Shown here piece after piece: positions 1 through 62,167 of a stretch of 62,167 nt of DNA. Where the stretch lies: positions 1 through 62,167 of the forward strand of contig JBDTQD010000003.1 in assembly GCA_039932375.1 (NCBI GenBank), written 5' to 3'. The notes below the pieces were generated by a model. That model did not search any database. It saw only the letters and a program-made list of their open reading frames with translations, and was not told the DNA's origin. The translations under genes were made by a program, and so were the position numbers. This DNA is from Chloroflexota bacterium (GTDB lineage Bacteria; Chloroflexota; Limnocylindria; QHBO01). The stretch's first letter is position 1. Every line of letters begins with the position of its first letter.

Positions 1-412
1 CGCGCAGGAGCCGATCGCCCCAGGCGTGGAAGGTGCTGATGACCGTATCGGTGAAGCCGTAGGGAACGAGCTGGTCAACCCGCTCGGTCATCTCGAGCGC
101 GGCCCGATCGGTAAAGGTGAGCGCCAGGATCTCGCTCGGCTTGGCCCGCTTCTCGGCGATCAGCCATGCGATGCGGCGGGTGATGACCGTCGTCTTGCCG
201 GTCCCCGCTCCAGCCACGATCAGGAGCGGCCCCTCGCCGTGTGTCACCGCCTTGCGCTGGCGCGGGGTCAGGTCGGCCAGTAGCGGAGGCTGGATGCGCA
301 GGTGCGGCCGCGGCGGACGCGGTGGGGCGGTCAGCTCCTCGAAGAACGGAAGCTGATTCGGGGACGGCACCACCGCTGGCATCTCACCGATGGTAGCGGA
401 GGTGGCATTCAT
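1..412 (-). CDS. UvrD/PcrA-family ATP-dependent DNA helicase, N-terminal part (runs off the window edge)
   Basis: Manual translation of the minus strand from ATG at 412: ...LADLTPRQRKAVTHGEGPLLIVAGAGTGKTTVITRRIAWLI...ILALTFTDRAA...ISTFHAWG, i.e. SF1A Q motif, Walker A, motifs Ia/Ib. Not in the ORF track because there is no stop in the window. Confidence 0.9.
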   Translation of the reverse strand, partial: MNATSATIGEMPAVVPSPNQLPFFEELTAPPRPPRPHLRIQPPLLADLTPRQRKAVTHGEGPLLIVAGAGTGKTTVITRRIAWLIAEKRAKPSEILALTFTDRAALEMTERVDQLVPYGFTDTVISTFHAWGDRLLR

Positions 413-456
413 CGGACGGTTATCGCCGGCTTACTCGACACCTCGTCTGTCGCGAA

Positions 457-1059
457 TCAGGTCCCCCTCCGTCGCAGGATAGCCTCGGCATGGCGGCGCG
501 TCGTGTCCAGCTCGTCGCGGATGAGTCGCACGGAAAGTGGCGCCACGGCGGACGCCCGGTCGAGGCGCTCGTTGATCTCGGCCCACGTCGCCCGCGGATA
601 GTCGATCCTCGGCGCGACCGGCACCAGCTCACCGGAAGATCGCAACTGCTCGACCAGGGCGACGGGGATCCCGAGGCGCGCAGCCAGCCCCTCCGCCGAT
701 GGCGGCACCGAGCCAGCCTCGCGCAGCGCGTCAATGAGGCGATCGACACGGTCGCGCATGATCGGATCGAGAACGGCCGGGCCATCCGCCAACCGAACTC
801 GGTGCCCCTGGCGCCGCAAGATCCCAGCCGCGACCATGTCGTCGACCACCCCTCGCAGATCGGCGTCACTCAGGCTGAGCGGTCGCTGACCGCGATGGCC
901 GGTGGCTCGCGATGGCTCGGCCGCGCGCAGCTCGGCGACGAGGTTGTCAACGCGCAGGTCCAATCGCAACGGCTCTCGGCGATGGTGCCGGCTCAGCGCT
1001 GCCAGGAGGCGTCGCGCGGCGAGACGCCGCTCGGTGGGATCGATCGGTCCATCGCCCAC
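457..1059 (-). CDS. Stand-alone SelB C-terminal winged-helix-like protein (no GTPase domain)
   Basis: Segments HHRREPLRLDL..AELR, L.EAGSVPPS..L and LSVRLIRDELDTTRRHAEAIL resemble SelB WH1-WH4; 200 aa with no P-loop. Confidence 0.6.
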   Translation of the reverse strand: MGDGPIDPTERRLAARRLLAALSRHHRREPLRLDLRVDNLVAELRAAEPSRATGHRGQRPLSLSDADLRGVVDDMVAAGILRRQGHRVRLADGPAVLDPIMRDRVDRLIDALREAGSVPPSAEGLAARLGIPVALVEQLRSSGELVPVAPRIDYPRATWAEINERLDRASAVAPLSVRLIRDELDTTRRHAEAILRRRGT

Positions 1060-1072
1060 GGCCGGGCGCGCC

Positions 1073-1609
1073 TCAGCTGACGGTCGGGGTGGGGCGAGCG
1101 CTCTCGACCGCGATCCGGATCGCCTGGGCCTCCTCGTCGGAGAGCTGGTGGCTTGACTCCCCGCCCTCGACCGGCTTGGCGAAGACGCGCGTCTGGCCGC
1201 GCCCGTGGAGGCTGCTCAGGACGACGCCGTCGCGGCGGTCGTCCAGGAGCGCGATCACAAAGCTCTGGTCCGAGCCGGTGTCCTCGAACGGGTTGTATCG
1301 CACCAGCCCCACGTGCTGCAGGCTGCCGCGCGACCGGACCTCGAGGGATTCGTACAGCGCCGCCAGCTCCTCGAGCTTGGTGCCGACCTCGACCACCTTG
1401 CCGAGATGCGAGTCGAGCAGTTGCTGGAGTGACTCGCCCTGGCTGTCGCTGACGAGCGATCGGTAGGCGCCGGTGGCCTGTTTCAGGCGCCTGGCCTGGA
1501 TGACCGCCATGACCAACAGGCCGATGATGACGACCCCCATGACGCCCACGACGAGCGCCAGGTTGTCCACGAGGGTGCGGTTCAGGTCGGACACAGGCGC
1601 TGGTATCAT
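1073..1609 (-). CDS. DUF4446 family membrane protein
   Basis: N-terminal TM segment, coiled coil, and VGLVRYNPFEDTGSDQSFVIALLD...G.VLSSLHGR..TRVFAKPV..G.S...LS.EE motif; start taken at MIPAPV. Confidence 0.85.
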   Translation of the reverse strand: MIPAPVSDLNRTLVDNLALVVGVMGVVIIGLLVMAVIQARRLKQATGAYRSLVSDSQGESLQQLLDSHLGKVVEVGTKLEELAALYESLEVRSRGSLQHVGLVRYNPFEDTGSDQSFVIALLDDRRDGVVLSSLHGRGQTRVFAKPVEGGESSHQLSDEEAQAIRIAVESARPTPTVS

Positions 1610-1651
1610 ACCCGCCCGATCCGGCTCCTCAGACCACACCACGGAGGATGA

Positions 1652-2020
1652 ATGCCCCGACGAGGTGGCAAGGCGGCGAACCGCCGCGACCGTCAGCGGC
1701 GCGCCCAGCGCAAGGCATTGCAGCGCCCCGGCGTCCCGGCACGCCCGATCGCGGGGGTCGTCTCGGAAGCCGTGGAGGCCGCCGCCGAGAGCCGCAGCGA
1801 GGCCGCTCCGACCCCGTCGACTGCCCCGGTCCATCGAGCAGCGCGCGCCGACCCGCGCTTCGCCGTGTCCGGTCCCTCGCGCCTCTCAGAGCGGGCAGCG
1901 GCCGAATACCACTACGTGCGCAGCGACCTGCGCAACATCGCGGTGCTGGTGATGGTGATGGCCGTGCTGCTGGCCGCGGCAGTGGTCGCCTTCAGTCTGC
2001 TGAAGATCGGCCCCGGCTGA
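1652..2020 (+). CDS. Small membrane-anchored hypothetical protein
   Basis: Basic N-terminus; C-terminal EYHYVRSDLRNIAVLV...hydrophobic helix. Confidence 0.7.
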   Translation: MPRRGGKAANRRDRQRRAQRKALQRPGVPARPIAGVVSEAVEAAAESRSEAAPTPSTAPVHRAARADPRFAVSGPSRLSERAAAEYHYVRSDLRNIAVLVMVMAVLLAAAVVAFSLLKIGPG

Positions 2021-2049
2021 GGCCAGATCGCGCGGATTTGCAAAAGACC

Positions 2050-2079
2050 TTGCGCCCCGGAATGTGTGTCGCGTAGACT
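2050..2079 (+). promoter_or_regulatory. Sigma70-type promoter pointing into the non-coding region
   Basis: TTGCGC (2050-2055), 18 nt spacer, TAGACT (2074-2079); TAGACT recurs upstream of several genes in this window. Confidence 0.7.
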
Positions 2080-2085
2080 CCGCCG

Positions 2086-2633
2086 TGCCGCTTCAGGGCA
2101 ATGCAAAAGCCGTTATCTGGAGTGGACGGAAAGGTGACCCTCGGAGGCGATTCTGTCGCCACCCTGAGTTACCGCCGGGTGCAGGTGGAGTAGGAGACGG
2201 GGATAAGCTCCCGCCCCAGAACGCGGCAGGCACACTGCCTCCGCCCAGGCGAACGCGAGCGAGCCAAAAGCCCGATCGGCAGTTCGCACGGGATCGTTAC
2301 GGAGGAAAGGGTCAGTCGCGTCGAGGCAACGATCGGGACCGGCCGCGCGGCCTTCGGGCCGTGTCAGTAATCCGATCGAACCGGCCTACGGTTCCAGGTT
2401 CAGTGGAGTGGGATCCACTGGGCGGCTCTACAGACGAGGAGCCGCGACAACCAGCTTGACCGGCTCTGGCGGCCGCGGGTCTGCACTGCTTACGCGGACC
2501 TGAGGTTCCAGTCAGCGGGCCAGGCGAGACGTCTGAGGTTCGTTCGTCGCCGCGGGCTTACCACCCAACGCTGATGAGCGATTCGACGAGGGTCTGAGAG
2601 TTCCCGCAAGGGGGCAATCAGGCCCTCACGTCG
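2086..2633 (+). ncRNA. Putative large structured non-coding RNA, family unassigned
   Basis: ~700-nt gap with no credible ORF, own promoter, and more than ten consecutive helices readable by eye, including C(UUCG)G (2348-2361) and GCAA-tetraloop (2603-2612) hairpins. Confidence 0.7.
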
Positions 2634-2719
2634 TTTCCAGCCGTCGCGCCTGTGCCGCCGGGCGTGGCTTCCGTCGCAGCACCTGCCAGATCAGCGAACT
2701 TGCCCTCAGCGACACCCTC

Positions 2720-3850
2720 TTACCCAGGAACCTGGGCCTCTTCCCACGTTTGACCGCCGTCGATGGTCGAGAAGAGACGGTCAATCTCGAAACATTGGGA
2801 CTTGCCACTCAAGCACCCATTCTGAGTCACGACGGCCCAGCCCGCACTAGCGCTCGTGAACCGGAGACGGATCCCTCCGAGCGGCAGACCGTTCGGACTG
2901 ATCGGTGCAAGTGATCGGCCGGCTGCCGTTACGGCGAACAGGCCGCCGGCGGGGCTGGCGACCACCACCCGATCGCCAGCTCGTGACATCGGGAGCGCTC
3001 CCGGTCCCGAGTCTCCCCCGACGGCCACGAGCGTCACTTGCCGCCAAGTTGCCCCGTCGTCGGTGCTCGTCAGCCATGCTTCCTGGGTGGCCGGCCCGTC
3101 GATCGTCACGGGCAGCAGCAGACGGTCCGCCACGCGCTGCGGGGCGCTTACCCCGATCTCCAGGCCCGCTGGAAATGGCAGGCGCACCTCGCTCCACGTC
3201 AGGCCTGCATCGGCGCTCCGCCACAGGCGCTCTCCGAGGACGCCGCCCGCCAGCCACAGCGCGTCAGCGCCAGTGATGCTCACCATTCCGGCAGCCGGCG
3301 CTGGGCGACGCTCGAAGACACCGCCCTGTCGAGACACGAACAGGTCAGCCTGCGAGAAGTTCGAGCTGGTCGTCTGCACCACCTGCGCGACCAGCAGGGT
3401 GTCGCTTGCGGCGAGCCGAACGTCACCCGGCTGACCATGGGTCTGGAGGCGCGATTCCTGCCAACGCAGCCCGCCGTCGAGACTGGTGCGTACCACCGCG
3501 TCCAGACTATCGGCGCCCCCCAGGCTCGCCAGCACGAGATGCTGCGTACCCAGCACGAGGAGCGCCCGAACCCCCGCCACGTCTGCGCCAGCAACGGCCT
3601 TCCAACTCTGACCGCCGTCGGTGGTGGCCAGCAGCGCCTGGTCGGTGACGATCCACGCCGTCGTTTGATCGACGGCATCGAAGGCCAGTATGAGCGGGCC
3701 ACTGGCCGGCGGCGTTTCGGTGGGCGAGGCAGCGCCGACGGATGGGGTCATGCTGTAGATGACCCCCGGCGCCACATGCGCGCAAGCGGACAGCAGCAAC
3801 GTGCCGAGAACGAACCCGCCGAGGAGCGTTGGATGCCGCATATGCTTCAT
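2720..3850 (-). CDS. Lipoprotein with BNR/Asp-box repeats (beta-propeller, Ycf48-like)
   Basis: Signal peptide with lipobox LSAC; repeats TTDGGQSW, SLDGGLRW, SADAGLTW, STDDGATW, TIDGGQTW. Confidence 0.8.
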   Translation of the reverse strand: MKHMRHPTLLGGFVLGTLLLSACAHVAPGVIYSMTPSVGAASPTETPPASGPLILAFDAVDQTTAWIVTDQALLATTDGGQSWKAVAGADVAGVRALLVLGTQHLVLASLGGADSLDAVVRTSLDGGLRWQESRLQTHGQPGDVRLAASDTLLVAQVVQTTSSNFSQADLFVSRQGGVFERRPAPAAGMVSITGADALWLAGGVLGERLWRSADAGLTWSEVRLPFPAGLEIGVSAPQRVADRLLLPVTIDGPATQEAWLTSTDDGATWRQVTLVAVGGDSGPGALPMSRAGDRVVVASPAGGLFAVTAAGRSLAPISPNGLPLGGIRLRFTSASAGWAVVTQNGCLSGKSQCFEIDRLFSTIDGGQTWEEAQVPG

Positions 3851-3893
3851 GGGTATCCATTGTCGGTATGGCACGTGTGGCTCTCTGACCTGG

Positions 3894-5228
3894 CTACTGA
3901 GGGCCGCGCCGGCCTTCTAGGCGCGCGCGACGCAGCCGTCCCAGCCGCTCGCCGATCTGCTTCTCGAGGCCCTGATCGGACGGCTCGTAATAGACACGCC
4001 CGGCAAGCGCGTCCGGCAGGTACTGCTGGTCGACATCGGCTTCGTCGAAGTCGTGCGGGTAGAGGTAGCCCTTGCCGTAGCCATGCTCTTTCGCCAGCCG
4101 GCGATGCGACGACGGGCGCAGGTGCAGCGGGACCGGCAGCCGTCCGCGCTCCTCCACATCGGCCAGCGCCGCGAAGTAGGCGCCGCCGGCTCGGTTCGAC
4201 TTCGGCGCGGAGGCAATGTAGGCGGCGGCCTGGGCAAGGGCGTACTGGGCCTCGGGCAGGCCGATCATCTCCACGGCCTGCATGGCAGCCACCGCCACCT
4301 GCAGCGCCCGCGGATCGGCGTTGCCGACGTCCTCGCTGGCCGCGATCACGATCCGCCGCGCGATGAAGGTCGGATCCTCCCCCGCCGCGACCATGCTGGC
4401 GCACCAGTAGAGAGCGGCGTCTGGATCATTGCCCCGCATGCTCTTGATGAAGGCCGATGCCGCCTCGTAGTGCTGGTCGCCGACCCGATCGTAGGCGAGC
4501 AGCCGCTGCTGCGACGCCTCGGCGATGGCCTCGCGGCTGAGCGGCCCGCTCTTCCCGGCCACGGCGGCCGCGGACTCCAGGATATTCAGGGCCTGACGCG
4601 CGTCGCCGCTCGACAGCTCGAGCAGCGCGGTCATCCCCTCCTCGGAGATCGCGACATTGCCGCCCAGCCCGCGCTCGTCGCCAAGCGCGAGGTCCACGAT
4701 CTTCCGCACCGCCTCTTCGCCGAGCGGCTCGAGCCGATAGACCCGCAGGCGCGACAGGAGCGGCGAGTTGATCTCGTAGTACGGGTTCTCGGTGGATGCT
4801 GCAATAAGCCGGATGGTGCCGTCCTCGACGTAGGGCAGCAGCGCATCCTGCTGGGCCTTGTTGAACCTGTGGATCTCGTCAATGAACAGCACGGTCATGA
4901 CCCCAGCGGTCCGTGCCTCTTTGGCCTCGGCGAACAGCTTGCGCAGGTCAGCGACTCCACTGGTCACCGCGCTGATCTGATGCCAGGCACCTCCAGCCCG
5001 CTCTGCGAGCAGCCGGGCGAGCGTCGTCTTCCCTGATCCCGGTGGGCCCCAAAGCATGATGCTAGGCAGGAAACCGGGTTGCACGACACGGGAGAGGGCA
5101 CCGTCCTCACCAACCAGGTGTGTCTGGCCCACGAACTCGGACAGGTCGCGCGAGCGCATTCTTGCGGCGAGCGGTGCGTCGGTTGCCGGCTCCTCCCTGA
5201 ACAGCGGGTCGGTGAGGTTCACGGGCAT
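3894..5228 (-). CDS. rarA: Replication-associated recombination protein A (RarA/MgsA AAA+ ATPase), full length
   Basis: PLAARMR, GPPGSGKTT, FIDEIHRFNKAQQD, ASTENP, GDARQALN, SAFIKSMRGNDPDAALYW, ASEDVGNADP, HGYGKGYLYPHD. Confidence 0.95.
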   Translation of the reverse strand: MPVNLTDPLFREEPATDAPLAARMRSRDLSEFVGQTHLVGEDGALSRVVQPGFLPSIMLWGPPGSGKTTLARLLAERAGGAWHQISAVTSGVADLRKLFAEAKEARTAGVMTVLFIDEIHRFNKAQQDALLPYVEDGTIRLIAASTENPYYEINSPLLSRLRVYRLEPLGEEAVRKIVDLALGDERGLGGNVAISEEGMTALLELSSGDARQALNILESAAAVAGKSGPLSREAIAEASQQRLLAYDRVGDQHYEAASAFIKSMRGNDPDAALYWCASMVAAGEDPTFIARRIVIAASEDVGNADPRALQVAVAAMQAVEMIGLPEAQYALAQAAAYIASAPKSNRAGGAYFAALADVEERGRLPVPLHLRPSSHRRLAKEHGYGKGYLYPHDFDEADVDQQYLPDALAGRVYYEPSDQGLEKQIGERLGRLRRARLEGRRGPQ

Positions 5229-5264
5229 GAACAGCATGATGACTCAGAGAGGATCAGGCGGGGT

Positions 5265-5293
5265 CGCCTGCACGCTACCGATCGCCGCGGCCG
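5265..5293. repeat. Direct repeat copy 1 (cgcctgcacgctaccgatcgccgcggccg)
   Basis: Identical 29-mer at 6053-6081; 25-nt copy with 2 mismatches at 5735-5759. Confidence 0.9.
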
Positions 5294-5409
5294 TCGCCGC
5301 TCGAGCTCTTCGCGCCGTCAACGTCGTTCGGGCCCGACCGCAAGGTGGAAGGACGTCAGCCGCGTAGACTCAGGCGGCGAGGGGTTCCTGATTGAGTGAA
5401 GGAGTCGTG

Positions 5410-5679
5410 ATGGCAACGCTATTCGTTCGACACAAGGTGGCGGCCTATGCGGCTTGGCGGGAGACATACAACGCGTTCGACCCGACCCGGAAGGCGCTCG
5501 GCGTGACGGCCGACGCCGTCTACCAGGCGGCCGATGATCCGAATGAGGTGACGGTGACGCACGACTTCGCGACGCTGGAAGCTGCCAAGGCATTTGTCGC
5601 CAACTCTGAGTTGCACGAGGCGATGGACAAGTCCGGAGTCGTCGGCGAGCCCGCGATCTGGATCACGAACCGGAGTTAG
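5410..5679 (+). CDS. Small dimeric alpha/beta-barrel protein (ABM/'cyclase'-like)
   Basis: MATLFVRHKV..Y.AW...Y...D..RKALGV....VYQ..DDPNEVTV.HDF..LE.AKAF..S.EL..AM...GV.GEP; GGAG at 5401; TAGACT at 5365-5370. Confidence 0.75.
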   Translation: MATLFVRHKVAAYAAWRETYNAFDPTRKALGVTADAVYQAADDPNEVTVTHDFATLEAAKAFVANSELHEAMDKSGVVGEPAIWITNRS

Positions 5680-5734
5680 CCGGGCAGAGATCTCGCGGGC
5701 GGACCGTTCGTGGGGCAGGTCTAAGGCCCGGCGC

Positions 5735-5759
5735 CGCCTGCCCGCTACCGATCGACGCG
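5735..5759. repeat. Direct repeat copy 2 (degenerate)
   Basis: cgcctgcccgctaccgatcgacgcg, overlapping a hairpin cgacgc-gactat-gcgtcg (5753-5770). Confidence 0.8.
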
Positions 5760-6052
5760 ACTATGCGTCGCTTATGTCAGGGCAGTGCGCTGAGCACCTT
5801 GGCCGCGGTTGCAGCATCAGCCGGCAGCACCACGAACAGTGCCTCGCCGTGCGCGTACGGGTACTCGGGTCCGTTGGACCAGCACAGCATCGGGCTGCCA
5901 GTTATCTGGACCACCCCGGCAACGCGCGATGCACGGATTGAGAAGCGCCGCTGGGTTGGCCGTTGAGGCGTCGTGACACGATGATCGGCCAGTTTGCCAC
6001 CGCGATCACATCGTCGCGCGGCGAGTCAGCCAGAGGATGTTGAGGCCGATGC

Positions 6053-6081
6053 CGCCTGCACGCTACCGATCGCCGCGGCCG
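6053..6081. repeat. Direct repeat copy 3
   Basis: Identical to 5265-5293. Confidence 0.9.
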
Positions 6082-6131
6082 CCGGCCCGAGTTGCGCCCG
6101 AAGTTAAACGCGGCTGCGGGTCATGCCATCC

Positions 6132-7724
6132 TCAGCCAGCGCCACCAACAGGCGCCAGGGCAAACAGCTGCCACTCGCCCGGCACACCTTTGAACTTGTG
6201 CCGGCCTCGATCATGCAGCCCGAGATCCCTGCCTGGCAACGCTTCACCCAAGGCCTCAGAGATAAGGATCTCCCCGTCCGCTGCGGAAGCCATGATCCGA
6301 GCTGCCGCGTGCACCTCGATGCCGCTGACCTTTTCGCCCCGCATCTCGCACTCGCCGAGGTGGAGGCCTGTTCGTGTCTGAAGACTGAGCTCATCGACGG
6401 CTACGCGGATCGCCCGCGCGCAGCTAACGCCCGAGCTTGGCTGGTCGAACGTGGCGAAGAAGGCATCGCCCGCTGTATCGACTTCGTGGCCACCCGTCCG
6501 CGCGAGCTCCTTGCGGACGGCCGCGCGATAGCGGCCGAGAAGCATCCGCCAGCGCTCATCGCCCAGCTCGACGATGCGCTCGGTGGAGCCCACGATATCG
6601 GTGAACAGCAGGGTCAGCAGTGCCCGACCCGGCAGGAGGCGATCGACGACCGGGCGCACGCGTCGACGCATCGGTCCGTACGCCACCGCCACCCCAACGC
6701 CCAGCGCACCAGTCAGTAATTCGGACCGCTGTCCGGTGAGCGACTCCAGCATCCGCTGCAAGCCGATGTTGGCGACGCCAAAGGCGGCCAGCAGCACAAC
6801 CGTGACGCTGCCGTCGAGAACGGTGCGGTTGATGATCGTGTCGATCTCGTAGAGGCGGTAACGCAGCACCGCCACCCCGATGGCGAGCGGGACGGTTGGA
6901 AACGCGATGACCGCTGGAATCCAGACCAGCTCGCTTGTTCCTGCGGCTGGCAGCAGCCGTCCGACCACGAAGCCGCCCAGCACAGCGATGACCACAAAGG
7001 CCAGGGCGGCGGCCACCCAACTGAGCTGCTGGCGCTCGATGCCCCGTGCACGTCGCAGGCGCACGATGATCGAGACGACGCCAAGGGCCAGCAGGGCTGC
7101 GAGAAGCGGGAACCCGGCTCCGGTGATGGTTTCCCAGATCGGAGCAGCCGGGAAGATGGCGAGGGGGTTCGCGATGTCCACGCCAGCTTGTGATTGCGAG
7201 AGGCTCACGTTCAGGGTCGGACCAAAGGCGTTGAGAATGACGGCCACGCACGCGAGGCCAATCGCCACACGAGCCGGCGTCTCCCACCTTCCGTGGGGCA
7301 GCCGCCCGCTCGGAAACACGATCAGCAGGATGAAAAGAAGCGTGAACGCTGGCAGGCCGCCGAGGGCGCCGCTCGCGATTGCCATGGCTTCGGTCGCGAG
7401 GGGTACGGTCCTGGTCGCGAACTGCGCGGGGGTCGCATCCACGCTGGCTAAAGCAAGCGCGAAACACCAGCCAATCGCGAACAGGATCCAGCCAATCGAG
7501 TTCCTTGGCCTCCGCACAACGAGGATGCAGGCAACCAGTGTGTAGGGGACGTAGATCAGAATCCCGGGGGGGCTCTGCACTGCGATGACTAGCCCCAAGA
7601 AGGCGGCCACCGCCACCGCCGCCTGCGCGACGCGGGGCAGCGAGGGCGTGATCACGAGGCTGTCCGGCGCGGCGCGCTCGGTCAGGGAAGCACCATTCCG
7701 CCTCATCCGCTCATCCGCGCCCAT
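6132..7724 (-). CDS. Membrane-bound class III adenylate/guanylate cyclase
   Basis: Multi-TM N-terminal region (..RRARGIERQQLSW.., YRLYEID); C-terminal FTDIVGST, DTAGDAFF, RTGLHLGE, GIEVHAAARI. Confidence 0.85.
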   Translation of the reverse strand: MGADERMRRNGASLTERAAPDSLVITPSLPRVAQAAVAVAAFLGLVIAVQSPPGILIYVPYTLVACILVVRRPRNSIGWILFAIGWCFALALASVDATPAQFATRTVPLATEAMAIASGALGGLPAFTLLFILLIVFPSGRLPHGRWETPARVAIGLACVAVILNAFGPTLNVSLSQSQAGVDIANPLAIFPAAPIWETITGAGFPLLAALLALGVVSIIVRLRRARGIERQQLSWVAAALAFVVIAVLGGFVVGRLLPAAGTSELVWIPAVIAFPTVPLAIGVAVLRYRLYEIDTIINRTVLDGSVTVVLLAAFGVANIGLQRMLESLTGQRSELLTGALGVGVAVAYGPMRRRVRPVVDRLLPGRALLTLLFTDIVGSTERIVELGDERWRMLLGRYRAAVRKELARTGGHEVDTAGDAFFATFDQPSSGVSCARAIRVAVDELSLQTRTGLHLGECEMRGEKVSGIEVHAAARIMASAADGEILISEALGEALPGRDLGLHDRGRHKFKGVPGEWQLFALAPVGGAG

Positions 7725-8038
7725 GACGTTGACTCCAGGGCGCGGATATCGGCGACGCCGCTGGTGACGGCAGAGATCGGACGCCAGGTGCCACCCGACC
7801 GATCTGCGAGGAGGCGAGCCAGGGTCGTCTTGCCCGAGCCGGGCGGCCCCCACAGCACCATGCTCGGCGCAAACCCGGGCTGCACCACCTTGGTCAGGGC
7901 GCCATCGGGCCCCACCAGGTGCTCCTGGCCGATGAACTCCTCCAGGGTGCGGGGCCGCATTCGGGCCGCGAGCGGCGCATCGCTCGCCGGCCGGTCGGCG
8001 AAGAGGGGCTCGGTGACGGTCGGCGGCTTACGCGGCAT
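7703..8038 (-). pseudogene. rarA: Truncated 5' fragment of rarA (about 100 codons)
   Basis: MPRKPPTVTEPLF...PLAARMRPRTLEEFIGQEHLVG...GPPGSGKTTLARLLA...ISAVTSGVADIR, after which homology ends at about 7742 and a stop follows. Confidence 0.9.
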
Positions 8039-8072
8039 CGGTCCGTTCCATCGGCCGATTATGATGCCCGCC

Positions 8073-9233
8073 ATGGACCAGAACCTGCGCGTCCCCGGGC
8101 CAACGCCCCTCCCCGACGAGGTGCGAGAGGCGCAATCGGCGCCGATGATCGACCACCGCGGCACCGAGTTCGGCGAGATGCTGCGCGAGATCACAACCGG
8201 GATTGCCGAGCTGATCGGAACGCGCGGCGAGGTCCTGCTGCTGACGGGCTCGGGGTCGGGAGCGCTCGAGGCCGCCGTGGTCAACACCCTCTCGCCGGGT
8301 GACCGTGCCCTGGTCGTCACCATCGGCGCATTTGGCGATCGGTTCGCTAAGATCGCCTCCGCCTTCGGGGCCGATGTCGAGCGCTTCGAGGCGCCATGGG
8401 GCCACGCCGCGGACCCCACCGCGCTGCGTGAGCACCTGGCGGCGAATCCCCCATACCGCGCCGTGCTGGTGACGCATAACGAGACCTCGACGGGGGTGAC
8501 CAACCCGCTGCGCGAGCTCGCTGGCGTCGTTCACGGCGCTCCCGGGAAGCCGCTGCTGGTGGTCGACGGCATCAGCGGGCTCGGGGCGATGCCCTTCGAG
8601 ATGGACGCGTGGGGAATCGACCTGGTGGTGAGCGCATCCCAGAAGGCCTGGATGGGATCGCCCGGAATCGCCATCGCGGCGGTCGGAGCGCGCGCCTGGG
8701 GCGCGGCCGAGACGGCCCGTATGCCGCGCGTCTACTGGGATTTCGCCGAGGCGCGCAAGTGGGCGGAGAAGGGCCAGACGCCGTGGACCCCGGCGGTCAG
8801 CGTCCTGTACGGCTTGCGGGTCGGCGTGCGGCGCCTCGTGGCCGAGGGGCGCGAGCGCACATGGGCGAGGCATGCGGCCATCGCCGCGGCGGTGCAGGCC
8901 GGCCTCGAGGGGCTCGGCCTCGAGCTTGTGGCGGCACCTGAAGATCGCTCCATCACGGTGACTGCGGCCTGGCTGCCAGGCGGCCTGGAGTGGGGGCCGT
9001 TCAACGCCGCCATGCGCGGCAAGGGGCTGATCGTGGCCGGCGGCCAGGGGGCGTGGGTGGGCCGCATCCTGCGCTTCGGCCACATGGGCGGGGTGGGGAT
9101 CGACGAGATGTGCGACGCGATGCGCGTGATGGGCGAGACGCTCAACGAGTTGGGGCGTCCAGCGGATACCGCCGCCGCGGTGCGGGCCATGAAGGGGATC
9201 TTCGAAGCGAGGTTGGCCGCCGCCGTCGGCTGA
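8073..9233 (+). CDS. Class V PLP aminotransferase (alanine-glyoxylate/serine-pyruvate family)
   Basis: PGPTP, HNETSTGV, VVDGISG, SASQKAW (PLP Lys), RFGHMG; TATGAT at 8060-8065 suggests a leaderless start at 8073. Confidence 0.9.
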   Translation: MDQNLRVPGPTPLPDEVREAQSAPMIDHRGTEFGEMLREITTGIAELIGTRGEVLLLTGSGSGALEAAVVNTLSPGDRALVVTIGAFGDRFAKIASAFGADVERFEAPWGHAADPTALREHLAANPPYRAVLVTHNETSTGVTNPLRELAGVVHGAPGKPLLVVDGISGLGAMPFEMDAWGIDLVVSASQKAWMGSPGIAIAAVGARAWGAAETARMPRVYWDFAEARKWAEKGQTPWTPAVSVLYGLRVGVRRLVAEGRERTWARHAAIAAAVQAGLEGLGLELVAAPEDRSITVTAAWLPGGLEWGPFNAAMRGKGLIVAGGQGAWVGRILRFGHMGGVGIDEMCDAMRVMGETLNELGRPADTAAAVRAMKGIFEARLAAAVG

Positions 9234-9237
9234 TCCT

Positions 9238-11529
9238 TCAGGAGCCGGCGCCGCCTCGGAGCAGCGCCTGGACGCGACGTCGGAGCGCCAGCCACAGCAG
9301 GGGGAGCTGGAGCCGACCCCAGGCTCGTTCAAGGACTGCGATCACGTCGCTGGAGATCGAGCGGCCGGAGTAGCTCTGCCACACCTTGCCATCGGCGATC
9401 TGGTGGATCTCGACGCTGCGCTGCGGGATCTGCTCCTCCAGCCAGCCGGCGTACTCGTAGACCGTCTCCGATGGTCGCTGGGCGACCCCGCCACGATCTG
9501 CCGCGACTGCGAGGCGCTGCCAATGGCTGTCGCCCGGAGCCAGGAACCGGAAGCGATGCCGGCGCCGGACCAGGCGCCACGCGGCGGCCGCGACGACCAG
9601 GCCAAAGAAGGCGACAAACAGCCAGGCATTGCCGGTGCGCGTCCCATCGGGCAACGGCTGGTCGCCGGGACGGATGCCGCCTTCTATCGGCTGGAATGAG
9701 GGCAGGTTGTAGACCTCGCCGAGATTCTTTCCCTCAAACAAGGGGTTCCCCGGGTCGCCCCCACCGACCACAGGGCGTAATGGCGGGACGATTCCCTCGC
9801 CGGGCGCGCGGGCGACCCGGGCGACCGACTTCGTGGCTTCGAAGATCTGCCAACCGTAGCCGGGGAAGAAGATCTCGGCCCAGGCATGCGCGTTACGCTC
9901 CCGGTACTGGAAGATGCCGTCCTGGATCCGATCGCCTGGGGCATAGCCGACCGCCACTCGAGCCGGCAGGCCGAGGGTGCGAGCCATCACCGCCATGGCA
10001 GTTGCGAAGTATTCGCAATACCCGACTCGGCCGTTCTGGTCGAACAGGAAGAAGTCGACCAGATCCCGATTCGGATCGGACGGCAGGGTGGCGTTGGTGG
10101 AGTACCTGAAGCTCGGATCGGACCGCAGGAAGTCCGCCAGCGCCAGTGCCTCGTGGTACGGATCTTTCGCGCCGGCATTGGTGGCAATCTGATGTGCCAG
10201 ATCGAAGGTGCGCTGCGTCACCCCCTTGAGGCCGAGGTAGGTCGCAGTGACCTCCGGCGGATAGTCCTGCCCGGCGCCGACCAGCATCGCCTCGGTCGCA
10301 GTGGAGATCGCAGCCGTGATCTGGTAACCCTTGCCGTCCTTCAGGACAACGCCCGATTGGAGCGCGCCGAGCAGCGGCAGGCCGCCCGGCTCATGGACCA
10401 GCAGGGGCAGGTAGGCTGTGGTCGGGTAGCCCGGCGTGAAGACATTCCGCCCGACGTTCCGCTGGACCTCGACGCTGACGGTCACCAGATCGAACGCCGC
10501 GGCGGCCAGCGGCCGCTCCGGCGTGTACCCCGGGAAGATGCGATCGCCCGCGGCCACGCCGCGTTCGGGGCCCGGGCTGCTGGTCCAGCCGTGGCCGTTG
10601 TAGACGTCATAGGTGATGGTGCGCATGTAGTAGGCCCGCTGCGCGGCGACGGTCATCACCGGCCCATCCGAGCTTGTCCAACTGCCGCGCACGCGGAATG
10701 AGGAGCCGAACGAGGTCCCCTGGATGCGCGAGTCGGTGCCGCTCAGGCCGCCGAAGATGCCTTCGAACTGGTTGCGAACGTCAGACCAGATGCCGTCCAG
10801 GTTCCCCCACACGCCGGTCAGCGGAGCGGCCACCGCAACGGTGGTCAGGATCCATGCCAGTGCGACGCTGCCGATGATGAAGGTCACCCCGCTGCGCCAG
10901 ATCTGGCCGGGGACATCCAGGTTCTCGGTGACCTTGCGCAGTCGCCAGCTCTCCTCGCGGCTGATCAACGCGACGCGCAGCCAGAGAAGGAGTGCGGCGA
11001 ACGAGAAGAGCACGAGGTACGGGAACAGGTCCGCGAGGGTGGCCGACAGGTTGACCACCAGGGCAACGCCGACGAGGAGGATGGTGTCCAGGACCCGGTG
11101 GTGCCGGTACAGCGTGTAGGCGGCGACAAACCCTGTCGCCCACATCAGCACGCCGAGCCCGATCGCGTAGGGCGAGAGCTGCGGGGCAAAACCTCCGTCG
11201 AGCACGATGCGAGTCCAGTCGAGGGCCTCGCTGCGCAGCAGGAAGAGGCGGCCGATCTGGTCGACGTTAGGGAAGTATTCGGCCCCAAGGTTCGAGAGCA
11301 CGACCCAGGCGCCGAGGATAGCGCTGACCGGCAACACCACCACCACGCTCAGGCGGCTCAGGCCGAGCAGGGCACCCGCCAGGGCCGCGAGGACCGCGAC
11401 GGGAAGCAGGAAGTCGAGCCGGTCGACCCACTGCGCTCGTTGCACCGACCAGGTCAGCGCCGAGAGCATCCCTACCACCAGCCCCAGGCTCAGCCAGCCC
11501 TCGCGGGGTCGCACGTAGCGGCGGAGCAT
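9238..11529 (-). CDS. Transglutaminase TgpA-family membrane protein
   Basis: Multi-TM N-terminus; GYCEYFATAMAVMARTLGLPARVAVGY, NAHAWAEIFFPGYGW..FEAT (Cys-His triad region). Confidence 0.9.
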   Translation of the reverse strand: MLRRYVRPREGWLSLGLVVGMLSALTWSVQRAQWVDRLDFLLPVAVLAALAGALLGLSRLSVVVVLPVSAILGAWVVLSNLGAEYFPNVDQIGRLFLLRSEALDWTRIVLDGGFAPQLSPYAIGLGVLMWATGFVAAYTLYRHHRVLDTILLVGVALVVNLSATLADLFPYLVLFSFAALLLWLRVALISREESWRLRKVTENLDVPGQIWRSGVTFIIGSVALAWILTTVAVAAPLTGVWGNLDGIWSDVRNQFEGIFGGLSGTDSRIQGTSFGSSFRVRGSWTSSDGPVMTVAAQRAYYMRTITYDVYNGHGWTSSPGPERGVAAGDRIFPGYTPERPLAAAAFDLVTVSVEVQRNVGRNVFTPGYPTTAYLPLLVHEPGGLPLLGALQSGVVLKDGKGYQITAAISTATEAMLVGAGQDYPPEVTATYLGLKGVTQRTFDLAHQIATNAGAKDPYHEALALADFLRSDPSFRYSTNATLPSDPNRDLVDFFLFDQNGRVGYCEYFATAMAVMARTLGLPARVAVGYAPGDRIQDGIFQYRERNAHAWAEIFFPGYGWQIFEATKSVARVARAPGEGIVPPLRPVVGGGDPGNPLFEGKNLGEVYNLPSFQPIEGGIRPGDQPLPDGTRTGNAWLFVAFFGLVVAAAAWRLVRRRHRFRFLAPGDSHWQRLAVAADRGGVAQRPSETVYEYAGWLEEQIPQRSVEIHQIADGKVWQSYSGRSISSDVIAVLERAWGRLQLPLLWLALRRRVQALLRGGAGS

Positions 11530-11530
11530 G

Positions 11531-12787
11531 TCAGGCACGTGTCCGCTCCCGGATGGCGGAGCCGCGAACACCGAGCGCCTTCCGGCCCAGGACCGTCGAC
11601 AGATCGTCGCCGGCGCGGACCAGGTGGTAACCGATGTCGTATTCGGCAAGCGCGTGACGCATGGCACCCAGCTCAGCGCGGCTCTCGTCGTCGTCGCGCC
11701 CTTCAAAGCTGAAGCGGTCGAGGAGCACCACGAAGGTGCCGATTCCCCTCCGTCGCAACGTGGCGGCGGCCCGCACCCACTCACGGTTGGTCGAGCCGGT
11801 GACGATCCCGAGGGTCATGCCGCGCCGGAGCTGCGGCATGGTGGCGACCACGACCTCGGCGAGTGGCGTCTGACCATCGGCCTGCACGTTCGCCAGCAGG
11901 TTCAGGATCTTCTGCTCGACGCGCGTCCCGCGATCGGGCGTCAGATGCTGCTGGCGCCGAGAGGTGACGGTGATCCCCACTGCGCGGTTCTCGCCCAGGG
12001 TGTGGACCGCAATCGAGGCGGCCGCGCTGATGCCGGTCTCGACGGCGGCCGACTCGGATGGACCGGCATTCGCCGAGCGATCGAGGTCCAGCATGAGCCA
12101 CAGGTCGGCCGCCTGCTCGAGGTCGAACTCCTTCACGTGCAGCTCACCATGGCGCACGGAGCTGAGCCAGTGGATCCGGTTGATCCCATCGCCATAGACG
12201 TAAGGACGCACAGTGCTGACCAATGGTGTCGCCGCCTCGTAGCGACGCCGCGACGGCGTGGTGCCATCCACCGGCGAGGGGGGTAGCCGCCAGTGCGGCA
12301 GCGAGTGGACCTTGGGGAAGACGACGATCCAGGTCGGACGCCCGACCACCATCTCGCTGGTGAAGAGCCCAAACGGATCGCCGGTGCGCACCCGGAGGGC
12401 GCCGAGCCGGTAGCTGCCCCGCCGCAGCAGCGCCGCCTTGGCGAGCCATTGACGGCTTCCGCGTCCGGCCAACCCAAGTACCCGGCCTGGGAGCGGCGCT
12501 GGCAGGGTCGACTCGTTTGAGACTTCGATCCAGGGCTTCCTCCAGCTGGTGTCGTTGTCGACGCGATAGACCGCCTCCAGCACGTCGCCTACCTGGGTCC
12601 GCGGATTGACGACGTGGTAGCCGGCCCGGAGGCCTCGCAGGCCGCGGCGCGCATACCAGCGCGAGGCGAGCAGGAGCGTGGCCAGCAGGTAGACCAGGAA
12701 GAAGAGGAAGTTGATCCCGGTGCTGAAGGCGGCGACCACCAGCGCCGTGCCGAAGAAGACCAGGCGAAGCTGCCGGGAGAGGCCCAT
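11531..12787 (-). CDS. DUF58 domain protein
   Basis: RRGSYRLG.L..RTGDPFGLF, VRPYVYGD..NRIHW.SS, VKEFD, LMLD; MoxR operon context. Confidence 0.9.
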   Translation of the reverse strand: MGLSRQLRLVFFGTALVVAAFSTGINFLFFLVYLLATLLLASRWYARRGLRGLRAGYHVVNPRTQVGDVLEAVYRVDNDTSWRKPWIEVSNESTLPAPLPGRVLGLAGRGSRQWLAKAALLRRGSYRLGALRVRTGDPFGLFTSEMVVGRPTWIVVFPKVHSLPHWRLPPSPVDGTTPSRRRYEAATPLVSTVRPYVYGDGINRIHWLSSVRHGELHVKEFDLEQAADLWLMLDLDRSANAGPSESAAVETGISAAASIAVHTLGENRAVGITVTSRRQQHLTPDRGTRVEQKILNLLANVQADGQTPLAEVVVATMPQLRRGMTLGIVTGSTNREWVRAAATLRRRGIGTFVVLLDRFSFEGRDDDESRAELGAMRHALAEYDIGYHLVRAGDDLSTVLGRKALGVRGSAIRERTRA

Positions 12788-12796
12788 GGCCGTGGA

Positions 12797-13798
12797 CTAC
12801 CGGGCGCCGGCGGCCGCGCTGCTGGTCGGCTGCCCGATCGGGACCTGGGCGAGCACCTCGCGCACGATCCCGTCGGGATCGACCTCGCGCAGCGATGCCT
12901 GGCTCTTGACGATGAGCCGATGCCCGAGGACGGCCACGGCGAGCAGCTTGATGTCATCGGGGATCACGAAGTCACGCCCGTCGATCGAGGCCAGCGCCTG
13001 TCCGGCGCGGTACAGGTTGATCGATCCGCGCGGCGAGGCGCCGAGATACACGTCTGCGTGCTCACGAGTGGCTCCCACCAGCCGCACGATGTACTCCGCC
13101 ACCGTCTGATCGACGTAGATCTCCTTGATAGCCGACTGCATCAGGCGCAGCTCCTCGAGGTCGAGCACCTGGTGCAGCTCCTCGATCGGGTGACGGCGCT
13201 TCTGCTCGTCGAGGATGACGATCTCCTCCATCGCCTTCGGGTAGCCGAGGCGCAGGCGCAGCATGAATCGGTCCAGCTGCGCTTCCGGCAGGGCAAAGGT
13301 CCCTTCGTACTCGATCGGGTTCTGGGTGGCGATCACCAGGAACGGCGACGGCATCATGTGGCTGACGCCGTCGATCGTCGCCTGTCGCTCCTCCATGCAC
13401 TCGAGCAGGGCGCTCTGCGTCTTGGGCGTTGCGCGGTTGATCTCATCGGCCAGGACCACCTGGGCCATGATCGGGCCGGGCCGGAACTCGAACTCCTGGG
13501 TCTTCTGGTTGAAGATCGACAGCCCGGTCACGTCCGAGGGCAGGAGGTCGGGCGTGAACTGGATGCGACGGAACGAACAGCCGATGCTGCGGCTGAGCGC
13601 CTTGGCCAGCATCGTCTTGCCGACGCCGGGCACGTCCTCGATCAGGATGTGCCCCTCGCACAGCAGCGCCACCAGCGCCATTCGGACTTCGACGTGCTTC
13701 CCGACGATGACGCGCTCGACGTTGGCGACGACGCGCTCTGCCGACTCCTGGACGCTCTTCACGTTTTGGCTTCCCCTGCTCGCTGGTTGGGCCGTCAT
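12797..13798 (-). CDS. MoxR-family AAA+ ATPase
   Basis: [64 protein letters not shown]. Confidence 0.95.
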
Positions 13799-13865
13799 TC
13801 CCCTCGTGCACAATACCTTAGGCAGGGCCAGATCGGTTCACCAGCCATCGGTCAGCCTGCGGTGG

Positions 13866-15410
13866 TCAGCCTCCTGCGGCCAGCTTCAACCATTCGGCCA
13901 TCACCGCTCCCCCGATCGGGGCGGCATGTCCCGAGCCTGTGCCGCCTCCCTCCACGATCACCGCGATCGCGATCGACGGGGTCGCGCCGTCCTGCGCAGG
14001 AGCAAAGCCGATGAACCAGGAATGGGGCTTCAGCCCGGGCCCGCGTTCGGCGGTCCCCGTCTTGCCGGCCGTCTCGATGCCTGACACCCCGAACCGCGCG
14101 ACCGCCCCGGCGCCCGCGTAGAGGCGCCCGATCGGGCCCTGCACGGCGTCGATCATCGCGGAGCGCACCTCTCTCGCAGCCTGCGACGAGATGGCGGGAC
14201 GAGCGCCCTCTCCGCCGTATATCTCGAGCACGGCTGCCGTCGGACCGCCCTGCGGGGCCGCCGCGTGGGTGCGCAGGTCGCGCACGATGAACGGACCCGG
14301 CACCGCGCCGTCATTGGCGATGGTCGCCGCCAGGAGGGCCATCTGCAACGGCGTCACCGATACGCGGGCCTGCCCGAAAGCGGCGCTGGCCAGCTCCACG
14401 TTGTCAGAGAACGGAGCGCAGCCGCCGTCTGACTGGCCGGAGACGTAGGATGGGTCGACCGGCAACGCGCGTGGGTCGCTGCCGATCTGGAGGGGGGCGC
14501 AGAATCCGAATCGGCGCGCGTAGTCGAGGTACCGATCCGGGCCCAGCCCCAGGCCGACGTGGGCGAAGAAGATGTTGCTCGAGACCTGCAGTGCCGGAGA
14601 GAGCGCCCAGAGCGCCGGCTTGACCGGCTGGAGGTCGTGCTCCCGGATCGTGAAGCCCTGCACCACGAATCCATCGACCTCCTGCTTCGGCTGGTCGGGG
14701 AATGTCGTCTGGGGCGTGATGGCGCCTGCGTCCAGCGCGCCGGCGGCGGTCAGGACCTTGAGGATCGAGCCGGGGGTGTAGTGACCCTGGCGGACCCGAT
14801 CCAGGAACGGATTGCCGGCCGCACCTGCAACGGCGTCAAACGGCCCCGTGGCGGTGGCGGGGTCGCCGGAGAAGCCGGTGGGGTCGTACGTCGGGGAGGA
14901 GACCATGGCGAGGATGGCGCCGGTGCGCGGGTCGATGGCGACCACCGCGCCCACGTTGTGCCCCAGCTGCGCGGCCGCGAAATCCTCCAGCCGCCGGTCG
15001 ATCGTCAGCGTGAGGTCGTGCGGATCCGGCTGACGGGCCAGGATGTCGTTCAGCAGGTCGCGCAGCGGATTTGGATCGCTGCGGCCGGTGAGCAGGTCAT
15101 CCCATGTCCGCTCGAGGCCGGTCGCCCCGAAGCGGAGGCTGGCGTAGCCGATCAGATGCGTGAAGGCCGGGTCGGCGTATGTTCTCCGGCTGATCCCGTC
15201 CAACACTGTGCTCGATGCGAGGAGCCTTCCTTGAGCATCGAAGATCGAGCCGCGCGGCAGGCTGCGGCGGGCGGCGATCACCTGCGGGTTGTCCTGGCGC
15301 GTGGCGAGCGCATGCGCATCGAGGACCTGCCACCACGCGAGTGCGCCCGACACGCTCGCGAAGCCAAGCACCAGGTAAAGCGAGAGGCGGCGGATGTTGG
15401 TGGCGATCAT
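13866..15410 (-). CDS. Class B penicillin-binding protein (PbpA-like transpeptidase)
   Basis: SxxK (GSILK), SxN (SSN), KTG (GKTGT), HSWF; follows rodA. Confidence 0.9.
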   Translation of the reverse strand: MIATNIRRLSLYLVLGFASVSGALAWWQVLDAHALATRQDNPQVIAARRSLPRGSIFDAQGRLLASSTVLDGISRRTYADPAFTHLIGYASLRFGATGLERTWDDLLTGRSDPNPLRDLLNDILARQPDPHDLTLTIDRRLEDFAAAQLGHNVGAVVAIDPRTGAILAMVSSPTYDPTGFSGDPATATGPFDAVAGAAGNPFLDRVRQGHYTPGSILKVLTAAGALDAGAITPQTTFPDQPKQEVDGFVVQGFTIREHDLQPVKPALWALSPALQVSSNIFFAHVGLGLGPDRYLDYARRFGFCAPLQIGSDPRALPVDPSYVSGQSDGGCAPFSDNVELASAAFGQARVSVTPLQMALLAATIANDGAVPGPFIVRDLRTHAAAPQGGPTAAVLEIYGGEGARPAISSQAAREVRSAMIDAVQGPIGRLYAGAGAVARFGVSGIETAGKTGTAERGPGLKPHSWFIGFAPAQDGATPSIAIAVIVEGGGTGSGHAAPIGGAVMAEWLKLAAGG

Positions 15411-16747
15411 GGTCCGCGCCCCTCCACCTGGGCGTCGACGCTCGACCGATGGCTGATCGCCAGCAGCAGGCCCACCACCACGAAGCAGGCGAGCAGGCTG
15501 GAGCCGCCGTAGCTCAGGAAGGGGAAGGTGATCCCGGTCAGCGGCACGAGCTTCACGTTGCCGGCCACGATGATGAGCGTCTGGAGCCCAAGGCTGGCGG
15601 TCAGGCCGACGGCGAGCATGGCGCTGAAGTCGTCGCGGGCCAGCATCGCAATGCGCAGCCCCCGGAAGACGAAGACCATCACCAGTGCCAGCAGCGCGAA
15701 GGCGCCGATCAGGCCCAGCTCCTCGGCCACGGCTGCGAAGATGAAGTCGGTCGGCAGCGCCGGGATCGGCAGGTGCCCGCCGATCGTCGGCAAGCCCTGT
15801 CCCAGCCCCTCACCGAAGAGGCCTCCGCGCCCGAAGGCGTACAGGGCCTGGACGGTCTGGTAGCCCCGTCCGCTGGGATCGACGAAGGGATCGATCCAGT
15901 TGTCGACGCGGATCCGGACGTGGCCGAACAGGTTGTAGGCGACGAACGAGCCGGCCACGAAGAGCAGCAGCCCGAGCAGCACGTAGCTTCGCCTGCCGGT
16001 CGCCACGAAGAGCATCGTCAGGAAGATCCCCAGGAAGAGGAGGGCGGTCCCCAGATCGCGACTGATCACCACGATCCCCATCACCAGCACGAAGATGGCG
16101 ATCATCGGCAGCAGGTATGGCAGCGGCGGGATCCGCAATGGACCGATGCGGGCGCTGGCGCCCGCCAGCAGGGCGCGCTTTTCGGCGAGGTAGCCGGCGA
16201 TGAAGATGACCAGCACGATTTTGATCGCCTCGCCGGGCTGGAAGCCGATCGGACCGACGAAGATCCAGAGGCGCGCCCCGTTCACCTCGCGCCCGAACAG
16301 GAACGTGATCACCAGCAGGAGCGTGCCGGCAAGCGCCCATGTGTACTTGAAGTGGCGCAGCGGCCCGTCGTCGCGGAACCGGTCGGCGACCACCACCATG
16401 GCGGTCACGCCGACGGCGAACCAGAGGAGCTGGGTGGTGGCCATCCCCAGCCGCACCCCGAAGGCATCGGTTCCGAGCAGGTCCTGCGGCAGACGGTGAA
16501 GCATCACGATGCCGACCCCGCCGATCGCCGCCACCGCCGGAAGCAGGAGCTGGTCGCCCCGGTTTCCGAGCAGCCGCAGCGCGACGTGGGCGGCCAGCAT
16601 CAGCCCCACGTAGCCGATCGCGACGCCCATCGGTCCGGCTTCGAGCCTGCCGGTCTGCGCGATGTGAGTCACCGCAAAGCCGAGCGGCACCAGGATCGCC
16701 AGCGGCAACAGGAGCCGCAGCTCCACCGGGCGCGGGACGGCGTGCAT
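15407..16747 (-). CDS. rodA: SEDS protein FtsW/RodA/SpoVE
   Basis: GARLWI, FQPGEAIK, RDLGTAL, GYQ...ALYAFGRGG..G.GLG.G, TDFIFAAVAEELG, LTGITFPFLSYGGSS. Confidence 0.9.
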   Translation of the reverse strand: MHAVPRPVELRLLLPLAILVPLGFAVTHIAQTGRLEAGPMGVAIGYVGLMLAAHVALRLLGNRGDQLLLPAVAAIGGVGIVMLHRLPQDLLGTDAFGVRLGMATTQLLWFAVGVTAMVVVADRFRDDGPLRHFKYTWALAGTLLLVITFLFGREVNGARLWIFVGPIGFQPGEAIKIVLVIFIAGYLAEKRALLAGASARIGPLRIPPLPYLLPMIAIFVLVMGIVVISRDLGTALLFLGIFLTMLFVATGRRSYVLLGLLLFVAGSFVAYNLFGHVRIRVDNWIDPFVDPSGRGYQTVQALYAFGRGGLFGEGLGQGLPTIGGHLPIPALPTDFIFAAVAEELGLIGAFALLALVMVFVFRGLRIAMLARDDFSAMLAVGLTASLGLQTLIIVAGNVKLVPLTGITFPFLSYGGSSLLACFVVVGLLLAISHRSSVDAQVEGRGP

Positions 16748-17190
16748 CAGCGCTCGAGTCGCATCCGCACCCGGCCGATGGTCAGCTCGTCACCGAAGGA
16801 GAGTGCCACCGGCCGATCGATGAGATGCCCGTTGACGTACGTCCCGTTCGTGCTCCCCTGGTCCTCGATGAACCAGCTCCTGCCACGAAAGGTCAGCATG
16901 GCGTGGCTGCCGCTGACGAAGTCGTCGTCGATGAAGATCGTGCTGTTGACGTTCCGCCCGATCGAGTTGATCGGCCCGAGCGCGATAGCGGTACCGAGTG
17001 CCGGCTCGTCGCCTATCGACTCGATCACGGCCAGCCTGCCGATCCCCGACTGGCTGGCCATCTGGGTCAGCTCCGCGCTGCGCAGGTCGCGCAACAGGGA
17101 TCGAGCGAAGCCGAAGAGGAGGAGGTAGAGGAGTCCGAGGAAGCCGAGCTGCATGGCGAGGATCAGGATCCTGAGGACCTCGCTCGTCAT
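16747..17190 (-). CDS. FHA domain membrane protein (FhaB/FipA-like)
   Basis: N-terminal TM; IGR....I.I.DDFVSGSHA, DQGSTNGTYVNG. Confidence 0.9.
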   Translation of the reverse strand: MTSEVLRILILAMQLGFLGLLYLLLFGFARSLLRDLRSAELTQMASQSGIGRLAVIESIGDEPALGTAIALGPINSIGRNVNSTIFIDDDFVSGSHAMLTFRGRSWFIEDQGSTNGTYVNGHLIDRPVALSFGDELTIGRVRMRLER

Positions 17191-17948
17191 TCGCCGACCT
17201 GGAACTCGATCTCGGTCGACCCGATCTGGATCGTGTCGCCCGGCCCCAGGGCCACCTCGGTCACCGCCTGGCCGTTGACCCAGGAGCCATTCCGGCTGCC
17301 GAGGTCGGCGAAGCTGTATGCCCCGTGCTGGCGCTTCAGCTGGCAGTGGTGGCGGCTCACCTCGGGGTCGTCGACGATCACGTCGTTGTCGCTCGCCCGG
17401 CCGATGCTGATCATGGCGCCGCCGAGATCGAATCGAACCTGCGGTGCGCCATCGGTCCGGACCAGCAGGAATGCGTGGGCCGCAGAATCGCCGGGTGCCG
17501 CCGCCTCCTGCCCGGGCCGGGCCAGGACCATGGTGTGCGACGAGGGTTGCGGGAGCACCTGGTCCGGGATCGGGTCGCCGGTGTCGTCGACCACGTTGGC
17601 CGCTACCCGCACGTCGCCGCGTGGCACGGAGTGGTCAGCGACCAGCGTGACCGTCGGGCGGGCGACGAGGTGATACCGCTCGCGGCGGGCGCGCGCCATC
17701 GCCCCGTGCGCCAAGTCGTCCTCGAGCGATCCACGATACGGCTCGAATGCCGCGAAATCGGTCGGATGGAGGTGCAGGTCGTAGCGATTCGGAACGATGA
17801 TCCCCGCCGCGCCGAACGACTTGCCGCTGTCCATGGCTCGCTCGATCCGCTTGGTCAGCAGAACCGGCTGCAGCCTCGCCCCGAGGCGCCCCGCCGGAGC
17901 CTCGAAGATCCGCTCGAGGAACGCCTCGAGCCGGGAGAAGATGCCCAC
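17187..17948 (-). CDS. DUF3662 + FHA domain protein (FhaA-like)
   Basis: LQPV.L.KRIERAMD, VPNRY.LHL...DF; C-terminal IGRASDND....DPEVSRHH, DLGSRNG. Confidence 0.9.
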   Translation of the reverse strand: MGIFSRLEAFLERIFEAPAGRLGARLQPVLLTKRIERAMDSGKSFGAAGIIVPNRYDLHLHPTDFAAFEPYRGSLEDDLAHGAMARARRERYHLVARPTVTLVADHSVPRGDVRVAANVVDDTGDPIPDQVLPQPSSHTMVLARPGQEAAAPGDSAAHAFLLVRTDGAPQVRFDLGGAMISIGRASDNDVIVDDPEVSRHHCQLKRQHGAYSFADLGSRNGSWVNGQAVTEVALGPGDTIQIGSTEIEFQVGE

Positions 17949-18113
17949 TCGCCGATCCTAGCACGGGCCACGGCCGGTCCCGCCCGCGCGCAGAGCGGGG
18001 TACCAACGGCGCCCGGGAGGGTACCAATGTGCCTGTGGGGAGGGTTGGGGCCCGATCGGTATACTCGAAGCTCCCGGTAGCCTCTTCCTGAATCCGGATG
18101 CCAGTAGAGCCAT

Positions 18114-19208
18114 ATGCCCGAAACCCTGACCGAATCCTTCTGTGAACGGTGCGGAACTCGCTACGAGTTCGCCGCCCCCGAGAAGCTCACGACGATCCGC
18201 CGCACTCGGGGCCTGGTCTCAGGGCTCAAGAACTACATCATGAGCCAGGACACCCTGTCCGACGCCGTTGGCGACGCGATGCGCGCAGAGGAAGAGGTCC
18301 TCGCGACCAAGCAGCTCGACGCATTCCATTCGACCTTCAACTTCTGCATCGACTGCCGCCAGTACACCTGCACGACCTGTTGGAACGATGCCGCCGGGCG
18401 ATGCCAGAGCTGCCAGCCGCTGCCGCGGGTCGAGGGGTTGGCGCGGCAGTTCGAGGCGACCATGGGCCAGGCCAATCCAGGCTACGAGATGCCGTTCGAG
18501 CTGGCACCCGGGTCCGCCTCGCTGAATGGCGAGATGGCGTGGCCAACGACTGATCTGACCGAGCCGCAGCCGATCTCGGAGCCTGTGCAGGAGCCGGCGA
18601 TGGGTGAGCCGCAGCCGATCTCGGAGCCTGTGCAGGAGCCGGCGATGGTCGGCCCGCAGCGTGAGCCGATCCCCCAGCCGGTGCTGGCCGAGGTCGAGCC
18701 GCAGCCTGAGCCGATCCCTGAGCCGGTGCTGGCCGAGGTCGAGCCTGAGCCTGAGCCTGTGGCGGCCGAACTGGAGCCCGAGCCCGAGCCGATCGCGGAG
18801 CCCGAGCAAATCCCCTATCGACCGCTCCGCCCGATCTCGGACACGTTCATGCACTATCCGCGAGCGACTCCGCAGGACGACGGGATCGCCGCGGCCGCCG
18901 ACCAGGAGACTTTGGCTGCTCGACGCGCACAGCTGGAGCTGCTGGGCCTCGGCGATCCGGGGCAAGGACCGGTGACCCCGGGTCGCCCGATGGTCCTCCC
19001 CTACCGATCGAGCGGTGCGACGCCCCGCGACGCGGAGCGGCTCGCCGCAGCGACCGCGGGTGTGGCCTTCTGGGACGCGTCAGCCCGCGAGGTTGCGGGC
19101 GCGCTCACCCAGATCGGCGTTCGGAACTGCGGACACTGCGAGCTGTCGCTGTCGGCGTCCGCCCGCTTCTGCCGTCGATGCGGGACGCCGCAGGCGCAAT
19201 CGGCCTAA
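18114..19208 (+). CDS. Hypothetical protein with N- and C-terminal zinc ribbons and a Pro/Glu-rich linker
   Basis: CERC; CIDC..C..C..C..C; CGHC...FCRRCGTPQ. Confidence 0.75.
   Translation: MPETLTESFCERCGTRYEFAAPEKLTTIRRTRGLVSGLKNYIMSQDTLSDAVGDAMRAEEEVLATKQLDAFHSTFNFCIDCRQYTCTTCWNDAAGRCQSCQPLPRVEGLARQFEATMGQANPGYEMPFELAPGSASLNGEMAWPTTDLTEPQPISEPVQEPAMGEPQPISEPVQEPAMVGPQREPIPQPVLAEVEPQPEPIPEPVLAEVEPEPEPVAAELEPEPEPIAEPEQIPYRPLRPISDTFMHYPRATPQDDGIAAAADQETLAARRAQLELLGLGDPGQGPVTPGRPMVLPYRSSGATPRDAERLAAATAGVAFWDASAREVAGALTQIGVRNCGHCELSLSASARFCRRCGTPQAQSA
18561..18752 (+). repeat. Intragenic 45-nt tandem repeats (two pairs)
   Basis: EPQPISEPVQEPAM twice (from 18561 and 18606); EPIP(Q/E)PVLAEVEP(Q/E)P twice (from about 18663 and 18708). 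Confidence 0.85.
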
Positions 19209-19546
19209 CCGGTCTCCGGCTTGCCCTTGCCGGCATCCCCTGCGCTGGGAGTCGACGAAATCCCCCTGTCGCCCGAGGTGCCGTCGCCCGAAGGTGTCGC
19301 GGTCGAGCTGGCGTCGCCCGAAGGCTTGCTGCCCGCGCGGCTCCCTGGCGAGTCGCTCCCCGATGCCGACGAGCGCGAGTCGTTGCGGTAGAAGCCGCTC
19401 CCCCGGAAGATGATCCCGGTGGGGTGGACCAGGCGCCGAAGCACACCGCCGCATCGCTCACACTCCGTCGGCCCGTCCTCGAGCATGGAGTGGACCACTT
19501 CCGTGATGACGCCGCAGCTGCGGCACTGGTAGTCGTAGGTCGGCAC
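19205..19546 (-). CDS. FmdB-family zinc ribbon protein
   Basis: MPTYDYQCRSCG...E..HSM....PT.CERCGG.LRR.....GIIFRGSGFY.NDSR. Confidence 0.9.
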   Translation of the reverse strand: MPTYDYQCRSCGVITEVVHSMLEDGPTECERCGGVLRRLVHPTGIIFRGSGFYRNDSRSSASGSDSPGSRAGSKPSGDASSTATPSGDGTSGDRGISSTPSAGDAGKGKPETG

Positions 19547-19671
19547 GGCTCACGCTCCGCCCGACGGCGGAGCCTCCTGAATGGACGATCGGCGGACCAG
19601 GCGGTCGGCGCTGCGCATGATGGCAGCGGCACTCCTGCCGCGCAACGCCGCGGCGATTCCGCCTTATCCGA

Positions 19672-20883
19672 TCAGGCGTTCGACAGGCGTGCGGCGAGGC
19701 TTGCCCACCACGGCTTGCGCACCGAGGACCTGGCGCCGGCGGCTTCCTGCGTGAGCAGGCGCGCCACTCCGTGGAGGTCGAGGCTCATCCGATCGTTCGG
19801 GAATTTGGTGAGGATCGGGACTCCGTCGTTCGCGGCGGCGACCGCGTGCGGACCACTCGACACGATCGTGGCGCTCACCGGTCGACCGAGCGCGCCGGCG
19901 ATGTCGGCCATGCTGACTCCGTAGTTGGCGCGGTTGACGATGACCCTGACGGCGCTGTCAATGCCAACCTGGCGGGCGACCTCCAGGAACTGGGCCGAGT
20001 TGCGGATCGGGCCCACCTCGGGGGTCACGACCAGGAAGATCTCGTTCGCGATGGCCAGCATCGCCATCGTCCGGTCGTCATAGCTGGGGTGATTGTCGAT
20101 CACGACATACGAGTAGTGCGCCTTCGCCCAGCGGACCGCTGCGAGCAGCAGGTCGACACTGATTCGCTCCGATTGAGCTGGATCGTTGCCCCAGGTCATG
20201 ACGTCAACGCCGCTCGGCTCGTGAATGGTCACGACCTGCCTGAAGGCCGCATCGGTCCAGTCCTCGGCCGCCGAGTCTGCAAGGTCGGCGAGACCCATCC
20301 GGTACGGCACCGCAAGCACGCTGGTGACGTTGCCGACCCCTACGTCGGCGTCGAGCAGGCAGACCCGGGTGCGCGTCTGCTCGCGCAGTGCAACGGCCAG
20401 GTTGACGGCAATGGTGGTCTTGCCGACGCCGCCCTTGGGCGCGAAGACGCTGATGACATGGCCCGCGCCGATCGTGTTCGACTCGGAACCCAGGGCATCC
20501 TCGCCCTCGCCCGTCTCCATCGGAAGGGCGCGGTTGTTTCGGATCAGGAGGGCCTGAAGCCGATACACCAGCGCGTCGGCGGGGAGCGGCTTGAGCGCGT
20601 ACTCATCGCGATTGGCATGCGAGCTGCCCTTGGTCGCGAAGGCGGGTGGCTCTGCTCGAAAGATGAGGAGGGTCGCGACCGGGATCACGCCGTGCAGGTC
20701 GGCGTAGAGCTCCGCTGCATCGGGACGCTCGCAATCCACGACCGCCAGGTCGAGCGCGAGGCCGCTTGCCAACCGCTCGGTGATGGTGCCCGTGGAGAGG
20801 ACATCGAAGCCTGCCAGGCTCAGGGCACTGGCGTACGTGCGGTCGTCGCCCTCGAGGGCAAGCAGGACGGTCGGTGAGTCCGT
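19672..20883 (-). CDS. CpaE/TadZ-like protein: degenerate receiver domain + MinD/ParA ATPase (paralog 1); putative ACG start
   Basis: APKGGVGKTT, LLDADVGVGN; frame open to an ACG at 20883 that aligns codon-for-codon with the ATG of the paralog at 27014. Confidence 0.8.
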   Translation of the reverse strand, partial: TDSPTVLLALEGDDRTYASALSLAGFDVLSTGTITERLASGLALDLAVVDCERPDAAELYADLHGVIPVATLLIFRAEPPAFATKGSSHANRDEYALKPLPADALVYRLQALLIRNNRALPMETGEGEDALGSESNTIGAGHVISVFAPKGGVGKTTIAVNLAVALREQTRTRVCLLDADVGVGNVTSVLAVPYRMGLADLADSAAEDWTDAAFRQVVTIHEPSGVDVMTWGNDPAQSERISVDLLLAAVRWAKAHYSYVVIDNHPSYDDRTMAMLAIANEIFLVVTPEVGPIRNSAQFLEVARQVGIDSAVRVIVNRANYGVSMADIAGALGRPVSATIVSSGPHAVAAANDGVPILTKFPNDRMSLDLHGVARLLTQEAAGARSSVRKPWWASLAARLSNA

Positions 20884-20997
20884 GGGATACCTTCCGATGG
20901 TGAGTCCGGTGAGGTTGGCATAACTATCGGTCGGCCGGCGCTGGTTGGGAATGGGACTGCAGATGCCTGCAGGGCGGCAAAGGTCCCCCGGACCGGG

Positions 20998-21732
20998 TCA
21001 GGCCGAGTGGCCGCCCATCCGCATCCCGCACTTCGGGCAGTAGAAGGCGCCCTCCGCCGATTCGAAGCCGCAGTGCGCACAGACCGCCCCGCCTCGGTCG
21101 CCGATTGCCGTCGCGCGCGAGGCAGCAGCGGCCCCGAGGCTGTGGCCGGTGGCCCGCACCTGCTGGTAGAGCGAGCTGAGGAGTCGCGCGCCGTGGCGCT
21201 CGGTGTCGCCGCGCTGGCCCTTCCCGCCCCACCCGACCACCGCTCGCACGATCAGGTCGCCGGAGAGCTCGTCCCAGTGGCTGGCAAGCCCGCCCACGAT
21301 GGCGTTGTAGGCCGGGTAGCCGCTCGTCTCGGTCTCGCCGTGGAGCAGGGCGCAAACGAACGTGTCGACCGTCATGTCGACTGCATCCGTCGACTCCAGC
21401 ACGTACAGGGCGTGATGGGCGATCGGGCTCGCCCCGGCGCGCGCCGTGATCCATTGCTGGAGCTGCGCCAGCTGTTCAATGTTGGGCGCAGCGTTCGCCA
21501 CCTCGGGTCCGACCGGCTGCAGCACCTCGACCGGCGCGATGGCAAGCGGCTCGACCACCGACGGCAGCATCGACTGCATCGTCGGGTCTGCCGGAAGGCG
21601 CAACCCGTCACTGCTGCGGGCCAGGAACGTCAGCTTGAGGCTGAACTGCTGGGCGGTGATCTCCTCCTGCACAGGGGTCGGCGGCGGCGGCGCCTCGTCC
21701 TGGTTCTTGCGATTGCGCCTCAGGAATGACAT
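20998..21732 (-). CDS. Hypothetical protein with C-terminal zinc ribbon
   Basis: CAHCG.....AFYCPKCG; coding-like codon usage. Confidence 0.7.
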   Translation of the reverse strand: MSFLRRNRKNQDEAPPPPTPVQEEITAQQFSLKLTFLARSSDGLRLPADPTMQSMLPSVVEPLAIAPVEVLQPVGPEVANAAPNIEQLAQLQQWITARAGASPIAHHALYVLESTDAVDMTVDTFVCALLHGETETSGYPAYNAIVGGLASHWDELSGDLIVRAVVGWGGKGQRGDTERHGARLLSSLYQQVRATGHSLGAAAASRATAIGDRGGAVCAHCGFESAEGAFYCPKCGMRMGGHSA

Positions 21733-21798
21733 GCGGCCGATTCTAGCAGCGCACCACCGGATGGCCGCGATAGCCCGATCTGCCCAGCAGGCCCGGCA

Positions 21799-24474
21799 TC
21801 AGGCGCCGATGAGGTGCCGAAGCTGCGCCTCCAGGTCGGCAAGACGCGCCTGCTCGCGCTCGACGACGGCCGATGGGGCGCGCTCGGCGAAATCGCTCGC
21901 AAGGAGCGTCCGGAGGCGTTCGATGCCGCGACGGAGATGCGCCTCAGCGGAGGCACGGTGCAAGCCGGCATCCGCGGTCTCGGCCGCCGACTGCTCGAGC
22001 CAGGCCGCGGCCTCCGCTGTCGAGGCAATCACGTCGGGGCGGCCGTCGTCGCCGCCGGGAGCACGCAGCTCGATCGGCCGCACCCGAGCCAGCGCACCGA
22101 GATAGTCGATCCCATGCTCGATCGTTGCTCGCGCTGCGCCATCTGCTGGCACGACGGTGAGCGGGAGCCAGGCAGATGCAGGCGCGCTCGATTCGGTCCG
22201 GAGGTTGCGAACGCCGCGGATCAGCTCGGTCAGGACGGCCATTTCGGCCTCGGCCTCCTCGTCCCGTGGGCCGGGAGACGGCCACGCCGCGGTCATCAGC
22301 AGCGGCCGCTGCGTGGCCGCGTCCGGGAGGCTCGCTGCCAGGGCGGACCAGATCTCCTCGGTCACGAACGGCACGATCGGATGCAGGAGCCGAAGGAGTC
22401 CGGCCAGGCTCCGAGCTGCCGTAAGCCAGGCGCGAGCCCGCTCGCCGTCGCTTGCGCTCGGCCGGCGCAAGTCGACCTTGGCCATCTCGAGGTACCAGTC
22501 GCAGTAGTCGCTCCAGGCGAACTCGTGGATCGAGGTGGCATACGCCGACAGCTCGAGCTCATCGAGCTGGCGGGTTGTCCGGTCAGTCGCGGCAGCGAGG
22601 CGCGAGCCAATCCAGCGCTCGGCGAGGGTCGGCGCGCCTTCCGGCTCGACAATGGAGTCGGGGCGCGCGCTGAGCACGAAGCGAGCCGCGTTCCAGAGCT
22701 TGTTGGTGAAGTTGCGCCCCGCATCGAGCTTCCCCCTGGTCAGCCGCTGGTCGGCCCCAGGGGTGGTGCCCGCGATCAGGGCGAAGCGCAGGGCATCGGC
22801 GCCGATCTCGTCGATCACCTCGAGCGGGTCGACCACGTTCCCCTTCGTCTTGCTCATCTTGCCGCCGCCGTCGGCGCGCACCAGGCCGTGCAGGTAGACG
22901 GTGTGGAACGGCACCTCGCCTGTCAGGAAGAGCCCCAGCATCATCATCCGGGCGACCCAGAAGAAGATGATGTCGTAGCCGGTCTCCATCACCGACGTGG
23001 GGTAGAAGCGCACGTAGTCCGGCGTGGCGTCGGGCCACCCCAGTGTGCTGAATGGCCAGAGCCCGCTGCTGAACCAGGTGTCGAAGATGTCGGTCTCCTG
23101 GGCCAGCTCCGATGCTGGGCGGTCGCATGTCGCGCAGGCGTCAGGCCCGGCCTCGGCATCGGTCACTGTGATGTGGCCGTCCGGGCAGAACCAAGCCGGG
23201 ATTCGATGCCCCCACCACAGCTGGCGGCCGACCGCCCAGTCACGGATATTCTCGAGCCAGTGGGTGTAAACCTTCGCGAACTGCTCCGGCAGGATGCGCG
23301 TACGTCCATCTCGGACAGCGGACAGCGCCGGCTCGGCGAGCGGCTGCATGCGAATGAACCACTGCACCGACAGCCGCGGTTCGACGACCGTTCCGCACCG
23401 ATCGCAGTGTCCGATCACCATCTGGTGCGGGCGCTCGCCCTCCAGGTCACCCATGGCCGCCAGGCGCTCGACGATGGCCCGACGCGCCTCGTAGCGGTCC
23501 AGACTCGCGAACTCGCCCCCCTCCGGGTTGATGCGCGCCTCCTCGTCAAGGACGTTGATGGCGGTGAGGCCATGGCGACGCCCGAACTCATAGTCGTCGG
23601 GGTCGTGGGCCGGCGTGATCTTCACCGCCCCTGTCCCGAACTCCCGCTCGACGATCTCGTCGGCGATGATCGGCAGGTGCCGGCCCAGGAAGGGGAGGAT
23701 CGCTTCCCGTCCGACCAGGTCGCGGTAGCGCGCATCCTCGGGGTGGACGGCCACCGCCACGTCGCCCAGGAGCGTCTCCGGACGAGTGGTCGCGACGGGG
23801 ATCCAGCGCTCGGGGTCTGGCGACCCGTCTTCGCGGGCCAGGTGGTAGCGAATGGTCCACAGGATTCCCATCTCCTCGCGAGGCACCTTCTCGAGGTCGG
23901 AGATGGTGGTTCTGCATCGGGGGCACCAGTTGACGAGCGCCTCGCCGCGATAGACGAGGCCGACCTCGTGCAGCCGCTTGAAGGCAGTTCGCACGGCGCG
24001 AGCGCTCATCGGGTCCATCGTGAACCGGTTGCGAGTCCAGTCGGCAGAGGCCCCGAGGCGCCGCATCTGAAGGCCGATGACGTCGCGCGTCTCGTTCATG
24101 AAGCTCCACATCCGCTCCAGGTAGCGATCCCGACCGAGCGACTCCCGTGTCTCCCCTTCCTCGGCGATGATCTTGTCGAGCACGAACTGGGCAGCGATGC
24201 TGGCGTGGTCGACCCCGGGCAGCCAGAGCGTGTCGTCGCCGCGCATGCGGTGGTAGCGCGTCATCAGGTCCTCGAGGGTCACGAACAGCGCGTGGCCGGT
24301 GTGGAGCGAGCCGGTCACGTTGGGGGGCGGCATTGTGATTACGAACCGCTCGGCTCCCACGGGAGGATCCGAGGCAGGGGTGAACGCCCCGCTCGACTCC
24401 CATCGCCCGTAGATGCCGGGTTCGGTCGCGGCAGCGTCATAGCGGGGTGCCAGCTCGCGCAACTGCGTGCCCAT
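21799..24474 (-). CDS. valS: Valine--tRNA ligase
   Basis: PPPNVTGSLHTGH, WLPGVDHASIA, ATTRPET, RQLWWGHRIP, KMSKTKGN, DALRF. Confidence 0.97.
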   Translation of the reverse strand: MGTQLRELAPRYDAAATEPGIYGRWESSGAFTPASDPPVGAERFVITMPPPNVTGSLHTGHALFVTLEDLMTRYHRMRGDDTLWLPGVDHASIAAQFVLDKIIAEEGETRESLGRDRYLERMWSFMNETRDVIGLQMRRLGASADWTRNRFTMDPMSARAVRTAFKRLHEVGLVYRGEALVNWCPRCRTTISDLEKVPREEMGILWTIRYHLAREDGSPDPERWIPVATTRPETLLGDVAVAVHPEDARYRDLVGREAILPFLGRHLPIIADEIVEREFGTGAVKITPAHDPDDYEFGRRHGLTAINVLDEEARINPEGGEFASLDRYEARRAIVERLAAMGDLEGERPHQMVIGHCDRCGTVVEPRLSVQWFIRMQPLAEPALSAVRDGRTRILPEQFAKVYTHWLENIRDWAVGRQLWWGHRIPAWFCPDGHITVTDAEAGPDACATCDRPASELAQETDIFDTWFSSGLWPFSTLGWPDATPDYVRFYPTSVMETGYDIIFFWVARMMMLGLFLTGEVPFHTVYLHGLVRADGGGKMSKTKGNVVDPLEVIDEIGADALRFALIAGTTPGADQRLTRGKLDAGRNFTNKLWNAARFVLSARPDSIVEPEGAPTLAERWIGSRLAAATDRTTRQLDELELSAYATSIHEFAWSDYCDWYLEMAKVDLRRPSASDGERARAWLTAARSLAGLLRLLHPIVPFVTEEIWSALAASLPDAATQRPLLMTAAWPSPGPRDEEAEAEMAVLTELIRGVRNLRTESSAPASAWLPLTVVPADGAARATIEHGIDYLGALARVRPIELRAPGGDDGRPDVIASTAEAAAWLEQSAAETADAGLHRASAEAHLRRGIERLRTLLASDFAERAPSAVVEREQARLADLEAQLRHLIGA

Positions 24475-24500
24475 CCGCCTGCCTCCAGTCCGAAACAAGA

Positions 24501-24528
24501 GACCCGCTCGTCGAAGGACGAACGGGTC
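24501..24528 (-). terminator. Terminator-like hairpin in the valS leader
   Basis: Minus strand gacccgttcgtc-cttc-gacgagcgggtc followed by UCUUGUUU, between TAGACT (24559-24554) and GGAGG. Confidence 0.5.
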
Positions 24529-24600
24529 GTGGTCGGTCAGCGCCGTGCGCGGGAGTCTAGCACGCCACGCGACCGCATCCGGTCGGGGCAGCTCCGGAGC

Positions 24601-25782
24601 TCAGTCCTTGGCGCCGACGGTGACTCGCAGCTGGTCGCCGGTGGCGACGAACTGTGCGGCCGACTCGAAGCTGCGGATCGCTTCCGCGACGTCGAAGCCC
24701 GGGCCATGGACGGCGGTGAAGATGAACTCGCCAGAGGTGCCGAGGCCCATCGACACGCGACGGACTCCCGCGACGCGCTCCAGCGACTGCTTGAAGGAGG
24801 TGATCGCGCCAAAGCTCGTCAGGCCGGTGACCAGTACCTGCGTGCTAACTTCCTCGGCGTCGGGCGACTCGGCCGTCGGTGCGTCAGGTGTGGGAGCGTC
24901 AGATGCAGCGGTGTTCGCCTCGCCGGAGGTCGGCGCTGGCTCGACAGAGGCCTCAGTGGCGACCTCAACCGAGGGATCGGCGGCTGTGCTCGCCGCAGTG
25001 GCCTCGGCGGTGGCCAGGGCTGTGCTCGTCGCATCGCCCTCGACAGTCGGCGCTGCCGACTCAGCCGACTCAGCCGGCTCGGCCGCGCTCGGCGCAGCGA
25101 CCTCGACCGTCGGCTCGGAGGCCCGTGCAGGAGCGGTGTGCTCAGCAGAAGCCGCCGGCGTGTCCGCCAATGATGGCGGTCGCGGCATGCGCTTGACGGC
25201 CGACGCAAAGGCGACGGGGTCGTGCAGGTCGTTCAGCTGGGCAAAGAAGTCGGCCATTTCGCGCTCGAAGGCATCGATGCGCGCCTGGACCGAGCTCATG
25301 GCTCCCTCGCCCGAGGCCGTGTTCGCTTTGAGCTGGGCATCGAGCTTGGCCTGGCGGCCAGACACCTTGCCGGCAGCCTCCTCGCCGATTCGCTTCATCT
25401 CGCCCTGCTCCCATTCGGCGATGCGAACGAGCTCGGAGTCGGCCAGGTCACGCAACTCGGCGGCGCGCGACTCGGTGGCCGAACGCAGCTCTGCAGAACG
25501 GTCTGCGGCGGCGGCGCGCAGCTGGGTCATTGCCTCATCGCGGGCCTGTTCGGTGATCTCGCGCATGGCATCGACCAGGTCCTGCAGGAATGGCGCAGGC
25601 GCCTCGACGACCGGGCCAGTGTTGGCAGCCGGCTCGGCAGCTGGCATCACGGCACCCAGACTGGAGGTAAGTGCCGTATCGGACGTGGCAGCGGTGGCTC
25701 CGTTGTCTGTGCCGCGCTTCTCGTTGCCTTCCTCATCCGGAACCCATGGGAGGCGGATCCCCTTGCGTGAGCTCTCGGTCAT
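24601..25782 (-). CDS. Hypothetical Ala-rich coiled-coil protein with small C-terminal alpha/beta domain
   Basis: Long helical region, low-complexity linker, C-terminal TQVLVTGLTSFGAITSFKQSLERV...; start overlaps the upstream stop. Confidence 0.7.
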   Translation of the reverse strand: MTESSRKGIRLPWVPDEEGNEKRGTDNGATAATSDTALTSSLGAVMPAAEPAANTGPVVEAPAPFLQDLVDAMREITEQARDEAMTQLRAAAADRSAELRSATESRAAELRDLADSELVRIAEWEQGEMKRIGEEAAGKVSGRQAKLDAQLKANTASGEGAMSSVQARIDAFEREMADFFAQLNDLHDPVAFASAVKRMPRPPSLADTPAASAEHTAPARASEPTVEVAAPSAAEPAESAESAAPTVEGDATSTALATAEATAASTAADPSVEVATEASVEPAPTSGEANTAASDAPTPDAPTAESPDAEEVSTQVLVTGLTSFGAITSFKQSLERVAGVRRVSMGLGTSGEFIFTAVHGPGFDVAEAIRSFESAAQFVATGDQLRVTVGAKD

Positions 25783-27014
25783 CGCGCCACGACCTTTCTG
25801 GCCTCGCCGGAAGTCGACGGGATGAAGGAGGACCACCAGGACTTACGCCGTTCCGGTGCGGTGACGCCCTGCGGCTGGGTCAGCAGGCGAGCCACGCCAT
25901 GGAGGTCGGTCGCGATCTGCTCGCGTGGGTACTTGGTGATCACGGGCGTGCCCTCGTTGGCCGCAGCGATCGCCCTCGGCCCGTTCGAAACGACGGTGGC
26001 GCTGACGCGGGTGTCCAGGGCCTGCGCAATCGCCTCCAGTGAGACGCCGTAGTTTGCACGATTCACGATGACCTTAACCATATCGCCAAGGCCGACTTCG
26101 CGCGCGAGGGCGAGGAATTGGGCGGCGTTGCGCAGCGGCCCGACCTCGGGGGTGACGACGAGGAAGATCTCACGGGACGCCGCCAGCATGGCCATGGTGC
26201 GATCGTCGTAGCTCGGGTGGCAGTCGATGATGACCCAGGCATGGTGGGCGCGTGCCCAGCGCACGGCGGCGACGAGCAGATCGGTGCTGACCCGCTCCGA
26301 TTCGGCCGGCTCGGTGCCCCAGGTCAGTACCCGGACGCCGCTCGTCTTGTGGGTGGTTACGGTGTGTTCGAAGGCCGCGGCGGTCCACTCCTCGGGGGGT
26401 GAATCGGCCAGGTCGGCCAGGCCGCCGCGATACGGCGCATTCAGGACGGCGGTCACGTTGCCGACGCCGACGTCCGCGTCGAGGAGGCAGACGCTGTCGC
26501 CGGTCTGCTCGCGCAGCGCGACGGCCAGGTTCACGGCGATCATCGTCTTGCCAACGCCGCCCTTGGGGGCGAAGAGGCTGATCACGGCTCCCTCGCCGAT
26601 CGTCTCGAGCTCGGCCCCGTCGAGCGGCACGACAGCGGCCACGCCTGGAAGTGTGCCACCACTGTGAATCAGCATCGCCTGGAGCCGATACACCAGCGCC
26701 TCGGGGGGAATCGGCTTGCGGGCGTACTCGTCGCCGCGCGTCTGTGCGTCGGGGACAGCCCAGTCGGGGATCTCGTCGGTGAAGAGCACGATGGTCGGGA
26801 CGGACCGATCGGTATGCAGGAATGCGAAGAGTGCCTCGTCGCTCGTCTCGCCGCGGTCATAGTCGAGCACGGCCAGGTCGACCCCATCGCGACCAATGCG
26901 GTCCATGGCCTCGGGCTCCGTGGCGGCCAGGACCTCGAATCCGGCTGCGGTGAGGGCGTCCTCGTAGGACGAACTCCCCCCATCCAGGGCGAGGAGGACG
27001 CTGGGTCGGTTCAT
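25779..27014 (-). CDS. CpaE/TadZ-like receiver + MinD/ParA ATPase (paralog 2)
   Basis: APKGGVGKT, LLDADVGVGN, HPSYDDRTMAML shared with paralog 1. Confidence 0.85.
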   Translation of the reverse strand: MNRPSVLLALDGGSSSYEDALTAAGFEVLAATEPEAMDRIGRDGVDLAVLDYDRGETSDEALFAFLHTDRSVPTIVLFTDEIPDWAVPDAQTRGDEYARKPIPPEALVYRLQAMLIHSGGTLPGVAAVVPLDGAELETIGEGAVISLFAPKGGVGKTMIAVNLAVALREQTGDSVCLLDADVGVGNVTAVLNAPYRGGLADLADSPPEEWTAAAFEHTVTTHKTSGVRVLTWGTEPAESERVSTDLLVAAVRWARAHHAWVIIDCHPSYDDRTMAMLAASREIFLVVTPEVGPLRNAAQFLALAREVGLGDMVKVIVNRANYGVSLEAIAQALDTRVSATVVSNGPRAIAAANEGTPVITKYPREQIATDLHGVARLLTQPQGVTAPERRKSWWSSFIPSTSGEARKVVAR

Positions 27015-27132
27015 GTGCACTCCCTCAGAGTGTGGTGCGGTGACGAGCGGCACCACCATCGGTTGAAACCGAGGTCACGGGCAATGGGACGACGGCACCA
27101 TCGAGGGCCGCCAAAGGTACCAGAGGGACGGT

Positions 27133-28428
27133 CTAAGCCGATTCCTCGGCACGCTCGGTGGAGCGCGGCCTGGGGCTTCGGCGGCGCGGCTCGGCCTCCT
27201 CGGTGCCGGTCACCAGCATCGGCGGCTGCCCATGCTCGATCGTCTCGGCGGTGATCACGACCTTGCTCACGTCGGTGCGCTCCGGAATGTCATACATCAC
27301 TTCCAGGAGCGCTTCCTCGACGATGGTGCGCAGGGCGCGGGCACCGGTCTGGCGGTCGAGTGCCTTGCGTGCGGTGGCCTCCAGCGCCTCCGGGGTGAAG
27401 ACGAGCTCGACCTGGTCGAGCGACAGGAATTTCGCGAACTGGCGGGTGACGGCGTTCTTCGGCTCGGTCAGGACGCGCACCAGGTCGTCCTTTACCAGCG
27501 CGGCCAGGCTGACCACCACCGGCAGTCGGCCGACGAATTCGGGGATCAGGCCGTACTTCAGCAGATCCTCGGGCATGAGGTGGTCCATCAGCATGCGGCG
27601 CTCCTCGCGCGATCGCTGGGCCTGCGAGCCGAAGCCGATCCCCCGCTTGCCGATCCGCTCCTCGACGATCTTCTCGAGCCCCTCGAACGCGCCACCGCAG
27701 ATGAACAGGATGTTGGTCGTGTCGATCTGGATGAAGTCCTGGTGCGGATGCTTGCGACCGCCCTGCGGCGGCACGTTGGCAACCGTCCCTTCCAGGATCT
27801 TGAGGAGCGCCTGCTGCACGCCCTCGCCCGAGACGTCCCGGGTGATCGAGGGGTTATCGGTCTTGCGTGCGATCTTGTCGATCTCGTCGATGTAGATGAT
27901 TCCGCGCTGCGCGCGCTGCACGTCGAAGTCGGCCGCCTGGATCAGGCGGAGCAGGATGTTCTCCACGTCCTCGCCGACGTAGCCGGCCTCGGTCAGGCTG
28001 GTGGCATCCGCGATGCAGAAAGGCACGTCCAGGACCTTCGCCAGCGTCTGCGCCAGGAGGGTCTTGCCGCTGCCGGTCGGGCCGACGAGCAGAACGTTGC
28101 TCTTGCCCAGCTCGACCTCGTCGACCGCGCTTCCTGCATTTACGCGCTTGTAGTGGTTGTAGACCGCGACCGACAGGACCTTCTTGGCCGCGTCCTGGCT
28201 GATGACGTAGGCGTCCAGCTTCTCTTTGATGCGACGCGGTGACGGGAGCGCGGCAGGGGTGCTCTTCGCGCGCGGCGCCTCGAGCATCTCCTCCTCGATG
28301 ATCTCCTGGCAGAGGTTGATGCACTCGTCGCAGATGTAGACGCCCTGGCCCGCAATCAGCTTGCGCACCTGCTCCTGGCTCTTTCCGCAGAAGGAGCAGC
28401 GGTACGGAACCTTGGTCTTGCCGGTCAT
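27133..28428 (-). CDS. clpX: ATP-dependent Clp protease ATP-binding subunit
   Basis: CSFCGK zinc-binding domain, [37 protein letters not shown]. Confidence 0.98.
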
Positions 28429-28532
28429 CGGTTCTGTGGCGTCCTCGTAGCCGGGTTGGTCGGCGCGGGCAGGATAGCACGGCACTTCCCGTCGCCCGGT
28501 ATCGACCGATGGTCCGGGGCTAGCATGAGTCC

Positions 28533-29159
28533 GTGCCTGCCACGATCGCTTATGCGCCGATGGAGACTCCGATCGGCCGGCTGTGGCTGGCCACCGGCGA
28601 CGCCGGGCTGGTGGCCATCTCCAGGTCTGAAAGTCCGGAGCAGCTCCTGGTCGCGCTGCGCCGGCGAGGGTTGGCGGGAGTCGTCGACCCCGATCCCCTG
28701 CGCGAGCCGATCTCCCAGCTCATGGCCTATTTCAGCGGCGCACGCGTCATCGAGGTGCCGGTCGACCTGCGAGGGCTGCCTACGTTCCATGTCGCCGTGT
28801 ACCGAGCCGCCGTGGCGATTCCCTATGGAGCGACCGTCTCGTACAGGGATCTGGCGGTCGCGGCGGGTTCGCCTCGAGCCGCGCGGGCCGTCGGCGCAGC
28901 CATGGCGCGATGCCCCCTCTTCCCGGTGGTGCCGTGCCATCGGGTGATCCATGCCGACGGTTCACTGGGCGGCTGGGGGGCCGATCCCAGGGTGAAGCGC
29001 TGGCTGCTCGACCTGGAGAACGGGGCGCGGCGCTGGGGAGCTGGGGAGGCCGATCAGATCGGCCTTCTGACGGTCGAATCGGCGAAACCCGACCTTCCTC
29101 CGCCATACGGCCGGGCAAATCAGCCGCGTGACGATCGAGGCGAGGCTCCTCCGTCGTAA
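28533..29159 (+). CDS. ogt: Methylated-DNA--protein-cysteine methyltransferase
   Basis: IPYG.T.SY, AARAVG, VPCHRVI, LGGW. Confidence 0.9.
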
Positions 29160-29229
29160 GGCTGACTGAGCCAGCCTGACGCCTTCAACCCCGACGGGTC
29201 ACTGGCGAGCCTGCGGTAGCCAGCGAGCC

Positions 29230-29901
29230 TTACTTCTTGGCGGGCTTGGCGTCCGCGGCGGCGGCTTCCTTGGCGGTGGGGACCGTCCCGCCCGAGGCCT
29301 GGGTCATGCTGATCAGCGACTCGGTGCTGCCGACGAAGACCTCGTCGATGAGCCCGTATGCCTTCGCATCCTCGGCGCTCATGTAGAAGTCGCGGTCGGA
29401 ATCGGCCTTCACCTTCTCGGCGGGCTGCCCCGTATGGGCGGCCAGGATCTTGGTGAGCCGATCGGTGAGGTGCATCACCTCGCGCATCTGGATCTCGACG
29501 TCCGGCGTATTGCCGCGGAAGCCGGCGGATCCCTGGTGAATCATGATGCGGCTGTTGGGCAGCGCGAAGCGCTTGCCCTTGGCACCGGCAGCCAGCAGGA
29601 CCGACGCCATGCTCGCAGCCTGTCCGATGCAGATCGTGCTGACCGGCGCCTTCAGGTACTGCATCGTGTCGTAGATCGCCAGCCCGCTGGTGACCACGCC
29701 GCCCGGCGAGTTGACGTACAGGCTGATGTCCTTGGTCGGATCCTCGCTCTCCAGGAAGAGGAGCTGCGCGATCACCAGGTTGGCGATGTGATCCTCGATC
29801 GGCTCGCCCAGGAAGATGATTCGCTCCTTGAGCAGCCGCGAGTAGATGTCGAAGGCCCGCTCACCCCGAGCGCTCGACTCGATGACCATCGGGACCAGCA
29901 T
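29230..29901 (-). CDS. clpP: Clp protease proteolytic subunit
   Basis: [38 protein letters not shown]. Confidence 0.98.
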
Positions 29902-29905
29902 GCGT

Positions 29906-31264
29906 CTACTCCGTGGTGTCGTCTTGATCGGAGGCCGATGCCTCGGCCGGGACTGCGTCGGCGCCCTCGCCAGTACCGAGCGCGCGGTCGATCAGCGTGT
30001 CGACCAGTGTACGGTTGCGCAGCGTCATGCGCAGGTATGCGCGGCCACGGCGCGAGCTGAGGTATTCGCGCAACTTCGGCTCATCCCGGTATCGCGCCAG
30101 CTGATCGGCGATCTCCGCATCGATCTGCTCGGGGGTGGCGTCGATCCCCTCCTTCTCGGCGATCGCCGACAGGACGAGCAGCGACTTCACGCGGCGGCTC
30201 GCCGGCTCGCGCAGCTCGGCGGCGAGCTCCTCGGGCGACTGGCGCGCCATCTCCAGGTACTTGTCCATCCCGATCGACTGGGATGCCAGACGGGTCCCCA
30301 GCTCGTCTCGCATGATCTCGATCTCGTTCGCGATCATCACCTCGGGCAGGTCGATCGAGGCGTTGGTCGAGGCGAAGTCGATGACCCGATCGGCGAAGTG
30401 GTGGCGTGCCTCATCGGCGCCGCGTCGAACGAGCGCATCCCGGATCTCAGCGCGCAGCTCATCCACCGTCAACAGGTCGCTGACGCTCTTGGCGAACTCG
30501 TCGTCGAGCTCGGGCAAAATCCGCTCGCGCAGGTCGAGCAGGGTCACTTCGAACCGGGCGCGCTTGCCTTGGAGCTCCTCGACCCGGTAGTCCTTTGGGA
30601 AGTCGATCTCGAACTCGCTGGTCTGATCGATCGTCATCCCGACCAGGTTCTCCTCCCAGCCGGGGATCATTCGCTCCTCGCCGATGACGACCGGCAGTCG
30701 GTCGGCGGAACCGCCCTCGAACGGCTCGCCGTCGATCGTGCCGATGAACTTCACCGCGGCGATATCGCCCTTGGCGGCCGGGCGCCCGTCCGCCGGCCGC
30801 AGGGTGGCCTGCTGCTCCCGCAGGTCGCCGATCACCGCCTCCACCTGCTCGTCGGTGACCTCGACGGGCTCGAGGCCGAACGGGTAGTCCATGTACGCCC
30901 CGAGGGCCACGTCGGGGCGAATCGCCACGGTGGCGGTGAAATGGACCGCGGCACCCTCGACCACGGTCGCGCTGTCGAGGTCCAGCTCGGGCTGGTTGAG
31001 CGGATTGACGTTCGCCTGATCGAGGGCCGAGTCATAGCTCTCGTTGACGAGGTGATCGATCGCCTCGGCGACCACCGAGGCACGACCCACGAACCGGTCG
31101 ATCACGTGCCTGGGCGCTTTCCCCGGCCGAAAGCCGGGGACCTTCGTCCGCTCGGAGACGTGTCGATAGGCGGTCGCGAAGTGGCGGTCGACCTCGGTCG
31201 GCGAGACCTCGATCTCCAGGACCATCCTGGAGCCGGGCTCAGCGCGGGTGGAGACGGTGACCAA
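29906..31264 (-). CDS. tig: Trigger factor
   Basis: [13 protein letters not shown]-like [11 protein letters not shown]...MIPGWEE..FP.DY; upstream of clpP; TTG start. Confidence 0.95.
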
Positions 31265-31284
31265 GGCTGCTCCTGCTGATGGGG

Positions 31285-31368
31285 TGGTGGGCGAGGCGAG
31301 ATTCGAACTCGCACGTCTTGCGACACCGGCTCCTAAAGCCGGCGCGTCTGCCGTTCCGCCACTCGCCC
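31285..31368 (-). tRNA. tRNA-Leu (anticodon TAG)
   Basis: GGGCGAG/CTCGCCC acceptor stem, CCGGC-TTTAGGA-GCCGG anticodon arm, long variable arm, GTTCGAAT, encoded CCA. Confidence 0.97.
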
Positions 31369-31432
31369 CAAGGCTCGCGGACGGTGGATCCTGTCGGCGG
31401 AGTCTAGCAAGCGCCGCCCTGGGAGCGCTCTC

Positions 31433-32047
31433 TCAGTTGCGGGACGACCAGCCCGAGTACTCGTTGGGGCCAGGCGCTGCAACGCTCTTCCCCTCGCCAT
31501 CGCCACGCGCCTTTGGGTTTGCCGGCTCGGGCGGCGGCTCGCCGGTCAGGAAGCGCGCGATCGCCTTCCGGGCTAGCGCCGCCGCGACGAGCCCCAGCGC
31601 GGTCTCGGCCGCGGTCCATGCCGCTCGCGTTGGCCCGGGCGGTCCGTTGACCATCTGACGGGCCAGCTCCTTGCGCGCTTTCTTGTCCTTGATCGGGTCG
31701 CGACGCCAGCGGCGCAGCTCCTCGACCAGCTGGTCGCGTACGTCCTTCGCCCTCGGGCCCGCCTCGCCGGCCAGGGTGGCGACCCAGGCCTGCATGCTGG
31801 CGGGAAGCGCGTCATATGCCTGCTCGGCGACATTCGGAGCGACTCGCCGGCGCAGCATCCGGGCGAGGCGGCGTGGACCGCCCGCCACCAGGAAGGCGGT
31901 GGCGGCACCGATCCCGATCACGACCGCGGGGTTCTCCCGCACCCTCTTGCCCAGGTCGAGCGCATTTCGCAGCCCGTCGGCAGTCGCCTCCAGCTCGGCC
32001 CGCTGAGCGGCGATCTCTACCCTCGTCTGATCAATCGTCTCGCCCAC
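31433..32047 (-). CDS. Hypothetical protein (DUF3618-like N-terminus)
   Basis: AGGAGG then GTG; R.EI...RAEL..T.D.L followed by a hydrophobic patch; follows a holin-family gene. Confidence 0.65.
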   Translation of the reverse strand: MGETIDQTRVEIAAQRAELEATADGLRNALDLGKRVRENPAVVIGIGAATAFLVAGGPRRLARMLRRRVAPNVAEQAYDALPASMQAWVATLAGEAGPRAKDVRDQLVEELRRWRRDPIKDKKARKELARQMVNGPPGPTRAAWTAAETALGLVAAALARKAIARFLTGEPPPEPANPKARGDGEGKSVAAPGPNEYSGWSSRN

Positions 32048-32424
32048 GCGACCTCCTCCTTGACCGATGCGATCGTCTCCTCGGGCGGGCCGATCTTCAG
32101 GCGGCGGATGCCGCTGTAAGCGATCAGGCCGGCGACGCCGATCAAGACGAGCGTCAACAGCAACGCCATCAACCACGCCGGCAGCCCGGTCAGGGCGGCG
32201 AGGGCCATGATCACCGCCACCAGCAGTGTGATCAACGCCGCGAAGACGAGCCCGATGGCGATCCCGATCATCACCACCCCGCGGCGCGCCGTGGCGAGCA
32301 TCGCCCCGATCTCCTGCCGACCGTGCTGCAGCTCGAGCCTGCCGAGCGCCACAAAGCCCGAGACCAGCCGCCGCGCCAGCGCAAAGGCACTCTGTCTCGG
32401 CGGCAACTCGTCGCGGTTGGTCAT
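32017..32424 (-). CDS. Phage holin superfamily III / DUF1469-like membrane protein (chromosomal type)
   Basis: L.R.EL...R.E, two TM helices, PPEETIASVKE..W. Confidence 0.8.
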   Translation of the reverse strand: MTNRDELPPRQSAFALARRLVSGFVALGRLELQHGRQEIGAMLATARRGVVMIGIAIGLVFAALITLLVAVIMALAALTGLPAWLMALLLTLVLIGVAGLIAYSGIRRLKIGPPEETIASVKEEVAWARRLIRRG

Positions 32425-32501
32425 GGCGCCCGATTCTACAAGGCTCCTGCCGCCGAACCTCCGGAGCCCGTGGCGACGCACGTCCGGTATCCTTCGCCGC
32501 C

Positions 32502-33158
32502 ATGGCCAAACGACGCACCTCAGGCATCCAGCGACGCTCGCGCGCCTCGGACGAGGCCCTTTCGAAGCGCCTCGGCGCCGTGCGCCGGCGACCTGCGCTG
32601 GACTGGCGCCTCCTCGCGATCGGGGGGATCCTCGTGCTCGGCGCGGTGGTGCTGGCCGTAGTCCTGCTGTTCGGTGGGGGCAGCAGCCCCGATGGATCCG
32701 GGGTCGGTAAGCGGCAGGTCGACGCCGGCCGCAATCACATCGCCGAGGGGACCGCGGGAGGTCCATACACGTCGGTGCCGGCATCATCGGGCCCACATTG
32801 GACGTCAGCCAATTCCCCCGGTCCGTGGGGCGTCCGCACCAACGCCCAGCCCCAGGAGCGGATGATCCACAACATGGAGCACGGCGGGGTCATCATCTGG
32901 TACCAGCCAGCCAAGCTCGACGCGGCCGGGGTCACGACACTGAAGGACTTCGTCAACCAGCAGGTCACCACCGAGCGCTTCAAGGTGATCCTGACGCCGT
33001 GGAGCGGCGCCGACTTCGGCCATCCGATCGCGGTCACGGCCTGGGATTGGCTGCTTTATCTCGATAGAGCCGATCTCGACCAGGTGGGCACCTTCATCAA
33101 CGCTCACTATGGCGACGCGCCGGAGCCGTTCGGCGGTCCGGCCAAGCCGGGGACCTGA
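32502..33158 (+). CDS. DUF3105 domain protein
   Basis: TM anchor; Y.S.PASSGPHW, IHNMEHGGVIIWY, IAVTAW. Confidence 0.9.
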   Translation: MAKRRTSGIQRRSRASDEALSKRLGAVRRRPALDWRLLAIGGILVLGAVVLAVVLLFGGGSSPDGSGVGKRQVDAGRNHIAEGTAGGPYTSVPASSGPHWTSANSPGPWGVRTNAQPQERMIHNMEHGGVIIWYQPAKLDAAGVTTLKDFVNQQVTTERFKVILTPWSGADFGHPIAVTAWDWLLYLDRADLDQVGTFINAHYGDAPEPFGGPAKPGT

Positions 33159-33199
33159 GGCGGGTTGACCCCCTCAGCCGCCTCCGCCATCATGCGGGA

Positions 33200-33274
33200 G
33201 GGCGGCTAGCTCAACGGCAGAGCAAGTGACTCTTAATCACTAGGTTCAGGGTTCGAATCCCTGGCCGCTCACCA
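33200..33274 (+). tRNA. tRNA-Lys (anticodon CTT)
   Basis: GGGCGGC/GCCGCTC acceptor stem, AGTGA-CTCTTAA-TCACT anticodon arm, GGTTCGAATCC, encoded CCA; TTGACC-17-CATCAT promoter at 33165-33193. Confidence 0.97.
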
Positions 33275-33297
33275 CCTCAACTGACCTGGACAGTCCC

Positions 33298-34599
33298 TCA
33301 GTTGCCGCATTGCAGCAACCCCGCCGCCTCCTTGGCGCGCAGCACATGCCAGGCCGCGTTGTACACGCGCGCGCGAAACCAGTCATGAGCCGTAGCCAGA
33401 GCCGCGACAGCCCTCGCCATCGTGATGGCTTGGTCGAGTTGGTTGAGGACGATCATGTCGCCGCCGGCGTCCAGGAAGTCAATCGCCCGGGTGCCAGGCG
33501 ACAGCGACCTGACGGCCGTTGCGCCCAGGCTGTCAGAGATCACGACTCCACGAAACCCGAGGTCGCCGCGCAGCATCCGGTTGATCACGATGTTCGAGAA
33601 CGCCGCCAGATGGTTCGGGTCGATCCGCTCGTAGGTCGCCAACGAGATCATCACGAATGGCACGCCTGCCCTGATCGCCCGCGCGAATGGTTGCAGATAC
33701 GGGTCGTGACGCGTCGTGACCGAGTCGACCACCGATTGGGTGAAGTCCGTATTGCCGAGGACCCGGCCGAGGCCAGGGAAGTGCTTGGCGGTCGTCCCCA
33801 CCCCGCCCGCTCGCAGGCCGGCAATGAATGCGGCGACGCTGCCTGCGACGTCAGCGGCATCGTGCCCGAACTCGCGGTCGAGCGCGCCGATCGGCGCGTT
33901 TTGCGCGTCTGTGCCGGGCGCCACGACATCGGCCACAGGCGCCAGATCCAGGTTCACACCGGCGGCGCGCAGCTCGCGACCCCAGCGCGTCGCTAGCGCG
34001 GTGAGCTGCGTCGTCGACATGGCGCCCTGGCTGAGCGCCGACGGGATGGTGGCGAACCCGGGACCGGAGAGCGCCTCGACCAGGCCGCCCTCCTGGTTCG
34101 CTGCGATGAAGAACCGCACACCATGCGTTGCCGAAAGGGTCGCCCGGGCCTGCACCGCATCCGACACGGCGCGCAGGGAAGCGACACCCACCGCCGTGCG
34201 TTTCGCGAAGAGGACGGAACCAAAGTGGAAGGCAGCGATCGCCTGGGAGTCGGCCACGTCGAGGTGGTCATCGGTCAGTCCAATCATGAAAAGCTGTCCG
34301 ATCCGCTGTGCCTCGGTCATGCCGTCGAGGGTCTCGACGGCACAGCTGGGCGGAGCGGACGCGGCGCTCGTCGGTGCCGGAGTCGCCGGGGTCGGGGTAG
34401 CCGGCACGAGCGTCGGCGGGGCTGACACAGGCGTGGGAGAAGGAACGGCGGCGACCGTCGGGCTGGGCGCCGAGGCGTTTGGGCGCGCCGTGATGGGCGG
34501 CGCCACGGCGGTGCAGCCACCGATGAGGACTGCTGCGAGTGCCACGTTCACGCCAATCGCTAGTCCCCGCCCCCGATGGCGCACCACAATTCGATCCAC
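33298..34599 (-). CDS. Glycoside hydrolase family 3 (NagZ-like) lipoprotein
   Basis: Lipobox-like LIGGC, P/T linker, NQEGG.V, NLDLAPVADV, KHFPGLG, VISDSL; start uncertain (34599 or 34551). Confidence 0.85.
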   Translation of the reverse strand: MDRIVVRHRGRGLAIGVNVALAAVLIGGCTAVAPPITARPNASAPSPTVAAVPSPTPVSAPPTLVPATPTPATPAPTSAASAPPSCAVETLDGMTEAQRIGQLFMIGLTDDHLDVADSQAIAAFHFGSVLFAKRTAVGVASLRAVSDAVQARATLSATHGVRFFIAANQEGGLVEALSGPGFATIPSALSQGAMSTTQLTALATRWGRELRAAGVNLDLAPVADVVAPGTDAQNAPIGALDREFGHDAADVAGSVAAFIAGLRAGGVGTTAKHFPGLGRVLGNTDFTQSVVDSVTTRHDPYLQPFARAIRAGVPFVMISLATYERIDPNHLAAFSNIVINRMLRGDLGFRGVVISDSLGATAVRSLSPGTRAIDFLDAGGDMIVLNQLDQAITMARAVAALATAHDWFRARVYNAAWHVLRAKEAAGLLQCGN

Positions 34600-34684
34600 G
34601 CTCGACCAACGCACGCTACCCCCGGAACGTTGAACGGCCGCACGATCGAGCGGCCGGAGACAGACCGGTGCGTACACTTCGGCC

Positions 34685-35079
34685 GTGGACCACAAGCCCG
34701 AACGGCAGGTCTGGCTCGTACGCCACGGCGAGACGGAATGGTCGCGCAGCGGGCACCACACCGGCAGAACCGACATCCCGCTCACGGCGGCGGGGCGGGC
34801 ACAGGCGGAGGTGCTCGGTCGGCGACTGGCGGGCCATCGGTTCGCGCTCGTCCTGACCAGTCCCTTGTCGCGTGCCGCCGACACCGCGGGGCTGGCCGGA
34901 TTCGGTGACGTCGCCGTCCAGGACGCGTGGCAGCGCGATGGCTCGAATTGGCTGGCCCCTCGGGCGGGCTCTTCGGACTGTCGACCGCGACCGTATCCGT
35001 CCTCGGCTGGGAGCGGGCGCGCGCCGTCATCGAGACCTGGAACGAGGCGTGCGAGGTCGCGCCTCCCGGTTCACCATAG
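34685..35079 (+). pseudogene. Histidine phosphatase family gene with internal deletion and frameshift
   Basis: [17 protein letters not shown]...TSPL.RA..TA.LAG intact to about 34922; C-terminus (VAARWL...[23 protein letters not shown]) is in another frame; the middle of the domain is absent. Confidence 0.8.
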
Positions 35080-35104
35080 TCCTGCGTGGTAGCCTTCCGC
35101 CGCC

Positions 35105-36391
35105 TTGCCCCACATCCCCATCGACCGACACAAGCTGCCAAACGGGCTGCGCATCCAGCTGTCGCACGACGATCGTGCGCCGATCGTGGCGGTGAACCTC
35201 TGGTACAACGTTGGCAGCCGCCACGAGAAGCCGGGCAAGACCGGATTCGCGCATCTCTTCGAGCACATGATGTTCCAGGGGTCGGCGCACGTGGCCAAGG
35301 GCGAGCACTTCAACCTGGTGCAGGCGGCGGGCGGCACCCTCAACGCCACGACCTGGCTCGATCGAACCAACTACTTCGACACGGTCCCCAGCCACGAGCT
35401 GGAGCTGGCCCTCTGGCTCGAATCGGATCGGCTCGCAACCCTGCTGGAGGCAATGACGCAGGAGAAGCTCGACAACCAGCGCGACGTGGTCAAGAACGAG
35501 CGCAGGGCATCGGTCGACAACCAGCCGTATGGGTCCTGGGACGAGAAGCTGCAGGAGCTGCTCTTTCCGGAAGGGCACCCGTATCACCATTCGACCATCG
35601 GCTCAATGGCGGACCTCGACGCAGCCTCGCTCGCCGATGTCAGCGAGTTCTTCGCTGACCACTACGCCCCCAACAACGCCGTCCTGACCATCGCCGGCGA
35701 CTTCGATCGGGACTCCGCGCTTGCCCTCGCTGAGAAACACTTCGGACCGATCAAGGCCAACCCGGCGATCCCCGCCGCCCCCTCGACCGCCATCGACCCG
35801 GTCATCGGCGCGGAAGTGCGCCAGGCGATCCCGGATCGGGTCCCGCTGCCGCGCGTGTACGCCGGCTACCGGATACCGACCTTCGGAACAGACGGGTTCG
35901 ACGCGGTGGAGGTCGCCGTGGACCTGCTTGGGAGCGGCCGGGCCTCGCGGCTGTATCGGGCCCTCGTGCGGGAACAGCAGGTTGCCCAGGACGTGAGCAC
36001 CTTCGCATTCCCGGTGATCGGCGGTGCGGCGCTCTTCACCATGTGGGCAACCGCGCGGCCCGATGTCACCCCCGAGACGCTCGAAGCCGCCCTGCTGGCC
36101 GAGGTCGACAGGCTCACCGGCGAGGGTCCCTCGGACACCGAGCTGGAGCGGGTCCGGAACCTGCATGCCGCCAGCGTGGAGTCAAGCCTGGAACGGGTCG
36201 GCGAGCGGGCCGATCGCATCTCCATGTACGCCTGCCTCTTCGACGAGCCGGAGCGGATCAACGCCGAGGTGAGCCGATACCTCGCGGTCGACGCCGCCCG
36301 GGTACGCGAGGCCATGTCCGTGAGCCTGCGCGCCGACAACCGGGTCCTCCTGACCTACCTCCCGACCGAGTCGCCGGAGGCTCCCGCGTGA
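35105..36391 (+). CDS. M16 (pitrilysin) metallopeptidase, catalytic subunit
   Basis: AHLFEHMMF (HxxEH), NATTW.DRTNY, VVKNERR. Confidence 0.95.
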   Translation: MPHIPIDRHKLPNGLRIQLSHDDRAPIVAVNLWYNVGSRHEKPGKTGFAHLFEHMMFQGSAHVAKGEHFNLVQAAGGTLNATTWLDRTNYFDTVPSHELELALWLESDRLATLLEAMTQEKLDNQRDVVKNERRASVDNQPYGSWDEKLQELLFPEGHPYHHSTIGSMADLDAASLADVSEFFADHYAPNNAVLTIAGDFDRDSALALAEKHFGPIKANPAIPAAPSTAIDPVIGAEVRQAIPDRVPLPRVYAGYRIPTFGTDGFDAVEVAVDLLGSGRASRLYRALVREQQVAQDVSTFAFPVIGGAALFTMWATARPDVTPETLEAALLAEVDRLTGEGPSDTELERVRNLHAASVESSLERVGERADRISMYACLFDEPERINAEVSRYLAVDAARVREAMSVSLRADNRVLLTYLPTESPEAPA

Positions 36392-37743
36392 CCACTGCGA
36401 ACCCGATGCGCCCGATCGCCGGCACCCCCCGCCCGTACCACTTTCCATCGTTCACGCGCCGGCAGCTGCCGAACGGGCTGACGATCTGGATAGTGCCGAT
36501 CGCTGGCTCGACCCTGGTCAACGTGCACCTGCTGGTCGATGGCGGCGCGGCGGCCGAGGACGAGCCACACGCCGGCATCGCCGCGCTCACCGCACAGCTG
36601 CTGGTCACCGGCACGCGGCGCCTCGACGCCTCGGCCTTCGCCGAGGCGACCGAGCGGCTGGGGATCGAAGTGAGCAGCGAGTCGAGCTGGGACAGCGCCC
36701 GCGCCGCCTTCCAGACGCTGCCGCAGTACCTCGACCAGGGACTGGCCCTGCTGGCGGAGATGATCCGTGAGCCGCGGTTCGACCCCACCGAGTTCGAGCG
36801 ACTGAAGGCGGAGCGCCTGGCGGAGATCCTCCAGCTGCGCGCGGAGCCGGGGCGGCTCGCCGACGAGACCTTCCTGCAATACGCGTACGCCGCCGACACC
36901 CCGTATCGCCGTCTGGCAGCAGGCTCCCCCGAGACGGTGGCGACCCTGGTCCGAGATGACGTCGTCGCCTTCCACGCGACGCACTACCGCCCCGGCCTGG
37001 CGCATCTGGTCATCGCCGGATCGTTCGACGACGCGGCTGCGGCGGCATCGGTCGAGAAGCACCTTGGCAGCTGGGACGGCTCGGGACCCGGCCACCGCAC
37101 GATCGCTCCGCACCCTGGCGGCGCGCGGCGTGTGGTCATCGTTGACCGGCCGGGATCCGTGCAGAGCGAGCTGCGGGCCGGGCACATCGGCATCGATCGC
37201 TATGACCCGCGCTACTTCCCCGCCATCGTCATGGCAACGTCCCTCGGCGGCATGTTCTGGTCACGCCTGAATCGGCGCCTTCGCGAGGAGCTGGGCTACA
37301 CGTACGGGGCGCGCTGCGGGTTCGATGCGCGGCGCTCGGCCGGCGTCTTCACCGCTGGCGCTGCAGTGCAGACGGACGTGACCGCCCCTGCGATCGGCGA
37401 GCTGGTGGCGCTGCTGGAGGCGGCCCGTGCGGCGCCGTTCGAGGAGGCGGAGCTGAAGGAGGCGCGCGACTACCTGGTCGGCGTCTTCCCCCTGCGGTTC
37501 GAGTCGACCGGTGGTATCGCGGGTGCCATTGAGCCGATCGCGATCTACGGGCTGGCGGACGACTTCTGGCAGACCTACCGCGACCAGATCGAGGCCGTGG
37601 GAGAGGCGGAGGCGCATGCCGCAGCTGTCGAGCTGATCCGGCCCGACGAGCTGCTCATCCTGGCGGTCGGCGACGCGGCGAAGATCCGCGAGGATGTCGA
37701 GCGCCTCGACCTGGGACCGCTCGAGGTCGTCCCGGCGCCCTGA
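36388..37743 (+). CDS. M16 peptidase family, non-catalytic partner subunit
   Basis: GTGA overlap; LPNGL, LGGMFWSRL..RLREELGYTYG; lacks HxxEH. Confidence 0.9.
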   Translation: MTTANPMRPIAGTPRPYHFPSFTRRQLPNGLTIWIVPIAGSTLVNVHLLVDGGAAAEDEPHAGIAALTAQLLVTGTRRLDASAFAEATERLGIEVSSESSWDSARAAFQTLPQYLDQGLALLAEMIREPRFDPTEFERLKAERLAEILQLRAEPGRLADETFLQYAYAADTPYRRLAAGSPETVATLVRDDVVAFHATHYRPGLAHLVIAGSFDDAAAAASVEKHLGSWDGSGPGHRTIAPHPGGARRVVIVDRPGSVQSELRAGHIGIDRYDPRYFPAIVMATSLGGMFWSRLNRRLREELGYTYGARCGFDARRSAGVFTAGAAVQTDVTAPAIGELVALLEAARAAPFEEAELKEARDYLVGVFPLRFESTGGIAGAIEPIAIYGLADDFWQTYRDQIEAVGEAEAHAAAVELIRPDELLILAVGDAAKIREDVERLDLGPLEVVPAP

Positions 37744-38899
37744 CCTTCGTCGACCGCTCGCGAGCTCGCGTGAGGCGGACGCGCGCTGCCGCGATCCGGC
37801 GTGCGGGATCGGCTCGCAGGCGGCGACGGTTCAGCGCTTCCGGGTGGTCGCCTCGGGCGATGGCCGCCAGCAGCGCCGATGCACGCTCGAGCTGCCCACC
37901 CTCAGTCAGGAGCTGCACGATGCTGAACCAGCGCGCCGGCTCGGTGATCGGGATCGCCACTGCGCGCTCCATCAGCTCGGCTGCTCGCTCGACATTACCC
38001 GCCTGCATATGCGCCTTGATCGCCGCACGCACATCGGCGAAGGCAGGCGGCATGTCGAGCGCCTCGAGGTAGTTGAGGAGCAGCTCCGCGGACTCGGCAC
38101 GTTCCTCCGGCGGGCCACGGCGCACGCGAGCGTCGCGGTATTCGGCGAGCAAGGCGCGGAGCTCGCGATCGACCCACTTGCGCTGCGGGCTGCCAGGAAC
38201 ATAACCCAGCGCGACCGTCCGCAGGAAACCGGTCCCGCGCAGGTACTCGCGGGACGCCAGGTAGGCCTGCCGCAGGTTGGCGCCCTCCAGCGTCTCGAAG
38301 GTTGCCTCCAGCTCGACCAGCCGCTCCAGTGCGCCGATCCAATCGTCCGTACGCCCGCGATCGCGGTAATACGCGGTGGCAAACCGCAGCCAGTACCGCT
38401 CCCGATGATCGTGCCAGTCCTCGCCGTCGATGTGGTTCGCGACGATCCAGGCGCGCTGGGCCGCCGGACCGGTCACGAAGACACTGGTCGGGACACGGAA
38501 GCCGAGCACGTTGCGGAACTCGGGCGTGTGCCAGGGGGTGCGCGCCGGGCGGCCCGCCTGCCTGACACGGCGGATCGGGGAGGGCGTCTCGTCGGGCCCG
38601 AGCGGCCAGTCCAGGCTCGAGGCGCGCCCGCGCTCGAGCAGGTTGTCGTAGTGGAGGCGCCGGAGGGGGTCGCGCAGCTCGCTCCAGGCGCGGTTGAGGA
38701 CGGAGGTGCGCAGCGTGGCGAGCGAATCGTCGGCACTGCGGTCGGGGTGATGGCGCAGCACTGCCTCGCGGAACGCCGCCCGGAGCTCCGCCACGGTCGC
38801 CGATGGCTCGGCGCCGAGCACGGCGTAGTAGTCGCGCGACTCGATGCGCGCCTCCTCCGCGACCGTCCTGTTGGACATCCGATCGAGTCTAGCGTTCAT
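37655..38899 (-). CDS. J-domain protein with helical/TPR-like C-terminus
   Basis: DYYAVLG......ELRAAFR....RHHPDR...LNRAW..L.DP..R..YD. Confidence 0.8.
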   Translation of the reverse strand: MNARLDRMSNRTVAEEARIESRDYYAVLGAEPSATVAELRAAFREAVLRHHPDRSADDSLATLRTSVLNRAWSELRDPLRRLHYDNLLERGRASSLDWPLGPDETPSPIRRVRQAGRPARTPWHTPEFRNVLGFRVPTSVFVTGPAAQRAWIVANHIDGEDWHDHRERYWLRFATAYYRDRGRTDDWIGALERLVELEATFETLEGANLRQAYLASREYLRGTGFLRTVALGYVPGSPQRKWVDRELRALLAEYRDARVRRGPPEERAESAELLLNYLEALDMPPAFADVRAAIKAHMQAGNVERAAELMERAVAIPITEPARWFSIVQLLTEGGQLERASALLAAIARGDHPEALNRRRLRADPARRIAAARVRLTRARERSTKVRAPGRPRAVPGRGARHPRGSSPRRRPPG

Positions 38900-38937
38900 C
38901 GTTCGGGAGTCCCACATTCGGTATGCTGCCCGGCAAC

Positions 38938-39927
38938 ATGGCCCATACCTCACGCCCGGGGGTCGCCCGCCCCGGTCACCTGCTGATCATCGGCGGCGCA
39001 GAGGAGAAGCTTCGGCAGCGGCAGATCCTGTCGCGCTTCGCGTCGCTCGCGGGCGGGTCCGAAGGCCGCGTGGTAATCATCTCGACCGCATCGTCGCTCG
39101 GGGACGAGGCGACCGACCTGTATCGCTCGCTCTTCGGCCAGCTCGGCATCCCGGCAGTCATCGGCGTGCGCCCGATCACCCGCGAAGAGGCGAATGACCC
39201 GGCGCTGGCGGCACAGCTCAACGATGCAACCGGCATCTTCATGACCGGTGGCAACCAGCTGCGCCTGTCGAGCGTGATCGGGGGCACCGCGCTCGGGAAG
39301 GCAATCATCGAGCGGCACCGCCACGGCACGATCGTGGCCGGCACCAGCGCCGGTGCATCCGCCATCAGCAGCCACATGGTCGCCTTCGGCACCAGCGGCA
39401 CGACCCCCAAGCAGCGGATGACCCAGATGAGCGCCGGGCTCGGACTGCTGCCGGGCGTGATCATCGACCAGCACTTCGAGCAGCGGAACCGGATCGGGCG
39501 ACTCCTTGCCTTGATCGCCCAATCCCCGGCCCTGCTCGGGCTCGGCATCGACGAGGACACGGCTGCCCTGGTGAGCCCATCGGGAATCCTGGAAGTGATC
39601 GGCAAGGGATCGGTCACCGTCCTCGATCCAGGCCGGCTCGAGACCGATGCCTACGAGGTGAAGCGCCACCGGCCAATCATGGTCAGCGGCGTCATCCTGC
39701 ACTCACTGCCGAGCGGCTACCGATTCGACCTGCGTCGTCGCCGCCTGCTGGCGCCTTTGCGTGCCGTCCATCTCAGCGAGCGCCAGGAGGCGCGGTTGGA
39801 GGCCGCGGGCAACCAGGCGAGGCGGCTCATCCGGCGGGTGGCGGCCGAAGGGGCCGATGACACCGCCCCCGAGCGCGCCCGGCGTCGCGCGCTGCGCTCG
39901 CATCGCGACGAGGAGGCGAGCGAGTGA
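38938..39927 (+). CDS. cphB: Cyanophycinase
   Basis: IIGGAE, GIFMTGGNQ.RL, GTSAGAS, IIDQHF.QR.R.GRL, GIDEDTA. Confidence 0.95.
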   Translation: MAHTSRPGVARPGHLLIIGGAEEKLRQRQILSRFASLAGGSEGRVVIISTASSLGDEATDLYRSLFGQLGIPAVIGVRPITREEANDPALAAQLNDATGIFMTGGNQLRLSSVIGGTALGKAIIERHRHGTIVAGTSAGASAISSHMVAFGTSGTTPKQRMTQMSAGLGLLPGVIIDQHFEQRNRIGRLLALIAQSPALLGLGIDEDTAALVSPSGILEVIGKGSVTVLDPGRLETDAYEVKRHRPIMVSGVILHSLPSGYRFDLRRRRLLAPLRAVHLSERQEARLEAAGNQARRLIRRVAAEGADDTAPERARRRALRSHRDEEASE

Positions 39928-42740
39928 CCGGGGCGCGGGCCAAGGGCAGCGCCGCGCCGCGAGCTCGCCAACGACCCACCGCCAAGGCCGCGCCGACTGG
40001 CACGCCGCACGGCACCCTGCGCATCATCGAGACGCGCGTGTATCGCGGCCCCAACTACTGGAACTACGAGCCCGCCATCAAGCTGGTGGTCGACCTCGGC
40101 GAGCTGGAGGAGTTCCCGACAAACCTGATCCCAGGCTTCGCGGACGCGCTGCTGGGGTGGCTTCCGGGGGTCGGCCAGCATTCGTGCTCGACCGGTAAGG
40201 CCGGCGGCTTCGCCAAACGCCTGCGCGCCGGGACCTGGGTCGGGCATGTGGCCGAGCACATCGCCCTGCAGCTGCAACGGGACGCCGGCACCGAGGTGGG
40301 TCGCGGCAAGACGCGCGGGACCGGCGAGCCGGGGCAGTACCACGTCGTCTATTCCTACGCGGAGGAGAGTGTTGGGTTGGCCGCCGGGCGGCTGGCGGTC
40401 CGGCTGGTCAATCACCTGGTCGAGCCCGGTCCCGACTTCAACCTCGTGGCAGAGTTCGAGCAGCTGGTCCGGCTGGCGGAGCGCGCAGCCTTCGGGCCGT
40501 CGACCCAGGCGCTGTTGGACGAGGCGAGCCTCCGCGACATCCCGTGGATCCGCCTCAATGACCAGTCGCTCGTCCAGCTGGGCCATGGGGTCCACCAGAA
40601 GCGGATCCGGGCCACCATGACCTCGTACACCAGCTCCCTTGGCGTCGACGTCGCCTCGGACAAGAAGCTCACCAACCAGCTCCTGGCGGGGACCGGCGTG
40701 CCCGTGCCGCGTGCCGAGGTGGTGCGCAACGCGGACGAGGCGGCCGCAGCGGCGGGGCGGATCGGCTACCCGGTGGCGATGAAGCCACTCGACGGCAATC
40801 ACGGCCGCGGCGTGATGCTGAACCTGGCCGACCAGGCGGCCGTCCGTGCCGGCTACGCAGTTGCGCGCGGCGAGTCGCGTTACGGCGGCGTGGTGGTCGA
40901 GAGCTTCCTGACCGGCAACGACTACCGCTGCCTGGTGATCGGCGGGGTGCTGCGGGCGGTCGCGCAGCGCATCCCCGCCCACGTCGACGGCGACGGCAAG
41001 CACACCCTGGGCGAGCTGATCGAGATCACCAACGCCGATCCCCGCCGCGGAATCGGGCACGAGAAGGTGCTGACGCGCATCGGCGTCGACGAGGAGTCGA
41101 TCAGCTACGCCACCGAGCAGGGGTTCGCGCTGACCGACGTCCCCCCGGCCGAGACGCGCGTCTTCCTGAAGCGGACCGGCAACATGAGCACCGGCGGGAT
41201 CAGCATCGACCGGACCGAGGAGATCCATCCGGAGAACGCCGAGATCGCCGAGCTGGCGGCAAGGGTAGTTGGGCTGGACATCGCCGGCATCGACTTCATC
41301 TGCCCCGATATCAGTGTCCCGGTACGCGAGACAGGGGGCGGGATCGTCGAGGTCAACGCCGCGCCTGGCTTCCGGATGCATACCCACCCAACCGAAGGCG
41401 AGGCGCAGTACGTGGCCAAGCCGGTGGTCGACATGCTCTTCCCACCCGGATCGGCCTCGCGCATCCCGATCGTGGCCGTCACCGGCAGCAACGGCAAGAC
41501 CACGACCGCCCGGATGATCTCGCACATCTTCAAGGGGATGGGGCGCAAGGTCGGGATGACCAGCACCGATGGAATCTTCGTCGACGGGCGCCTGATCCGG
41601 CGCGGCGACATGAGCGGGCCGAAGTCTGCCTCGACGGTGCTCCAGAACCCGAGCGTCGAGATGGCGGTCTTCGAGGTGGCCCGAGGCGGCATCCTGCGCG
41701 AAGGGCTGGGGTACGACCGCAACGACGTGGCGGTCGTGTTGAACGTCACCGGCGACCACCTGGGGCTCGGCGGGATCTCCTCGATCAAGCAGCTGGCCGC
41801 CGTCAAGCAGGTGCTGGTCGAGGCGGTGCCGCGCGACGGTACGGCCGTCCTCAACGCGGACGATCCGTTGGTCGCCGCCATGGGACGCCACTGCTCGGGA
41901 TCGGTCATGTACTTCAGCATGGATCCGAACAACGAGTTGGTTCGCCGCCAGGCGAGCCGCGGCCGCCGAGCGGTGACAGTCGAGCCGGGGCGCAACGGAG
42001 AGATGATCGTGCTCCGCCACGGCCGGAAGAGCATGCCGCTGGTCTGGACCCATCTGCTGCCAGCGACCTTCGAGGGGCGTGCGCGGATGAACGTCCAGAA
42101 CTCGCTCGCCGCCGCCGCAGCGGCCTGGGCCGCCGGCGCGCACCTGCACGACATTCGCCAGGGGCTGCGTACTTTCACCACCAGCTACTTCATGGCGCCC
42201 GGACGCCTGAACATGTTCGAGCTCGACGGCTACCGCGTGGTCGTCGACTATGCCCACAACCCGCCCGCCGTGGCGGCCCTCGGCGAGTTCGTCGATCGCC
42301 TCAGCGAACCGTCAAGCGGCGGGCGGCGGGCGCTCGTCAGCGGGCAACGGATCGGGGTGATGGCGACCGCCGGCGACCGGCGCGACGAGGACATCGCCGA
42401 GCTGGGACGTGTCGCCGCCGCCTACTTCGACACGATCGTCGTGCGCGAGGATGCGAACCCGCGCGGCCGTGCGCCGGGAGAGACGGCGGCGCTCATCGAG
42501 CAGGGGGTGCGCGCCGCCATGGCCGCTGGCGCGCGCTGCACAGCCGTCGAGACGGTGCTGGATGAGCTGGACGCGACTCGCCACGCGCTCGACATGGGCC
42601 GCGAGGGCGACGTTATCGTCGTCTGCGTCGACCACGCCAACAGCGTCTGGAAGGAGCTGCAGCGCAGGCAGCACGGTGGCTCGGCGGTGACCGACGTCGC
42701 CGTCGCCGAGGAGATGGTCGCGCTCGAGGTCGACAGCTAG
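39924..42740 (+). CDS. cphA: Cyanophycin synthetase (CphA1 type: N, ATP-grasp and Mur-like domains)
   Basis: YRGPNYW, H.C...GGF...GT..GHVAEH, KPLDGNHGRGV, EVNAAPG.RMH, VTGSNGKTTT, EVARGG, DYAHN. Confidence 0.96.
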   Translation: MTGARAKGSAAPRARQRPTAKAAPTGTPHGTLRIIETRVYRGPNYWNYEPAIKLVVDLGELEEFPTNLIPGFADALLGWLPGVGQHSCSTGKAGGFAKRLRAGTWVGHVAEHIALQLQRDAGTEVGRGKTRGTGEPGQYHVVYSYAEESVGLAAGRLAVRLVNHLVEPGPDFNLVAEFEQLVRLAERAAFGPSTQALLDEASLRDIPWIRLNDQSLVQLGHGVHQKRIRATMTSYTSSLGVDVASDKKLTNQLLAGTGVPVPRAEVVRNADEAAAAAGRIGYPVAMKPLDGNHGRGVMLNLADQAAVRAGYAVARGESRYGGVVVESFLTGNDYRCLVIGGVLRAVAQRIPAHVDGDGKHTLGELIEITNADPRRGIGHEKVLTRIGVDEESISYATEQGFALTDVPPAETRVFLKRTGNMSTGGISIDRTEEIHPENAEIAELAARVVGLDIAGIDFICPDISVPVRETGGGIVEVNAAPGFRMHTHPTEGEAQYVAKPVVDMLFPPGSASRIPIVAVTGSNGKTTTARMISHIFKGMGRKVGMTSTDGIFVDGRLIRRGDMSGPKSASTVLQNPSVEMAVFEVARGGILREGLGYDRNDVAVVLNVTGDHLGLGGISSIKQLAAVKQVLVEAVPRDGTAVLNADDPLVAAMGRHCSGSVMYFSMDPNNELVRRQASRGRRAVTVEPGRNGEMIVLRHGRKSMPLVWTHLLPATFEGRARMNVQNSLAAAAAAWAAGAHLHDIRQGLRTFTTSYFMAPGRLNMFELDGYRVVVDYAHNPPAVAALGEFVDRLSEPSSGGRRALVSGQRIGVMATAGDRRDEDIAELGRVAAAYFDTIVVREDANPRGRAPGETAALIEQGVRAAMAAGARCTAVETVLDELDATRHALDMGREGDVIVVCVDHANSVWKELQRRQHGGSAVTDVAVAEEMVALEVDS

Positions 42741-44353
42741 GCGCCGACCATCGTTCGCAGGCGGTCCAGGTCGACCGACCGGAAGCCTTCCTCCTCGAGC
42801 CAGGCGAAGATATCGGGGCGCTCGACGTGGCTCATCACGGCCGCCACGTCGCCCCGCCGCGATCGCGCCAGCAGGGCCTGCAGCGCGCTGAGCTCGGTGT
42901 CGATGGTCGCAACCTCACGGGTGTAGCCCGCCTCGGCAATTCCTTCTCGCAGGATGGCGTTCATCTCGTTGAGGTCGCGGCCGCGCAGGTAGTGGCGCTT
43001 CTCGCTGATCACCACGTCATCGGCGGTCCCGGCCAGCTCGCCGAGGTTGTGGAGGATCTCATCGGTCCTGTCGCCAGCGGTTCCGACCGCCAGCCGCACC
43101 TTTCCCCTGCGACCCCGGCCCGGCGCAGAAGCGAGCATGCGGCAGACCTCCAGGAGGCCTGACAGCCCCGCCTCGTTGTGCGCGAAGTCGACGATTGCCA
43201 GCACGCCATCGCGCTCGTACAGGTTCAGTCGTCCCGGATTCGCGGCGCTGTCCTGCGCGAAGGAGCGCAGGCCGGCCGCGATCTGGTCATGGTCGATCCC
43301 GAGGGCGTCGCTGGCTGCTGCCGCGGCGAGCGCGTTCGCAACGTTGTACTGCGACAGGCCGGCGAAGGTCACCGGCAGATCGACCGCGCGCGCCAGGCGC
43401 CGCGGCGGACGGCCTGCCGCCAGGAGGACGAGCCAGCCGCGCTGCAGGACGGCAGCGCGCCCGCCTCGATCGAGCGCGTCCTCGACCTGGGGAAGGGTCG
43501 GATCGAGGCTGAAGGGGTACCAGCGCGCCTTCGTCTGGCGCCGCATGGCCCACACCAACGGATCCGCGGCGTTGAGGACGGCCCAGCCGGTGCGACGGGT
43601 GATGCGCACGACGGCGGCTTTGACATCGGCAAGCTCGTCGAGCGTGTCGATCCCCTGCAGGCCGAGGTGATCGGCACTGACATTGGTGACCACCGCGACG
43701 TCGTTGGCCGAGTAGCCGATCCCCCGCAGCAGGATGCCGCCCCGCGCCGTCTCCAGCGCGGCGAGGTCGAGCCCGGGCTCATTGAGCACCCTCGCCGCAC
43801 CGCCGAATCCGGTCCAGTCTCCGGCCTCGACCAGCTCGCCGCGCAGGTAGATGCCGTCCGAGTTGGTCATCCCAGTCCGGAGTCCCGCCGACTCGGCGAT
43901 ATGGGCGATCAGGCGAGTCGTGGTGCTCTTGCCGTTGGTGCCGGTGATCGCAACGATTGGCACGCGAGGGCGCACGAGCTGGGGCCGCGGGCCGGAGGCG
44001 ATCGCGCGCAGGGCTCGCAGCTCGCGTCGTTCGGTCGAGTGCCCGAGCGCCAGGCGGGCTGCAGCGGCCGCGATCGACTGCGCGATCGTGCGCCGACGCC
44101 AGGCGAAGGCGAGCGACACTCGCGTATGGTCGGCCGAGGGCCGCACGACCATGCGTGGAGCAGGCAGGTCAAGGGCGACGTGCAGCCTGCGCACCGCCAA
44201 CCCCGCGGTGGCCGCCACATCGGACGCGAGGCCGGGCACGTCGGCCCCGAAGTCGAGCTTGATGGCGGGCCGCGTCAGGAAACGGTTCGGACCGTCGAGG
44301 ACGCGAAGCTCGAGCAGCTCGGCCGCGGCCGGCGACGGCGGGACCTTTGGCAT
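42737..44353 (-). CDS. CphA-like Mur-ligase protein lacking the ATP-grasp domain
   Basis: ELRVLDGPN (N-domain start), then directly VPIVAITGTNGKSTT, ETARGGILLRG, NVSADHLG, PGRLN, DFAHN. Confidence 0.85.
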   Translation of the reverse strand: MPKVPPSPAAAELLELRVLDGPNRFLTRPAIKLDFGADVPGLASDVAATAGLAVRRLHVALDLPAPRMVVRPSADHTRVSLAFAWRRRTIAQSIAAAAARLALGHSTERRELRALRAIASGPRPQLVRPRVPIVAITGTNGKSTTTRLIAHIAESAGLRTGMTNSDGIYLRGELVEAGDWTGFGGAARVLNEPGLDLAALETARGGILLRGIGYSANDVAVVTNVSADHLGLQGIDTLDELADVKAAVVRITRRTGWAVLNAADPLVWAMRRQTKARWYPFSLDPTLPQVEDALDRGGRAAVLQRGWLVLLAAGRPPRRLARAVDLPVTFAGLSQYNVANALAAAAASDALGIDHDQIAAGLRSFAQDSAANPGRLNLYERDGVLAIVDFAHNEAGLSGLLEVCRMLASAPGRGRRGKVRLAVGTAGDRTDEILHNLGELAGTADDVVISEKRHYLRGRDLNEMNAILREGIAEAGYTREVATIDTELSALQALLARSRRGDVAAVMSHVERPDIFAWLEEEGFRSVDLDRLRTMVGA

Positions 44354-44423
44354 GGCGCCGAGTATAGGATCGGGGTGTGGACCATCCGCGCCCCTCGGCC
44401 TTCCTTCGCTAGACTCGACGACA

Positions 44424-45596
44424 ATGCCCACGGTCGACACCGTCACGCTCCAGACCGCCGTCGCCGCGCGCTATTCCCGCTACCTTGCGGAGCTCGAGGG
44501 TCTCGTCAATCTCGACTGCGGGTCCTACACCCCGGTCGGCGTGAACGCGGTTGCGGACGTCGTCTCCGCCTCGCTTGCAGAGCTCGGCGCGCAGGTGGAG
44601 CGGATCCCCCACCAGCCGCAATCGGGTCAGCCGGCGCTCGGTGACCTGGTGGTCGGTCACCTCGAGGAGGGTGGCCCTCGCCTGCTGCTGATCGGGCACA
44701 TGGACACCGTCTTCGGGGAGGGGACAGCGGCGGCTCGCCCCTTCCGAACCGATCGCGATCGGGCGCTCGGCCCTGGGGTGAGCGATATGAAGGGCGGGCT
44801 GCTGGCAGGCCTGCACGCGATCGCCGCGCTGCACGAGGCGGGCTTCCGGCCCAGTGTCACCTTCGTCGCCAACCCCGATGAGGAGATCGGCTCCCCGTTC
44901 AGCACGCCCCGCATACGCGAGCTCGCCGGCCAGCACGACGCCGCACTGGTGCTCGAGTGCGCCCGCGCCAACGGCGACATCGTCAGTGCCCGCAAGGGGA
45001 TCGCCGACTTCGAGATCCGCCTCACCGGCCGTGCCGCTCATGCAGGCGTCGAGCCGGAGAAGGGCCGCAGCGCAATCCTCGAAGCGGCTCGCCAGGTGAT
45101 CGCGCTGCACGGATTGAACAGCCGCTGGCCAAGCGTGACGCTCAACGTCGGCGTGATCGAGGGCGGCAGCCGTCCCAACGTGGTGGCTGAGGCGTGCCGC
45201 CTCGAGGTCGACCTGCGCGCGGCGACCGTCGACGAGCTCGAGCTGGCCGCGGCCGAGGTGCGCAGCCTCGTCACGCACACGACGGTGGACGGGGTCGCCG
45301 TGGAGCTGACGCGCCTCGCGTATCACCCGCCCATGGAGCGCACGCCCCCATCTGCTCGCCTGGCAGCACTCGCCTCGACCATCGCCGGCGAGCTCGGGTT
45401 CATCGTCCACGATGCAGCGACCGGTGGCGCCAGCGACGCCAACACGACCTCGGCCGCCGGCCTTCCATCTCTCGACGGGCTGGGCCCCGTCGGGGGCGAC
45501 GATCACTCCATCGAGGAGTGGCTCGACCTCACCAGCGTGGTGCCGCGGACGACCCTGCTGGCGAGCCTGATGGCCCGTATCGGCGAGGCGCTGTAG
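44424..45596 (+). CDS. M20 family metallopeptidase (glutamate carboxypeptidase-like)
   Basis: GHMDTVF, GPGVSDMKGG, DEEIGS, AAHAG..PEKGRSA, GGASDAN, DGLGP.GG..HS..E; TAGACT at 44410-44415. Confidence 0.92.
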   Translation: MPTVDTVTLQTAVAARYSRYLAELEGLVNLDCGSYTPVGVNAVADVVSASLAELGAQVERIPHQPQSGQPALGDLVVGHLEEGGPRLLLIGHMDTVFGEGTAAARPFRTDRDRALGPGVSDMKGGLLAGLHAIAALHEAGFRPSVTFVANPDEEIGSPFSTPRIRELAGQHDAALVLECARANGDIVSARKGIADFEIRLTGRAAHAGVEPEKGRSAILEAARQVIALHGLNSRWPSVTLNVGVIEGGSRPNVVAEACRLEVDLRAATVDELELAAAEVRSLVTHTTVDGVAVELTRLAYHPPMERTPPSARLAALASTIAGELGFIVHDAATGGASDANTTSAAGLPSLDGLGPVGGDDHSIEEWLDLTSVVPRTTLLASLMARIGEAL

Positions 45597-45660
45597 GCGC
45601 ACCGGACGACCAGCCCCGAATCCCCATCGGCCGGATGGCCCGTTGTAGAATCGCCATCCC

Positions 45661-46098
45661 GTGAACGACGACTACCGCCACCGCACGCGCGTCGAGGTGA
45701 TCTTTCGTGACATCGATTCCTACGGTCACGTCAACAACGCGGTGACCTCGACCTACATCGAGCAGGCGCGCGTGACCTACATGCGGGATGTCCTCGGCAC
45801 AGATCCGATCGGCGGCATGCCCCTGATCCTGGCGATGATCAAGATCGACTACATCGCGCCGATCTTCTTCGCCGACACGGTCGAGATCGGGACGCGGGTC
45901 GACTGGGTGGGCCGCAGCAGCTTCGGGATGTCGCACCTCCTGCGCGGCACCAATGCCCGTGAGCTGGCCAGGGCATCGGGCGTGCTGGTGCACTACGACT
46001 ACGCCGCCGCGAGGCCAAGCCCGGTGCCAAATGACTGGCGTCAGGCCCTGGTCGCCCACGAGGGGCGCTCACTGGAGCGCCCGGCGGCCGGCCCATGA
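45661..46098 (+). CDS. Acyl-CoA thioesterase (hotdog fold)
   Basis: FRDIDSYGHVNNA...TYIEQAR. Confidence 0.9.
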   Translation: MNDDYRHRTRVEVIFRDIDSYGHVNNAVTSTYIEQARVTYMRDVLGTDPIGGMPLILAMIKIDYIAPIFFADTVEIGTRVDWVGRSSFGMSHLLRGTNARELARASGVLVHYDYAAARPSPVPNDWRQALVAHEGRSLERPAAGP

Positions 46099-47513
46099 GC
46101 GAGGCGCAGCAGTTCGACCTGCTGATCCTGGGCGGCGGGATGAGCTACGTGGGCGCCATTCGCGCCGCGCAGCTCGGGATGAAGGTCGGGCTGATCGAGC
46201 GTGATCGGCTCGGCGGCACCTGCCTGAACCGCGGCTGCATCCCGACCAAGGCGATGCTCGAGACGGCCGACCTCCTGCACCGGGTGACGGCCCAGGGCGC
46301 TGAGTTCGGGCTCGTCGGCGCCGAGAGCGTGACCCTCGACTATCCGGCCCTCGGCCGGCGCCGCGACGCGGTGGTCGAGAAGCACGTCAAGGGCGTCGAA
46401 TTCCTGATGAAGAAGAACAAGGTGACCGTGCTGCGCGGCAACGGGACGCTCACGGGCCCGACCAGCGTCATGGTGACCGGAGGCGAGTCCGGCGACGTCG
46501 ACGCCAGCGGGACGGACCTGATCCTGGCCACCGGCTCGGCGCCGCGCAGCCTGCCGGGGCTCGACGTCGACGGCGAGCTGATCATCACGTCGGACGAGGC
46601 GCTGCTGCGCGAGGGACTGCCGGCGCGGGTCGCCATCGTCGGCGCCGGCGCGATTGGGGTCGAGTGGGCCAGCCTCTACGGCGACCTCGGCGCGGAGGTG
46701 CACCTGGTCGAGTACCTCGACCGCATCGTGCCCCTCGAGGACCCCGACGTCAGCAAGGAGCTGACCCGCATCTTCAAGAAGCGGGGCATGAAGATCTACC
46801 CCTCCGCCACGATCGACCCCACCAGCATCGAGCGGACGAAGGGCGGCCTCCACTTTGCCGTCGCAGGCCGCGACACCGAGACGCGGGTCGAGATGGAGAC
46901 GGACATCATCCTGGTGGCGGTCGGGCGACGGCCGCTGACCGACGGGATCGGACTGGAGGGGATCCCGGGCGTGACCGTCGAGCGCGGATTCGTGAAGGTC
47001 AACGGCTTCATGCAAACGGGCGTGCCGCACCTGTACGCGATCGGGGACATCGTGCCGGGCTACGCGCTGGCACACGTCGCGAGCCACGAGGCGATCGTTG
47101 CGGTCGAGACGATCGCTGGCAAGGAGCCAGAGCCCGTGCGCATGGATCTGATGCCGCGGGTCACCTTCTGCCGGCCAGAGATCGCCTCGGTTGGCATGAC
47201 CGAGGCGCAGGCAACTGATGCCGGCCTCGCGGTCAAGGTCGGCTCCTTTCCCTTCCGCGCGCTGGGGAAGGCCACCATCGTGGGCGAGACGGATGGCTTC
47301 GCCAAGCTCGTCGCTGACGCCTCCACAGGGGTCCTGCTCGGAGCGCACTTGATCGGCCCGCACGCGGGCGACCTGCTTGCCGAGCCGACGCTGGCGCGGC
47401 TGCTGGAAGGGACCGCCGCCGAGATCGCGATGTCAGTGCACGCGCACCCGACCCTGACCGAGGTCCTGGCCGAGGCGGCGATGGCCGTCGACGGCGCAGC
47501 GATCCATGTCTGA
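46095..47513 (+). CDS. lpdA: Dihydrolipoyl dehydrogenase (E3)
   Basis: GGTCLNRGCIPTK, GAGAIG, AIGD, HAHPTL.E. Confidence 0.97.
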   Translation: MSEAQQFDLLILGGGMSYVGAIRAAQLGMKVGLIERDRLGGTCLNRGCIPTKAMLETADLLHRVTAQGAEFGLVGAESVTLDYPALGRRRDAVVEKHVKGVEFLMKKNKVTVLRGNGTLTGPTSVMVTGGESGDVDASGTDLILATGSAPRSLPGLDVDGELIITSDEALLREGLPARVAIVGAGAIGVEWASLYGDLGAEVHLVEYLDRIVPLEDPDVSKELTRIFKKRGMKIYPSATIDPTSIERTKGGLHFAVAGRDTETRVEMETDIILVAVGRRPLTDGIGLEGIPGVTVERGFVKVNGFMQTGVPHLYAIGDIVPGYALAHVASHEAIVAVETIAGKEPEPVRMDLMPRVTFCRPEIASVGMTEAQATDAGLAVKVGSFPFRALGKATIVGETDGFAKLVADASTGVLLGAHLIGPHAGDLLAEPTLARLLEGTAAEIAMSVHAHPTLTEVLAEAAMAVDGAAIHV

Positions 47514-48546
47514 GACGGATGGAATGATGGCCGATACCAAGCAGGCGCAGGCGCTGGGGCACAAGGAGCTCGGCCTCACAGATGACGAGGTGCTGGGGAT
47601 GTACCGCCAGATGCTGCTGGCGCGCGCGGTCGACGAGCGGATGTGGTTGATGCAACGGGCCGGAAAGATCGCCTTCATCATCTCGGGCCAGGGCCACGAG
47701 GCGGCACAGGTCGCGACGGCCTGGCCGATGCGCCACAACGTGGACTGGATGGCCCCCTACTACCGCTCGATCGCTTCAGCGCTGACCTTCGGGATGAGCG
47801 TCGAGGACATCATCACGGCACACCTTGCCAAGGGAGACGACGTCTCGTCGGGAGGCCGTCAGATGCCGGGCCACTACGGTGCGGCGCGCTACAACATCGT
47901 CTCGCTCAGCTCGCCGGTGGGGACCCAGGTCCTGCATGCGGTCGGGATCGCGATGGGAGCCTGGGTGCGGGGCGACGACGTGGTGGCGATCACCTCGTTC
48001 GGCGAGGGGACGAGCAACCAGGGCGAGGTCCACGAGGCGATGAACTTCGCCGGCGTGCACAAGCTGCCAGTCATCTTCGTGTGCGAGAACAACGGCTATG
48101 CGATCAGCGTGCCGCTGGCGCAGCAGGTCGGCGGGCTGTCCGTTGCTGCTCGCGCCAACGGGTACGGCTTCCCGGGGGTGACGGTCGACGGCGGCGATCC
48201 ACTGGCCTGCTATGCGGCGGCCAGGGATGCACACGAGCGCGCCCGGCGCGGCGAGGGGCCGACCCTGATCGAGGCGGTGGTGGTGCGCATGACCAGCCAC
48301 TCGTCGGACGACGACCAGCGCCGCTACCGGGAAGCGGGCGAGGTCGAGACGCTGAAGGAGCAGGACCCGATCCTCCTTTTTGGGAACCGCCTGCTGGCCG
48401 CCGGCCTCCTGACCGAGGCGCGCGACGACGAGCTGCGGGCCGAGGTGAAGGCGGAGATCAACGCCGCCTCGCAGCGCGCCGAGGCGAGGCCGGATCCGGA
48501 TCCAGCCACCGCCGAGCAGCACGTCTACGCCGAGGACGCGGGCTGA
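47506..48546 (+). CDS. 2-oxoacid dehydrogenase E1 alpha (branched-chain type)
   Basis: SGQGHEA, GGRQMPGH, FGEGTSNQG..HEAMNFA, CENN, HSSDDD. Confidence 0.93.
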   Translation: MSETDGMMADTKQAQALGHKELGLTDDEVLGMYRQMLLARAVDERMWLMQRAGKIAFIISGQGHEAAQVATAWPMRHNVDWMAPYYRSIASALTFGMSVEDIITAHLAKGDDVSSGGRQMPGHYGAARYNIVSLSSPVGTQVLHAVGIAMGAWVRGDDVVAITSFGEGTSNQGEVHEAMNFAGVHKLPVIFVCENNGYAISVPLAQQVGGLSVAARANGYGFPGVTVDGGDPLACYAAARDAHERARRGEGPTLIEAVVVRMTSHSSDDDQRRYREAGEVETLKEQDPILLFGNRLLAAGLLTEARDDELRAEVKAEINAASQRAEARPDPDPATAEQHVYAEDAG

Positions 48547-49532
48547 TGACCGAGCTGAACATCCTCGAGGCGATCCGCTCGGCGATGGACGAGGAGCTGG
48601 AGCGTGACCCCGCCGTCATGGTCCTGGGCGAGGACGTCGGCCGCAAGGGCGGCGTCTTCGGCGCGACCGATGGTCTATGGACGAAGTACGGCGGCAAGCG
48701 CGTCCTCGACACCCCGCTCAGCGAGGCGCTGATCGCCGGCGCGGCGATGGGTGCTGCCATCTACGGCCTGCGGCCGATCGCGGAAATGCAGTTCGCCGAC
48801 TTCGTGTACCCCGCCTTCAACCAGATCGTGTCCGAGATCAGTCGCATCCGGTATCGGTCCAACAATGCCTTCGGGCTGCCGATGGTGATCCGCATGCCAT
48901 ACGGCGGCGGGGTGCATGGCGCCCTGTATCACTCGCAGAGCAACGAGGCCTACTTCACTGCCACAGTGGGTCTGAAGGTGGTTGCGCCCGGCACGCCGGC
49001 AGATGCCAAGGGACTCCTCAAGGCGGCGGTTCGAGACCCCGATCCGGTCATGTTCTTCGAGCACAAGAAGACCTATCGCCTCTTCAAGGCCGATGTCCCC
49101 GACGGCGACCACGTGGTGCCGATCGGCGTGGCGGACGTGGCTCGTGCCGGCAGGCACCTGTCGATCTTCTGCTACGGCTACATGCGGTTTTGCGCGCTGG
49201 AGGCCGCCGAGATCCTGGCGAAAGAGGACGGGATCGAGGCCGAGGTGGTCGACCTGCGGACCCTGCGCCCGCTCGACACCGCCGCCGTCCTGGCATCGGT
49301 GGCCAAGACCGGCAAGGCGCTGGTGGTCCACGAGGCGAACCGGTTCGGGGGCTTCGGGGCCGAGATCGCGGCCACCATCGCCGAGCAGGCCTTCGAGCAC
49401 CTTGATGGGCCGGTCACCCGCCTCGCCGGCCCGGAGGTGCCCGGAGTCCCGTTCCACCACAGCTTGGAAGACTGGTTCATGCTCAACCCCGGCAAGATCG
49501 TTGATGCGGCTCGTGCGCTGGCCGCGTACTGA
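48546..49532 (+). CDS. 2-oxoacid dehydrogenase E1 beta
   Basis: GEDVG..GGVF, DTPLSE, EMQFADF, GALYHSQS, DPV.FFEHK. Confidence 0.95.
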   Translation: MTELNILEAIRSAMDEELERDPAVMVLGEDVGRKGGVFGATDGLWTKYGGKRVLDTPLSEALIAGAAMGAAIYGLRPIAEMQFADFVYPAFNQIVSEISRIRYRSNNAFGLPMVIRMPYGGGVHGALYHSQSNEAYFTATVGLKVVAPGTPADAKGLLKAAVRDPDPVMFFEHKKTYRLFKADVPDGDHVVPIGVADVARAGRHLSIFCYGYMRFCALEAAEILAKEDGIEAEVVDLRTLRPLDTAAVLASVAKTGKALVVHEANRFGGFGAEIAATIAEQAFEHLDGPVTRLAGPEVPGVPFHHSLEDWFMLNPGKIVDAARALAAY

Positions 49533-49550
49533 TCGGCTACCCTGACTCGC

Positions 49551-51116
49551 ATGGCAACCACGATCAAGATGCCGCAGCTCGGCGAGTCGGTCACCGAGGG
49601 GACGATCGAGCGCTGGCTGGTCAAGGAGGGCGACAAGGTCGAGCAGTACGACCCGCTCTTCGAGGTGGTCACCGACAAGGTCAATGCAGAGGTTCCCGCC
49701 GAGGTCGCCGGCACGGTGACCAAGATCATCGTCGGCGACGGCCAGACCGTGAAAGTCGGCACGCCGCTGGCCGAGATCGAGACCGATGGCGCCACGGCCG
49801 AGGCCCCCGCAGCCGCCGCGCCGGCTGAGCCCACCCCCCCCGCTGCTCCTGCCGAGCCGGTCGCTGAGCCAGCTGCGGAGGCGGCCCCCCCACCGGAGCC
49901 GACCCCCGTCCCGATGGCGACTGCACCCGGTGCGCCGACCCCGGCGCCCGAGCCCTCAGCGGCCGAGCCCTCCGCGCCCGAACCTCAGGCTGCGGTTGCT
50001 GAACCCGTGGCCGCTGCGCCTGCCGCACCGGCCACCGATGGGACGATGCGGATGACCCCCGCCGTCAGACGCCTGGTGCGCGAGCACAGCATCGACGTCT
50101 CGAAACTGACCGGCAGCGGCGCGGGAGGACGCGTCACGCGCGATGACGTCCTTGCCTTCGTGGCCCAGGGAGCCAGCGGGGCTTCCGCTGCGCCCACTGC
50201 AGCCGATGCCGGGGCCGGCCCCGCGACCGCCGAGAATCCCGTGCCGGCTGCCCTCAGCGAGCCGACCCAAGCCCCGCCGGTCCCGGCCACGATGGCCGAG
50301 CCGGCACCTCCCCCACCTTCCGAGGCGCCGGCTCCGTCAGCGGCAGCACCTGCCCTAACCCCGCCACCGTCCTATGCACCTCCTACGCCCCTCGCCGCCC
50401 CGACGGGCGGCGACGTCGAGGTTCCCTTGAGCCAGATGCGCAAGGGGATCGCCGCCAAGATGACCCGCGTCAAGCAGACCGTCCCGCATGCCTACACCGT
50501 GGTGGAGGTCGACATGCATAACGTGGTGCGTTGGCGCGAGACGAACCAGGCCGCCTACACGGCGCGCGAAGGGATCGGCATCAGCTACGTCGCGGCAGTC
50601 ATCAAGGCGGTGACAGAGACACTGCGCCTGCATCCGACCCTGAACAGCCAGTTCGCCGAGGATCGGATCGTCCTGAAGCAGGCCATGAACATCGGCATCG
50701 CGGTGGCGGTCGACAACGGCCTGCTGGTGCCGGTCATCGCCAACGCCGACCAGCTCAGCATCAGCGGCGTGAACCATCGGATCCAGGACCTGGCGGCCCG
50801 CGCCCGCACCAACAAGCTGCGGCTGGACGAGATCCAGGGTGGCACCTTCACGGTGAACAACACCGGCTGGTTCGGATCGGTCTCATCCATGCCCATCATC
50901 AACGCGCCCGAAGTGGCCATCCTGTCGATGGAGGCGATCGTCAAGCGACCGGTGGTGGTGACCGTCGAGGGCGAGGACGTGATCACCATTCGACCGATGA
51001 TGAACATCACCTGCTCGTTCGACCACCGTGTGCTCGATGGGGCGCAGGTCGGCAACTTCCTGGCCGATGTCCGCCGCCGCCTCGAGGAGTGGGACCCGGC
51101 CACGCCGATCGGCTGA
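49551..51116 (+). CDS. Dihydrolipoamide acyltransferase (E2)
   Basis: Lipoyl domain MPQLGESV.EG...TDKV, E3-binding GSGAGGRVTRDD, catalytic FDHRVLDG. Confidence 0.96.
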   Translation: MATTIKMPQLGESVTEGTIERWLVKEGDKVEQYDPLFEVVTDKVNAEVPAEVAGTVTKIIVGDGQTVKVGTPLAEIETDGATAEAPAAAAPAEPTPPAAPAEPVAEPAAEAAPPPEPTPVPMATAPGAPTPAPEPSAAEPSAPEPQAAVAEPVAAAPAAPATDGTMRMTPAVRRLVREHSIDVSKLTGSGAGGRVTRDDVLAFVAQGASGASAAPTAADAGAGPATAENPVPAALSEPTQAPPVPATMAEPAPPPPSEAPAPSAAAPALTPPPSYAPPTPLAAPTGGDVEVPLSQMRKGIAAKMTRVKQTVPHAYTVVEVDMHNVVRWRETNQAAYTAREGIGISYVAAVIKAVTETLRLHPTLNSQFAEDRIVLKQAMNIGIAVAVDNGLLVPVIANADQLSISGVNHRIQDLAARARTNKLRLDEIQGGTFTVNNTGWFGSVSSMPIINAPEVAILSMEAIVKRPVVVTVEGEDVITIRPMMNITCSFDHRVLDGAQVGNFLADVRRRLEEWDPATPIG

Positions 51117-51131
51117 GGCGGACCCGGCGGG

Positions 51132-52370
51132 TCACGGCTGATTCGGCAGCTGCTCCCGCTCCGGCCCAGCCCTGAGCGCACGCACGCTGGGGACGGCAAG
51201 CATGCCGAGGGTGGTGGCGATATTTAGCACCCCCGCCAGCACGAGGCTGTTGCCGACGCCGAACCGCTCCGAGAGGGGGCCAATCAGCGCATAGCCGATC
51301 GGATTCAAGGCCACCGACCCGAACCAGTCGAAGGAGCTGATCCGCGAGATGGCGTTCTCCGGAATCTTCTCCTGGAGCGTCGAGAACCAGATGGCGTTGC
51401 CGAACGCGAAGCCACCACCGCTGACGAAGGCGACGGGGATGATCAGCCAGAGGGGAACGCCGAGGCCGAGCATGAGCACCTGGATCCCGGCAGGCACGAC
51501 GACGAGCAGGGTGGCGACGAGCGGGCGTGAGAAACGCACCTGGAGCGCAAACAGGCCACCCGCGAGCGAGCCCGCTGCCTCGGCCGCAAGGATCGCGCCC
51601 CATGCCCCCGGCCCCCCAAGGTGCGTCTTCGCCACGTACGGCCCCAACACCAACAGCGCGGGAAAGTAGGTCAGCTGGAACGACGCGAATGAGGCGACGA
51701 TGGCGACGAGCCACGAACGCGACGTGAATTCGCGCCACCCTTCGCGGAAGTCGGCGATCACGCTTCGGCCCGAGAGACGGAGCATCCGTGGCAGGTTGAG
51801 CATGGCGGTGAGCGTCGCGCTGACCGCAAACGTCAACGCATCAGCTGCCAGGGCCCAGCCCGGGGCTGCCGCGGCCACCAGGAGCGCGCCGAGCGCGGGC
51901 CCGGCGATCGCGACCGTCGACGTGGAGAGCCCTATCAGGGCGTTCGCCTTCTGCAGGCTTCCGACGCCAACGACCTGGGGCACCAGCCCCTGGTAGGCGG
52001 GCCGCCCGAAGGCGTTCACTGCGCCGTAGAGCACCTGCAAGAGAGCGACGACGAGGATCGTCGCGTGACCGGTCAACAGGAGAGCGGCGGTGGCTCCCTG
52101 CGCCACGCCCCGGATGACGTCAGCAGAGACGAGGATGAGGTGGCGTGGCAGGCGATCGCTCCACACGCCGCCCAGTAGGAGGAGCACCACGAGCGGGATT
52201 TCGCGCGCCAGGATCACGAGCCCGAGCTCGGTGGGCCCGCCGATGCTGAGCACGGCGAACGCGAGCGCCACATCGGCCATCGTCGTGCCGAAGGTGGACA
52301 CGGTGCGCGAGGCAAAAAGCAGCCGAAATCGGCGCTCGCGCAGTGGCTCAAAGCCCAGTCGCTGAAGCAT
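51132..52370 (-). CDS. MFS transporter (DHA3/H+ antiporter-like)
   Basis: About 12 TM helices; GGVWSDRLPR; GPALGALL. Confidence 0.9.
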   Translation of the reverse strand: MLQRLGFEPLRERRFRLLFASRTVSTFGTTMADVALAFAVLSIGGPTELGLVILAREIPLVVLLLLGGVWSDRLPRHLILVSADVIRGVAQGATAALLLTGHATILVVALLQVLYGAVNAFGRPAYQGLVPQVVGVGSLQKANALIGLSTSTVAIAGPALGALLVAAAAPGWALAADALTFAVSATLTAMLNLPRMLRLSGRSVIADFREGWREFTSRSWLVAIVASFASFQLTYFPALLVLGPYVAKTHLGGPGAWGAILAAEAAGSLAGGLFALQVRFSRPLVATLLVVVPAGIQVLMLGLGVPLWLIIPVAFVSGGGFAFGNAIWFSTLQEKIPENAISRISSFDWFGSVALNPIGYALIGPLSERFGVGNSLVLAGVLNIATTLGMLAVPSVRALRAGPEREQLPNQP

Positions 52371-52552
52371 CGCGCGACTCTAAGTCATCGGGCTCGAAGC
52401 GCGCTTTGCCAGCTTTCGGAGGTCGGTCTCCTCGACGAGCGGACAGGCGTTCCTCGGCGTGCATCCGCCTTGCTCGTCCGAGAGCGCGATCCGCGCTGCA
52501 TCTCCGCCGCACGGCTCAAACGCCGCCCGGTCAATTGCCCAGAGCGATCTCC

Positions 52553-53602
52553 TCAGCCAGCCGGCAACGGTCGGCGCCGCTTCCTCTCGTCGTCGCCTCC
52601 CAGCCGTCGGACCGCCGGAACCCAGGCTAGCGCGCCGAACGACTGGAGCGCGATGAAGATGATCAACAGCAGGCCAGGCCCGCCGACTGCCGCACCCGGC
52701 ACGAACCAGCTGAACTGGCCGCCGAGCAGCGAAAGCAGGTCCAGGCCCATCCCCAAGTCTCCGCTTCCGCCGCCGTCGGAATCGTTGACGGGCGCTACGG
52801 ACAGCGCCGGCGGCGATTCGGTCGCCGACGGCAACCGCGACGGCGACGGCGACGGCGTGACGGTGGCCGAGACGGATGGGTCAGGAGTAGGGGTTGGCTC
52901 GCCGGGCTGAGGCGTCTCCCCGCTCCACGAGGAACCGGGACTCGGCACGGGCGTCGGGCTCATCAATGGCACGGGCGTCGGGCTCGTCAGCGGCGTGGGC
53001 AGCGGCGGCAGGGTCGGCAGCGGCGACAGGGTCGGGATCACGGTCGGAATGGGGGTCGGCTTTGGCGTAGGGACGGGCGTGGGAGCGGGGGCAGGGTTCA
53101 CCGTCACCCACTGGGCAGCACCCGGCAACGCTGTGTCGCCGCAGCCCAGCTTGGCGCCGTGGACCAGGTTCTGCCAGGGGAAGGTGCCGGGCGCAGTCGG
53201 AGTGGCAGTGACGGTGAAGGTCATCCAGTCGCCATTGTTCTTCAAACGATCCGGATCTTTGACCGCGTACGCGATCACCGCGTTGCCGGTGCCCGCTTGC
53301 CGCACCCATTTCGGGTTGGCGTTCCCCTGCACCGTGGCGGTCGGGTTGCTCACCGACTGGATCACGAAGCTGGCCGGCAGGTCGACCTCGACGCAGGCGA
53401 CGTGTCCCCCCGGAATGAGCTGAGGGCTAAGGCCGATAGTGGAGACGTCGACTCTGACGACGAAGGAGGTCGCGGTGCCCTCCTCGGCGATCGATGGGGT
53501 GAGGGTCAAGTGCCAGAAGAGAGCCGGCGCGGCGAGGACCAACGCCGGAAGCAGCGCCAGCAGCACGCCTACCGCCCCGAGGGCCATCAGCCGCCGTCGC
53601 AT
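52553..53602 (-). CDS. Secreted/surface protein with Pro/Thr-rich stalk and C-terminal TM
   Basis: Signal peptide, beta-rich domain, PT/PS repeats, C-terminal hydrophobic helix and RKRRR. Confidence 0.75.
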   Translation of the reverse strand: MRRRLMALGAVGVLLALLPALVLAAPALFWHLTLTPSIAEEGTATSFVVRVDVSTIGLSPQLIPGGHVACVEVDLPASFVIQSVSNPTATVQGNANPKWVRQAGTGNAVIAYAVKDPDRLKNNGDWMTFTVTATPTAPGTFPWQNLVHGAKLGCGDTALPGAAQWVTVNPAPAPTPVPTPKPTPIPTVIPTLSPLPTLPPLPTPLTSPTPVPLMSPTPVPSPGSSWSGETPQPGEPTPTPDPSVSATVTPSPSPSRLPSATESPPALSVAPVNDSDGGGSGDLGMGLDLLSLLGGQFSWFVPGAAVGGPGLLLIIFIALQSFGALAWVPAVRRLGGDDERKRRRPLPAG

Positions 53603-53603
53603 C

Positions 53604-55445
53604 TCAGGCCACCTTGAGGGTCGGTTGCCAGATACCGACTGGCTGCTCACCGGGTAGCGGAGCGTCGGGAGCCGTCTCGATGCCCTCGATGAAGGCCATG
53701 ACCAGGTCTTCCTGCAGCTGTGTCCCCGCAGCGCCGCCCAGCCGCTTCAGGGCCTCCTCGAGCGGCAGCGCCCGGCGATACGGCCGCGAGGTGGTCATGG
53801 CGGAGAAGGCGTCGGCCACGGCCAGGATCCGGGCCAGGAACGGGATCTCCTCCCCCTCCAGGCCGTGGAGGTAACCACGTCCATCCCAACGCTCGTGATG
53901 GTGACGGATCCCGGAGCGCACCAGTTCGACGTCCGGGACGTCCCTCACGATCGCGTCGCCCAGCGCGACGTGCTGCTTGAAGATGTCGTATTCCTGAGCG
54001 GTCAGGCTGCTCGGCTTGCGGAGAAGGGTGTCCGGGATGCCGATCTTGCCGATGTCGTGCAGCAGCCCGGCAAGGTGGATCGTCTGCCACTGCTCCGGAT
54101 CGATGCCGATCCGCCTGGCGAGGAAGACGGCGTAGCGTGCCACGTCCTCGGAGTGGCGCTTCGTGTATCGGTCCTTGGTGTCGACTGCGATGACCAGTCC
54201 CTGCAGGACGTCAAAGCTGCCGGAGGTCTCCTTCTCGTCCTCCGCGACCCGCGCCACGCGAACACCGTCGCCGCCCGATCCGCGCGCCTCGCGCACCGCC
54301 AGCGCACCGGCTGTGAGCAGCTCGGTGACGGATCCGCCGTTCGCCGGATAGAGGCAGATGCCCACGCTGACCGAGATCGGCAGCGCTTCGGACTCGCCGA
54401 ACTGGAACGTGATCTCGGAAAGCGCCCCGCGGATCCGAGCCACCGCCGCCTGCATCTCGTTCTCGCCGGCATCGGTCAGCACCAGGAGGAATTCGTCGGG
54501 GCCATAGCGCGCAACGAACGAACCGTCACCAGACTGGGCCTCGACCAAGTCGGCGACGCGGACCAGCACTTCGTCACCGGCGGCGTGACCATGCGTGTCA
54601 TTTAGGAGGCGGAAGTTGTCGACGTCCACGAGCGCGAGGCCGAGGCGGCCTTCAGCAGCCCGCACTAACTCGAGCCGCTCGACCAGCAGCGACACGACGG
54701 CGCCGTGGTTCAAGAGGCCTGTCAGCGAGTCGAGCCGCTCCGCTTCCAGCAGCTGCGCCTGCTGCCGCGAGATTCGCTTCTGCGCCGCGCGGAAGACGCC
54801 GAAGAGCACCATGGCCAACACCAGCGATGAGATAACGGTGACGCTGATCACGTCCCACCGCGCCGCCTCGATGCGCGCGAGCAGGGGCCCGGCGTCGCGC
54901 CACATGGCGACGACCGCCAGGGTCTTGCCAGTGGAGGACTTGAGCGGCAGGTACTCCTGCACCAGGTGCGCGGCCTGAAGGGGGGTGCTGCCCAGGTCCG
55001 TGGCGGCGTCGCGCTCGACCATGGCGACGCTGGGGGACCCGCCGAGCGCCTTGTGCATCCCGTCGGAGATCGGGGGGGTTGTGCCCATCTCGGCCGCAAC
55101 CGAGCTGGCGAGGACCGTGCCATCGGTGGCACGCAACTCGACCCGCAGGATCTCATCCCGCGTCGTCAGCGCCGCCAGCTTCCGCTCGAGCTCGGCCGCG
55201 CGCGACGGGCTCATCGTGGAGGTGAGGTCCGACGGCTGCAGGTTGCCGTCCACGAAGAGCGCCACCAGCGAGCGGTCGCGCGAGACGACGGCCGCCAGCG
55301 TGGCGCTCGAGAGATGGAGCGAGGTGACGGTCACCAGCGCGGTCGCGGTCAGCCCGATGAGCATGAGGAAAACGCCCAGCACAAGACCGAGCACCATCGG
55401 CCGCCGTCGGCCCTGCGCGACCGTCTGAGCAGGCGTATCCACCAT
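53604..55445 (-). CDS. Membrane GGDEF + HD-GYP protein
   Basis: D.LTGL.N, DVDNFR..ND..GH..GD, RYGPDEF; HSEDVA, LHDIGK, HHERWDGRGY. Confidence 0.92.
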   Translation of the reverse strand: MVDTPAQTVAQGRRRPMVLGLVLGVFLMLIGLTATALVTVTSLHLSSATLAAVVSRDRSLVALFVDGNLQPSDLTSTMSPSRAAELERKLAALTTRDEILRVELRATDGTVLASSVAAEMGTTPPISDGMHKALGGSPSVAMVERDAATDLGSTPLQAAHLVQEYLPLKSSTGKTLAVVAMWRDAGPLLARIEAARWDVISVTVISSLVLAMVLFGVFRAAQKRISRQQAQLLEAERLDSLTGLLNHGAVVSLLVERLELVRAAEGRLGLALVDVDNFRLLNDTHGHAAGDEVLVRVADLVEAQSGDGSFVARYGPDEFLLVLTDAGENEMQAAVARIRGALSEITFQFGESEALPISVSVGICLYPANGGSVTELLTAGALAVREARGSGGDGVRVARVAEDEKETSGSFDVLQGLVIAVDTKDRYTKRHSEDVARYAVFLARRIGIDPEQWQTIHLAGLLHDIGKIGIPDTLLRKPSSLTAQEYDIFKQHVALGDAIVRDVPDVELVRSGIRHHHERWDGRGYLHGLEGEEIPFLARILAVADAFSAMTTSRPYRRALPLEEALKRLGGAAGTQLQEDLVMAFIEGIETAPDAPLPGEQPVGIWQPTLKVA

Positions 55446-55717
55446 GTGCGCGGGACGATAGGAAAAGCACGGTGCAGGGTCGATAGGACTATCGGCATAC
55501 GGGGGGTGGAGTCGTCCAGACGTGACGCCAGATCCACCGGCGATGGCCTGTCCGCGGGCGGGACCCCCCGTACGACGGTACCGTCCGCACGAGAATCGAC
55601 GTGCTCGCCACCCCGTGCCGGTGCAACATTGCGGTTCGGATCTTGTTGATAGCGTCGAGCCAGGACCGTCGAGGACGCTCGCTGAGCGTTCCGCCCTCCG
55701 GTTGCTAGACTCCCTGC

Positions 55718-56767
55718 GTGACCGTCGACCCACAGCGCGACTTCTCGACTCTTGGCGAGCTTGCCGTCGTCAGTGAGCCTTCCGGCCACCACTCCCCGTC
55801 GGAGGTGATGTACCCCGGCGGCCCGACACTCGACGGCGGCCTCCCGGCGCCGGGCGAGCCGATTCCCGAGAATGCCGGCCCCGGCGGGCGCAGGCCGGAG
55901 TGGCTGAAGGTCAGGATCGGGATGGGCGAGACCTACGCCTCGGTCAGTCGCATCATGCGCAGCCAGGACCTGCACACCGTCTGCGAAGAGGCACGCTGCC
56001 CGAACCAGGGAGAGTGCTGGGCGCTCGGCACGGCCACCTTCATGGTGCTCGGCAGCGTCTGCACCCGGAACTGCGGCTTCTGCGCGATCGACACCGGGCG
56101 TCCTCCCACCACCGACCTGGACGAGCCGCGTCGGGTGGCCGAGGCGGCGGCTGCCATGCGCCTGAAACATGCGGTGATCACCATGGTCGCCCGCGACGAC
56201 CTGCCCGATGGCGGCGCCGGCATCGTGGCGGACACGATCCGCGCCATCCGCGGCGAATCCCCCGCCACCAGCATCGAGGTCCTGATCTCCGACCTGAACG
56301 GGCGGGAGGCCGACATCCGGACCGTGGTCGAGGCCCAACCCGAGATCCTCAACCATAACGTTGAGACTGTGCCGCGCCTGCAGCGCCCGGTCCGGCGCCG
56401 CGCCCGCTGGGATCGCAGCGTCTCGGTGCTGACCATCGGTCGCAGCGTCGCCACCGAGATCGGGCATGACCAGATGGTCACCAAGACCGGCCTGATGGTC
56501 GGCCTGGGCGAGACCTGGGACGAGATGCTCGAGGCGATGGGGCTCCTGCGCCAGGCGCAGATCGAGGTCCTGACGATCGGGCAATACCTCCGCCCGTCAC
56601 GCGGGCACCTGCCGCTGCATCGGTACTACACCCCCGCCGAGTTCGCGACGCTGCGCCGGATCGGGCTCGAGATGGGGTTCCGGCACGTGCAGTCCGGGCC
56701 GCTCGTGCGCTCCTCCTACCACGCGGCGGAGCAGGTCCCGGGCCAGGCTGTGGCATCCGCCAGCTAG
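55718..56767 (+). CDS. lipA: Lipoyl synthase
   Basis: CEEARCPNQGEC, CTRNCGFC, NHNVETV, PLVRSSY; TAGACT at 55706-55711 (leaderless). Confidence 0.97.
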   Translation: MTVDPQRDFSTLGELAVVSEPSGHHSPSEVMYPGGPTLDGGLPAPGEPIPENAGPGGRRPEWLKVRIGMGETYASVSRIMRSQDLHTVCEEARCPNQGECWALGTATFMVLGSVCTRNCGFCAIDTGRPPTTDLDEPRRVAEAAAAMRLKHAVITMVARDDLPDGGAGIVADTIRAIRGESPATSIEVLISDLNGREADIRTVVEAQPEILNHNVETVPRLQRPVRRRARWDRSVSVLTIGRSVATEIGHDQMVTKTGLMVGLGETWDEMLEAMGLLRQAQIEVLTIGQYLRPSRGHLPLHRYYTPAEFATLRRIGLEMGFRHVQSGPLVRSSYHAAEQVPGQAVASAS

Positions 56768-56773
56768 AGACCG

Positions 56774-57580
56774 ATGCGCGACATCAGCAGCCCGCCGGCC
56801 GCCCTCGCCGTACCGATTCCCTCGCGACGGCCGCGCCGAGACGCGCCGTTCATCGCTGCCAGCGATGAGCGCCCGCTCCTCCGCGCCCACGGCGGAAAGA
56901 TGACCGTCGAGCGACTCGGCACGGTTCCCTACGAGCCGACCTGGGAGCTGCAGGACGAGCTGGCCGAGCAACGGCGCCAGCGGCGCATCGGCGATCGGCT
57001 TCTGCTACTGGAGCACTTTCCGGTGTACACCATCGGTCGCGGCGGAGACGAGGGCAACCTGCTCGCCTCGCCGCAGCGGCTGCGCGAGATCGGGGCGCAG
57101 TTCCTGCGCGTCGATCGCGGCGGCGACATCACCTTTCACGGCCCGGGCCAGTTGGTCGCCTACCCGATCGTGGAGCTGCGCGACCCGCTCGACCTGCGGC
57201 GCTACGTCCGCTCGCTGGAGGCGGCCATCATCGCCACCGCGGCCGAGGTTGGGGTCGAGGCAGGTCGGGTCGAGGGCCTCACTGGCGTCTGGGTGGAGGG
57301 GCGCCGCAAGCTGGCCGCCATCGGCGTGCGCGTGAAGCGCGGCGTGACGACCCATGGACTGGCGCTGAACGTGAACACGGAGCTGCGCTGGTTCGCCGAG
57401 ATGATCCCGTGCGGGATCGCTGACAAGGAGGTCACCTCACTTGCCGCGGAGCTCGGCCATCCGGTCGACATGGCAGCTGTCGAGGTTCGACTGGCCGATG
57501 CCCTGGCTGCCGGCTTCGGCCTCACCGTGGCTGCCGGTCGCTCAGGACCGATTGGGCCGGCCGGCTCCTCCGAGCAGTGA
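56774..57580 (+). CDS. lipB: Lipoyl(octanoyl) transferase
   Basis: LLEH.PVYT.GR, DRGGDITFHGPGQLVAYP, KLAAIG, HGLALN, IPCG. Confidence 0.96.
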   Translation: MRDISSPPAALAVPIPSRRPRRDAPFIAASDERPLLRAHGGKMTVERLGTVPYEPTWELQDELAEQRRQRRIGDRLLLLEHFPVYTIGRGGDEGNLLASPQRLREIGAQFLRVDRGGDITFHGPGQLVAYPIVELRDPLDLRRYVRSLEAAIIATAAEVGVEAGRVEGLTGVWVEGRRKLAAIGVRVKRGVTTHGLALNVNTELRWFAEMIPCGIADKEVTSLAAELGHPVDMAAVEVRLADALAAGFGLTVAAGRSGPIGPAGSSEQ

Positions 57581-58032
57581 CCGATGCTCGTCGATCATTG
57601 GCGTTCAGCTTGCTGTGGCGAGCGGCGTATCGGTTCCTGCGACTGATCGACCCGATGGTCCGGCTCAGCTGGGCGCGCGGGGCCCTGGGCATCACCGTCG
57701 ATCTTCGCGTCCATGGCCGGCACTCTGGTCGAGAGCGCGCGGTGCTGCTGGGCCTGCTCACCGTAAACGGAAACGAGTACGTCGGTCACCCGAACGGCGA
57801 TGCCGACTGGGTCCGCAACCTGGAGGCCGCGGGCAGCGCCACGGTGGTGTGGCCGCTTGGGGGGAGGCGCGTGGTACGTGCCCAGCGTCTGCCCGACGGA
57901 AGCGAGCGTGACGCCGTCATCATGGCCACCGCCCGCCAGCAGCCGTTCCCCGGCAACCTCCTGTACCGGGTGTCGCGCAGGCATATCCTCGCGAGGGGCG
58001 CCTACTTCCGCCTGGAGCCAGCCGAGCAGTGA
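57577..58032 (+). CDS. Deazaflavin-dependent nitroreductase-family (split beta-barrel) protein
   Basis: L.V.GRHSGR.R, ADWVRNL.AAG.A.V. Confidence 0.7.
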   Translation: MTDARRSLAFSLLWRAAYRFLRLIDPMVRLSWARGALGITVDLRVHGRHSGRERAVLLGLLTVNGNEYVGHPNGDADWVRNLEAAGSATVVWPLGGRRVVRAQRLPDGSERDAVIMATARQQPFPGNLLYRVSRRHILARGAYFRLEPAEQ

Positions 58033-58700
58033 CCGAGGTCCAGCGCGCCGGCATCCCTGCTCACCACCCGCGCCTGGAGGTCGGCGCATTCGGGCCCTGG
58101 CAGACGAACGGCTACCTCGTCTGGGACGGTCGTTCGGCCGATGCCCTGGTGGTCGACCCGGGCATGGGCGCCGCCCAGCCTCTCCTCGACCGCGTCGCCG
58201 CCAATGGGCTGGCGCTGCACCTCGTGGCGAACTCGCATGGGCATATCGACCACGTCTTCGACAACGCCGCAGTGGTGCGCGGGTCCGGCGCGCCGCTGGC
58301 CATCCACGAGCTCGATGAGGCGCGGTTGTCCGCGCCCAACAACTACGGGCTGGAGATGGAGCCGAGCGTCGCCACTCGTCACCTGCAGGAGGGCGAGCAG
58401 CTCACGATCGGTGACCTGGTCTTCGACGTGCTCCACACGCCGGGCCACACCGCCGGGTCTGTCTGCCTCTACGAGGAGCGCGCCGCGCTGCTCCTCTCCG
58501 GCGACGTCCTGTTTGCCGGCACCTACGGCCGCACCGATCTCCCCGGCGGCGACGACGACCTTATGGTGGCATCGCTTGCCCGCCTGGCCGCCATGCTGCC
58601 CCCTGGGGTGCGGGTCCTGCCCGGCCACGGTCCGGAGACGACGTTGGAGCGGGAGCTCCACTGGATGCGCCGGATCGCCGAGTCGGGTCGGCTTTCCTAG
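58029..58700 (+). CDS. MBL-fold metallo-hydrolase
   Basis: SHGHIDH, HTPGHT.G, SGD.LF, PGHG..T. Confidence 0.93.
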   Translation: MTEVQRAGIPAHHPRLEVGAFGPWQTNGYLVWDGRSADALVVDPGMGAAQPLLDRVAANGLALHLVANSHGHIDHVFDNAAVVRGSGAPLAIHELDEARLSAPNNYGLEMEPSVATRHLQEGEQLTIGDLVFDVLHTPGHTAGSVCLYEERAALLLSGDVLFAGTYGRTDLPGGDDDLMVASLARLAAMLPPGVRVLPGHGPETTLERELHWMRRIAESGRLS

Positions 58701-60700
58701 CCCCAGTCGAGCGAGACCAACTCGACGGGTGCTGCCAGCCCCTTCAGCTCCACCGTGCGGCGGGCGCGCTCCCGGAAGGAGAGCCCCGCCGAGGCCAGGG
58801 TCGTGGCGCTGACGAGGATCTCGCCCCCATCGGCTACGGCGCCGATTCGGGAGGCCTGATTGACGCCGGACCCGGTGTAGTCCAGCCCAACCCGGTTGGC
58901 CTGGGCTCCATGGATGCCGATGCGCACGCTGACGGCGAACCCCTGGGCTCGCCGTTGCTCGGCCAGCCGCTTCTGGATGGCGATCGCCGCCTGGATCGCC
59001 TGGTCGGCATCGGCGAATGCGAGGAAGAACCCGTCCCCGGTGGCCTTGACCTCTTCCCCGCCCTGCTCGGCGACGGCGGCCCGCAGCGTCTTGTCGTGCA
59101 TCCGGATGACGCCATCCCAGGCCTCGTCGCCCAGCGTCTCGGCAAGCTTGGTGGAGTCGACGATGTCGGTGAACATGAAGACGCGCTCGACGCGCGCGGT
59201 GGCCATGCCAAGGGGCGCAGAACCATCGCCCGCGAACGAGGCGACGACCGCCTCGGCGTGGCGCAGGTCGAGCGCAGCTCCGAGCTGTTCGAAGGCATCG
59301 CGCGCGGTCCGCGCCTCGATCGCCCCGAGATCCGGCTGGGCTTCGGCGCGGTAGGCGTCTGCCAGTGCCAGTCGCATGTGGGCGGCCTCGTATGGAGCGT
59401 CGAGGCCCACCCACAGGCCAATCGCCTCTCGCAGGCGGCTGGTGGCCTCGGCGGCATTCCCCTCCGCCAGCGCGACCATGCCCGCGCAAGACACTGCGTT
59501 GGCCAGGACGGAACCCGTCTTGAACTTGTCGGCCAGGGCCGCCAGCTCGTCAGCGGCTGCCCGCGCGCCCACGACGTCGCCAGCCGCGAGAAGAATCTCG
59601 ACCTGCGCCGGCAGCAGCATGATTCGGTACACCGCGCTGTCCGATGGCGCCCGCCAGGACGGCCGGCCCGGCTCGTTGAGGGCGCGTTGGATCGACTCCG
59701 CGGCGGCGGCCGTCTTGCCCTGGGCGAGCCGCAGGAGCGACATGGCGGGCTCGGTATCCTGGCCCAGGCCGTGGGCGCCCAGCAGTGCCTCCTCGGCGGC
59801 GGGGAGGTCGCCGCGGCGGAGCCGAATCTCACCGATCTGGTAGAGCGCCAGGCCCGCCGCGCCCGGGATGTAGCCACGCAGCTCGACCGATGCCTGCAGC
59901 GCCTCCGCTTCGGCCTCGGGCCAGGCGCCGTGCATCCGCTTCACGTCGGACCGGAAGATGCGGCACATCCCCGGGAAGCCATTGATGTGCTCGCGTCGGC
60001 ACCAGCGGTCCTGCGCCTCGGTCCACTCGAGCGCACGCCGCGTATCGCCGATCCCCGCGCAGGCCTCGATCGCCGCGCAGAAGACACCACCGGCCACCGC
60101 CGGTTGGAGCTCGCCGCTGATGGCGGCCGTGGCGGCTTCATCGGCCAGTGCCAGGCCCTCCTCGACGTCGCCCCTGGCCATCAGGCCGGCTGCCCGGCCG
60201 GCCATCGCGAAGGCCCGCAGATCCGGGATCCCAAGCCGCTCGGCGATCTCCTGGGCGAGCTTGGCCTGCGCGATCGACTCCTCGTTGTCGCCGCTGACCG
60301 CCGCAATCGTGGCCTTCACACCTGCCACCCAGCCGTGGCCCGGATTCTCCTCGAGCCCCTCGAGCATCTTTTCCGCGCGCTTGATCCACGCCGTTGCCGT
60401 CGGCATCGCCAGCTTGAAGACGTGGTCGCGCGCCAGGTTGATGGCGACCTCCACCGCGGTGAAGTAGTCGCCGGCCTTCGACGCGTCGGCAAAGGCGCGC
60501 TCCCTGGTCTCGATCGCGACCGGCAGCTGCCCGGTCCACCACGCCGCGGTGGCCAGCAGCTCCAGTCCGGCCGGTGAAAGCGACTGCTGGGCGTCGGCAG
60601 CGGACAAACCGTCGAAGGCGGCCCGCCACTCGTGCCGCTCCAGCGCAGCTGCAGCCGTCTCGAGGAGGGATTGCTGGGCCGTTTCCGGGGCCTGCGTCAA
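58697..60700 (-). CDS. TPR-like sensor + class III adenylate cyclase
   Basis: FTDIVDST, VKATGDGFF, RIGIH, DYTGSGVNQASRI; TTG start overlapping the upstream TGA. Confidence 0.88.
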   Translation of the reverse strand: MTQAPETAQQSLLETAAAALERHEWRAAFDGLSAADAQQSLSPAGLELLATAAWWTGQLPVAIETRERAFADASKAGDYFTAVEVAINLARDHVFKLAMPTATAWIKRAEKMLEGLEENPGHGWVAGVKATIAAVSGDNEESIAQAKLAQEIAERLGIPDLRAFAMAGRAAGLMARGDVEEGLALADEAATAAISGELQPAVAGGVFCAAIEACAGIGDTRRALEWTEAQDRWCRREHINGFPGMCRIFRSDVKRMHGAWPEAEAEALQASVELRGYIPGAAGLALYQIGEIRLRRGDLPAAEEALLGAHGLGQDTEPAMSLLRLAQGKTAAAAESIQRALNEPGRPSWRAPSDSAVYRIMLLPAQVEILLAAGDVVGARAAADELAALADKFKTGSVLANAVSCAGMVALAEGNAAEATSRLREAIGLWVGLDAPYEAAHMRLALADAYRAEAQPDLGAIEARTARDAFEQLGAALDLRHAEAVVASFAGDGSAPLGMATARVERVFMFTDIVDSTKLAETLGDEAWDGVIRMHDKTLRAAVAEQGGEEVKATGDGFFLAFADADQAIQAAIAIQKRLAEQRRAQGFAVSVRIGIHGAQANRVGLDYTGSGVNQASRIGAVADGGEILVSATTLASAGLSFRERARRTVELKGLAAPVELVSLDWG

Positions 60701-61170
60701 GTCGATTCTCCGAGCGCCGGACCGCGGGCGGCCCGGATCTGATCGGCGTGGTCGTGCGAGTGGTTGGCGTAGATCTCGAGCCAGCGGTCCACCGAGTACG
60801 CACCTGACTCCTCGTGCGTCCCGCGCCGGTCCCATTCCGCGGGCGAGAGCGATTCGAGGAGGCTGAGACTCGCTTCACGTACGCCGCGGAGCACGGCGAG
60901 CGATGATCCGATCGGTCGGTCGTAGTGCAGCCGGCGAGCAAATTCCGGCTCGTCGTAGCCCTGGATGACGGGATCCTCCTCGGCGATCAGGCGACGGAGA
61001 CGGACGTAGGCCGTCGCCTCGCTATCGGCCAGGTGGTGGGCCACCTCGCGTGCGGTCCAGCCGCCGTCCGGCGCGGGGCGGTCGAGCTCGGCATCGGTGA
61101 TGCCGGCGAGGGCAGCCTCGACCTGGGCGTATCCCGCCCGAAACCGATCCAGGAGCGCGGCACGATCCAT
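60697..61170 (-). CDS. DinB family protein
   Basis: W...EVAHHLADSE, G.H...G..S, ..H..DH..QI. Confidence 0.88.
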   Translation of the reverse strand: MDRAALLDRFRAGYAQVEAALAGITDAELDRPAPDGGWTAREVAHHLADSEATAYVRLRRLIAEEDPVIQGYDEPEFARRLHYDRPIGSSLAVLRGVREASLSLLESLSPAEWDRRGTHEESGAYSVDRWLEIYANHSHDHADQIRAARGPALGEST

Positions 61171-61181
61171 CGCGCCCGATC

Positions 61182-62045
61182 TTAGTCCGATCCTGGAGCA
61201 GGCACGGCCGCAGCCAGGAGTGCCTCCAGCTCGCGCCGAACGGAGCCCGGCTCCTCGATCCAGGCGAAATGCCCGATCCCAGGCAGGATCCGCAGCACCA
61301 CCCCGGGGATCAGCGCCGCCGTGCGCTCCGCCTCGGAGGCGGGAATCGGCGAGGAGGCACCGTGGAGCACCAGCACCGGCATCCGCAACCCCGGCAGCCC
61401 GCGCTCCAGGGTGCCGGCCTCGAAGTGCTGCATCACCGATGGCCACGTCATCAGGTGCCCCTCGAGATCCAGGCGCAGCTTCGGCATCGGTGTCGCCGTG
61501 GTTGGATCGCCGAAGTAGTGCGGCCACAGCACGCGGAGGGCCTCCAGCGACTCCTCCGCGGTCCCCCCGCCCGCCTCCTCGCGAGCGTAATAGGCCTCGA
61601 CCCAGCTGCGCTCGGCCCCGGTCAGATTGCGCATCAGGTTCGTGCCAAGGGCCTCTCCCCCACCATCGGGGACAGCCCCGAGGGCGTCGAACACCACCAT
61701 CCCCAGCATCCGCTCGGGGTGCGTGACGGCCAGGTGCATGACCAGGTGACCACCCCACGAATGACCGATGACCCACGCCCGATCCCAGCCGAGGGCATCG
61801 AGGACCGCAACCGCATCGACGACGTGTCCCTCGACGGTGCGGTCGCCCTCTTCCACGGAGGGCGCAAGGCCGCGCTGCTGATACCGGGCCACGGTTGCGA
61901 TCGGCGCGAGCTCCTCGGCCAGGTCGGAGAGGTAGTCGGACATGCCCGGGCCGCCGTGGAGCAGCAACACCGGCGGGCCGATGCCATTCACCCAACCGAC
62001 GATCTCTCCACCCGGAACCGGGGCGCGAAACGCTTGATCAGCCAT
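61182..62045 (-). CDS. Alpha/beta hydrolase (proline iminopeptidase-like)
   Basis: LHGGPG, YQQRG, GHSWGG, GHFAW.E.P. Confidence 0.9.
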   Translation of the reverse strand: MADQAFRAPVPGGEIVGWVNGIGPPVLLLHGGPGMSDYLSDLAEELAPIATVARYQQRGLAPSVEEGDRTVEGHVVDAVAVLDALGWDRAWVIGHSWGGHLVMHLAVTHPERMLGMVVFDALGAVPDGGGEALGTNLMRNLTGAERSWVEAYYAREEAGGGTAEESLEALRVLWPHYFGDPTTATPMPKLRLDLEGHLMTWPSVMQHFEAGTLERGLPGLRMPVLVLHGASSPIPASEAERTAALIPGVVLRILPGIGHFAWIEEPGSVRRELEALLAAAVPAPGSD

Positions 62046-62167
62046 CGAGGGAGGATACCAAGCCGATGTCGACCAACCAGCTCATCAGGTCTCGGCGACG
62101 GCGGGGATATCCAGGCCCAGGTGGTGGGCAAGCGCTCCGCGAACCCGACGACGGAGCGCGCCATCCG

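Follow-up and report, generated by a model that had tools for sequence, protein, structure and literature searches.

The window, i.e., the whole stretch of 62,167 nucleotides that was analyzed, carries near its left end a gap between two protein-coding genes at positions 2021 to 2719, delimited by the stop codon of a gene encoding a 122-amino-acid (aa) protein on one side and by the stop codon of a convergent gene encoding a BNR-repeat protein on the other (Table 1). According to our analysis, this gap harbors the gene of a large structured RNA, read on the forward strand. The 122-aa protein, for which no Pfam family was found, has an arginine-rich N terminus and a membrane helix at its C terminus, i.e., it is a basic, tail-anchored protein, and its other neighbor is a DUF4446 gene encoding a membrane protein. 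The gene order common to relatives comprises a uvrD-like helicase, a 200-aa protein, DUF4446, the 122-aa protein, a variable slot, and rarA; where the RNA is present, it always lies 3′ of the 122-aa gene and in the same orientation. In total, 19 full-length copies of the RNA were identified (nhmmer E values of the homologues, 1e-170 to 1e-191), of which 15 are distinct. They represent approximately eight lineages, are 79 to 89% identical to each other, and all derive from contigs of Candidatus Limnocylindria, where they occupy the same slot after the 122-aa gene.

An earlier note on this DNA had claimed that the gap contains no credible open reading frame (ORF), that it begins with a promoter, and that it encodes a transcribed large noncoding RNA (ncRNA), possibly of a new class, and had named Rfam searches, comparison of homologues, and metatranscriptome coverage as the ways to check this. 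The first of these claims agrees with our analysis, as the largest ORF in the gap lacks both a Pfam match and conservation; the others are dealt with below.

TABLE 1 Genes, promoter elements, and RNA domains at the locus (positions in the window)
Feature	Position	Strand	Remarks
DUF4446 gene	1073-1834	−	Neighbor; membrane protein
122-aa protein gene	1652-2020	+	Upstream neighbor; stop codon bounds the gap
A-rich tract, UP-element-like	2041-2046	+	Directly upstream of the −35 hexamer
−35 hexamer TTGCGC	2050-2055	+	TTGAC(C/T/G) in most homologues; position conserved
ORF, 131 aa	2064-2459		Largest in the gap; no Pfam match; not conserved
−10 hexamer TAGACT	2074-2079	+	Kept by 14 of the 15 distinct homologues; L003 has TACACT
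RNA gene, predicted primary transcript	2087-2640	+	Start predicted from the −10 hexamer, end from the limit of conservation
5′ domain, two hairpin arms, helices 1 to 5	2088-2173	+	Compensatory changes in helices 1, 2, 3, and 5
Dominant 5′ fragment ends	2096-2102	+	Metatranscriptome contigs with adapter abutting the RNA
Central multibranch domain, eight hairpin arms	2174-2464	+	Closed by 2174-2186/2450-2464 (RNAalifold)
Most conserved core (…GGGAUCGUUACGGAGGAAAGGGUCAG..GCGUCGAGGCAACGAUCGGGACCGG…)	2289-2346	+	Nearly invariant in 15 homologues
Variable arm, helices 18 and 19	2468-2509	+	Compensatory changes
3′ domain	2520-2640	+	Helix 2520-2532/2628-2640 encloses the 2537-2584 arm and terminal hairpin 2587-2627
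BNR-repeat gene, 384 aa	2720-3874	−	Convergent; stop codon bounds the gap downstream

Promoter, transcript boundaries, and abundance

The two hexamers TTGCGC and TAGACT and the 18-nucleotide (nt) spacer between them are exactly as the earlier note had described them, and the −35 hexamer of the homologues features TTGAC. In the alignment of homologues, the spacer keeps its length while its sequence varies, and tracts of the AAAAT/ATTTT type are found at the equivalent of positions 2041 to 2046 in all lineages, in a region of 65 to 75% G+C, from which we infer that the A-rich tract contributes to promoter strength. A scan with the consensus promoter misses this promoter in the window, where the −35 hexamer is too weak, and in homologue L081 it finds TTGACT-18-TAGACT, against 0.0 matches expected. 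Judged from these conserved elements, the RNA is transcribed from its own predicted sigma-70-type promoter, consisting of the A-tract, a TTGAC-like −35 hexamer, 18 nt, and TAGACT.

The limits of the gene emerge from the same alignment, which displays the conserved A-tract and −35 hexamer, the skipped spacer, TAGACT, and then conserved sequence from TGCCGC (2086) through CACGUCGUUCC (approximately 2640). Across the 15 homologues, this conservation ends with CACGTCGTT(T/C)CC at approximately 2640, and the flanks are unrelated. A scan for U-tract terminators gave none for this gene, which ends with a long 3′ hairpin. Fragment ends marked by an abutting adapter lie, on the 5′ side, at the equivalent of 2096 in X10 (on L084:8604) and at 2102 in X17 and X31, with further metatranscriptome contigs beginning at 2103 to 2104, and, on the 3′ side, near 2582 (X10) and near 2597 (X11). 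The 5′ ends at 2096 to 2102 could be the result of 5′ processing or of a reverse-transcription stop, and the abundant RNA species may have lost some sequence at either end compared with the primary transcript predicted here. An RNA beginning at 2096 to 2102 would lack the 5′ strand of helix 1, so that the mature form may differ from the transcript modeled here.

At least 24 metatranscriptome runs contain 31-mers of the RNA; these runs stem from at least 12 studies and cover soil, plant-associated, freshwater, and sediment samples. Contigs 80 to 99% identical to the window span approximately 2102 to 2586, with nothing on either side, and the whole contigs measure 465 to 532 nt. Expression was assessed on assembled contigs of relatives, which carry no strand information, and on this rough measure of abundance, the word depth of the RNA contigs reaches approximately 2,000 to 3,000; in X11, it amounts to approximately 2,800 for the RNA versus 4 to 6 for the upstream gene. 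Likewise, when the first 20 kb were inspected in X12 at ≥95% identity in bins of 667 bases, the bin of the RNA showed a depth of 199.9, most others showed 0 to 0.9, and the next-highest value was 11 (positions 12674 to 14007), whereas in X8 and X14 the RNA bin reached 15.5 and 18.6, respectively, versus approximately 0 for the other bins. Overall, the depth of the RNA is roughly 200 to 500 times that of neighboring genes, and the RNA accumulates far above the neighboring mRNAs. Many metatranscriptomes thus contain relatives of the RNA in high abundance, and their coverage does not extend beyond the RNA, as the proposal of a transcribed ncRNA had anticipated.

These boundaries and depths bear on whether the RNA might be a cis element, i.e., the 3′ untranslated region (UTR) of the 122-aa gene or the leader or riboswitch of a downstream operon such as that of the 297-aa ORF and EamA in L093. 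Its constant position and orientation behind the 122-aa gene speak for such an arrangement, as does the co-directional 297-aa ORF that begins approximately 57 nt past the RNA in L093 to L096. However, a conserved promoter proper to the RNA separates it from the upstream stop codon, the RNA is covered hundreds of times more deeply than the upstream gene, and the contigs end at its borders. Moreover, approximately 1 kb lies between the upstream gene and the RNA in L082, L085, and L086, and at least seven of the eight lineages have a convergent gene, either rarA or the BNR gene, on the downstream side. We deem a cis element very improbable.

Structure, coding potential, and search for known RNA families

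Positions 2086 to 2640 of the forward strand fold at −269.5 kcal/mol, well below dinucleotide shuffles (z = −4.4), whereas the fold of the reverse strand is not better than shuffles (z = −1.3). The RNAalifold consensus of the 15 sequences comprises 164 pairs in 24 helices, and 98.2% of its 2,460 pair cells are standard. In 19 pairs both sides have changed, versus 10.2 ± 1.7 in shuffles (none of the 500 reached 19), a control that related sequences can exceed without any structure; stronger support is given by slid controls, in which the partners are shifted by 1 to 3 columns and only 1 to 6 compensatory pairs result, versus the real 19. At least one compensatory pair occurs in 12 of the 24 helices, and wobble pairing is reflected in 343 G-U cells and in 47 pairs that vary through G-U. 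Because G-U variation is plentiful and the consensus structure imposed on the reverse complement leaves only 84.8% of the cells paired, the RNA strand is the forward one. With a sample of approximately eight lineages at 79 to 89% identity, covariation neither supports nor contradicts the invariant helices of the core.

In the consensus model, the RNA is organized in three domains, namely, a pair of arms at the 5′ end, a central multibranch domain built around a near-invariant core, and a 3′ domain with a hairpin. The helix closing the central domain is kept in all sequences, with alternation between G-C and G-U at one pair; within the domain, helices 10, 14, 15, and 16 show compensatory changes and helices 7 to 9, 11, 13, and 17 are invariant. 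In several runs, the core is the best-aligning part of the more distant metatranscriptome relatives or the only one that aligns at ≥80%. The variable arm is replaced in one metatranscriptome relative, which has 74 other letters in place of 2446 to 2521. The terminal hairpin (helices 23 and 24) carries a GCAA loop at 2606 to 2609 and differs among lineages in both sequence and loop, with the pairing kept. Compensatory changes are also seen directly in expressed relatives, at 2349/2360, 2350/2359, and 2379-2380/2392-2393.

Many of the helices drawn in the earlier note recur in this model. Across the 15 homologues, compensatory changes were found in ggtgac/gttacc with its inner ggcga/tcgcc, in the C(UUCG)G hairpin, in aaccg/cggtt, in cagtgga/tccactg, in ggtctgc/gcggacc, and in the 3′ stem, while aggca/tgcct, cgatcgg/ccgatcg, and gcggctc/gagccgc are present and invariant. 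Two helices are not supported: tctgg/ccaga has one pair broken in 9 of the 15 homologues, and the long-range aagcccg/cgggctt helix undergoes uncompensated changes in L083 and L115. The fourth pair of ggtt/aacc, the helix closing the proposed three-way junction, is unsupported as well. The pairings ggcga/tcgcc (2523/2547) and cgct/agcg are possible alternatives to the consensus pairing. A search for extra helices or pseudoknots by pairwise covariation gave no usable result, as eight lineages yield too many chance pairs, and stacks that pair in all sequences are invariant candidates only. Two loop complementarities (2204-2208/2488-2492 and 2190-2194/2385-2389) and the palindrome (C)GAUCG, of which the RNA contains three copies, are conserved and invariant, and they are candidates only for tertiary or intermolecular contacts.

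When we inspected the homologues for a conserved reading frame, none was open throughout. Single-base insertions or deletions affect 18 alignment columns, and the 194 variable columns are spread over the three codon phases as 62, 68, and 64, i.e., without 3-base periodicity. The helices are thus kept through compensatory and G-U changes and a reading frame is not, which is how the comparison of homologues named in the earlier note turned out. High-G+C DNA admittedly folds well by chance and abounds in spurious ORFs, such as that at 2064 to 2459, so that a decayed coding gene or a nonfunctional spacer might simulate a structured RNA. This explanation is practically negligible, considering that identity of 79 to 89% is retained next to intergenic flanks that cannot be aligned, that the helices vary in a compensatory and wobble manner, that the stability of the fold is limited to one strand, that frame and codon periodicity are missing, and that the transcript is very abundant. 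The RNA represents neither a leader or UTR nor an antisense RNA or the remnant of a coding gene.

Searches with Rfam 15 at gathering scores returned two tRNAs only over the whole window. In the interval from 1950 to 2800, permissive filters with E values up to 10 gave no family match but three hits at chance level, corresponding to a plant-virus element, Pseudomon-Rho, and a trypanosome snoRNA. The Rfam covariance models had no match at an E value of <5 on four homologues (L081, L089, L096, and L116) either, and ARAGORN detected no tRNA or transfer-messenger RNA (tmRNA) between 1500 and 3500. Since Rfam 15 and ARAGORN identify nothing at the RNA locus and Rfam is blank on the four homologues, the RNA is not recognizable as RNase P RNA, tmRNA, 6S RNA, signal recognition particle (SRP) RNA, OLE, ROOL, GOLLD, raiA, HEARO, or an intron, in line with the earlier note, which could not match it to tmRNA, RNase P, SRP, 6S, or introns. 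A hammerhead, to which CUGAUGAG at 2571 to 2578 had drawn attention, was rejected, since no GAA follows a stem II on inspection by eye and Rfam has no match. No paper pairing Limnocylindria with a structured RNA was found in the literature searched. The suggestion of a new class, made with reserve in the earlier note, stands relative to Rfam 15 and the papers searched.

RNase P RNA deserves closer comparison. Like the RNA described here, it is abundant, stable, multidomain, and a few hundred nt long, with A-rich conserved linkers, and two elements of our RNA superficially recall it, i.e., GGAGGAAAG (2302-2310) its CR-I and AAAGCCCG/CGGGCUUA (2267-2274/2553-2560) its helix P4. In contrast to RNase P RNA, however, the RNA has no match to the models RF00010 and RF00011, its P4-like helix (2268-2274/2553-2559) is paired in 83.8% and breaks without compensation in the two homologues mentioned above, its 5′ and 3′ ends are unpaired in the consensus where RNase P has helix P1, and many close relatives lack it at the syntenic locus. 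An identity with RNase P RNA is rejected on the grounds of the missing model match and of the P4-like helix not being kept. The models of tmRNA (RF00023), 6S RNA (RF00013), and SRP RNA (RF00169 and RF01854) also remained without a match. 6S and SRP RNAs measure about 100 to 270 nt, and the RNA measures approximately 500 to 555 nt.

Distribution and history of the RNA

Relatives of the DUF4446 gene fetched from species genomes provided 80 loci, nearly all from Candidatus Limnocylindria or Chloroflexota, among which the RNA was present in L003 only, with 87% identity over the RNA and flanks that cannot be aligned. The gaps of L007 and L009 resemble coding sequence on the opposite strand, and in L001 and L004 the slot is occupied by ORFs. 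For a location-blind scan of metagenome contigs, a core pattern was chosen from 2300 to 2346, the most conserved part according to the metatranscriptome contigs placed on the window. It gave six matches, each of them full-length and all six in the same slot. Homologues of the 122-aa protein, together with 12 contig look-ups, added four more RNA-bearing lineages. The core pattern had no match in 2.9 million viral contigs, and the core covariance model R1 (159 positions), applied to 916 kb of related loci and to the window, recovered the known copy only, with the next-best hit at an E value of 0.2, i.e., no second copy of the RNA was found in the window or in the related loci.

Loci that share the flanking genes fall into three groups, with the RNA, the RNA together with other genes, or no RNA in the slot. 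The BNR gene accompanies the RNA in the window, and the 297-aa ORF and EamA accompany it in L093. Where the RNA is missing, the slot contains an ORF of 300 to 305 aa (L004, L090, L098, and L102), a glyoxalase-type gene (L113), or DinB (L117), and in L097 the two flanking genes lie 106 nt apart. No remnants of the RNA were found in these RNA-less loci, where the alignment is limited to the end of the upstream gene. In a tree built from the DUF4446 and 122-aa proteins, loci with the RNA are interspersed with loci that lack it, and the similarity groups of the RNA follow this tree. As far as these sequences allow one to judge, the simplest history would be vertical descent with several losses within one small clade of Candidatus Limnocylindria. 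Conservation of the 122-aa protein does not depend on whether a genome has the RNA at this site, and a dedicated pairing of the two is therefore not supported.

This distribution weighs on two further explanations of the RNA. The first, a divergent housekeeping RNA (RNase P RNA, tmRNA, 6S RNA, or SRP RNA) missed by the Rfam models, would account for its abundance, its stability, and its length of a few hundred nt, properties that RNase P RNA and tmRNA also show in metatranscriptomes, as well as for the CR-I-like and P4-like resemblances. Against it are the blank models and ARAGORN result, the failing P4-like helix and unpaired ends described above, the lack of the RNA at this locus in relatives that are just as close, and the recovery of the core pattern from six metagenome contigs only, far fewer than a universal RNA should give in a class that is abundant in soil. 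We consider this explanation extremely improbable, and since close relatives sharing the flanking genes have no RNA at the locus and it was apparently lost repeatedly, it is probably an accessory rather than a housekeeping RNA.

The second explanation is an RNA belonging to a mobile or defense element, for example, a guide or ωRNA-like RNA, a retron-type RNA, or a prophage RNA such as ROOL or GOLLD. Its presence is all or none, RNA-less relatives being free of remnants, and the slot between the 122-aa gene and rarA holds differing cargo genes among genomes, as might be expected of such an element. On the other hand, no transposase, reverse transcriptase, integrase, or nuclease gene adjoins the RNA at any locus, terminal repeats are absent, each locus has a single copy with none elsewhere in the window, the viral contigs are devoid of the core pattern, and the agreement between the groups of the RNA and the tree of the flanking genes fits vertical descent. 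We deem an origin of this kind very improbable. In the contigs and loci searched, the occurrence in a single slot, with neither a second nor a viral copy, argues against a housekeeping RNA and a mobile element alike.

Comparison with known large RNAs and possible roles

Taken together, positions 2087 to 2640 of the forward strand very probably constitute an independent gene for a large, stable, structured ncRNA of an undescribed family. The Rfam searches, the helix changes among homologues, and the metatranscriptome coverage all favor the transcribed large ncRNA put forward in the earlier note. The RNA exhibits the features of the descriptive class of large ornate bacterial ncRNAs, with a length of approximately 555 nt, 24 helices of which 12 show compensatory changes, no coding capacity, a promoter of its own, and high abundance.

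Within this class, OLE RNA (RF01071) has several traits in common with our RNA: both are products of stand-alone genes, abundant, approximately 550 to 610 nt long, and endowed with covarying helices and conserved junction sequences, and both are confined to one bacterial group and adjacent to the gene of a small membrane protein, and our RNA, like OLE, is probably nonessential. However, the OLE covariance model has no match on the window at the gathering score or at an E value of <10. Moreover, OLE occurs in anaerobic or extremophilic Bacillota and has a partner of the oapA/B/C type, whereas our RNA is found in Chloroflexota (Candidatus Limnocylindria) beside DUF4446 and a 122-aa protein without a Pfam family, and its membrane-protein neighbor persists where the RNA is missing. 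ROOL (RF03087) and GOLLD (RF01998) are likewise large, ornate, patchily distributed, and highly expressed bacterial RNAs. As far as is known, they form RNA-only homo-oligomeric bodies by means of kissing loops and A-minor contacts (PMC12286853), and the RNA described here features candidate loop-loop complementarities and three (C)GAUCG palindromes. It differs from them in that their covariance models have no match on the window or on the four homologues and in that it resides at a fixed chromosomal locus, its core pattern being without a match in viral contigs. In addition, ROOL and GOLLD often lie in prophages or beside tRNA genes, whereas no tRNA was detected between 1500 and 3500 and the loci of our RNA have no phage genes.

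By analogy with OLE, ROOL, and GOLLD, it is conceivable, and we put this forward tentatively, that the RNA acts as a compact scaffold. The invariant nucleotides of junctions and loops would build a defined three-dimensional body, which would have a protein or other copies of the same RNA as its binding partner, and such a scaffold would not act by base-pairing with mRNAs. More specific proposals are rather unlikely, i.e., that the RNA is part of a membrane ribonucleoprotein, a Chloroflexota counterpart of OLE-OapA held by the arginine-rich N terminus of the 122-aa protein, or that it self-assembles into a homo-oligomer through loop-loop and palindromic GAUC contacts. The DUF4446 membrane protein and the SelB-like winged-helix protein of 200 aa encoded at 457 to 1059 might also belong to such a membrane ribonucleoprotein. 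The reading as a membrane ribonucleoprotein is weakened because the cluster of protein genes is equally conserved in RNA-less genomes. Regarding self-assembly, OLE, ROOL, and GOLLD form RNA-only homo-oligomers, and in 2025 several large ornate RNAs proved to be RNA-only assemblies of an unprecedented kind (PMC12286853).

Besides being abundant, the RNA is clearly delimited as a gene, is preceded by a promoter, and has a secondary structure that can be tested, and at approximately 550 nt it is small enough for in vitro transcription, chemical probing, and cryo-electron microscopy without culture of its host. Carriers and noncarriers are closely related and differ at one fixed site, and comparing them is therefore a natural way to search for its function. 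To our knowledge, bacteria have few large structured RNAs apart from the ribosomal and the universal ones. OLE, GOLLD, ROOL, raiA, and HEARO have each opened a separate line of work. The RNA described here adds a class from Limnocylindria, an abundant and uncultured lineage of soil and freshwater, in which it ranks among the most abundant host transcripts in field samples.

Gene content between the 122-aa gene and rarA

According to our comparison of the window with the related loci (L001 to L118), the slot separating the 122-aa gene from rarA is a hot spot of gene turnover in this clade. Its contents differ by genome, and consist of the structured RNA, a BNR-repeat gene, an open reading frame (ORF) of 297 to 305 aa without a family, EamA, glyoxalase-type genes, or DinB, while in some genomes the slot is empty. 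In L111, a relative without the RNA, it contains a tandem repeat (positions 3460 to 3700 of that locus) with a unit of about 21 nt, GGCAGGTGCCTTCTT…, overlain on the opposite strand by a short predicted ORF with a high content of Lys, Ala, and Pro.

Features of the window discussed in this section
Feature	Position	Strand	Remarks
200-aa protein	457-1059	-	clusters with DUF4446 and the 122-aa gene; cluster conserved
122-aa tail-anchored protein	1652-2020	+	Pfam family: none
Slot	2021-3893		
RNA arm with helices 18 and 19	2446-2521	+	
Complete rarA	3894-5237	-	
ORF ending in rarA-like sequence	7703-8503	-	
Second transcribed region	12674-14007		

Flanking protein genes

The 122-aa protein, for which 237 metagenome homologues were found, has a strongly conserved arginine-rich N terminus, MARRGGKAANRRDRQRKAQRR, and a conserved EYHYVxxDLRNI motif preceding its membrane helix; the protein is conserved both at loci where the RNA gene comes next and at loci that lack it. 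A Pfam search with the 200-aa protein at E<0.01 gave no match, and a faint SelB winged-helix domain (PF09106) is listed in a precomputed table for the homologous locus L097. The ORF at 7703-8503 ends in about 90 residues that are a second copy of N-terminal sequence from rarA (…GPPGSGKTTLARLLA…SAVTSGVADIR), located some 2.5 kb upstream of the full-length rarA gene.

Metatranscriptome contigs and the variable RNA arm

Within the first 20 kb, metatranscriptome contigs reach an appreciable depth at just one place besides the RNA. This second transcribed region, presumably a conserved, well-expressed protein gene, has a depth of up to 85 in run X20 and 11 in run X12. In one metatranscriptome relative of the RNA, a 304-nt contig from run X28, a 74-nt arm at 2446-2521 is swapped for 74 unrelated letters. 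Since the sequence flanking it is retained on both sides, the arm carrying helices 18 and 19 looks like an exchangeable peripheral module.

Follow-up and report, generated by a model that had tools for sequence, protein, structure and literature searches.

A 3.3-kb block of foreign DNA, made up of two cargo genes and a foreign rarA start, sits at the rarA locus of an uncultured Limnocylindria bacterium, where the first 101 codons of the resident gene have been displaced. The genome (G000; relatives are likewise referred to by number) is metagenome-assembled, 90% complete and comprises 133 contigs, and the window analysed is a stretch of 62,167 nt. Judged from the sequence features described below, the block probably came from another Limnocylindria lineage and would have entered through rarA itself by homology-facilitated illegitimate recombination (HFIR).

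Two 5' ends at the rarA locus

A class V aminotransferase gene (8073..9233, plus strand; Pfam), which is the conserved divergent neighbour of rarA in synteny across the family, is followed on its other side by an orphan rarA 5' end, then by the cargo, and 2.5 kb further on by a complete rarA. The ATGs of the aminotransferase gene and the orphan are 34 nt apart. A -10-like motif, CATAAT (8058..8063, minus strand), lies 19 nt upstream of the orphan ATG, where the initial annotation had placed it, and the same stretch is also kept upstream of rarA in relatives with an undisturbed site. A simple consensus promoter scan made no call at 8063-8058, and the motif is regarded here as a putative promoter.

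The orphan (7735..8038, minus strand) comprises codons 1-101 of an A-type rarA, as assigned by BLASTP against the full copy and by its position in the 5' tree. Its ATG is at 8038-8036, and rarA homology, which had been read as ending at about 7742, runs to 7735, i.e., codon 101 plus one base (...SAVTSGVADIRAL); the reading frame continues into the insert as far as a stop at 7703. Between the orphan and the full copy, amino acid identity is 73% over 97 residues (BLASTP, E 8e-50) and nucleotide identity is about 72%. The 5' ends of relatives with an empty site are 85-94% identical to the orphan versus approximately 70-77% to the 5' end of the full copy. The orphan is rarA's original 5' end. Its dN/dS is 0.09-0.13, equal to that between intact genes, and its GC3 is 88%.

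The full rarA (3894-5237, minus strand) encodes 447 aa and has all its domains (RuvB_N/AAA, AAA_assoc_2 and MgsA_C), the target gene being completed by a foreign segment of approximately 150 codons. Trees, sliding identity and a GC3 of 76% mark codons 1 to ~150 (4788..5237, minus strand) as a foreign, B-type part, while identity to G003 and G004 and the tree mark the stretch from ~codon 150 to the stop (3894..4787, minus strand) as native. The impression, gained by eye in the initial annotation, that the 5' part is richer in A/T third positions proved right, with a GC3 of 76% for codons 1-100 against 86-91% beyond them. Codons 1-108 together with 58 nt upstream are 96-98% identical to G017, which is another species; this common module spans -58 to about +325, with 80-87% identity elsewhere, and its one exception is codons 52-72, a divergent patch that agrees with the orphan of G017 itself. 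For codons 108-150 the closest match is G054, from another genus. Between G000 and G017, dS is 0.18 in the 5' module and 0.67 in the rest, and the two genomes fall in different sub-clades of the aminotransferase gene tree. Such near-identity of the 5' module and its leader across two species points to recent horizontal spread.

The native 3' part is nearest to G003 and G004. Nucleotide identity to them peaks at 93-96% (30-codon windows within codons 231-300), and amino acid identity over residues 201-445 is 92-93%. Separate phylogenies of the two parts, the check proposed at the outset, are discordant rather than homogeneous: in the tree of residues 1-100 the full copy groups with the full copy of G017 (99/95) within clade B (98/93), and the orphan falls in clade A, while in the tree of residues 201-445 the full copy is sister to G003, within the group that holds the A-type genomes. 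The full rarA is thus, as had been suggested, a chimera of a foreign 5' part and a native remainder. The switch lies at about codon 150, within the near-invariant block ENPYYEINSPLLSRLRVY, and no A-type copy of codons 102-150 is left at the locus. Since the foreign stretch extends beyond the end of the orphan, resident codons 102 to ~150 are missing, not duplicated.

Two simple origins for this arrangement can be judged on the same evidence. Local duplication of the rarA 5' end, with divergence of one copy and insertion of unrelated genes between, would account for the presence of the same ~100 codons twice on one strand, at a distance of 2.5 kb. It is refuted by the trees and scarcely credible, because the two copies fall into separate clades with good support and each resembles genes of other genomes far more than it resembles its partner, the 5' end of the full copy is nearly that of another species (96-98%), and the orphan is free of relaxed constraint. 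An assembly chimera joining two strains or species of the metagenome might be suspected in a genome of 133 contigs, but it is extremely unlikely, given that a second, independent assembly (GCA_040004435.1, contig JBDUAW010000002.1) has the identical layout at 99.75% identity, with 31 SNPs over 12,576 nt and no indels. Moreover, the contig sequence to the left and right of the insert is colinear with that of relatives, the orphan/cyclase joint holds no repeated sequence that could mislead an assembler, and the same architecture is present in G017, G054 and G102, of which one or more derive from an assembly submitted separately. SNP density between the two strains sharing the insert is 11-13 per kb in the native rarA pieces, 0.7 per kb in the cargo and foreign 5' end, and 1-2 per kb in the outer flanks; such a pattern, with its pile-up in the native pieces, would be expected from recombination through the flanks.

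Empty and occupied sites in relatives

An empty site, with TgpA, the aminotransferase gene and rarA in order and no insert, is present in at least 13 genomes of the same genus, or in about 16 if G041, G043 and G044, for which only one A-type copy each was observed, are counted. The search for empty-site alleles in close relatives was therefore successful, as in most of them the aminotransferase gene is directly divergent from rarA.

Displaced 5' ends occur in five genomes spanning three genera, and each orphan stops at a different point, i.e., at about codon 75 (G102), 84 (G017), 101 (G000), 125 (G054) and 150 (G020). The cargo varies as well, with 2.5 kb in G000, 11 kb in G017 and other genes in G020, G054 and G102. 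In G017, the orphan stops at codon 84 and the foreign part reaches ~125; judged by eye, the full copies of G054 (orphan to 125) and G102 (orphan to ~75) are of non-A type through at least codon ~150 and ~165, respectively. Left joints scatter over approximately 500 nt among genomes, being, besides the five orphan ends, intergenic in G012, G015, G014 and G023 and at codon 6 in G011 and in the metagenome contig L173, where the 5' end has been replaced with almost no cargo (~85 nt). A survey of recombinases at these loci, also proposed initially, covered the cargo of G000, G017, G054 and G102 and found none; for G017 it used Pfam on 15 larger ORFs from the 11-kb cargo, and the G054 and G102 ORFs were read by eye only.

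Cargo genes and the 81-nt repeat

The first cargo gene (6132..7724, minus strand) encodes a 530-aa membrane protein with a C-terminal class III nucleotidyl cyclase domain (Pfam Guanylate_cyc, E 1.5e-6), belonging to a family with many paralogues; within the genus, identity to its best match reaches only 52%. The left joint maps at 7735/7734, and the cyclase ATG is 10 nt past it, preceded at 8 nt by a GGAG (7736-7733) that spans the joint. An alternative ATG at 7706 overlaps the TGA of the orphan frame as ATGA, and the gene caller of the other assembly picked this 524-aa form with its 4-nt overlap. Starting so close behind the joint, the cyclase gene now stands behind the old, putative rarA promoter. 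The second cargo gene (5410..5679, plus strand) encodes an ABM/Dabb-like small protein of 89 aa (Pfam ABM, E 1.9e-4, just below the cut-off), has AGGAG 5 nt before its ATG, and is annotated with the same length of 89 aa in the independent assembly. A decayed reading-frame piece (5777..6025, minus strand; read by eye only) is protein-like in its C-terminal part. No recombinase was found in the window cargo, by Pfam for the cyclase and ABM proteins and by eye only for the leftover frames, in agreement with the initial description of a membrane cyclase, a small barrel protein and decayed pieces with no integrase.

An 81-nt repeat, which is confined to one genus and present there genus-wide, cuts the cargo into units. 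Copy R1 (5255..5330, plus strand; consensus positions 5-71) is antisense to the full rarA and situated 21 nt upstream of that gene, and the left arm of R1 belongs to the module common to G000 and G017. R2 (5729..5766, plus strand) was recognised by its match to the repeat as a degenerate left arm, which the 3' end of the decayed piece abuts, and R3 (6046..6084, plus strand) is a left arm only, exact over consensus positions 11-39. Structurally, the arms of the repeat are conserved, its centre varies and its ends form a 10-nt inverted repeat, and many copies consist of only the left or only the right arm. The window copies fold no better than shuffled sequence (z -0.9 to +1.7), full-length copies form only an 8-10 bp terminal stem, and the repeat has no Rfam match.

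The repeat could be the recombination site of a cassette system, integron-like in logic though not an integron, with cassettes added beside the copy 21 nt upstream of the B-type rarA, and the array with its rarA 5' end then moving between species via recombination in rarA. Several observations fit: in G000, G017 and G020, gene-sized units are bounded by the repeat, whose orientation relative to rarA is the same throughout; conservation of the repeat is 93-97% even between species with about 20% difference in their genes; one genome contains as many as 32 copies, often in clusters; and left-arm remnants lie just upstream of the B-type rarA in G011 and G023. Gene-sized units between conserved two-armed repeats with a variable centre and terminal inverted repeats, in one orientation per array, are features shared with integrons and with CALINs, attC clusters that lack an integrase. 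Unlike in those systems, IntI was not found, the R''/R' boxes of attC (RYYYAAC ... GTTRRRY) are absent from the repeat ends by inspection, the window copies form no hairpin beyond that of shuffles, the genes of the units at rarA point in both directions, and the repeat does not extend beyond its genus. Nor is any recombinase consistently beside the arrays: four tyrosine recombinases near repeat clusters in relatives, none of them in or near the rarA locus, score 29-60 bits against TIGR02249 (cut-off 265) and better as XerC/D-like. No repeat was detected in the cargo of G054 and G102 despite the same displacement of rarA, and a cassette origin is on balance unlikely.

A site-specific island was the initial reading, in which rarA served as the integration site of a decayed or non-autonomous element. 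It may be formulated as integration at a fixed site in the rarA 5' end by an element that carried a replacement 5' end and has since lost its integrase, with orphans eroded unequally afterwards. Hochhut and Waldor reportedly described in 1999 that SXT restores prfC with a new promoter and 5' coding sequence. SXT/R391 elements integrate in the 5' end of prfC (PMC2791158). The rarA locus resembles this precedent in that insertion takes place in the 5' part of a conserved gene, which is kept functional through a leader and 5' end of foreign origin. The module common to G000 and G017 also stops close to codon 108, within about 20 nt of the end of the G000 orphan, and the site was used repeatedly with variable cargo. 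However, SXT has a tyrosine integrase, an attP/attB near-identical core and one exact joint, none of which was found at rarA. Between the orphan end (GCCGATATCCGCGCCCTGG|AG) and the corresponding site of the full copy (GCTGACCTGCGCAAGCTGTTC) there is no identical run longer than 5 nt, i.e., no core common to the two junctions, the orphans of five genomes end at five different points, the foreign allele continues 40-50 codons beyond the orphan end, none of the four cargo sets holds a detectable recombinase, even the 11-kb one, and the 5' end is replaced in L173 with hardly any cargo. The G000 genome has only two tyrosine recombinases (PF00589), on contigs C71 and C23 and not on the window contig; both are of the class that every one of the eight searched genomes contains once each and are, by inference, Xer-like. 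A role of the rarA 5' region as a recurrent entry point with variable cargo (G000, G017, G020, G054 and G102) is supported, but a site-specific island is improbable.

Probable entry through rarA by HFIR

HFIR, in which linear DNA is anchored by homology at one end and joined illegitimately a short way off at the other, has been proposed elsewhere for arrays of displaced orphan genes and is rare in experiments (PMC5361080). According to statements in PMC3240628, it has been shown experimentally in several species, and the primary papers, as given in PMC5361080, are de Vries & Wackernagel 2002, Prudhomme et al. 2002 and Meier & Wackernagel 2003. At rarA, one boundary lies in homologous sequence (the mosaic switch at ~codon 150) and the other is non-homologous and nearby (the joint, which in gene coordinates precedes the crossover by ~150 nt). 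A microhomology of a few bases at the illegitimate joint is a hallmark of HFIR; the donor sequence upstream of the cyclase gene is absent from all collections searched, and no match in metagenome contigs was obtained with a 23-nt word taken from the imported 5' end.

From the observed mosaic, empty sites and break points we infer the mechanism, linear DNA uptake as its route and the consequences for expression. The incoming block would have comprised the genes for the cyclase and the ABM protein, leftovers bounded by repeat copies, and a rarA leader of B type with the first ~150 codons. Its right-hand end would have recombined homologously within the ENPYYEINSPLLSRLRVY block at ~codon 150, and its left-hand end would have been joined without homology to the resident gene after codon 101, with loss of resident codons 102 to ~150 and stranding of the promoter and first 101 codons as an orphan. 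Foreign codons 1 to ~150 and the native remainder would make up the rebuilt rarA, which would depend on the imported leader. As a by-product, the cyclase gene may have been placed behind the old rarA promoter, with the GGAG straddling the joint and the stop and ATG overlapping as ATGA. Homologues of ComEC (contig C48) and DprA (C23) are present in G000 and also in most control genomes, and are therefore only permissive for the uptake of linear DNA.

The locus shares with HFIR the homologous end, the nearby non-homologous joint, the loss of resident DNA between them and the trapping of foreign genes, and neither a recombinase nor an att site is needed. It differs in that HFIR is known from laboratory selections, while here it is deduced from natural genomes and recurs at one housekeeping gene across three genera. 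A process rare in experiments, yet with at least five events here, calls for a real hot spot or some helper. The conserved repeat that punctuates the cargo, with its many half-copies, may point to a dedicated recombination activity, which HFIR would not require, and originally uniform orphans could have been shortened by later deletions.

Displacement arrays of Rhs, CDI and T6SS effectors, which contain orphan toxin/immunity modules and for which HFIR was proposed, likewise use a conserved gene segment as anchor, leave the old end as an orphan once a new module has displaced it and are built by repeated events (PMC5361080). There, the variable 3' end of a polymorphic toxin under diversifying selection is displaced, whereas at the rarA locus it is the 5' end of a DNA-maintenance ATPase, with cargo (cyclases, transporters and enzymes) unrelated to the gene. 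The same process that is proposed for G000, or the later spread of its products by ordinary recombination in the flanks, would have acted repeatedly at rarA in this family.

Layout of the rarA locus and soundness of the assembly

The source genome is a 1.84-Mb metagenome-assembled genome of Candidatus Limnocylindria (Chloroflexota) in 133 contigs, of which the window is contig C3. A class V aminotransferase gene with its start at 8073 diverges from a native rarA 5' fragment (the orphan), whose ATG lies at 8038 on the minus strand, 34 nt from that of the aminotransferase gene and downstream of a conserved CATAAT (8063-8058, minus). The orphan runs for 101 codons ending in SAVTSGVADIRAL and gives way to cargo between 7735 and 7734 (minus), the sequence at this joint being AGTCAACGTC. 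The cargo comprises the gene of a membrane protein (530 aa) that bears a class III cyclase domain (ATG 7724, end 6132, minus), a left-arm copy of a repeat (6046-6084), a decayed reading-frame piece (5777-6025) that separates this copy from a second, degenerate one (5729-5766), an 89-aa ABM-like gene on the strand opposite to rarA (5410-5679), and a near-complete repeat copy (5255-5330), from which 21 nt lead to the ATG of a complete, 447-aa rarA, the full copy (ATG 5237, end 3894, minus). The orphan and the 5' stretch of the full copy share 73% protein identity (E 8e-50) and about 72% DNA identity, and GC3 is 76% in codons 1-100 of the full copy, compared with 86-91% in its remainder and 88% in the orphan. 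The initial annotation had described this arrangement and had suspected, by eye, a lower GC3 in the 5' part of the full copy; rechecking of its layout, coordinates and the two rarA 5' stretches found all of its sequence statements correct.

At the joint itself, the cyclase ATG lies 10 nt beyond the break, a GGAG is created across it 8 nt ahead of that ATG, and the TGA of the orphan frame overlaps a second cyclase ATG as ATGA. Judged from these features, the cyclase gene would in effect have captured the old, putative rarA promoter, and the rebuilt rarA would have to rely on its imported leader, in which no consensus promoter was detected.

An assembly artefact might have produced the orphan and full-copy layout, but contig JBDUAW010000002.1 (19.2 kb) of a separate assembly, GCA_040004435.1, has the same gene order, namely DUF58, TgpA, aminotransferase, a 111-aa orphan frame, cyclase, ABM, rarA and a BNR protein; its gap-free alignment with the window spans 12,576 nt and contains 31 mismatches. 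Also against the artefact, the window contig and its relatives are colinear both left and right of the insert, and the orphan/cyclase joint holds no repeat able to mislead an assembler. An exact look-up of the 447-aa rarA protein returned no record, and that of a 444-aa form retrieved the second assembly.

Separate origins of the two ends of rarA

An empty site, in which TgpA, the aminotransferase gene and rarA follow one another with nothing between, is present in at least 13 genomes of the same genus (G003, G004, G005, G007, G008, G009, G010, G016, G018, G019, G021, G022 and G024); three more (G041, G043 and G044) have one native-type rarA copy each and may share this site. The rarA 5' ends of the empty-site genomes are 85-94% identical to the core of the orphan and only 74-77% identical to the 5' end of the full copy. 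Maximum-likelihood trees were built separately for two segments of the protein. With residues 1-100, the full copy pairs with that of another species, G017 (support 99/95), and the pair falls within a clade of foreign, B-type 5' alleles together with G011, G012, G015 and G023 (98/93), whereas the orphans of the source genome, G017 and G020 fall in the native, A-type clade alongside the empty-site genomes. With residues 201-445, the full copy is sister to empty-site genome G003, in a group holding A-type genomes. By sliding identity, foreign sequence changes to native at about codon 150, where the near-invariant ENPYYEINSPLLSRLRVY block starts. The full rarA is therefore chimeric, as the initial annotation had proposed from the sequence, and the empty-site allele and separate phylogenies it had called for were both obtained.

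Its further proposal of a replacement 5' end is borne out as well. Codons 1-108, together with the 58 nt upstream that cover the leader and the repeat's left arm, are 96-98% identical to G017, compared with 80-87% for the rest of the gene, and dS between the two is 0.18 in this shared 5' module and 0.67 in the rest of rarA. Because the aminotransferase gene places the source genome and G017 in different sub-clades, the module is common to them horizontally and not by descent. The one exception within it is a divergent patch at codons 52-72, where the G017 version matches the orphan of G017 itself. This patch of about 60 nt lies around the P-loop of the G017 full copy (L021, G017:C73; the G017 orphan is at L021:16966-17199), and it looks like gene conversion between orphan and full copy inside one genome. 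For codons 108-150 of the full copy, the nearest sequence is the full copy of G054, from another genus, with which it shares the unusual motif GTIRL(I/V)AAST. The dN/dS of the orphan against intact genes is 0.09-0.13, within the range seen among intact genes; since it shows no relaxed constraint, either the split is recent on the scale of species divergence, or selection still acts on the fragment.

The same arrangement of orphan, cargo and full copy was found in three other genomes with differing cargo, which upholds the reading of rarA as a recurrent entry site. In G017 the orphan ends at codon 84 and is followed by an 11-kb cargo encoding a cyclase fragment, an FAD mono-oxygenase, a two-component system and an ABC transporter; in G054 it ends at about codon 125, before 1.8 kb with a soluble cyclase; and in G102, which represents a third genus, the orphan is frameshifted and breaks off at about codon 75, before 4.2 kb with a cyclase-STAND protein. 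In G020, rarA breaks at codon 150 and continues into repeat-bearing DNA, and the remainder of the gene begins another contig. G011 and Logan contig L173 have a B-type 5' end with the A-type gene reduced to its first ~6 codons, the insert in L173 being just ~85 nt. In G012, G015 and G014, which have the B-type class of 5' end, the break is intergenic with an insert of 0.9-1 kb, and in G023 about 116 nt separate a B-type rarA from the aminotransferase gene, the break again being intergenic and a large insert absent. Some B-type alleles on metagenome contigs directly adjoin the aminotransferase gene. An exact 23-nt word from the imported 5' end had no match in metagenome contigs. None of 80 distant metagenome rarA loci had a 5' orphan; all are at most 65% identical, so they are uninformative for this genus.

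Several further observations concern these loci. Every cargo set (source genome, G017, G054, G102) includes a gene with a class III cyclase domain, as does the DNA immediately downstream of rarA in G023 (window 6132-7724; L021:5910-6659; L157:2197-2991; L165:1980-4997; L029:2545-3024). Orthology of the cyclases in the four sets was rejected, as they are 27-50% identical and represent different family members. The G017 orphan forms an in-frame fusion with the last ~24 codons of an apparent alpha/beta hydrolase (…GHIAWLEQP…, L021:16886-16966), and in G012 (L026:7715-8563) and G015 an entire alpha/beta hydrolase gene separates the aminotransferase gene from rarA, which suggests an older shared insert that may have been cut down afterwards in G017. 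Two loci, L159 (G090:C7) and L164 (G170:C6), have rarA in several broken frames, either as a pseudogene or through assembly errors. At a distant metagenome locus (L090:13032-13376), a duplicated rarA 3' fragment (residues 333-442) lies 1.7 kb downstream of the full gene, in mirror image to the 5' orphans described above.

The 81-nt repeat

The three direct repeats in the insert are members of an 81-nt family, TAGGGCCGGGGTCGCCTGCACGCTACCGATCGCCGCGGCCGTCGCCGCTCGAGCTCTTCGCGCCGTCAACGTCRCCCCGGCCC, whose ends form a 10-nt terminal inverted repeat and whose arms are conserved around a variable centre. It was found in 27 of 29 genomes from the genus, at up to 32 copies per genome (G017), and the copies are frequently clustered or at contig ends, many consisting of the left or the right arm only. 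Elsewhere in the source genome they occur at C1:39413-39480, C44:11229-11297, C42:8612-8663, C9:16758-16787 and C20:24635-24669. Stronger matches between species reach 93-97% identity, while ordinary genes of the same species differ by ~20%. In the cargo of the source genome, G017 and G020 the repeat splits the DNA into gene-sized units in one constant orientation relative to rarA. Cyclase genes also share contigs with repeat copies, a few hundred nt to 2 kb away (G017:C55, G043:C2, G015:C158).

The insert and three loci with full-length repeats gave no Rfam match for the repeat. An attC-like hairpin was rejected for the three window copies, whose folding energies as single-stranded DNA, on both strands, were no better than those of shuffles; full-length copies fold to a short terminal stem only. 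An integron integrase was likewise rejected, the recombinases near repeat clusters being generic XerC/D-like and none of IntI type. The idea that the repeat starts at the stop codon of an upstream gene was dropped: the TAG or TAA before many copies seems to be the repeat's own, because the open frames upstream are mostly short. Other displaced gene ends were sought with a tblastx self-comparison of repeat-rich loci, in which compositional noise hid any signal. Two contigs, L060 (CAZHZI010000077.1) and L064 (JBGPHP010000170.1), from metagenome-assembled genomes labelled Conexibacteraceae and Gemmatimonadota, also contain the exact 24-nt repeat core, which reflects either mis-binned Limnocylindria DNA or spread across phyla. 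As well, a match to the c-di-GMP-II-GAG riboswitch model lies ~200 nt from a right-arm copy (L041:5080-5183; G012:C7, about 101,080-101,183), below the gathering threshold (34.5 bits against 40, E 0.0014).

Mechanism of displacement and its meaning

A decayed or non-autonomous island integrated site-specifically at rarA, as the initial annotation had inferred, leads to four predictions, namely a core sequence shared by the two junctions, a constant joint, a recombinase in the cargo, and a gene restored by an imported segment. The last is what the locus shows, and the other three fail. No shared core was found at the two junctions; the joints vary among occurrences, with orphans ending at codon ~75, 84, 101, ~125 or 150; and no recombinase was found in any of the four cargo sets (source genome, G017, G054, G102), by Pfam or by eye. 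The whole source genome has only two tyrosine recombinases, of a class found once each in 8 of 8 genomes searched. A Campbell-type single crossover, in which a circle brings in a rarA fragment, was also rejected, because the orphan should then run past the crossover and end donor-type, and no genome shows such an orphan. A role of the 81-nt repeat in cassette capture is improbable. Its fullest form, scarcely to be expected, would make the repeat the site of an undescribed Limnocylindria cassette-capture system without an IntI-type integrase, with its primary insertion point directly upstream of one rarA allele class and the rarA 5' end serving as a portable homology arm that moves whole arrays between species and genera. 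Since no copy was detected in the cargo of G054 and G102, the repeat is not required for rarA displacement.

The geometry of the locus is rather that expected of homology-facilitated illegitimate recombination (HFIR), a moderately probable explanation in which one-sided homologous recombination in rarA would displace the 5' end of the gene, and the incoming DNA would be joined illegitimately at the left. The left joints are spread over ~500 nt just upstream of the conserved rarA core. In the source genome and G017 the foreign allele of the full copy reaches further than the end of the orphan, and the resident DNA between joint and crossover is therefore missing. By eye, the full copies of G054 and G102 look non-A type well beyond the end of the orphan, and no native-type stretch was identified in them. 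HFIR has been demonstrated experimentally in several bacteria (PMC3240628), and PMC5361080 proposes it for the orphan arrays of T6SS and Rhs loci. One-sided homologous recombination that displaces the end of a gene is of a known kind; compared with those arrays, rarA is a mirror image, because the 5' end is the one displaced, and a housekeeping gene is involved. ComEC and DprA are present in the genome, although they are too widespread to carry much weight.

Once formed, an island could spread through ordinary recombination in its flanks. Of the 31 SNPs between the two strains sharing the island, the 1.2 kb of native rarA on the two sides of the insert contains 14, and the 3.3 kb of cargo and foreign 5' end only 2. 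In the comparison of the window with L172, the locus of the second strain, the native rarA pieces (3894-4787 and 7735-8038) carry 11-13 SNPs per kb, against 0.7 per kb for the cargo and foreign 5' end and 1-2 per kb for the outer flanks. The pile-up is a recombination footprint at the island borders.

Overall, the chimeric gene, the replacement 5' end and the recurrent entry site are real, and the locus is not a site-specific island. An orphan fragment beside a restored gene is usually taken as an integrase footprint, which it is not at rarA, and annotation should be cautious on this point. The repeat that divides the cargo into units and the recurring cyclase-domain genes are leads in their own right. 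The rarA locus provides a clean natural record of a housekeeping gene acting as a homology anchor that admits unrelated genes without mobile-element machinery, and rarA stays intact because the incoming DNA supplies its own 5' end. With at least five separate occurrences with differing joints in three genera, and one 5' module nearly unchanged in two species, the recurrence and the shared module suggest that this route is important to gene flow in an uncultured lineage that is widespread in soil and freshwater.
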